Shown: positions 1 through 28,119, counted from the first letter of the stretch. The stretch: 28,119 nucleotides of DNA from an uncultured Nitrospiraceae bacterium (GCA_963705105.1 CAVPIW010000015.1:1-28119), one strand, 5' to 3'. The notes: generated from the sequence alone by a model not told the origin. Translations and numbers: made by a program.

Positions 1-53
1 CGCCAGAACTCACGGGCGGGCAATCGCCCGTCCCGTGGAGTGAAATGTTGTAC
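1..53 (-). mobile_element. attC: attC site (minus strand), cut by the window edge at the crossover G
   Basis: Reverse complement reads GTACAAC-ATTTC-ACTCCACG-GGACGGGCGATTGCCCGCC-CGTGAGT-TCTGGC-G: R'', 5-nt spacer, 8-nt L'' with extra base, 7-nt L', spacer, G. It follows the stop of the minus-strand gene 76-840. Confidence 0.85.
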
Positions 54-75
54 CTTATTCTAAATTTTGATTACA

Positions 76-840
76 CTATTTTTCAGTTGCTGTTTTCCCC
101 AAGAGTTGGTCGGCCAATTGCTGAGCACACATGTCTGCTGCTTGACCGAATTTTGCTTTTAAAAGACTACAGTTATTCGCTATCAGCTCGTCCCATGTTG
201 AACTGGTTGTTAGGGTTTCATTTTCATCAAATTTACAATAACCAAGCCACATAACTCTTGAATCTTGCAAACGGATTAGCCGCGAGCGTATCGAATAGAT
301 GATAAAATAACGGCTAGTAGTCCACCTGGTCCATGGCTTGGGAAAGAGAGTCCAATGATGGGTTTTAAAATCCATCACCAACTCATTACCAAATTTACTC
401 CTCAATGCATCCAGTTCATCGCTTTCCAAACGCTCTGGAACAACACGGAAAGTTTTTATTTCCATTTGAGCCGACCAACTGTCAATTACCCTTTCTCTGA
501 CCCTTATTGAAGGGTCTTCCAAAGAACATTGCTCCTTCAGTTTTTCTCCCTCGGCTTTAGCTATCTCAACAGATGCAAGACCACCAAGAATACCGCCAAT
601 CGCGACTCCTACATCAGATATAGGTGTTTGAGCACTAAGCGAGGGGGATGAATAATGGACTACGTGAATTAATGGTTGATCCTTCAACTGTTCCAATTCA
701 TTACGGTCAATTGAGACGAATGAAGGAGCACATCCTTGACCTAACACAGACAAGATCAAAACAATCAATATGGTTCCAATGCCTGTGACGTGACGAGAGG
801 GTAAAAATAAAAACGTGGAATTATTTCTATTTTTCTTCAT
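76..840 (-). CDS. Cassette-borne hypothetical lipoprotein
   Basis: 254-aa ORF with basic N-terminus, hydrophobic stretch and lipobox-like LGQG-C; purine-rich RBS; AT-rich; bounded by (A)TTGTAC at 883-877 and attC 1-53. Confidence 0.75.
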   Translation of the reverse strand: MKKNRNNSTFLFLPSRHVTGIGTILIVLILSVLGQGCAPSFVSIDRNELEQLKDQPLIHVVHYSSPSLSAQTPISDVGVAIGGILGGLASVEIAKAEGEKLKEQCSLEDPSIRVRERVIDSWSAQMEIKTFRVVPERLESDELDALRSKFGNELVMDFKTHHWTLFPKPWTRWTTSRYFIIYSIRSRLIRLQDSRVMWLGYCKFDENETLTTSSTWDELIANNCSLLKAKFGQAADMCAQQLADQLLGKTATEK

Positions 841-889
841 ATTCCCTATCCCCCTTGTTATACAAATTTATTCAAAGTACAATAAATGA

Positions 890-1137
890 TGGGGCGAGGA
901 TATTTAAAATGTCCCTGCCCACGATAAATAACGACAAATACAATGGGCAGGGACTATGAACGACAATAAGGAGGCCTCGCCCCATCAGGGGCCGCTGTGC
1001 TTGCACCGCCAGCGTCTCGCTGTGCGTCCTCTGATAGAGGCCGCCCATCAAGCCACTGGAGCGCACTGCGTCCTGCGGCTACCAGCCCACAACTTCGTGG
1101 GCTTCCCGCCTCCGTCGCAGCCGCTCAGCGGCCCCTG
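890..1137 (+). repeat. 248-bp ORF-less structured element, copy 1
   Basis: Matches 2871-3118 except one base (ctgcggct vs ctgcagct). Nested inverted repeats tggggcgagg/cctcgcccca, gtccctgccca/tgggcagggac and caggggccgctg/cagcggcccctg; ends in G|TTATGC. Confidence 0.95.
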
Positions 1138-1162
1138 TTATGCACATATTGACCAAAAGGAT

Positions 1163-1639
1163 ATGAATAGAATATTCGATGTAGTTCGTAGCAATGCGGC
1201 AGCATCTTGGACAGTTTCACTTGCCATAGGCTTTTTCTATTACTACGGCTACGCTCTTTCGCGAGTGATCATAAGACCCCTAATTATTTCTTGGTCTCCC
1301 AAATTCATTTTCGATCCAACGGCTGGTTCAAGTGTGGAAAGGGTGGCTCTCTTCAATGTCTTTGAGTCAGCAGCAGTCGCGATCCCCGTAGGCATTATAT
1401 TATCACTCCTCCTTTGTGCTATTTTTCAGAAAAAAGCTGCGGTCCATGGCACTGCCTCCATTCTGATCTTTCTGTTCATGTTTGCCATGCTAATCGGTTT
1501 GCGGTTGTCTTCTGAGAATGATCCATTGTGGTGGATAAGAGTCATCAAGCCGATTTCCGCCGCCATAGTCTTCGGACTGGTACTATGGTTAATAACCAAA
1601 AGCAAGGTTTGCTTAACAAGCGGGTCGAGGCGAGCGTGA
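1163..1639 (+). CDS. Cassette-borne hypothetical membrane protein (about 4 TM)
   Basis: ATG at 1163 after AAAGGA. The longer ORF from 956 merely reads through the repeat. Hydrophobic segments; stop lies inside the attC. Confidence 0.7.
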   Translation: MNRIFDVVRSNAAASWTVSLAIGFFYYYGYALSRVIIRPLIISWSPKFIFDPTAGSSVERVALFNVFESAAVAIPVGIILSLLLCAIFQKKAAVHGTASILIFLFMFAMLIGLRLSSENDPLWWIRVIKPISAAIVFGLVLWLITKSKVCLTSGSRRA

Positions 1640-1695
1640 ATAGCCCTGCCTCTTTCTTGGGGTGAGTGCCCGCCGCCTCACCCTTTTCGTTAGGC
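1611..1695 (+). mobile_element. attC: attC site
   Basis: GCTTAAC...GTTAGGC ends with imperfect palindrome (gaggcg...cgcctc); R'' nearly complements GTTATGC at the cassette start. Confidence 0.8.
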
Positions 1696-1720
1696 CATAT
1701 CATCAAGCGGATGGAAATAT

Positions 1721-2575
1721 ATGCCTGTTGTTAAAGTAAAGGATTTTCAGATCAATTATTAGATCACTTGCGATGCTGAAAGTCCAACACTGTTGTTGGT
1801 TCCAGGCTTTGGCGAGCAAATTGGTTCGGTTGAATACCCAAAGGAACAATGTCACGTATTCGCCGATCATGGTTTCCGAGTTGTGAGGATGGAGAACCGG
1901 GACAGTGGGATTTCGAGACCTACTGTTGGCGATGAACAAATTCAGCCCTATAGTCTGAAAGACACAGCAGATGATGTAGCAGCCGTCATCAATGATATAG
2001 GGGAACCGGTGCATTTGATAGGTGCCTCTATGGGAGGATTTATTGTTAGATGGGCTGCTGTTCGTCATCCAGACAAGATCAAAACGCTAACCGTAGTGAT
2101 GAGCGGAAGTGGTGCAGGACCTCAGGATAATGGACCGCAAATGTCAAAAGCCGCTGCGGATGAGGTGAGTGGATACCTTCAGCACCGTTCCCGTGACGAG
2201 CAAATTGCATGGAACTTAGATATTTGGCGTTGGAGCTGGGGGAACAAGTATCCATTTCCGGCAGAATGGATTATAGAGTGCTTGGGTCACGCCTACGATA
2301 GATCTTACAACCCAGAAGGCAATGCTCGCCTTTTACATGCCCTCATAAGTACTCAGGGGCTTTGGGATGCTCAGAAAAAGATTTCCTGTCCTACTTTGGT
2401 TATGCACGGTGGAGAGGATCCAGTCTTCTCTCAGGAACACGGAGAGGCAATCGCCGCACGCATACATAATGCAGAGTTGTGGCTGGATCAGAAAATGGGT
2501 CATATTATGCACCAAGAGCAATGGGAGGATATGGCAAGTCGTGTGGCGAAATTAGCGGGACTCACACTTCGTTAA
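1721..2575 (+). pseudogene. Alpha/beta-fold hydrolase with in-frame TAG at codon 14
   Basis: GASMGG nucleophile motif, HGGEDP and GH motifs. In-frame upstream start MPVVKVKDFQINY* (TAG 1760-1762) continues ITCDAESPTLLLVPG into the 1793-2575 ORF. Confidence 0.7.
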
Positions 2576-2804
2576 TTACTCAAAGTGCGTACTGCTATTG
2601 AATAAAAATAAGATGCTCAACTCGCGCTACGGTGATTTTGGGCAAAGAGTTTTGAAGGTGGAAGCTTTTCTTACCCACAATAGCACATGGAAAGTAGTCG
2701 GTGCTCTCAACTACTTGCATCACAATCATTATGAGAAATTTAAGACGGTTGCGCCATTTTTAACGCCAGAAAGAGAACCAGGCTCATTCTATATCCAAAA
2801 AATC

Positions 2805-2870
2805 GCCTAACAAGGCGCTGCACCGGACGGCAATTCCGCTGCGCTCCATTGCCGCCGGTGAGCTTTGTCG
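2805..2870 (+). mobile_element. attC: attC site joined at its crossover G to the 248-bp element
   Basis: GCCTAAC-AAGGC-GCTGCACC...GGTGAGC-TTTGTC-G; canonical L''/L' with extrahelical bases; R'' complements GTTAGGC at 1689. Confidence 0.9.
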
Positions 2871-3118
2871 TGGGGCGAGGATATTTAAAATGTCCCTGCC
2901 CACGATAAATAACGACAAATACAATGGGCAGGGACTATGAACGACAATAAGGAGGCCTCGCCCCATCAGGGGCCGCTGTGCTTGCACCGCCAGCGTCTCG
3001 CTGTGCGTCCTCTGATAGAGGCCGCCCATCAAGCCACTGGAGCGCACTGCGTCCTGCAGCTACCAGCCCACAACTTCGTGGGCTTCCCGCCTCCGTCGCA
3101 GCCGCTCAGCGGCCCCTG
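2871..3118 (+). repeat. 248-bp ORF-less structured element, copy 2
   Basis: Direct repeat of 890-1137; starts right after the attC G and ends in G|TTAGGT. Confidence 0.95.
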
Positions 3119-3131
3119 TTAGGTGGTGCCA

Positions 3132-3923
3132 ATGAACTCTGCAATGGTCGGTGCATTGGCCGCGGCAATTGTAGTGCCCATCGTTATGGCACTGCTAGCT
3201 AAGGCGTTCCCGCCAACTGTTACTGCCCAATCCGGAGCCTCTCTTGAAACTTTGAAGCCCAAATTCGCAAAATGGGAGGTGCGCCTCTCGCTCCTGTATG
3301 TAGCGTTGTGGATTCCAGTGACAGGTGCGATCTGGCTACCCCTTCAAGCCACCTCTGACTTCACCGCAAGCCTCCTCGGACCTGCGGATTTCCGGATTAC
3401 CCCCGGTGCCACCTTCTGGTTCATCCCGGCCTTCTTTCTCGCACTAGCCGTAGCGGCCGTTCCACTCAAGTGGGTCGCGGCAAGGCTATTAGGCCCCGAT
3501 TACACCGAATACGAAACATATCTCGCGTTGAAACACCGAATCGACTTTGCGCGCGTGAACCGTCTCACCTGCTGGGCCGTCGGATGGCTTGTCGGGATTA
3601 TCGTGGCCCTTGGACTGAACTGGTACGTTCTGATCCGCTCCGACGCTTTCGTAATCAATCCACTCTTCAGCTTCAGCGAGACCGTGCATCCGTACAGCGA
3701 TGTTCAAGCAATACAAACTGCACCGCAGCTTATCGCGCCAAATGGCAACATCGTCCGAAGACGAGAATTTCTCATCAGATTCCGTGACAGAAGCATATGG
3801 TCCACTCAGAATCTTCCAGTCACTTTGAATGAATCAGAGAAACGTACAATGCTGGAAAAGGTCGCGGAGCGAGCCGGCTTACCGATTGAGGAATTGCAAT
3901 CGTTCGGGAAAGGAGTCCTGTAA
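3132..3923 (+). CDS. Cassette-borne hypothetical membrane protein
   Basis: Long ORF, ATG after AGGTGG, about 4 hydrophobic segments plus soluble C-terminal domain, followed by attC. Confidence 0.75.
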   Translation: MNSAMVGALAAAIVVPIVMALLAKAFPPTVTAQSGASLETLKPKFAKWEVRLSLLYVALWIPVTGAIWLPLQATSDFTASLLGPADFRITPGATFWFIPAFFLALAVAAVPLKWVAARLLGPDYTEYETYLALKHRIDFARVNRLTCWAVGWLVGIIVALGLNWYVLIRSDAFVINPLFSFSETVHPYSDVQAIQTAPQLIAPNGNIVRRREFLIRFRDRSIWSTQNLPVTLNESEKRTMLEKVAERAGLPIEELQSFGKGVL

Positions 3924-3950
3924 TGAGGCGCTATCTAACAGTAATATGGC

Positions 3951-4047
3951 GCCTAACTTCTCGGTCAACCGGACGCCCAACCGGCTTGCGCCGTTTGGGT
4001 TCCCTCCGCGCTGCGCGCTCCGGCGCCGGTTACCTCCAACGTTAACC
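3951..4047 (+). mobile_element. attC: attC site
   Basis: GCCTAAC-TTCTC-GGTCAACCGG...CCGGTTACC-TCCAAC-GTTAACC. Confidence 0.85.
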
Positions 4048-4061
4048 CCACAAAACAAATA

Positions 4062-4090
4062 TGGACAGATCGCACGTATCCCCCTATAAT
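4062..4090 (+). promoter_or_regulatory. Sigma70-type promoter of the toxin-antitoxin cassette
   Basis: TGGACA-17 nt-TATAAT just upstream of ATG 4107. Confidence 0.7.
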
Positions 4091-4106
4091 TTAAGAGAGA
4101 CTTGAT

Positions 4107-4364
4107 ATGCCGACAGTCAGGAACATCGCGGGACCATACCGATTCTTCTTTTACAGTTTCGACTGCAATGAACGAACGCATGTCCACATTCAGAGAGAAA
4201 GGATGGTCTGCAAATTCTGGATTCAACCGGTGGCTCTATCGAGGAATCAGGGGTTTGCGCCGAAAGAACTCAACATTATACGGGGGATAATCTTAAAGAA
4301 CAGAGACAAGATCACGGAGGCATGGAATGAACACTGCGGTACAAATACAGGAAGTGCGAATTAA
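4107..4364 (+). CDS. DUF4160-family protein (putative TA partner)
   Basis: MPTV...GPYRFFFYSFD..E..HVH...KFW pattern typical of DUF4160; overlaps the next gene. Confidence 0.85.
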   Translation: MPTVRNIAGPYRFFFYSFDCNERTHVHIQRERMVCKFWIQPVALSRNQGFAPKELNIIRGIILKNRDKITEAWNEHCGTNTGSAN

Positions 4365-4677
4365 GGATATAGACGTCACCGAAGACTCCATTACGGCCCA
4401 TCTTATGGATGGGAGGACAATCAGTGTTCCGCTTGCCTGGTCATGGAGGTTGTCGGAGGCTACGCCGAAACAGCGGGCAAACTGGGAGATCATCGGAGAC
4501 GGCCATGGTGTGCATTGGACCGATATTGATGAAGATATCAGTGCCGAAGGCATGCTTTACGGTATTCCCGCTCCCAGGCCTCGGGAGTCTTCCAAATTGA
4601 ATCCGAAGCCAGCAAAGAAGAAACCCGCGGTTAACAAGGGCATCCAGCGGACCGCCAAGAAAGCCGGCTCCCGCTGA
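4327..4677 (+). CDS. DUF2442-family protein (putative TA partner)
   Basis: LMDGRTISVPLAW...L..AT..QR.NW....G.GVHW.DIDEDIS signature; standard partner of DUF4160. Confidence 0.85.
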   Translation: MNTAVQIQEVRIKDIDVTEDSITAHLMDGRTISVPLAWSWRLSEATPKQRANWEIIGDGHGVHWTDIDEDISAEGMLYGIPAPRPRESSKLNPKPAKKKPAVNKGIQRTAKKAGSR

Positions 4678-4691
4678 AGCCCACGTCAGCG
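4629..4691 (+). mobile_element. attC: attC site with variant R' (GTC)
   Basis: GGTTAAC (complements GTTAACC at 4041)...cagcgg/ccgctg stem...GTCAGCG. Confidence 0.75.
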
Positions 4692-4703
4692 AAAGGAGAA
4701 AAC

Positions 4704-5387
4704 ATGAAACGTTCTATACGATTGCTGCTCACCATAACATTCTTCCTGCTGGTGTCGATCGTATATGCCCAGCCGCCCGGCAGTGAGTTGCTGGAAGGCA
4801 AAGACACCGTAACTGCCGTCGTTCTTGCACATGGGAGAGGCGAAGGACCGGACGGGAAGGTTGTCGGTCTGCTGCGCAAAGCCATTAACAAAGAGCTTGG
4901 TTTCTACACGCTTTCGCTTCAAATGCCAGTGCTTCCCGTTAAGGATTTCCGAGCCTATGCCCCAACTTTTCCGGATGCCTATAAAACCATCCAGGCAGCC
5001 ATCGATTACCTAACGAGGGAGAAAGGTGTGAAGCGGATCTATCTAATGGGTTACAGTATGGGGGCACGGATGACCACTTCCTTTATTGTTGAAAGGCCAA
5101 CGCCGGTGATTGTTGGGTACATAGGCGTAGGACTCTTGGAAGGTGGAGGTAAGCCATTAGACGCGAATCAGAACCTGTCGGGCATTCGACTATCGGTAAT
5201 TGACATCTTCGCCGACCAAACGCCTCTCGATCTGAAGAGCGCTGAAAACCGGCGCTCGATGATCTCAGATGCGTTTAAACAGGTCAGAATCTCCGGTGCA
5301 GATCACAGTTTTCTGGGCTACGATGAACAGATCGTTCGAGCTGTCGTTGAATGGTTGACGGAGCGAGAAGGAAAGAAGCCACGCTAA
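4704..5387 (+). CDS. Secreted alpha/beta-hydrolase family protein (cassette)
   Basis: Signal peptide, LAHG, GYSMGA, GADH motifs; RBS AAGGAG; stop TAA lies in R'' of the attC. Confidence 0.8.
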   Translation: MKRSIRLLLTITFFLLVSIVYAQPPGSELLEGKDTVTAVVLAHGRGEGPDGKVVGLLRKAINKELGFYTLSLQMPVLPVKDFRAYAPTFPDAYKTIQAAIDYLTREKGVKRIYLMGYSMGARMTTSFIVERPTPVIVGYIGVGLLEGGGKPLDANQNLSGIRLSVIDIFADQTPLDLKSAENRRSMISDAFKQVRISGADHSFLGYDEQIVRAVVEWLTEREGKKPR

Positions 5388-5439
5388 CACTCGTTCACGG
5401 GATCGCGTTCCACGCTCCCCGAGATTCTTAGCGTTCGTC
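5382..5439 (+). mobile_element. attC: attC site (short, imperfect)
   Basis: CGCTAAC...cggg.gcgt/acgc.cccg...GTTCGTC. Confidence 0.65.
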
Positions 5440-5457
5440 AGATCTAGGGAGAATGCA

Positions 5458-5679
5458 ATGAAGGAGAAGACCGCATGGGAGCGCGGTTTCGTCGGAACGG
5501 AACTCAGGCTGCTCTTTCGCCTTGCGGGGCTGTCTGTCGTCAACATGTGGGGCGGAACGGCCGGCAACTGGGGGAGACGAACTCTCGACTTGGACGAGTA
5601 TGAAATCATGATTGTGGCAACCAAGACTGCCGAACCGTCGGCCGGTGCGGACACGCTATTGCGCACCGCACAGCCGTAA
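5458..5679 (+). pseudogene. Probable C-terminal fragment of a class I SAM methyltransferase (mini-cassette)
   Basis: 73 aa, ERGF..TEL.LLF.LAGL.V...WGGTAG resembles methyltransferase C-termini; no GxGxG motif. Confidence 0.5.
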
Positions 5680-5687
5680 CGTTGCTA
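5629..5687 (+). mobile_element. attC: attC site
   Basis: GCCGAAC...gtgcgg/ccgcac stem...GTTGCTA; R'' nearly complements GTTCGTC at 5433. Confidence 0.7.
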
Positions 5688-5746
5688 ACAGGACATACAA
5701 GTAGGAGTCTGAAGCTTCAAATGTTTAGCGAAGGAGGAAATTGTCC

Positions 5747-6187
5747 ATGGACTATTTTCAAATGACCGCTCCATGCGGCCTGGATTGTTTCAATTGCCAT
5801 TTCTATTTGGCCAAAGAGAACCGGGAATCCATGGCTGTAGTTGAGAAAATATCCAGCGAATACAAGATTCCGGTTGAGGCAATGCTTTGTAAAGGTTGTC
5901 GCAGCCACAATGGCCAAATACCAATTCAAAAACAAGTCTTCGGTGAAGCGCATCATTGTGCAGCCTATGAATGTTCCCACGAAAAGGGTTTCAGATTTTG
6001 CGGCGACTGCGATCAGTTTCCCTGCGACAACCTGCATCCATATGCTGACAAGGCTGGCGATCTGCCCCACAATATCAAAGTGTTCAATCTGTGCTTGATT
6101 AAGAAGATGGGCTTGGAAAGATGGGCCGAGCATAAGGCCGCTGAAGTACGCAAAGTCTACTTCACCAAACCTTGGACCCTGGTGTGA
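5747..6187 (+). CDS. DUF3795-family cysteine-rich protein
   Basis: APCGLDCFNC, CKGC, C..Y.C......FCGDC..FPC motifs; RBS AGGAGG. Confidence 0.85.
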   Translation: MDYFQMTAPCGLDCFNCHFYLAKENRESMAVVEKISSEYKIPVEAMLCKGCRSHNGQIPIQKQVFGEAHHCAAYECSHEKGFRFCGDCDQFPCDNLHPYADKAGDLPHNIKVFNLCLIKKMGLERWAEHKAAEVRKVYFTKPWTLV

Positions 6188-6301
6188 TCTCTCGATCCGT
6201 TTGAATTAGCTTGAAAAACCAGGAAATTGAACAGCAAAATGCAGCGGAGCGTGGAACGATCTGACAGCACGATCCCGTCCCGGGAGGTCTCCGGTTAGAC
6301 C

Positions 6302-6850
6302 ATGCACATCTGCCCGTCATATTTGTCTTTCATCCTGTACAACCCGATCCGCAAGTTATTTACCGACAGGGCAAGGATTGTCTTGGAGGCGGGGGTGAAT
6401 GAATCCTCGGTCGTCCTGGAGGCGGGCGCCGGAAACGGCTTTCTGACGGAGGTCCTGGTGCAGCGGGCGTCCAAAGTTCTCGCCATGGACGTGCAGCAGG
6501 GCATGGTGAAGAAGCTCAGGAGACGGATGTCGGCATATGGCGACAGGGTCGACGTCATTCTCGGTGATGTCGCGACGTATGCATTGAAGGAAGAGTCCAT
6601 CGACGTGGCCATTTTCCTGTACAGCTTCCACGAGATCACCAATCAAACAGGGGCGGTCCTCAATATGGCGAAGGCAGTCAGGCCTGGAGGCTTCGTCGCC
6701 GTCTACGAACCGAAGGTCGAAGTGAACCGGCGGGACATGGAGAATCTGGTCGAAAAGTTCGAATTCATGGGGTTCGAAAAGGACAGGGAGCACGAAAACA
6801 TGTTCACGAGATTCGCCAGGCTGAGGAAGGTGAGAAGGGTGGTGGTCTGA
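6302..6850 (+). CDS. Class I SAM-dependent methyltransferase
   Basis: VLEAGAGNG motif I, AMD, HEI, RPGG motifs. Confidence 0.85.
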   Translation: MHICPSYLSFILYNPIRKLFTDRARIVLEAGVNESSVVLEAGAGNGFLTEVLVQRASKVLAMDVQQGMVKKLRRRMSAYGDRVDVILGDVATYALKEESIDVAIFLYSFHEITNQTGAVLNMAKAVRPGGFVAVYEPKVEVNRRDMENLVEKFEFMGFEKDREHENMFTRFARLRKVRRVVV

Positions 6851-6860
6851 ATGCGGGGAG

Positions 6861-7625
6861 GTGAGAGTGGAAATGATGAGCTATGAGGAACGCCTCGGCA
6901 AGGCCGTTCGTCTCGTCTTGGCATCGCAGAGAATCGTCGCCTTTACCGGGGCTGGCATATCGACGGAATCGGGACTGTCCGATTTCCGGAGTCCCGGCGG
7001 GATCTGGGAGCGCCACAGGATCGTCATGTTCCAGGAATTCGTCGCCAGTCATGACGCCCGCGTGGAGGCCTGGACGATGAGGAGGGAATTAAACCGTCAG
7101 ATGATGAGCGCCCGGCCCAACAAGGCCCATCTTGCCCTTGCAGCGCTTGAAAGGAAAGGAAAACTCAGCTGCCTCATCACGCAGAACATCGACGGTCTCC
7201 ACCAGGAGGCGGGCAGTTCGAACGTGATCGAGCTCCACGGGACGAACAGGAAGGCCCTTTGCCTCTCCTGCGGGAAGACGTGGCCGATGGGGGACATTCA
7301 AAGGCTGCTCGATGCGGGCAATCTCGACCCATCATGTGATGACTGCAAAGGGATCATAAAGCCCGCGACTGTCTCCTTCGGGCAGGCTATGCCGGAGCGG
7401 GAGATGGAACTCGCCTATACATACTCGTCAAAGTGCGATCTCTTCATCATGATCGGCTCGTCTCTTCAGGTCGAGCCGGCTGCATCGTATCCGCGGCTTG
7501 CTCACAGGGCTGGGGCAAGGCTCATCTTCGTCAACAGGACGGAAACACCCTGGGATCATATCGCATCCGTGCTATTTCAGGAAGATGCCGGAAAGGCGCT
7601 CGGAGACATGTCCGAGATGGTCTGA
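6861..7625 (+). CDS. cobB: Sir2-family NAD-dependent protein deacylase
   Basis: TGAGISTESG, TQNIDGLH, ELHG, two CxxC, GSSLQV motifs. Confidence 0.93.
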   Translation: MRVEMMSYEERLGKAVRLVLASQRIVAFTGAGISTESGLSDFRSPGGIWERHRIVMFQEFVASHDARVEAWTMRRELNRQMMSARPNKAHLALAALERKGKLSCLITQNIDGLHQEAGSSNVIELHGTNRKALCLSCGKTWPMGDIQRLLDAGNLDPSCDDCKGIIKPATVSFGQAMPEREMELAYTYSSKCDLFIMIGSSLQVEPAASYPRLAHRAGARLIFVNRTETPWDHIASVLFQEDAGKALGDMSEMV

Positions 7626-7639
7626 CAGCGCGGCTGCAT

Positions 7640-7669
7640 TTGAAATTCGCGGTCCGTTAATGATACATT
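7640..7669 (+). promoter_or_regulatory. Putative tRNA promoter
   Basis: TTGAAA-18 nt-TACATT with TG extension, 9 nt before the tRNA. Confidence 0.5.
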
Positions 7670-7678
7670 TAAAGTCAC

Positions 7679-7751
7679 GGGCGGTTAGCTCAGTTGGGAG
7701 AGCGCCAGAATCGCACTCTGGAGGCCGAGGGTTCGACCCCCTTACCGTCCA
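7679..7751 (+). tRNA. tRNA-Ala (anticodon CGC), CCA not encoded
   Basis: Acceptor GGGCGGT/ACCGTCC with G3:U70, D arm GCTC/GAGC, anticodon stem CCAGA/TCTGG with loop ATCGCAC, T loop TTCGA. Confidence 0.95.
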
Positions 7752-7974
7752 CTTTTTTCCTCCTCTGTGTATCAGCAAGTTAAGCTCATCACGATGTGCC
7801 AAACAATAGAGGCAATTTGCACGAAAGCGGTTCCCTTCACATTTCCAGTCCCTTCATGGTATTGTTTTTTTGTGTGATTCTGTCATCATCACAAATGACC
7901 GAGATGCGGAAGAAACACGGAAAATGATGGGGAGCCCTATAGAATAATAGCCCTCGGGATTTCTTGGAGGAACG

Positions 7975-8226
7975 ATGGGAAAGGTTGTATTGGATATACC
8001 CGAAGAGGTCCTTATCTCCCTTAAGGAAACGGATCACGAGTTTTCCCGGGAGTTGCTCATGCTTGCTGCTGTCAAGCTGTATCAAATGGGCAAACTGTCA
8101 TCGGGAAGAGCGTCTCAGCTTGCGGGAATCGGTAGGGTGAGTTTCCTTCAGTCACTTTCGCGTTACGGAGTGTGTGCATTTGAATTGTCACGGGAGGAAA
8201 TAGAACAGGATTTCGAGAATGCCTGA
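7975..8226 (+). CDS. UPF0175-family antitoxin-like protein
   Basis: AAVKLY..GKLSSGRA..LAG..R..FL..L signature; overlaps downstream PIN gene. Confidence 0.88.
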   Translation: MGKVVLDIPEEVLISLKETDHEFSRELLMLAAVKLYQMGKLSSGRASQLAGIGRVSFLQSLSRYGVCAFELSREEIEQDFENA

Positions 8227-8706
8227 TGCTGTCATCGCCGATACCTCGCCCATTTTTTATCTTCACAGGGTCGGCTGCCTCGGCATCCTGGAGAGCCTTT
8301 ATGGCGGGATATTGATCCCCGGAGCAGTGGCGATTGAACTTGACGCAGGCAGGCGTGCAGGTGAAGACGTCCCTGTCATTGAACAGTTCTCATGGATAAG
8401 TACGAAAACCCCGGTTCTTGCCGGATGGTCTCTTCTGGTTCCCGATTTGGGACATGGCGAGCAGAGGTGATTGCGCTCGGAAGAGAGGTGAAAGGAGCCT
8501 TGCTTATTATTGATGACGCACTGGGGCGCCGGATTGCCAAATTGAACGGCCTTAAGATTACGGGGACTGCCGGTGTTTTACTCAGAGCAAAAAATAAGGG
8601 AATTTTAGCGGAGGTTAAGCCGATTTTGGAGAGGATGAGGGAATCCGGTTTTTTTCTCAGCGACAGGTTGATGAGTGAGATATTGGAGATGGCCGGTGAG
8701 AGATAG
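8219..8706 (+). pseudogene. DUF3368 PIN-domain toxin-like gene with a frameshift near 8460
   Basis: IADTSP...DLGHGE in one frame; AEVIAL...IIDD...R..A...GL..TGT.GVL in the next. GGCGAGCAGAG lacks one base relative to GE-AE. Confidence 0.8.
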
Positions 8707-8719
8707 TGCGAGAATTGCA

Positions 8720-8923
8720 ATGAGCAGGGCTGAGCTTAAGTCGGAGCTGAAACGCCTCCGGAACAATCTTGAAGATCTTGAGGACATGGTCAGGTTCGAT
8801 TTTACCTTTACGTCGGCCCACATCGGCGGCGCCCAGGTGAGAAGGGACGAAGACAATATGAGAAGACTGAGGGAGACGATAGCGCGGATCGAGGAACTCC
8901 TGTCGGCGGAGGACAGGAGATGA
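8720..8923 (+). CDS. Small coiled-coil hypothetical protein
   Basis: 67-aa charged helical ORF filling the gap and converging on the GT4 gene. Confidence 0.6.
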   Translation: MSRAELKSELKRLRNNLEDLEDMVRFDFTFTSAHIGGAQVRRDEDNMRRLRETIARIEELLSAEDRR

Positions 8924-8928
8924 CGCCC

Positions 8929-10044
8929 TCAGGATACGATCTTCTCGATGACGGCGAGGAATTCCCCGGCTGCCCGTTCAATCGGGTACTGTTCAGCCTT
9001 TGATCTTGCTTCCGCTCCCATCCGTTCACGTTGATCCAGCGTCTGTCTGATTCTGCCGGCAAGCATGACCGGGTCACAATGTGCGTCGACGACATAGCCC
9101 TCCACGGCATCACTCACGAGTTCGGCGGCGCCGTTGTTCCTTGTCGTTATGACGGGAAGCCCTGCCGCCATGGCCTCGATGGTGGCATTGCTGAAGGGGT
9201 CGTAGAGCGTAGGAAGCACGAAGATGTCCGAGGCTGCGTAGAGTCTTTCGATCCCGCTGCAGGGACCGAGGAACAGGACATCGTCCGAAAGTCCCGCGCG
9301 CCTGATAAATGCGCTGTATCGGCGCGACTCTCCCTTGCCCGCCACGATGACCTTCAACCCGCCGACACCGACATGCGGGACGGCTCTGAGGAGCACATCA
9401 AGGCCTTTCCGTTCGAAGCCCGACCCCGCAAACAGTACGACCTTCGCCTGTTCGGGAACCGCGAGGTCCGCCCGGATGCTGTTGCGCCATTGTTTCCTGT
9501 TCTCCGGCGTGAACCGTGACAGATCGACGCCGTTGTACACCGTCGAAATCCTCTCCGCCGGGACGCCGTAGTGCCCCATGATCTGCTCTTTCACCATGCC
9601 GGAATTGGCGACGATGCGTTTCGTTCCGGAGAAGAGCCTTCTTTCAAGGCTCAGCAGGAGGATGTGAAGGGGGTTGATCCTGAAGGAGAGCCTCTTGTGA
9701 AAGGGCTCGACGTGCCGCCTTATTGTCAGCCACTCGGCGTGGCATCCTTCACCGGCACGGTAGACGTCCTGGCAAGTCGTTCGTTCGAAGCTGACGACAC
9801 AGTCGAATTCTCTGTGCCGGCGGATTTCCCTGCAGACACGATGATTGAAGGTGTATGTCGAGAGGAATGATCCGGCGGTGATGACGGGAACGCGGTGGAA
9901 GGTGACTCCCACCACATCCGACCAGAGGGAGGAAAAGATGTGGGTGCCGTGGCCGGAGCGCTGCAGCGCTTCAACGAGGGTCTGGAGATACCTTTCGGCG
10001 CCGCCGTGAAAGGAGAAGCGCTTCTTGATAAAGGCAAGGTTCAC
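8929..10044 (-). CDS. GT4 glycosyltransferase, WaaG/RfaG-like LPS core type
   Basis: GGAERY, GSGFERKG, LPTLYDPFSNATIEAMAAGLPVI motifs. Confidence 0.9.
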   Translation of the reverse strand: MNLAFIKKRFSFHGGAERYLQTLVEALQRSGHGTHIFSSLWSDVVGVTFHRVPVITAGSFLSTYTFNHRVCREIRRHREFDCVVSFERTTCQDVYRAGEGCHAEWLTIRRHVEPFHKRLSFRINPLHILLLSLERRLFSGTKRIVANSGMVKEQIMGHYGVPAERISTVYNGVDLSRFTPENRKQWRNSIRADLAVPEQAKVVLFAGSGFERKGLDVLLRAVPHVGVGGLKVIVAGKGESRRYSAFIRRAGLSDDVLFLGPCSGIERLYAASDIFVLPTLYDPFSNATIEAMAAGLPVITTRNNGAAELVSDAVEGYVVDAHCDPVMLAGRIRQTLDQRERMGAEARSKAEQYPIERAAGEFLAVIEKIVS

Positions 10045-10050
10045 CTTCCA

Positions 10051-10247
10051 GTCGCGTGAAAGGCGGGCCGAAGCGCCTCAAACCCTTGCTGAAGGCGACG
10101 ATGAGCATTGTCAGGTTCGTCTCTCAGGATTCCGCTCTCTGTTAGATTGACCGTTGGCTTGAAAAGTCGTCTGGTGTGATGGTTAAGGTGTCGCCGCATC
10201 AAGGTTTTCGGCGCGTGCACCCCGCCTTCCTGTCGGGCGTATGCGAC
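10051..10247 (+). repeat. ~200-bp palindromic intergenic element, centre type 1 (copy A)
   Basis: GTCGC...GCGAC ends; aaggcggg/cccgcctt, gcgcc/ggcgc and ggcgac/gtcgcc stems. Confidence 0.85.
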
Positions 10248-10278
10248 GACACGGTTCATGGACGGGCTGGTGGGCGCC

Positions 10279-10707
10279 CTATTCCCAGTTCGTCACGTCC
10301 GCGTCTTCTCCCTCTCCTCCAGGCTTTCCGTCCCTGCTGTAGGTAAAGAGGTCATACTCCCCGTGCGAGCCGGGACTCTGGTAAAGATACGGTTTTCCCC
10401 AGGGGTCGACGGGCAGCCCTTTTTTCAGGTACGGGCCCTCCCATTTTTCGACGCCCGGGTTTGTGGTGAGGGCGTTGAGGCCCTGCTCCGTCGTGGGGTA
10501 TGCCGCGACGTCGAGCCTGTATTGGTCGAGGGCCTGACCGAGGAGTTCGATCTGGGCCTTTGCGGCAGCCTGCTTGCCCTTGCCGAGTTTCGGGAACAGG
10601 CGGGGACCGACGAGGGCGGCCAGGAGCCCGATGATCACCATGACAACAAGGAGCTCAACGAGGGTGAAGCCCTTCCGGTTTCTGACTCTATGCCATTGAG
10701 ATTGCAT
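10279..10707 (-). CDS. gspG: Type II secretion major pseudopilin GspG
   Basis: G|FTLVELLVV prepilin site, YRLD, YPTTEQGL, WEGPYL, DPWG motifs. Confidence 0.95.
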   Translation of the reverse strand: MQSQWHRVRNRKGFTLVELLVVMVIIGLLAALVGPRLFPKLGKGKQAAAKAQIELLGQALDQYRLDVAAYPTTEQGLNALTTNPGVEKWEGPYLKKGLPVDPWGKPYLYQSPGSHGEYDLFTYSRDGKPGGEGEDADVTNWE

Positions 10708-10734
10708 GATATTCCTCCAAGTGAAATTTTGTTT

Positions 10735-10764
10735 ATTCTACCAGACGGGCAGATAGGGGGTCAA
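10735..10764 (-). promoter_or_regulatory. Putative sigma70 promoter of gspG
   Basis: Minus strand TTGACC-18 nt-TAGAAT with TG extension. Confidence 0.6.
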
Positions 10765-10777
10765 ACGGACTCCTCCA

Positions 10778-10975
10778 GTTGCGTGCAAAGGCGGGGTGAA
10801 GCGCCTCAAATCCTTGCTGAAGGCGATGATAAGCCTCGTCAGGTTCGTCTTTCAGGCTTCCACTCTCCGTGCGATCGACCATTGAGTTGAAAAGTCGTCT
10901 TCTGTGACGCGTAAGGTGTCGCCGCATCAAGGTTTTCGGCGCATGCGCCCCGCCTTCCCGGATGGCGGGTGGCAC
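10778..10975 (+). repeat. ~200-bp palindromic intergenic element, centre type 1 (copy B)
   Basis: Colinear and similar to copy A throughout. Confidence 0.85.
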
Positions 10976-11000
10976 GAACCGCACCCCGGTGGCCCTTGCC

Positions 11001-11029
11001 TTGCCATTACGGGGAAATCTCGTTAAACT
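11001..11029 (+). promoter_or_regulatory. Putative sigma70 promoter of the glycan operon
   Basis: TTGCCA-17 nt-TAAACT upstream of 11090. Confidence 0.6.
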
Positions 11030-11089
11030 ATAGCGAACCATGTTAAATAAACAGACACTTTCGCGGGCATTCCGGTTTAACATTCCCTC

Positions 11090-14000
11090 GTGAATCAGCG
11101 AAGCGACATTCATCCGCCCCTCGTCTCGATCATCGTCAGAACGAAGGACAGGCCGAAACTCCTGCAGAGTGCGCTGCACAGCATCGCCGCGCAGACTTAC
11201 CGGAACATCGAAGTCGTGTTGGTCAATGACGGCGGCGTCGACCTTGACATCGATAATTTGAGATCCCTCCTCGGCGGGATGCCCCTCATCTACGTGAAGC
11301 TTGACGTGAACAGGGGGAGAGCCTATGCTGCCAACGCGGGAATCGGCAACGCCCATGGTGGATATGTCGGATTTCTCGATGACGATGACGAGTACTATCC
11401 GGAACACGTCGCCACACTTGTCACCTTCCTGGAACAGAGCGATTACAAAGTCGCCTACACCGGTACGGAGATGGTCTACCAGGAGTACGATCCTGAAATG
11501 GAACGCATGGCCGACCGTGAAAAGATGGTATTTGCAAGGGAGTTCTCCTATAAGGACCTCCTGATCGTCAACTATATACCTTTCAATTCCATCCTTTTTT
11601 CGAAAAGCGTCATCGCGTCCGTCGGGGAACTCGACGAGTCCTTTCCTCTCTACGAGGACTGGGATTTCCTCATCAGGGCGGCGTCCACCATGCCCTTTTA
11701 CCATATCGGGAAGATCACGACGATGTACCGGCAGTGGAGCCGGGGCATGCAGATCAATCAGGCCGATGATGCCTACATGCGCGACCTGCGTCTGAGGATC
11801 ATAGAAAAGCACCGCGACAAGATCGTCCCGGGGAATATCCTTGCAATACATGATGAAAAGGAGCGGTTATTCATAGAGCGGGAGAGTCTCTCGGAGACCC
11901 TCGCCGAAAGAAACGGCCATGTGAGCCGTCTGGAGGCATTGCTGTCCGAGAAGGACCGGTTGCTGTCCGAGAAGGACCGGGTGATCTCGGAAAAAGAGCG
12001 GGCGATCTCGGAAAAGGAAGCGCACATCGCCCGGCTTGACGACAGTTTGAGGGAACAGTTGCAGCACACGGCTGACCTGGAGAAACAATTGATGGACAGG
12101 ATTGCCGGGCTTGAGTCCGCCATCGGCGCCATGGGAGACACACTCGGCTGGAGGATGCTCGAGACGTTCAGAAGATGGAGGGAGAAGCTCCTTCCGCCTG
12201 GAAAGAGGAGGCGGCGGGTCTATGACCTCGCCGTACGCACAGTCAAAGTCTTTAAGGCCGAGGGCGTCAGGGGGGTATCGCTGCGTTCAAGGGCCAGGCT
12301 GTCATCGCTTGTGCACACAACGCGTGAACTCGCCGGCAAAGCCCTCACGGTTTACAGGACAAAGGGTTTCGCCACCTTCCTCAGGTATTGCGCGGCATAC
12401 ATGCTCCACGGCCCCGGACATTTCAAGGCCCGGCAGGCATATACACAGGATGCATACGAACAATGGATCAGGAAACATGAAGAACCGGACATACAGCACC
12501 TCAGGCTGAAGGCGAAAGACCTGTCGTACATGCCGACAATCAGCGTCGTGACGCCCGTATACAACGTGGACCCGAAATGGCTCAGGCGGTGCATCGATTC
12601 GGTCATATCCCAGGCATACGGGAACTGGGAACTATGCATCTACGACGATGCCTCCACAAACGACGGGACCCTGTCGCTGCTGAAGACCATGACCGGCAAT
12701 GACGGGAGAATCAAAGTCGTTCTGGGCAAGGAAAATCTGGGCATCGCCGGCGCTACGAACGAGGCATTGGCGATGGCGACGGGAGAATTCATCGCCCTTC
12801 TCGACAACGATGACGAGCTTTCGCCCGATGCGCTTTATGAGGTCGCCGCGCTTCTGAACGCGCAGCCTGACCTCGATCTGATTTACAGCGATGAAGACAG
12901 GATCATCGAGACGGACGAGGGCGAGCAGAAACGGTATGATCCCTTTTTCAAGCCGGACTGGGATCCCCATCTCCTCTTCGCGAGCATGTATACGGGACAC
13001 CTGAGTGTCTACAGGAAGAGCATCATAGAGGCCGTCGGCGGGTTCCGCAGGGCCTACGATTTTTCTCAGGACTATGATCTCGCCCTCCGCGTGATGGAGC
13101 GGACAAACAGGATCGGGCACATCAGGAAAGTGCTCTATCACTGGCGGGCCATACCCGGCTCCGCTGCCGCGGGGGGAAAGGACTTCGCCAGGAGATCGAA
13201 CATCGGCGCCCTCCTGTCTGCCGTCCAGAGGAGGGGATATGACGCCGAGGTGTTCGAGTATCCTTTCGCGAACAGGGTGAAGTTCAGGGTTAAGCATCCT
13301 CCCCTCGTTTCCGTCATCATCCCCACGGATAACAGGAAGAACGTCCTCAGCTGCATCGACCTGCTCCTAAGGCATACCGGTTATCCCAATTACGAAGTTG
13401 TCGTCGTGACCAACTCACCTCTCGGTGGCGAGATCAAGCAGGTCTATTCCCATGATCATCGCATCAGGATCTGTCCCTTCGACCAACCCTTCAATTTTTC
13501 CCTCAAATGCAACAGGGGAGGGGAATTTGCTTCAGGTGAATACCTTCTCTTTCTCAACGACGATGTCGAAGCGACCCACGAATCCTGGATAGAGGACATG
13601 GTCGGCGTCTTCGGCAAAGGAAATGTCGGAGGTGTGTCTCCGAAGCTATACTACGAGAACGACACGATCCAGTTTGCCGGCATGGTGACGGGCGTGCGGC
13701 GCCTCGTCGGGACGGCCTTCCACTGCCAGCCGAAAGACTCGGGCATGTATTTCAACCTCATCCAATCGGAAAGAAACGTCTCCCTCCTCTCCGGCGCCTG
13801 CCTTCTCATGGCGAAGACCGTTTTCACCGACGTCGGAGGATTCGATGCGGTGAATACCCCGGTCATGCATTCCGACATCGATCTCTGTTTCAAGCTGCTC
13901 GACCGGGGCTATGAACTCATTTACACCCCTTTCGCGTCGCTCCGCCACATCGGTCACCTTTCCCTCCGCGAGACGGACAGGCGGGAGCATCAGAAAAAGA

Positions 14001-15292
14001 GGGATACGGTGGATCTTCATATTCTCAAAAAGTGGGGCGATTTCCTCAGCGGGGACCCTTATTACACGGAACACATGCGGGACATGCTGTATGAAGACGC
14101 GGCCCAGTATTACAGGCTCTTCGCGGGCAGGCAGGAGGGGAGGTTTCTCAAAGCGAAAAACATCCTCGTCGTCTCCCACGATCTCAGTCTCACGGGAGCG
14201 CCTCTTCTCCTTTATTCCCTCGCCTGCGCCATGAGGGCACAGGGGTGCTTTGTCACACTTCTCAGTCCTGCCGACGGAGAGCTGAGGGGCCAGTACGAAG
14301 GAGAGAACATCCCTGTCATGATCGACGCCTCTGCCGCGGCTGCTCCCCTTGAGGGGACGCGCAGATTCATGGCGAATTTCGACCTCATCGTCGTCAATAC
14401 ACTCGTCATGTGGCCCTCCGTCTTCGTTGCCGCAGAGTCCGGCATCCCTGTCCTTTGGTTCATCCATGAATCCCATTTCGGTCTCAGGATGCTCAGGGAC
14501 GACGAAAATATGAAGAGGGCTTTTTCGGCTGCCGACGATATCGTCTTTATCGGTGAAACGACGGCCCTGCTTTATGAACCCTTCCGGTCACGTGACAATT
14601 TCCGGGTTGTCGGTTTTGCGGGCTCGTCCCTTCACAGGGAATCGCCGGGACATGATGACGGGAACAACGCTAAGAAGTTTATGATTCTCCATGTCGGCAG
14701 CATCGAAAGCCGCAAGGGCCAGGACATACTCATCAAAGCCCTGTCGGGCATGCCGAAGCACTATGCCGAGGGGATCGAGGCCTATATGATTGGACGCAGG
14801 ATGGACAATGTGGATGGCCGGGCCTTTTATGAAAAGATCTCCGCGCTCGCTGAACGCCACGGGAACATCCGTCTCGTCGGCGAGGTCTCCCGGCGGGAGA
14901 TGGAGGATTACATGAACAGGGCGGACCTCTTCGTCTGCACATCCCGCGACGAGGTCGGACCCCTCACGGTGCTGGAAGCCATGTCGGCGGGCAGGGCCAT
15001 CATATCCACCGCCGTGGGAGGGGTGCCGGAGATGATCAGAGACGGCGAAGACGGCATCGTCATTCCCGTCGACGACGTAAAAGCCCTCTCAGACAACATC
15101 GTCCATCTCTTCGATCACCCCGGGGAGATTGCCCGTCTCGGCGGCAATGCCCGCAGGCGCTACCTCGAACGGTTCACCATGGACCGCCTGGCGGCAGACG
15201 TCTTAGCCGTCGTGAGGCAAAGAATCGGCATCCCGCCCGGGAACGAGCCGGATGAAAAGGCCCTTCAGGAGCCGGAGTGGAAGTCTAATTGA
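11090..15292 (+). CDS. Multi-domain glycosyltransferase (GT2, coiled coil, GT2, GT2, GT4)
   Basis: VSIIVRT...FLDDDD; heptad repeats; ISVVTPVYN...LLDNDD; VSVIIPT...FLNDD; C-terminal RKGQD and EVGPLTVLEAM. Confidence 0.9.
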   Translation: MNQRSDIHPPLVSIIVRTKDRPKLLQSALHSIAAQTYRNIEVVLVNDGGVDLDIDNLRSLLGGMPLIYVKLDVNRGRAYAANAGIGNAHGGYVGFLDDDDEYYPEHVATLVTFLEQSDYKVAYTGTEMVYQEYDPEMERMADREKMVFAREFSYKDLLIVNYIPFNSILFSKSVIASVGELDESFPLYEDWDFLIRAASTMPFYHIGKITTMYRQWSRGMQINQADDAYMRDLRLRIIEKHRDKIVPGNILAIHDEKERLFIERESLSETLAERNGHVSRLEALLSEKDRLLSEKDRVISEKERAISEKEAHIARLDDSLREQLQHTADLEKQLMDRIAGLESAIGAMGDTLGWRMLETFRRWREKLLPPGKRRRRVYDLAVRTVKVFKAEGVRGVSLRSRARLSSLVHTTRELAGKALTVYRTKGFATFLRYCAAYMLHGPGHFKARQAYTQDAYEQWIRKHEEPDIQHLRLKAKDLSYMPTISVVTPVYNVDPKWLRRCIDSVISQAYGNWELCIYDDASTNDGTLSLLKTMTGNDGRIKVVLGKENLGIAGATNEALAMATGEFIALLDNDDELSPDALYEVAALLNAQPDLDLIYSDEDRIIETDEGEQKRYDPFFKPDWDPHLLFASMYTGHLSVYRKSIIEAVGGFRRAYDFSQDYDLALRVMERTNRIGHIRKVLYHWRAIPGSAAAGGKDFARRSNIGALLSAVQRRGYDAEVFEYPFANRVKFRVKHPPLVSVIIPTDNRKNVLSCIDLLLRHTGYPNYEVVVVTNSPLGGEIKQVYSHDHRIRICPFDQPFNFSLKCNRGGEFASGEYLLFLNDDVEATHESWIEDMVGVFGKGNVGGVSPKLYYENDTIQFAGMVTGVRRLVGTAFHCQPKDSGMYFNLIQSERNVSLLSGACLLMAKTVFTDVGGFDAVNTPVMHSDIDLCFKLLDRGYELIYTPFASLRHIGHLSLRETDRREHQKKRDTVDLHILKKWGDFLSGDPYYTEHMRDMLYEDAAQYYRLFAGRQEGRFLKAKNILVVSHDLSLTGAPLLLYSLACAMRAQGCFVTLLSPADGELRGQYEGENIPVMIDASAAAAPLEGTRRFMANFDLIVVNTLVMWPSVFVAAESGIPVLWFIHESHFGLRMLRDDENMKRAFSAADDIVFIGETTALLYEPFRSRDNFRVVGFAGSSLHRESPGHDDGNNAKKFMILHVGSIESRKGQDILIKALSGMPKHYAEGIEAYMIGRRMDNVDGRAFYEKISALAERHGNIRLVGEVSRREMEDYMNRADLFVCTSRDEVGPLTVLEAMSAGRAIISTAVGGVPEMIRDGEDGIVIPVDDVKALSDNIVHLFDHPGEIARLGGNARRRYLERFTMDRLAADVLAVVRQRIGIPPGNEPDEKALQEPEWKSN
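11939..12022 (+). repeat. Four in-frame 21-bp tandem units (heptads)
   Basis: ttgctgtccgagaaggaccgg x2 then two diverged units: LLSEKDR LLSEKDR VISEKER AISEKEA. Confidence 0.9.
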
Positions 15293-17117
15293 AGTGATCT
15301 CGCGGGGAATTCGTTTTTTACTGAAGCACGGACCGAAGAAGACAATCGAGAGAACTCTCCTTGAGCTCGACCGGATGCGCGGGAGACCCTTTGCGGACCA
15401 CCATGGGGCCGGCGGAGAGAGTTCGGTGCGGCGGCAGTATTCCTTCGATTCCGACATCTACAGGCAATGGTCCGAAAAGTTCGAGCCCGACGATCGGGTC
15501 CTCCTTGAACAACACGAGATCGCCCGGACCTTTCGTCTGAAACCCCTGATCAGCCTGGTCACGCCGGTCTTCAATCCTGACATCACCGTCTTTGCCGGGA
15601 TGATCGGTTCCGTCATGGATCAGACCTATGACAACTGGGAGCTATGTCTCGCCAATGCCTCGACGAATGCCGAGATCGGGGACTTGATCCGGCAGTATGA
15701 AGAGAAGAACCCGCAACGTCTCAGGGTGAAACACCTTGACAGGAATCTCGGCATCGCCGGCAATTCGAATGAAGCCCTGAAACTCGCGACGGGCGATTTC
15801 GTCGCTCTCCTTGATCACGATGACGTCATCGCGCCCTGGGCGCTTTTTGACATTGCGAAATGTGTCAATGACAACCCGCAAGCGGACTGCATTTTTTCGG
15901 ACAGGGATATCCTTTTTCCCGGCGGCATGAGGGCACACCCGTTCTTCAAACCGGGATGGTCGCCCGACCTCCTTATGTCGCAGAACTATCTCTGCCACAT
16001 CGCCGTCTTCAGACGGGAGCTGCTCGAAACCCTCGGCGGTTTCCGGGCAGGCTTCGACGGCGCGCAGGATTACGACCTCTTCCTTCGCGCTACAGAGGTG
16101 ACGAAGAATATTGTCCATATACCCCAGATTCTCTATCACTGGAGGGTTGTTCAGGGCTCTGCGTCCGTCGACCCGCAAGCGAAGCCTTACGCCTATGACG
16201 CGGCGCAGAAAGCGCTTCAGGAGGCTGTTGATCGCAGGGGATGGGAAGGGACGGTCTCGAAGGGGCGGGATATCGGGTATTACGAGATGCGTTTTCACAT
16301 CAAGAGGAAGCCCAAGATCGGGGTCTTTATTTTGGAGACGGAAGGTTCGGAGGCGACGGGGCGGTGCATCAGGTCCGTCATGAGGAATTATGCAGGAAGC
16401 CCTCTCGAAGCCGTGATCCTGACGGTTGGCGGCGGAGACAAGAGGGTGTTTTCAGAGACGATATCGGGCCTGACATGTCATCGGTACGAAGGATTTCAGA
16501 CCCTCGCAGAGGCGTGCAACGCCGCTGCATCGGGGATCGAGGCCGACTGTATGCTCTTCCTCGGAGACAACGTTGAAGTCGTATCGGGAGACCTGATCGC
16601 TGTGATGGCCGGTTATGCCCTGAGACCGGAGACGGGCGCCGTCGGCGGAAAGATCCTCTATCCCGACGGCACCATCATGAGCACGGGGCTCATGATTGAC
16701 GCTGCGGGCCGGGTGACGGGTTTGAATCACCGCTTCGGCAGGGACGACCAGGGATATAACGGCATGATCCGGTATGCGCGCAACGTCAGTGCTGTCCCTA
16801 TACTGTTCATGATGATAAGGAAAGACTTATTTGAAGCCGTCGGCGGTTTTGACCCCGCATTGCGGTTTTATGCCGATATCGACCTCTGTCTCAGGTTGAG
16901 GGAGAGGGACTTCCTTGTCGTATATCAGCCTGCAGCGGAAGCAGTGTGGCACGGGCCTGCGGTGACCTCATATGACGACCTGTTCGGGGACTCCGACGGC
17001 ATATCAGGAGAAAGAGAAGCCATCGCCGCCCGCTGGCGTCACCTGCTCAAAAAAGGCGATCCCTATTACAACCCCAACCTGAGGACCGATGCCGGGGACT
17101 TTTCGATCCGGGTATGA
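15252..17117 (+). CDS. Tandem-domain GT2 glycosyltransferase (start uncertain)
   Basis: ISLVTPVFN, LLDHDD, GAQDYDL, LYHWR; degenerate second GT2 domain; GDPYYNPNL. Confidence 0.88.
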   Translation: MKRPFRSRSGSLIEVISRGIRFLLKHGPKKTIERTLLELDRMRGRPFADHHGAGGESSVRRQYSFDSDIYRQWSEKFEPDDRVLLEQHEIARTFRLKPLISLVTPVFNPDITVFAGMIGSVMDQTYDNWELCLANASTNAEIGDLIRQYEEKNPQRLRVKHLDRNLGIAGNSNEALKLATGDFVALLDHDDVIAPWALFDIAKCVNDNPQADCIFSDRDILFPGGMRAHPFFKPGWSPDLLMSQNYLCHIAVFRRELLETLGGFRAGFDGAQDYDLFLRATEVTKNIVHIPQILYHWRVVQGSASVDPQAKPYAYDAAQKALQEAVDRRGWEGTVSKGRDIGYYEMRFHIKRKPKIGVFILETEGSEATGRCIRSVMRNYAGSPLEAVILTVGGGDKRVFSETISGLTCHRYEGFQTLAEACNAAASGIEADCMLFLGDNVEVVSGDLIAVMAGYALRPETGAVGGKILYPDGTIMSTGLMIDAAGRVTGLNHRFGRDDQGYNGMIRYARNVSAVPILFMMIRKDLFEAVGGFDPALRFYADIDLCLRLRERDFLVVYQPAAEAVWHGPAVTSYDDLFGDSDGISGEREAIAARWRHLLKKGDPYYNPNLRTDAGDFSIRV

Positions 17118-17125
17118 ACCTGACA

Positions 17126-17523
17126 GTTGCGCGAGAAGGCGGGGAGAAGCGCTCTGAAAAACAGTGTCAGTGACAGTGTGAGTGTCAGTAGACCTTAACG
17201 TTGCAATGGGACCTCCGGAAAGGCGGGGCGTATGCGCCGACAAGCCTCGGTGCTGCGAAACCTTTGCCTTCCCATACAGATCATGTCAGACAGATGGTGG
17301 ATGACACGAACGATGAATTCCCGATACACCAATAATAAACGATCATTCTCGCTATCAGCGAGGCATTGAGGCGCGTCGTCCCGCCTTTTCATTGCAACCG
17401 GAAGGGAGAGTGACTCCTTTTTTTCGACATTGGCTTGAAACGTTGTTCTCTGTGATGGTTATGGTGTCGCCGCATCAAGGTTTTCGGCGCATACACCCCG
17501 CCTTCGCAGAGGGCGTATGCAAC
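17126..17523 (+). repeat. Interrupted type-1 palindromic element (copy D: left arm 17126-17152, right part ~17425-17523)
   Basis: gttgcgcgagaaggcggggagaagcgc ... gtgtcgccgcatcaaggttttcggcgcatacaccccgcctt...tatgcaac. Confidence 0.7.
17200..17398 (-). repeat. ~200-bp palindromic element, centre type 2 (copy C), nested in copy D
   Basis: 9-bp terminal IR GTTGCAATG/CATTGCAAC; reverse complement closely matches 22483-22677. Confidence 0.85.
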
Positions 17524-17540
17524 ATCGAGGTGAAGCCGTC

Positions 17541-18323
17541 GTGAAGAGCCGCCTCAGCGTGTCCTTCATCATTCCGAACTGGAACAACAGGAGTCTGCTC
17601 GCCGATTGCGTCGCATCGATCATGCGATCGGCCGATCCCTACGAACGTGAAATCGTCATCGTTGACAACGCCTCCGCCGACGACAGCCGCGCATTCATCG
17701 CGGAGCATTACCCGGCCGTGCTCTGGATCCAGAACGCCTTGAACGCCGGGTATGCCCGGGCCGTCAACCAGGGCGTGGAGGCATCCCGCGGAGACATGCT
17801 GTTTCTTCTCAACAACGACGTGGTGCTCATGGAAGACACGGTCGCAGGACTTATTGACTGCCTGCTGAAACACCCCGATGCCGGCGCCGTCGCGCCGGTC
17901 CTCCTTTATCCCGACGGCCGCCTGCAGATATCCTGCAGGCGGTTCCCGACGCCTGCGGCAATCCTGCTGGAGAAGCTCGGGATCACGAAGTTCGGCCCTT
18001 TCAGAAAGCTGAAACTGACTGCCGAAGAACACCTCAGAGGCGGCAAAGTTCTGCAGCCCATGATGTCGGCGCTCATGGTGCGGAGAGAGTGCTGGGATGC
18101 CGTCGGTCCCCTGGATGAGAGGTTCCCCATTTTTTTCAACGACGTCGACTGGTGTTATCGCCTCTTCCGCCGCGGCGGCTCCATCCGCCTCTGTCCGGAA
18201 ATGCGGGCCCTTCATCATGAGGGCGCCTCGGTGAACAGGCTCGGCTTTCGCAAAACGGTGCTGCTCTATCAAGGTCTTTTCAGGTTTTACGCAAAACACA
18301 TGACGTTGCGCATGAACGCCTGA
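17541..18323 (+). CDS. GT2 glycosyltransferase, WbbL-like
   Basis: IIPNWN, VDNAS.D, N.GYA.A.NQG, LLNND, DVDWC; GTG start after GAGGTG. Confidence 0.88.
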   Translation: MKSRLSVSFIIPNWNNRSLLADCVASIMRSADPYEREIVIVDNASADDSRAFIAEHYPAVLWIQNALNAGYARAVNQGVEASRGDMLFLLNNDVVLMEDTVAGLIDCLLKHPDAGAVAPVLLYPDGRLQISCRRFPTPAAILLEKLGITKFGPFRKLKLTAEEHLRGGKVLQPMMSALMVRRECWDAVGPLDERFPIFFNDVDWCYRLFRRGGSIRLCPEMRALHHEGASVNRLGFRKTVLLYQGLFRFYAKHMTLRMNA

Positions 18324-18351
18324 TGCGCATATAATGTCCTGAGTCGAGAAT

Positions 18352-20346
18352 ATGAAGAAGAAGGAAATCTTTTTTTACGTCATACTGCTTGCGCTCTATG
18401 TCCTGAACTCTCTCACGTGGGAATTCCTCGACGAGTGGGACAATATTTTGGGAGGAAAGCTCATCACACAGGGCATCCTCCCGTACACGGGATTCTTCTC
18501 CCACCACCTCCCCCTTCCCTATTTCATCAGCAGCCTCATACACCTCCTGTCGGGGACGAATTTCATTTTCTTCAGGGTGATTTTCGCCCTCCTTCTCTTC
18601 ACGTGGGCGATATCATTGTACCGGTATGTCAGGACTCAGGAAAACGAGGGACTGCTGAAATATTATCTGATCACGCTCGCACTCTTTTCGAGTTTAACGT
18701 GGATGCATATGTTCCTCGCCGAAACATTCGCCGGCTATGCGACGATGACGGTTTTTCTCGTCATCTGCTACAGGTCGGACAGCTTCTCCTGGAAAGACGC
18801 AATTGTCCTCTCGTCCTGTGCATTCCTCGTCGTTGCTTCGTCACTCGGTTTTTCTTTCCTTTCCGCAACGATCTATTTCATCGCTGCCTATTATGCCTTC
18901 CGGAACAGGCGCATGATTTCCGGTCGCCAATGGGGGATCATGCTCGCAGCAGCCATGGCTCCCTATGTTCTCTTCTCGCTCTACGTCGCATTAACGGGGA
19001 GTCTGCAGGAGATCTACTGGCACAACTTCGTGTTCAACAGGCAGTTCTATTTCAAATACTTCATCGGATTCCCCGAAAAAAACATCCTTATTCCCGTCTT
19101 TGTCCTGAGAAACTTTATAGGCTCGTACTGGTATGTCCTGTCCAGCCTTTCACTGAAAAACATCGTCTATCCCGTCCTGCTGCTGTTCAACGCCGCATAT
19201 TTCGCCTTTCTCCTAAAGAATAAGAAATACGATTTGTTCTTCTTCGCCTTCCTTCTGCTCGCTTTCTCATCGACGCGGATGAACATGATGTTTGATTTCT
19301 CCGTTCACTTTCATGGTAACATCCCAATTTACGCGCTCTCTCTTTTCTTCTTCGCGTCGGTCACGCACGGGTTTTTCAGATCGTTCATGCAGGACACGAG
19401 AGAGTTCCGGAGGGACGTCTTCTCTTTTTCCGGAACAGTTGCCGCCGCCCTTTTCTTTGCTTTCGTGCTGACTGAAGCGGCGGGGAGTTATTTTGCCGTG
19501 TTCTCGGGAGGGCGCATCAGGAATGAACGCCATGAGGCGACCGTTTTGAACAGTCTGCTCAGGGACGATGAAACATACTGGATCGGGCCGGCGGAACTCC
19601 GCAAGGTCTACTTTACGAACAGGAGGCTCGCAACGGGTTATTATGCGTACCTGCCGTGGTTTGCCGACAGCGAGCGCATCAGGACGCGCTTTCTCGGGGA
19701 TTTGCGGTCGAAGATGCCCGAGATCGTCGTTTTCAACAAGGAAGAAAAGATATGGGGTTTCTCCCCAAAGGAATATGCAAGGGACCTGATCGCTCATCTC
19801 GACGGTCATTATGCCCGGCTTACGGTGAGAGAGGGAGGGAGTACGTACCCGAATTTTTATCTTCTGAAGGCGAAGATGCCGGAGCTGCTGGACAGAAAGA
19901 GGGACGCGATCATGGCGAGCCACTCATTGCACCTGGCCCCGAAGAGGCATCTCGAAAAAGGCGTCACCGAAGGCTCGGCGATCCAGCAGACCTTCCTGTC
20001 GCCGCACTCCCGTCTGCGCGGCGTCCTTCTCCTTGTCTCGACATATAAAAGCAAAATACGCACACCCTATAAACTGGTGCTGAGGGATGCAGCCTGCGAC
20101 GCCGTCATCAGGGAAACGGTCCTCGACAATGAACGAATCCGGGACAATGAATACGTACCCGTCCTGTTCGATCCCGTCGACGATTCGGCGGGGAAGACCT
20201 TCTGCTTTTCCCTTTTCCCGGCGGCAGGACCCGTGGAAACGCCCATTACCGTCCATTTCAGCGATCCCGATGCATACCCGGAAGGCCTGACGACGGTCAA
20301 TGGAAAGCCCATGAACGAGGACGTCGTTTTTGAACTCATTTACTGA
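18352..20346 (+). CDS. Polytopic membrane protein, probable GT-C-fold glycosyltransferase
   Basis: DE motif after the first TM, PY..F..HH.P, many TM helices, soluble C-terminal domain. Confidence 0.7.
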   Translation: MKKKEIFFYVILLALYVLNSLTWEFLDEWDNILGGKLITQGILPYTGFFSHHLPLPYFISSLIHLLSGTNFIFFRVIFALLLFTWAISLYRYVRTQENEGLLKYYLITLALFSSLTWMHMFLAETFAGYATMTVFLVICYRSDSFSWKDAIVLSSCAFLVVASSLGFSFLSATIYFIAAYYAFRNRRMISGRQWGIMLAAAMAPYVLFSLYVALTGSLQEIYWHNFVFNRQFYFKYFIGFPEKNILIPVFVLRNFIGSYWYVLSSLSLKNIVYPVLLLFNAAYFAFLLKNKKYDLFFFAFLLLAFSSTRMNMMFDFSVHFHGNIPIYALSLFFFASVTHGFFRSFMQDTREFRRDVFSFSGTVAAALFFAFVLTEAAGSYFAVFSGGRIRNERHEATVLNSLLRDDETYWIGPAELRKVYFTNRRLATGYYAYLPWFADSERIRTRFLGDLRSKMPEIVVFNKEEKIWGFSPKEYARDLIAHLDGHYARLTVREGGSTYPNFYLLKAKMPELLDRKRDAIMASHSLHLAPKRHLEKGVTEGSAIQQTFLSPHSRLRGVLLLVSTYKSKIRTPYKLVLRDAACDAVIRETVLDNERIRDNEYVPVLFDPVDDSAGKTFCFSLFPAAGPVETPITVHFSDPDAYPEGLTTVNGKPMNEDVVFELIY

Positions 20347-20359
20347 ACTAACCTTGTCA

Positions 20360-20556
20360 ATGGAGTACGACAGCCGGAAAGGCGGGGCGAAGATGCCGAA
20401 AAGTCTTGGTGCTGCGACACCAATGCCTTCACGTGAGGATCATGTCAGGCCAACGGTTCATGACACGGAGGGAAGGATCCCCAATATCCAATTTCAAATG
20501 ATCATACTCTTTATCAGCAAGGCTTTGAGGCGTTTCACACCGCCTTTTCATGCAAC
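20360..20556 (-). repeat. ~200-bp palindromic element, centre type 2 (copy E, diverged)
   Basis: ccggaaaggcggggcg...gccga...ggtgctgcga...gatcatgtcag...tatcagcaaggctttgaggcg...cgccttttcatgcaac; left boundary approximate. Confidence 0.8.
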
Positions 20557-20597
20557 AGAAAGGGTCACTTGTTAGGATTACTGTTAAGGAGCAGGAG

Positions 20598-21377
20598 ATG
20601 AAGGTCGTTATTCTTGCGGGAGGCTACGGGACGCGCATCAGCGAGGAGTCACACCTGAAGCCGAAGCCCATGATCGAGATCGGGGGGAGGCCCATTCTCT
20701 GGCATATTCTGAAGATCTATAGCCATTTCGGTTTCGGGGACTTCGTCATATGTCTCGGATACAGGGGGTACTCCATAAAAGAGTATTTCGCCCATTACTT
20801 CCTCTATGAATCGGATGTCACCTTCGACTTCAGCAAAGGCAACGAGCAGATCGTGCACGGCCACTCGGCGGAGCCCTGGAGGGTGACGCTCGTGAATACG
20901 GGCATCGACACGATGACGGGAGGCAGGGTGAGGCGCGTTCAGCCTTACATCGACGGTGAAACGTTCATGCTCACATACGGCGACGGCGTGGGAGACATCA
21001 ACATCCACGAACTCATCTCCTTTCACAGGTCCCACGGCAAGCTGGCGACGATCACCTCCGTTCAGCCCGTCGGGCGGTTCGGGGCGCTGAGCCTGTCATC
21101 CGACAATAAGGTGCTCAGTTTCCGGGAGAAGCCGGCGGCGGACGGCGGTTGGGTCAATGCGGGCTATTTCGTCATGGAGCCGCAGGTGATCGACTACATC
21201 GAGGGTGATCAAACGATCCTCGAACGGGCCCCCCTCGAGGCCCTCGCGAAGGAGGGCCAGCTCGTCGCATATAAGCACCGCGGATTCTGGCAGCCCATGG
21301 ACACCCTCCGCGACAAGAACCTCCTCGATGATCTGTGGAAGACCGGCAATGCGCCATGGAAGATGTGGGAGGAATGA
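20598..21377 (+). CDS. rfbF: Glucose-1-phosphate cytidylyltransferase
   Basis: VILAGGYGTRISEES..KPKPM, TMTGGR, LTYGDG, FWQPMDTLRDK. Confidence 0.96.
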   Translation: MKVVILAGGYGTRISEESHLKPKPMIEIGGRPILWHILKIYSHFGFGDFVICLGYRGYSIKEYFAHYFLYESDVTFDFSKGNEQIVHGHSAEPWRVTLVNTGIDTMTGGRVRRVQPYIDGETFMLTYGDGVGDINIHELISFHRSHGKLATITSVQPVGRFGALSLSSDNKVLSFREKPAADGGWVNAGYFVMEPQVIDYIEGDQTILERAPLEALAKEGQLVAYKHRGFWQPMDTLRDKNLLDDLWKTGNAPWKMWEE

Positions 21378-22471
21378 TGAGAGGGGCGATGGCACTTCGC
21401 GACTTCTTCTCCGGCAGGAGGGTCTTTGTGACAGGGCACACGGGATTCAAGGGGTCCTGGCTCTGCCTCTGGCTGCACCTGCTCGGAGCCGAGGTGACCG
21501 GTTATGCCCTTGCGCCTCCGACGAATCCGAGCCTTTTCGAAGATTGCCGAATCGACGGCCTCGTCAGGTCGGTCATCGCCGACATACGTGACGGGGACCG
21601 GTTGACCGGCGCGATGCAGTCGGCGGCGCCGGATGTGGTCATCCATATGGCCGCGCAGGCCCTTGTGCGGGAATCCTATCGGAGTCCGGTCGAGACGTAC
21701 GGGGTGAATGTGATGGGCACGGTGAACGTCCTTGAATCGGTGAGATCGCTCCCCGATGTGAAGGCCGTCCTTGTGGTGACGTCCGATAAATGCTACGAGA
21801 ACAGGGGGTGGGTCTGGGGCTACCGGGAGAATGAGCCCCTGGGCGGATACGACCCCTATTCGAGCAGCAAGGCCTGCGCCGAACTCGTAACGGCGTCATA
21901 CAGGAACGCTTTCTGCAACCCCGAAGACCAGGGGAGTCACGGCGCCGCGCTTGCGTCGGCCCGGGCGGGCAACGCCATCGGCGGCGGCGATTGGGCGAAG
22001 GACAGGCTCATTCCCGATTGCCTGAGGGCGTTTATGGATGGAAAGCCGGTCACCATCAGGAACCCCGGGGCGGTCCGTCCCTGGCAGCATGTGCTTGAGC
22101 CCCTGGGAGGGTATCTCCTGCTCATCCAAAAGCTGTGCAGTGACAGAGCGACCTATGGGGGAGGCTGGAACTTCGGTCCCGACGACAGGGAGGCCCGGAC
22201 TGTCGAATGGATTGTCAGGCGGATCTGTGCGTCCTGGGAAGGTGGAGCACAGTATGACATCGACAGCCGCGCCCACCCTCATGAGGCGCATTATCTGAAG
22301 CTCGACTGCTCCAAGGCCAGGTCGGAGCTTGGCTGGCATCCCCGTTGGAGCACGGAAGAGGCCGTCGACAAAGTCATGGAGTGGGTCGACGCCTACAGAT
22401 CGGGGACAGATCTCCGCGAGGTCTGTTTCAGGCAGATAGAGGAGTACTCGGCACAATATGCAAAGAAATGA
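21374..22471 (+). CDS. rfbG: CDP-glucose 4,6-dehydratase
   Basis: TGHTGFKGSWL, TSDKCY, DPYSSSK, RPWQHVLEPL. Confidence 0.96.
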   Translation: MMRGAMALRDFFSGRRVFVTGHTGFKGSWLCLWLHLLGAEVTGYALAPPTNPSLFEDCRIDGLVRSVIADIRDGDRLTGAMQSAAPDVVIHMAAQALVRESYRSPVETYGVNVMGTVNVLESVRSLPDVKAVLVVTSDKCYENRGWVWGYRENEPLGGYDPYSSSKACAELVTASYRNAFCNPEDQGSHGAALASARAGNAIGGGDWAKDRLIPDCLRAFMDGKPVTIRNPGAVRPWQHVLEPLGGYLLLIQKLCSDRATYGGGWNFGPDDREARTVEWIVRRICASWEGGAQYDIDSRAHPHEAHYLKLDCSKARSELGWHPRWSTEEAVDKVMEWVDAYRSGTDLREVCFRQIEEYSAQYAKK

Positions 22472-22482
22472 ACATGTGGACC

Positions 22483-22677
22483 GTTGCCCGAAAGGCAGGG
22501 CGAAGCGCCTGCAAGCCTCGCTGATAGCGAGTATGATAGTTTATTATTGGTGTATCAGGAATTCATCCTTTGTGTCATCGACCCTCAGCCTGAAATGATC
22601 TGTATGGGAAGGCAAAGGTTTCGCAGCACCGAGGCTTTTCGGCGCTCACACCCCGCCTGTTCGGGCGTCTCTGCAGT
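22483..22677 (+). repeat. ~200-bp palindromic element, centre type 2 (copy F)
   Basis: Homologous to C and E in the opposite orientation; arms shared with A and B. Confidence 0.85.
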
Positions 22678-22695
22678 CATGGCGGCGTTTGAAAA

Positions 22696-23784
22696 ATGAA
22701 CATTGGTATGCATAAGGTGTTGATACAGGACTTCGACCTGATCAGGGGTTTCATCAAGGACAAGGAGAGTCTCAGGGGCTCGCACTGGCTGATAACGGGC
22801 GTGACGGGCATGATCTGTTCCTATTTTACGGCCTTCCTCTGCAGACTCAGCGAGGAGGACCTGGGAAGCTCGATGCGGATAACGGCTATCCACAGGAAAG
22901 ACCTCGACCGTTCCCATCCCAATGTGGGCTTTCTCGTTGACAAGGAGTACATGTCTTTCAGGAAGGCTGACCTGAGCATGCCCTTCCGGCTGGAGCAAGG
23001 GGACAGGTTCGATTTTATCGTCCATGGCGCATCGAACGCGGCGCCCCGGGACTACCTGGCCGATCCCGTCGGGACGATCAACACGAATGTCAGGGCGACG
23101 CAGATGCTCCTTGATCACTGCAGGGACATGCAAGGTTTGAGGAACTTTCTCTTCTTCAGTTCCGGCGAGATATACGGGGAGGTAGCCAGGGACGACGTGC
23201 CCACTCCGGAGACATACACAGGGCTCGTCGACCACCTGAGCCCCCGGGCCTGCTATGTCGAGGCAAAGCGCTTCGCCGAGACCCTGTGCCGGTTTTATCA
23301 CAGCCAGTACGGCATTCCCGTCACCATGATACGGCCGATCCACGCCTTCGGCCCCGGTTTCCGCGAGCATGACAGCAGGGTCTGGGCCGATTTCATCGTC
23401 AGCGCGTCAAGGAGGAGGACCATAGAGATCCTGAGCGACGGGAAGGCGGAGCGGGGTTTCTGCTACCTTGCTGACGCGGTGACGCAGATCATGACCGTTC
23501 TCCTCAGGGGCGCCGCCGGAGAGGTCTACAACATCGGGAGCGACGAACTCACGTCGATCCTGCGGCTCGCCTCGGTCGTTGCAGCCGTCGCCGGCGATGA
23601 CGTGACGATCGACGTGAAGAACCGGCTTCCCTCCTATCTGCAGCAGAGCCCTCACCTCTCCTGTCCGTCCATCGAGAAAGTGAAAGGGCTGGCGCCACTG
23701 CTGAAGACGCCCCTGGAAGAGGGAGTGAAGAGGTCCTACGAGTGGTTCAACGCCCTTTCGGGAGGAGGACCGGAGACGGCATGA
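22696..23784 (+). CDS. NAD-dependent epimerase/dehydratase (UDP-glucuronate decarboxylase-like SDR)
   Basis: ITGVTGMI, SSGEIYG, YVEAK, R.FCY..D motifs. Confidence 0.88.
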   Translation: MNIGMHKVLIQDFDLIRGFIKDKESLRGSHWLITGVTGMICSYFTAFLCRLSEEDLGSSMRITAIHRKDLDRSHPNVGFLVDKEYMSFRKADLSMPFRLEQGDRFDFIVHGASNAAPRDYLADPVGTINTNVRATQMLLDHCRDMQGLRNFLFFSSGEIYGEVARDDVPTPETYTGLVDHLSPRACYVEAKRFAETLCRFYHSQYGIPVTMIRPIHAFGPGFREHDSRVWADFIVSASRRRTIEILSDGKAERGFCYLADAVTQIMTVLLRGAAGEVYNIGSDELTSILRLASVVAAVAGDDVTIDVKNRLPSYLQQSPHLSCPSIEKVKGLAPLLKTPLEEGVKRSYEWFNALSGGGPETA

Positions 23785-24959
23785 AGACCTGCGGATACAC
23801 GCTCATCGGGTCCTGCCGGTCCTGCGGCTCCGGTGACATCGTGCCTTTCTACCGCGTCGGGCCGATTCCCGTGGCCGGCCTCTACTACAACGACGGTGAA
23901 GACCCCCTCGACCTCAGGGCCCCGATCACGGCCGCCAGGTGCGGCGCCTGCGGGCTCGTCGAGCTGATAGAAACGATCGACCCCGCCATTTACAGGGAAT
24001 ACACCTATATCGGCATTTCGTCCTCCACGTATCAGGGGTATCTCAGGGACCTCGCCGCGGACCTCGTCGAAGCATGGGGCCTCAGGGAAAAGAGGATTTT
24101 CGAGATAGGAGCGAACAGCGGCGAGTTCCTGCGGTTTCTCCGGGACATGGGAGGGAACGAAGTCTCCGGCATCGAACCCTCGCGCCAATTGTGCGGGCAT
24201 GCCCGGTCCCGGGGCGTCGCCGTGACGGAGGGATATTTCAACGGAGCCTTTGTCAGGGAGGCGAAGACGGGTGTCTATGACTGCGTTGTCATACGGCACG
24301 TGCTCGAGCATATCCACGAACTGAACGACATCGTCGAAGCCCTCTCGGAGATTACGGCGCCCGGCGGGATCCTCGTCGCCGAGGTGCCCGATTTCCGCAA
24401 GGTGGTGGAGGACCGCATTTTTTCGAATATCTTTCATGAACACCTGAATTATTTCACTCCCTCTTCGCTCGACGTCCTCCTGGCACGTTACGGATTCAGC
24501 GCCGTCCACCGCAGGGACGTGCCTGTGCATGGAGGTTCTCATCTGGTCATCTGCACGAAAAAGGACGGCCCACGTCCGCAGATGCAGCCCGATCAGGAAG
24601 CGATTGGGACTTTTGCCGACGATGCCGGCCGGTATTATGAGACGATCCGTGAACGGATCACCGGTCTGACAGGGAAGGGTAAGATTGTGCACGGGTATGG
24701 CGCTTCGCACCGGACTTTCATCATCATGGGGAATGCCGGTCTTGACGCCGGCCACATACCGGTCATTTACGACAACAACAGTCTTCTGCAGGGCAGTCGT
24801 CTGAACGGTCTGCACTCCCTGATCCTGCCCAAGGAGTCGGTCTCCGCCCGCAGACCGGACTGCATCGTCATCTTCGCATCCTCCTATGAGGAGGAGATCA
24901 GGGCTGTCCTGAGGGACGAACTGAAATATACGGGGCAGATCATAGGTGTCCAAGAATGA
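23781..24959 (+). CDS. NDP-sugar C-methyltransferase-like protein
   Basis: N-terminal CxxC...CxxC, EIGANSG, HVLEH, HEHL.YF, HGGS, GYGA motifs. Confidence 0.85.
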   Translation: MKTCGYTLIGSCRSCGSGDIVPFYRVGPIPVAGLYYNDGEDPLDLRAPITAARCGACGLVELIETIDPAIYREYTYIGISSSTYQGYLRDLAADLVEAWGLREKRIFEIGANSGEFLRFLRDMGGNEVSGIEPSRQLCGHARSRGVAVTEGYFNGAFVREAKTGVYDCVVIRHVLEHIHELNDIVEALSEITAPGGILVAEVPDFRKVVEDRIFSNIFHEHLNYFTPSSLDVLLARYGFSAVHRRDVPVHGGSHLVICTKKDGPRPQMQPDQEAIGTFADDAGRYYETIRERITGLTGKGKIVHGYGASHRTFIIMGNAGLDAGHIPVIYDNNSLLQGSRLNGLHSLILPKESVSARRPDCIVIFASSYEEEIRAVLRDELKYTGQIIGVQE

Positions 24960-24962
24960 GCC

Positions 24963-24987
24963 GACACGAGGATAGGGCATGATTTCT
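24963..24987 (+). repeat. 25-bp direct repeat of 26675-26699
   Basis: gacacgaggatagggcatgatttct at both sites. Confidence 0.9.
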
Positions 24988-25794
24988 GAGACCGCTGCGC
25001 TCCGCATCAGGCGTTCGATCATCGAGATGACCCATACCGCGAACGCTTCCCACGTGGGGGCCTGTCTGTCCATCGCCGACATGCTCGCCGTGCTCTATTT
25101 CGACATCCTCAAAATCGACCCGGCGCGGCCCGACTGGCAGGATAGGGACAGGTTCATACTGAGCAAGGGCCACGGAAGCGCCGCCCTCTATGCGGCCCTT
25201 GCAGAGCGGGGATTTTTCCCGGCTGAACGGCTCGGCAGGTATCATGTCGACGGCGGCCTTCTTCCGGGCCATCTTGACAGGGACACGGTGCCGGGCGTCG
25301 AGGCGTCAACGGGATCGCTCGGCCACGGGTTGTCCATCGGGGTGGGCATGGCCATCGCGAACAGGCGGTCCCGCAACCCCGGCCGTGTTTTCGTGCTCCT
25401 TGGAGACGGCGAGTGCAACGAGGGGTCTGTCTGGGAGGCGGTGATGCTTGCCGCGACGCTCCGGTTGGATAACCTGACGGCCCTTGTCGATTACAACCGT
25501 TTCCAGGCCTTCGGAAGGACGAACGAAGTGATCGATCAGAGCAACATGACGGAACGGTGGAAGGCCTTCGGATGGGAGACGCACGACGTCGACGGCCACC
25601 GCATCGACTGTCTCAGGGAGGTCCTCCTGGCGCCCCAGCAGGGGCCGAAGGCCGTGATCGCCCACACAGTCAAGGGCAAGGGGGTCTCCTTCATGGAAGA
25701 CAGGCTCGAGTGGCATTACAAATCGCCGGACCGCGACCAGCGCGCATGCGCCTTGAGAGAACTGGGGGAGCCGCCGTGCGAAGCACCGTCATAA
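24979..25794 (+). CDS. Transketolase, N-terminal (TPP-binding) subunit
   Basis: RDRFILSKGH, STGSLGHG, GDGE..EG..WEA motifs. Confidence 0.92.
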   Translation: MISETAALRIRRSIIEMTHTANASHVGACLSIADMLAVLYFDILKIDPARPDWQDRDRFILSKGHGSAALYAALAERGFFPAERLGRYHVDGGLLPGHLDRDTVPGVEASTGSLGHGLSIGVGMAIANRRSRNPGRVFVLLGDGECNEGSVWEAVMLAATLRLDNLTALVDYNRFQAFGRTNEVIDQSNMTERWKAFGWETHDVDGHRIDCLREVLLAPQQGPKAVIAHTVKGKGVSFMEDRLEWHYKSPDRDQRACALRELGEPPCEAPS

Positions 25795-26666
25795 ACTGTC
25801 TCACCGAAAGGGCGGCCGTCGACGACAGGATATTTCTCATCACCCCCGACATGGGCTTCTCCGTGCTCGAGCGGTTCAGGGACACCTTCCCCGACCGTTT
25901 CCTCAACGTCGGAGTGGCCGAGCAGAACGCCGTCGGCGTCGCGGCGGGGCTCGCCCTCTCGGGCATGGTCGTCTACGTTTACAGCATCATCCCCTTCATC
26001 ACCATGCGCTGCTTCGAGCAGGTGAGGATCGACATCGCGTACATGCATACGAACGTCCGGCTCATCGGCGTCGGCGCAGGGCTCACTTACGGGGCCCAGG
26101 GGGCGACGCACCACGCTATCGAGGACATCGCGATTATGCGGGCTCTGCCGAACATGACCGTCTGCTGCCCCGGCGATCCCGTCGAGGCCCGGGCCCTCAT
26201 CGAGCAGAGTTTCGATCACAGCGGCCCCATGTATTTCAGGCTCGGCAAGAACGGTGAACCCTCCATCCACCCGCCGGGCGCGAAGATCGAGTTGGGCAAG
26301 GCCTGCACATTGAGCGACGGCGGCGATCTCGCGCTGATCACGACGAGCAACATGCTCGAACAGGCGAAGGCGATGGCGGACGGGGCTGCGGAAAAGGGTC
26401 TTCGCATAACGCTCATCAGCATGCCGACGATCAAGCCCTTTGACAGCGATGCTGTGATCTCCGTTATCGAGCGGGGCATGCCCGTCATTACCCTCGAGGA
26501 GCACTCGATCATCGGGGGCCTCGGGAGCGCCGTGGCGGAGGTGATCGCCGAGAGCGGCAAGGCCGTCCGCTTCAGGAGGATCGGCATCAGGGATGTCTAC
26601 TCGCACACCGTAGGGAGCCAGCAGTTCCTGCGGGAAATGTTCGGCCTGAACCGCCTGGAGCAGTAA
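25776..26666 (+). CDS. Transketolase, C-terminal subunit
   Basis: NVGVAEQN, GATHH, EEH...GGLGSAV; GTG start after GGGGAG. Confidence 0.9.
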   Translation: MRSTVINCLTERAAVDDRIFLITPDMGFSVLERFRDTFPDRFLNVGVAEQNAVGVAAGLALSGMVVYVYSIIPFITMRCFEQVRIDIAYMHTNVRLIGVGAGLTYGAQGATHHAIEDIAIMRALPNMTVCCPGDPVEARALIEQSFDHSGPMYFRLGKNGEPSIHPPGAKIELGKACTLSDGGDLALITTSNMLEQAKAMADGAAEKGLRITLISMPTIKPFDSDAVISVIERGMPVITLEEHSIIGGLGSAVAEVIAESGKAVRFRRIGIRDVYSHTVGSQQFLREMFGLNRLEQ

Positions 26667-26673
26667 GCGAACG

Positions 26674-26863
26674 TGACACGAGGATAGGGCATGATTTCTT
26701 CGCAAAATAAACTACCTTTACTCATGTGCATGTCTTGCGACGAAGATGCGTGTTGCCGCACATCCACTGAGCGGCTCCCGCTCCGGCATCCGCCTTCGAC
26801 TCCCGCCGCCGTGACGTATACCCGTGAATTTTGCTTCAGAAACCAAGCCCTATCCTCGTTTTC
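26674..26863. repeat. ~190-bp palindromic element of a second family
   Basis: IR acgaggatagggc (26678-26690) / gccctatcctcgt (26847-26859), continued inward by tttct/agaaa and gcaaaat/attttgc. Confidence 0.8.
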
Positions 26864-26891
26864 AAGGTCTCGCTGTAAGTCATACCCTATC

Positions 26892-26943
26892 GTTGCATAC
26901 ACCCTCCGGAAAGGCGGGCGCGTCGCCCGCCCTTTCATGCATC
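26892..26943 (-). repeat. Internally deleted mini-copy (G) of the ~200-bp element
   Basis: gttgcatacaccctccggaaaggcgggcgcgtcgcccgccctttcatgcatc equals the two ends of copy C joined. Confidence 0.75.
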
Positions 26944-26961
26944 TGCAAGGCTATATCGGAC

Positions 26962-27915
26962 ATGAGTGATGTGAGAAAGCTCATCAGTATCGTCACGCCC
27001 TGCTACAACGAGGAGGACAACGTCGCCCTCTGCTATGAGACGGTGCGAAACCTTTTCGAGACGAAGCTGCCTGCATACGATTACGAGCACATCTTCTGCG
27101 ACAATGCGTCGACGGATTCCACCGTGGCGATGCTCAGGGAGATCGCAGGAGCGGACAAGAGGGTCAGGGTCATCGTGAACGCGAGGAATTTCGGACCCTT
27201 CCGGTCCATGTTCAACGGCCTGCTGAATACGAGGGGCGATGCCGTCCTGGTTTTTCTCGCCGCCGATATGCAGGACCCCCCGGAGCTGATCCCCGATTTC
27301 GTCGCCAAATGGGAGGAAGGGTACCAGATCGTCTACGGGATCAGGCACAAGCGGGAGGAGGGCTTTCTCATGGAGACGATGAGGAAGATTTACTACCGCC
27401 TCGTCAACAGGTTCGCCGACATTCACATACCGCCCGACGTCGGCGAGTTCCAGCTCATCGACCGGGTCGTGATGGACGCGCTGAAGCGGTTTGACGACTA
27501 TTATCCCTACGTGAGGGGGCTGATCGCGAGCTGCGGGTTCAGATCGACGGGCATCGCCTATACCATGCGGTCAAGGAAACGGGGGATGTCGAAGAACACA
27601 CTCTACCGGCTTCTCGACCAGGGGATCAACGGGCTGATCTCGTTCACGAACGTTCCCCTGAGGCTCTGCATGATCTTCGGCTTCATCCTGTCAGGACTGA
27701 GCATCACCTACGCCATCGTCCAGCTCGCACTGGTGCTGCTCTTTCACGAGCTGGCGCCTCCCGGTGTCCCGACCCTCATCATCGCGCTCTTTTTCTTTTC
27801 CGGCGTGCAGCTCTTTTTCATCGGGCTCCTGGGCGAATACATCGGCGCGATCCATTCGCAGGTGAGAAGGCAGCCCCTTGTCATCGAACGGGAGAGGATC
27901 AATTTCGGGGACTGA
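26962..27915 (+). CDS. GtrB/ArnC-like polyprenol-phosphate glycosyltransferase (GT2)
   Basis: ISIVTPCYNE, RNFG, ADMQDPP, two C-terminal TM helices, GEYIG. Confidence 0.9.
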   Translation: MSDVRKLISIVTPCYNEEDNVALCYETVRNLFETKLPAYDYEHIFCDNASTDSTVAMLREIAGADKRVRVIVNARNFGPFRSMFNGLLNTRGDAVLVFLAADMQDPPELIPDFVAKWEEGYQIVYGIRHKREEGFLMETMRKIYYRLVNRFADIHIPPDVGEFQLIDRVVMDALKRFDDYYPYVRGLIASCGFRSTGIAYTMRSRKRGMSKNTLYRLLDQGINGLISFTNVPLRLCMIFGFILSGLSITYAIVQLALVLLFHELAPPGVPTLIIALFFFSGVQLFFIGLLGEYIGAIHSQVRRQPLVIERERINFGD

Positions 27916-28119
27916 AGCGGAACCCGTAGAGCAGCCAGTCGGAAATCTCCCCTTCCGTAAGCGGCCTGTCGATCATCCAGAACGCCTCATAGTATGACCG
28001 GTGCTGGACGAAGAAGGAGCGCTGGGCGTTCAGCCCCAGGATCGCGTGGGTATACATGCCGGACATCCCGTAGAGGCTCGTCCCGTATGCCATCAGCGCC
28101 TTTTTCTTCATCTCGATTA
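27899..28119 (-). CDS. 3' end of an unidentified convergent gene (partial)
   Basis: Frame is open to the window edge; stop overlaps the end of the GtrB-like gene. Confidence 0.5.
   Translation of the reverse strand, partial: IEMKKKALMAYGTSLYGMSGMYTHAILGLNAQRSFFVQHRSYYEAFWMIDRPLTEGEISDWLLYGFRFSPRN

Follow-up and report, generated by a model that had tools for sequence, protein, structure and literature searches.

A gene-less, two-armed integron cassette with a non-GTT core and an internal mirror of its own junction in Nitrospirota

The AAC/GTT triplet is treated as the sole invariant of attC sites, and the locus described here raises the question of how a gene-less element without this triplet comes to lie at integron crossovers in several copies. 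The DNA derives from an uncultured Nitrospiraceae bacterium (GCA_963705105.1, CAVPIW010000015.1:1-28119); by the window we mean this whole stretch of 28,119 nt. A sequence-only reading had reported two 248-bp copies (890-1137 and 2871-3118), and BLAST confirms that they carry a single difference (G at 1077, A at 3058). The start at 890 needs correction: copy 1, a gene-less two-armed cassette on the plus strand, is a full unit of 249 bp (889-1137) with the crossover at G888|A889 on the left and at G1137|TT on the right. Copy 2 (2871-3118, plus strand, 248 bp; arm 1 at 2956-2978, attC at 3024-3118) is short by its first A and has the substitution at 3058. We regard this as a deletion, because three other copies in the assembly and most relatives begin with G|AT. 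The R box of the GTG type that had been proposed is thereby a one-off, produced by the base loss in copy 2, while the more general observation of a non-GTT core stands.

BLASTn of the assembly yields three copies beyond the window pair, giving four full copies and one 5' half in all. On contig C5 the element is the first cassette, at the attI beside an intact intI, and a second C5 copy is the fourth cassette; on contig C12 its first 109 bp lie at the attI of a second intI, with an ordinary cassette directly behind. Both intI are intact and above the TIGR02249 threshold (431 bits vs cut-off 265), and the attI of each is occupied, by the element on C5 and by its 5' portion on C12. One and the same attC is empty on C12 (G|TT) and filled by the element on C5 (G|AT) within a single assembly. 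Window positions 4040-11409, which take in the array tail, tRNA and flanking genes, share 98.5-99.6% identity with G000:C5:224777-217414, after which the two diverge, so that the window array appears to be a segmental duplicate of its C5 counterpart or a co-binned strain variant. The four full copies, although each has a junction of its own, consequently form two pairs within related arrays and not four unrelated loci. An assembly artefact is unlikely as the source of the duplication (both window copies are never spanned by one record), given that flanks differ between the copies, that private SNPs distinguish them and that run X1 has an independent copy, at a C5-type attI with a different cassette behind it.

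The window begins inside a cassette array, and its contig has no integron integrase. Sites in the array were located with a heuristic attC finder, which missed several that are visible by eye. Upstream of copy 1 lies a cassette (48-888, plus strand) without an attC of its own; its ORF is inverted (76-840, minus strand) and matches nothing in Pfam or NCBIfam. The left flank of copy 1 turned out to be not an attC but a hybrid (877-888, plus strand), in which the R'' remnant of the previous cassette (877-882) is fused to six bases resembling an attI spacer (883-888). These six bases match the attI spacer on contig C5, and by analogy the hybrid probably originated as a delta-attI-type junction. 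Copy 2, as had been noticed, sits directly 3' of G2870, the crossover base of a canonical attC (2805-2870), which ends the ordinary alpha/beta hydrolase cassette between the copies (1690-2870, plus strand). Ordinary cassettes on the plus strand also follow copy 1 (1138-1689, attC 1611-1689) and copy 2 (3119-4041, attC 3951-4041). Both copies are indeed followed by the G|TT junction; the further claim of a TTRRR start holds for copy 2 (TTAGG) and fails for copy 1 (TTATG).

Some neighbouring features deserve mention in their own right. The alpha/beta-hydrolase gene (1721-2575) has an in-frame stop near its 5' end and a weak macrolide esterase likeness, far under the cut-offs. A DUF4160/DUF2442 gene pair (4107-4677) forms one cassette and is presumably a toxin-antitoxin module. 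An intergenic repeat of about 190 bp recurs at 10059-10249, 10787-10977, 17192-17392, 20351-20551 and 22491-22669; with 280 BLAST matches in the genome, 163 of them of at least 150 nt, it is REP/MITE-like. The genome has four genes of the Y1 transposase family. A region of G000:C6 (about 28000-50000) and contig C3 are very GC-rich, of low complexity and unlike the remaining genome, possibly foreign DNA in the bin.

The element is not confined to this assembly. A DNA search matched 9 of 317 genomes of the order (its own included, some matches being partial), a phylum-wide DNA search matched 3 of 401 genomes, all from the same order, and a covariance model gave matches in 11 of 71 chosen genomes. 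Pattern scans added 6 genome loci and 10 metagenome loci. Among viral contigs the single copy was truncated and duplicated a metagenome contig, and the pattern of the second family described below did not occur; plasmid and phage collections gave no match to the element. As seen so far, this is a small family of Nitrospirota genomes and metagenomes.

We counted 24 left ends after removal of five duplicate loci (L029, L031, L033, L034 and L045). All 24 follow a G. Six lie at an attI beside intI, six at attI-like sites without an intI match in the locus and ten at attC crossovers; one follows a probable attC (uninspected) and one is the delta-attI hybrid. Insertion at random non-att positions, which had been named as a refutation, was not encountered, 23 of the 24 ends being att-type on inspection. 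On the right, 19 of 20 ends read G|TT and the other reads G|TA, which is the start of a cassette of the second family. The element shares only the G with its attI and attC targets. Judged by these flanks, it is shown to occupy exact attI or attC crossovers, and the proposal of a recently mobile, non-coding unit that enters at the integron crossover is supported. The attI-type share (12 of 24 left ends) suggests an excess at the first position, a share that fragmentary assemblies may bias. The attI-like sites without an intI match upstream in the fetched DNA (L023, L027, L028, L038, L040 and L044) are possibly orphan attI platforms.

To read attI independently, we fetched 30 intI loci irrespective of the element, of which 21 had an attI readable by eye and 9 were unreadable. 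Seventeen of the 21 read G|TT and one G|TC, two held the element (one of these being the present genome) and one held the second family. Since 17 of 21 readable sites read G|TT without the element, attI lies upstream of it; the suggestion of a portable attI thus falls, as the site reads ...TAATTG|TT in element-free relatives. A flipped insertion through arm 1 was also considered and discarded: none of the 22 listed left ends is preceded by the element's own end. Neither circle junction nor empty-site joint was found in four Logan runs (contigs only, the element being covered only in X1). Likewise no RNA data set was listed as containing the element; neither result speaks to circle formation or expression. 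The integrases of this clade (L005:859-2166 and L003:862-2175) measure about 435 aa, with some 110 N-terminal residues before the TIGR02249 match that have no match in Pfam.

The element does not appear to code for anything. An open frame from the ATG at 956 is frameshifted or start-less in 6 of 14 copies, and its substitutions follow the pairing described below; no conserved protein-coding frame is present, as in other gene-less cassettes. In the window this frame runs through copy 1 into an in-frame fusion with the next cassette gene (956-1639, 227 aa). A leader peptide was rejected, the frame being unconserved in the family. The sequence likewise gives no hint of the promoter module that had been suggested: no sigma-70-like site was found wholly within 889-1137, and loop A has a TACAAT hexamer that shows no conservation. 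Nor does the element resemble a MITE of a known IS: apart from the shared G its targets are not duplicated, and a word-7 BLAST finds no similarity to any of the genome's six IS110-family loci. A longer, enzyme-bearing version with the same ends was absent from the genome, phylum, metagenome and viral searches.

What sets the element apart is its architecture, in which one L'-R' arm has two rival partner arms (all coordinates on the plus strand). The joined ends are complementary to an internal segment at 975-997, as first proposed, and the complement is perfect over 23 bp when A889 is included. Within this arm 1, 975-986 pairs with the left end, that is with the R' half and its non-canonical GAT core (888-899), and 986-997 pairs with the right end (1126-1137). 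Such pairing is far beyond chance: a layout with an internal mirror of both ends occurred once in 1.12 Mb of Markov-resampled loci. The earlier reading further held that the site has no unpaired spacer and no extrahelical base in its L box, but a second, canonical arm at 1043-1137 supplies both. This arm 2, the attC, consists of R'' (GCCCATC, 1043-1049, with ATC and not AAC), a 5-nt spacer (1050-1054), L'' (1055-1062) with an extrahelical G and A, L' (GCTCAGC, 1123-1129), a 7-nt spacer (1130-1136) and G1137. Loop A holds an inner hairpin with an A-rich loop (911-954; 911-921 with 944-954), and two small conserved hairpins stand between the arms (1010-1040).

Conservation was assessed in an alignment of 14 distinct full-length copies, including one of the four from this assembly and excluding partial copies. 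In arm 1, 94% of cells are paired and two-sided changes occur in 11 of 23 pairs (6 of 12 on the left, 5 of 11 on the right), cells which overstate the independent events as 6 of the 14 copies share one stem type. The covariation score of arm 1 was reached by 0 of 500 shuffles; the structure was derived from one of the aligned sequences and kin are not independent, so such scores are not probabilities. Arm 1 pairs better with its own copy (mean 20.9 of 23) than across copies (16.1), and at least seven variants of the end spacer are each mirrored in it. Three copies (L016, L024 and the first L037 copy) have an arm 1 that is mismatched to its own end or chimeric. Overall, the alignment supports a pairing that is real and either selected or co-maintained. 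Elsewhere the pattern is one of invariance: 7 of 11 pairs of the loop A hairpin are invariant and none shows a two-sided change, the hairpin at 1010-1022 has one two-sided change and that at 1028-1040 is invariant. The L stem of arm 2, with its extrahelical G and A, is invariant in 11 of 11 pairs in all 14 copies; across the alignment it is conserved, and invariance yields no covariation.

Several loci (L016, L021, L037, L042, L026 and L100) show rearranged surroundings. Two copies are preceded by an attC that contains a group II intron, an IS lies within loop A of one copy, and a gene that we take to be RAYT-like cuts another; deletion derivatives have arm 1 joined to arm 2, or loop A alone.

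The core triplet behaves differently towards the two arms. The 24 left ends have GAT (17), GAA (6) or a deletion (one), and the R'' of arm 2 has ATC, so that AAC/GTT is absent from R''/R'. In the four GAA copies among the 14, R'' nevertheless remains ATC in all four, leaving core position 3 unpaired, whereas arm 1 there reads TTC. Within the alignment the core triplet is thus shown to track arm 1, not arm 2.

Published data for IntI1 make such cores less surprising. Only the first core base must match between partners (PMC2811028), and paired attC-GAT, -GAA and -GTA sites are reported to recombine with wild-type attI1 at 1.9, 0.44 and 0.56 of the wild-type rate (PMC2811028, Table 4), a non-complementary GTT/ATC site giving 6e-6 against 2.2e-3 in the same work; all these rates come from IntI1, from which the clade's own enzyme differs by about 110 extra N-terminal residues. 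Since IntI1 tolerates paired GAT, GAA and GTA cores, no new chemistry would be needed. Since it requires only the first base, the missing AAC/GTT would lower the case for a canonical attC and not that for a cassette; with the exception of this triplet, the element shows the cassette features that we tested. The element is thus very probably an integron cassette without a gene, and the host IntI its mover. Applied to the element, the IntI1 core data (PMC2811028) would also predict an asymmetry between insertion and excision, given that the core is paired in the circle and that the flanking attC boxes in the array are mismatched. Arm 1 alone would be an unlikely substrate, because a site with a paired spacer and no extrahelical bases is reported to lose recombination 8.5e4-fold (PMC2727003). 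The idea that the element plugs attI was dropped, since attI1-GAT and attI1-GAA take wild-type cassettes at 4.6x and 0.75x (PMC2811028).

On balance we lean, by a modest degree, towards a split site, to which arm 1 contributes the R box and arm 2 the L box, and in which insertion is favoured over excision. In the single-stranded circle, pairing of arm 1 with the R box would preserve complementarity at the core, be it GAT or GAA, and arm 2 would provide the L box read by IntI; insertion of such a circle into a G|TT attI should be nearly as frequent as for the wild type. After insertion both adjoining attC R boxes would be mismatched and sequestered by arm 1, so that ordinary excision would be rare. 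Occasional excision, perhaps via a four-way junction pre-aligned by arm 1, followed by replicative (copy-paste) re-insertion at attI, could then give rise to duplicates. The net outcome would be an 'easy in, hard out' cassette that is selfish or stabilises the array.

Folding predictions agree with this scheme in part. Arm 1 stems have a predicted probability of 0.86-1.0 in circles of 14 of 14 copies, arm 1 is predicted to dominate on both strands, and the normal R box of the upstream attC has a predicted probability of about 0 in 6 of 6 contexts. The split fold is predicted to cost 3.3-12 kcal/mol, against 6.9-27 kcal/mol for a fold with arm 2 alone. Efficient entry of the circle is not assured, as the split fold carries this penalty and still has its central spacer paired. 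For the pre-aligned four-way junction the probabilities in six contexts are 0.01, 0, 0.15, 0.08, 0.62 and 0.47, a weak and mixed outcome with support in only two of the six. The presence of several copies per genome fits poorly with 'hard out'.

The same plan recurs in a second family, whose cassettes (141-258 bp) are likewise gene-less and two-armed. This family is found at G000:C5:224970-224775 (minus strand; L013/L082), behind the fourth-position element, and at L050, L077, L078, L080, L083 and L085-L087, including other genomes and, five times, attI-type sites. Its cores are GTA or GTT and follow arm 1 as GTA/TAC and GTT/AAC, with two-sided changes in 11 of 26 pairs across 8 copies. Both families occur in the same arrays and have little sequence similarity. 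L081 is a one-armed minimal relative of the second family, from which arm 1 may be thought to have arisen by duplication of the R''-L'' arm. Given that members with a canonical GTT core keep arm 1, a ratchet of the kind sketched above would not be its origin. Taking both families together, it might be argued that two-armed gene-less cassettes form a distinct class of non-autonomous integron parasites, in which, once the DNA is single-stranded, an internal guide arm brings both ends together into a ready four-way junction or a split site, IntI excises and inserts them regardless of the pairing of neighbouring attC sites, the core is freed from GTT, copies accumulate at attI and neighbours are locked. 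We put this forward tentatively, as the less probable option.

The best surviving alternative turns the role of arm 1 around. Here arm 2 alone would be a working attC and arm 1 an anti-attC that hides it, holding the cassette and its neighbours in place. In the models the canonical fold costs 2.1 kcal/mol in array context without arm 1 and 9.5 kcal/mol with it, and for the pure arm-2 fold in circles the cost goes from 1-12 to 6.9-27 kcal/mol; fully paired sites are reported to recombine scarcely at all (PMC2727003), and arm 2 keeps every structural mark of an attC. In the second family most copies also retain AAC in arm 2. Nonetheless, arm 2 is uncomplementary to the core in the GAA copies and in the GTA copies of the second family, yet these reside at several independent sites, and a pure brake would bar entry of the circle as well. 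We consider this explanation rather unlikely.

Further down, the conserved fold might serve as RNA, with the cassette parts as mere carrier of a structured non-coding transcript from Pc (attenuator, sRNA or stability element). The 12 of 24 left ends at attI-type sites lie just behind the promoter region, loop A and the two small hairpins are conserved without a known DNA role, the plus strand folds well as RNA (z -6.9), and an untranslated first cassette should reduce downstream expression (PMC11511950). Such a role would not need covarying stems centred exactly on the crossover base, though, and Rfam, a check that had been proposed at the outset, gave no match at the gathering score nor at E up to 10. 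Moreover, the bottom strand of the DNA is predicted to be more stable than the top strand in 14 of 14 copies, a skew reported as a property of attC sites (PMC5027507). An RNA function is accordingly improbable in our view.

A neutral origin is no more attractive. The cassette would then be an ordinary gene-less one whose core has drifted, and arm 1 a copy of the junction, duplicated in inverted orientation, whose match is maintained by correction or conversion with the hairpin as template. The one-armed L081 and the chimeric ends in L016 and L037 could be read in this way, as could the persistence of derivatives that lack loop B or the inter-arm stretch (C12, L026 and L027). But the same plan recurs in two families of little sequence similarity, and arms at distances of about 85 and 140 nt from their partners still track the spacer variants, which makes a neutral by-product a poor candidate. 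Very improbable, finally, is movement of a non-autonomous element in trans by another enzyme, which arm 1 would guide (an IS1111-attC/IS110 transposase, an HUH enzyme of the Y1/RAYT kind or the RT of a group II intron): IS110-family and Y1 genes are present in the genome (6 and 4 matches), some copies adjoin group II introns and RAYT-like genes, and IS1111 members are reported to target attC ends (PMC11187229), but the element has a full attC and inserts into both attI and attC, exactly where IntI crosses over and with only the G in common, and neither IS110 similarity nor an enzyme-bearing version came to light in the searches described above.

Finders that rely on AAC/GTT would tend to miss or mis-call such cassettes, and spreading natural cassettes with variant cores that IntI1 tolerates constitute a natural test of the work on engineered sites. 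Whether gene-less cassettes persist and multiply because they are selfish or because they are useful is an open question (PMC1382264); the two-arm design offers a concrete mechanism that is testable with two or three point mutations. Should the ratchet exist, cassette turnover could be controlled through the DNA fold alone.

Gene-less paralogous cassettes are already known; new is a structurally unusual gene-less cassette with an internal mirror of its junction. Among literature titles and abstract openings (a scope outside which most subscription papers and supplements fall) none described a cassette that mirrors its own junction or a natural non-GTT family. Mobile elements that target integron sites, and that form or use structured intermediates, include the group IIC-attC introns. 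The IS1111-attC elements (PMC11187229) are described as similar in this respect; both kinds encode a transposase or RT and interrupt attC, whereas the element codes for nothing, has an attC and enters attI. With the delta-attI-type cassettes as described in PMC12901181 the likeness is limited to the flank of copy 1, where a short attI remnant (here six bases) stands in place of the preceding cassette's attC, and does not extend to the element.

Closer relatives are the gene-less cassettes of the Vibrio paralogous families (PMC1382264), the promoter cassettes (PMC11014356) and those reviewed in PMC8876359. According to these accounts they likewise lack a conserved ORF, carry a 3' attC, occur as near-identical copies per array, are restricted to lineages and are conserved over their full length. 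The element adds a second arm that mirrors the junction and a covarying non-GTT core, whereas theirs are described as 'classical attC', and the main text of PMC1382264 and PMC11014356 makes no mention of a hairpin or palindrome. Engineered attC mutants (Frumerie 2010, PMC2811028) and attG sites (GWT; bioRxiv 2022.09.11.507474) resemble the element in that GAT, GAA and GTA are reported as tolerated in one partner and only the G is common with the target; the cores found here, in contrast, are natural, cassette-borne and spread across genomes, and GAA and GTA fall outside the GWT consensus as given there. Finally, with the canonical attC as described by Bouvier 2009 (PMC2727003) and Nivina 2016 (PMC5027507), arm 2 shares R'', the 5-nt spacer, L'' with its extrahelical G, the second extrahelical base, L', a spacer of 6-7 nt and the crossover after G. 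It departs from that model in its triplet, which is ATC/GAT or TTC/GAA instead of AAC/GTT, and in having beside it an arm 1 that is predicted to out-compete it.
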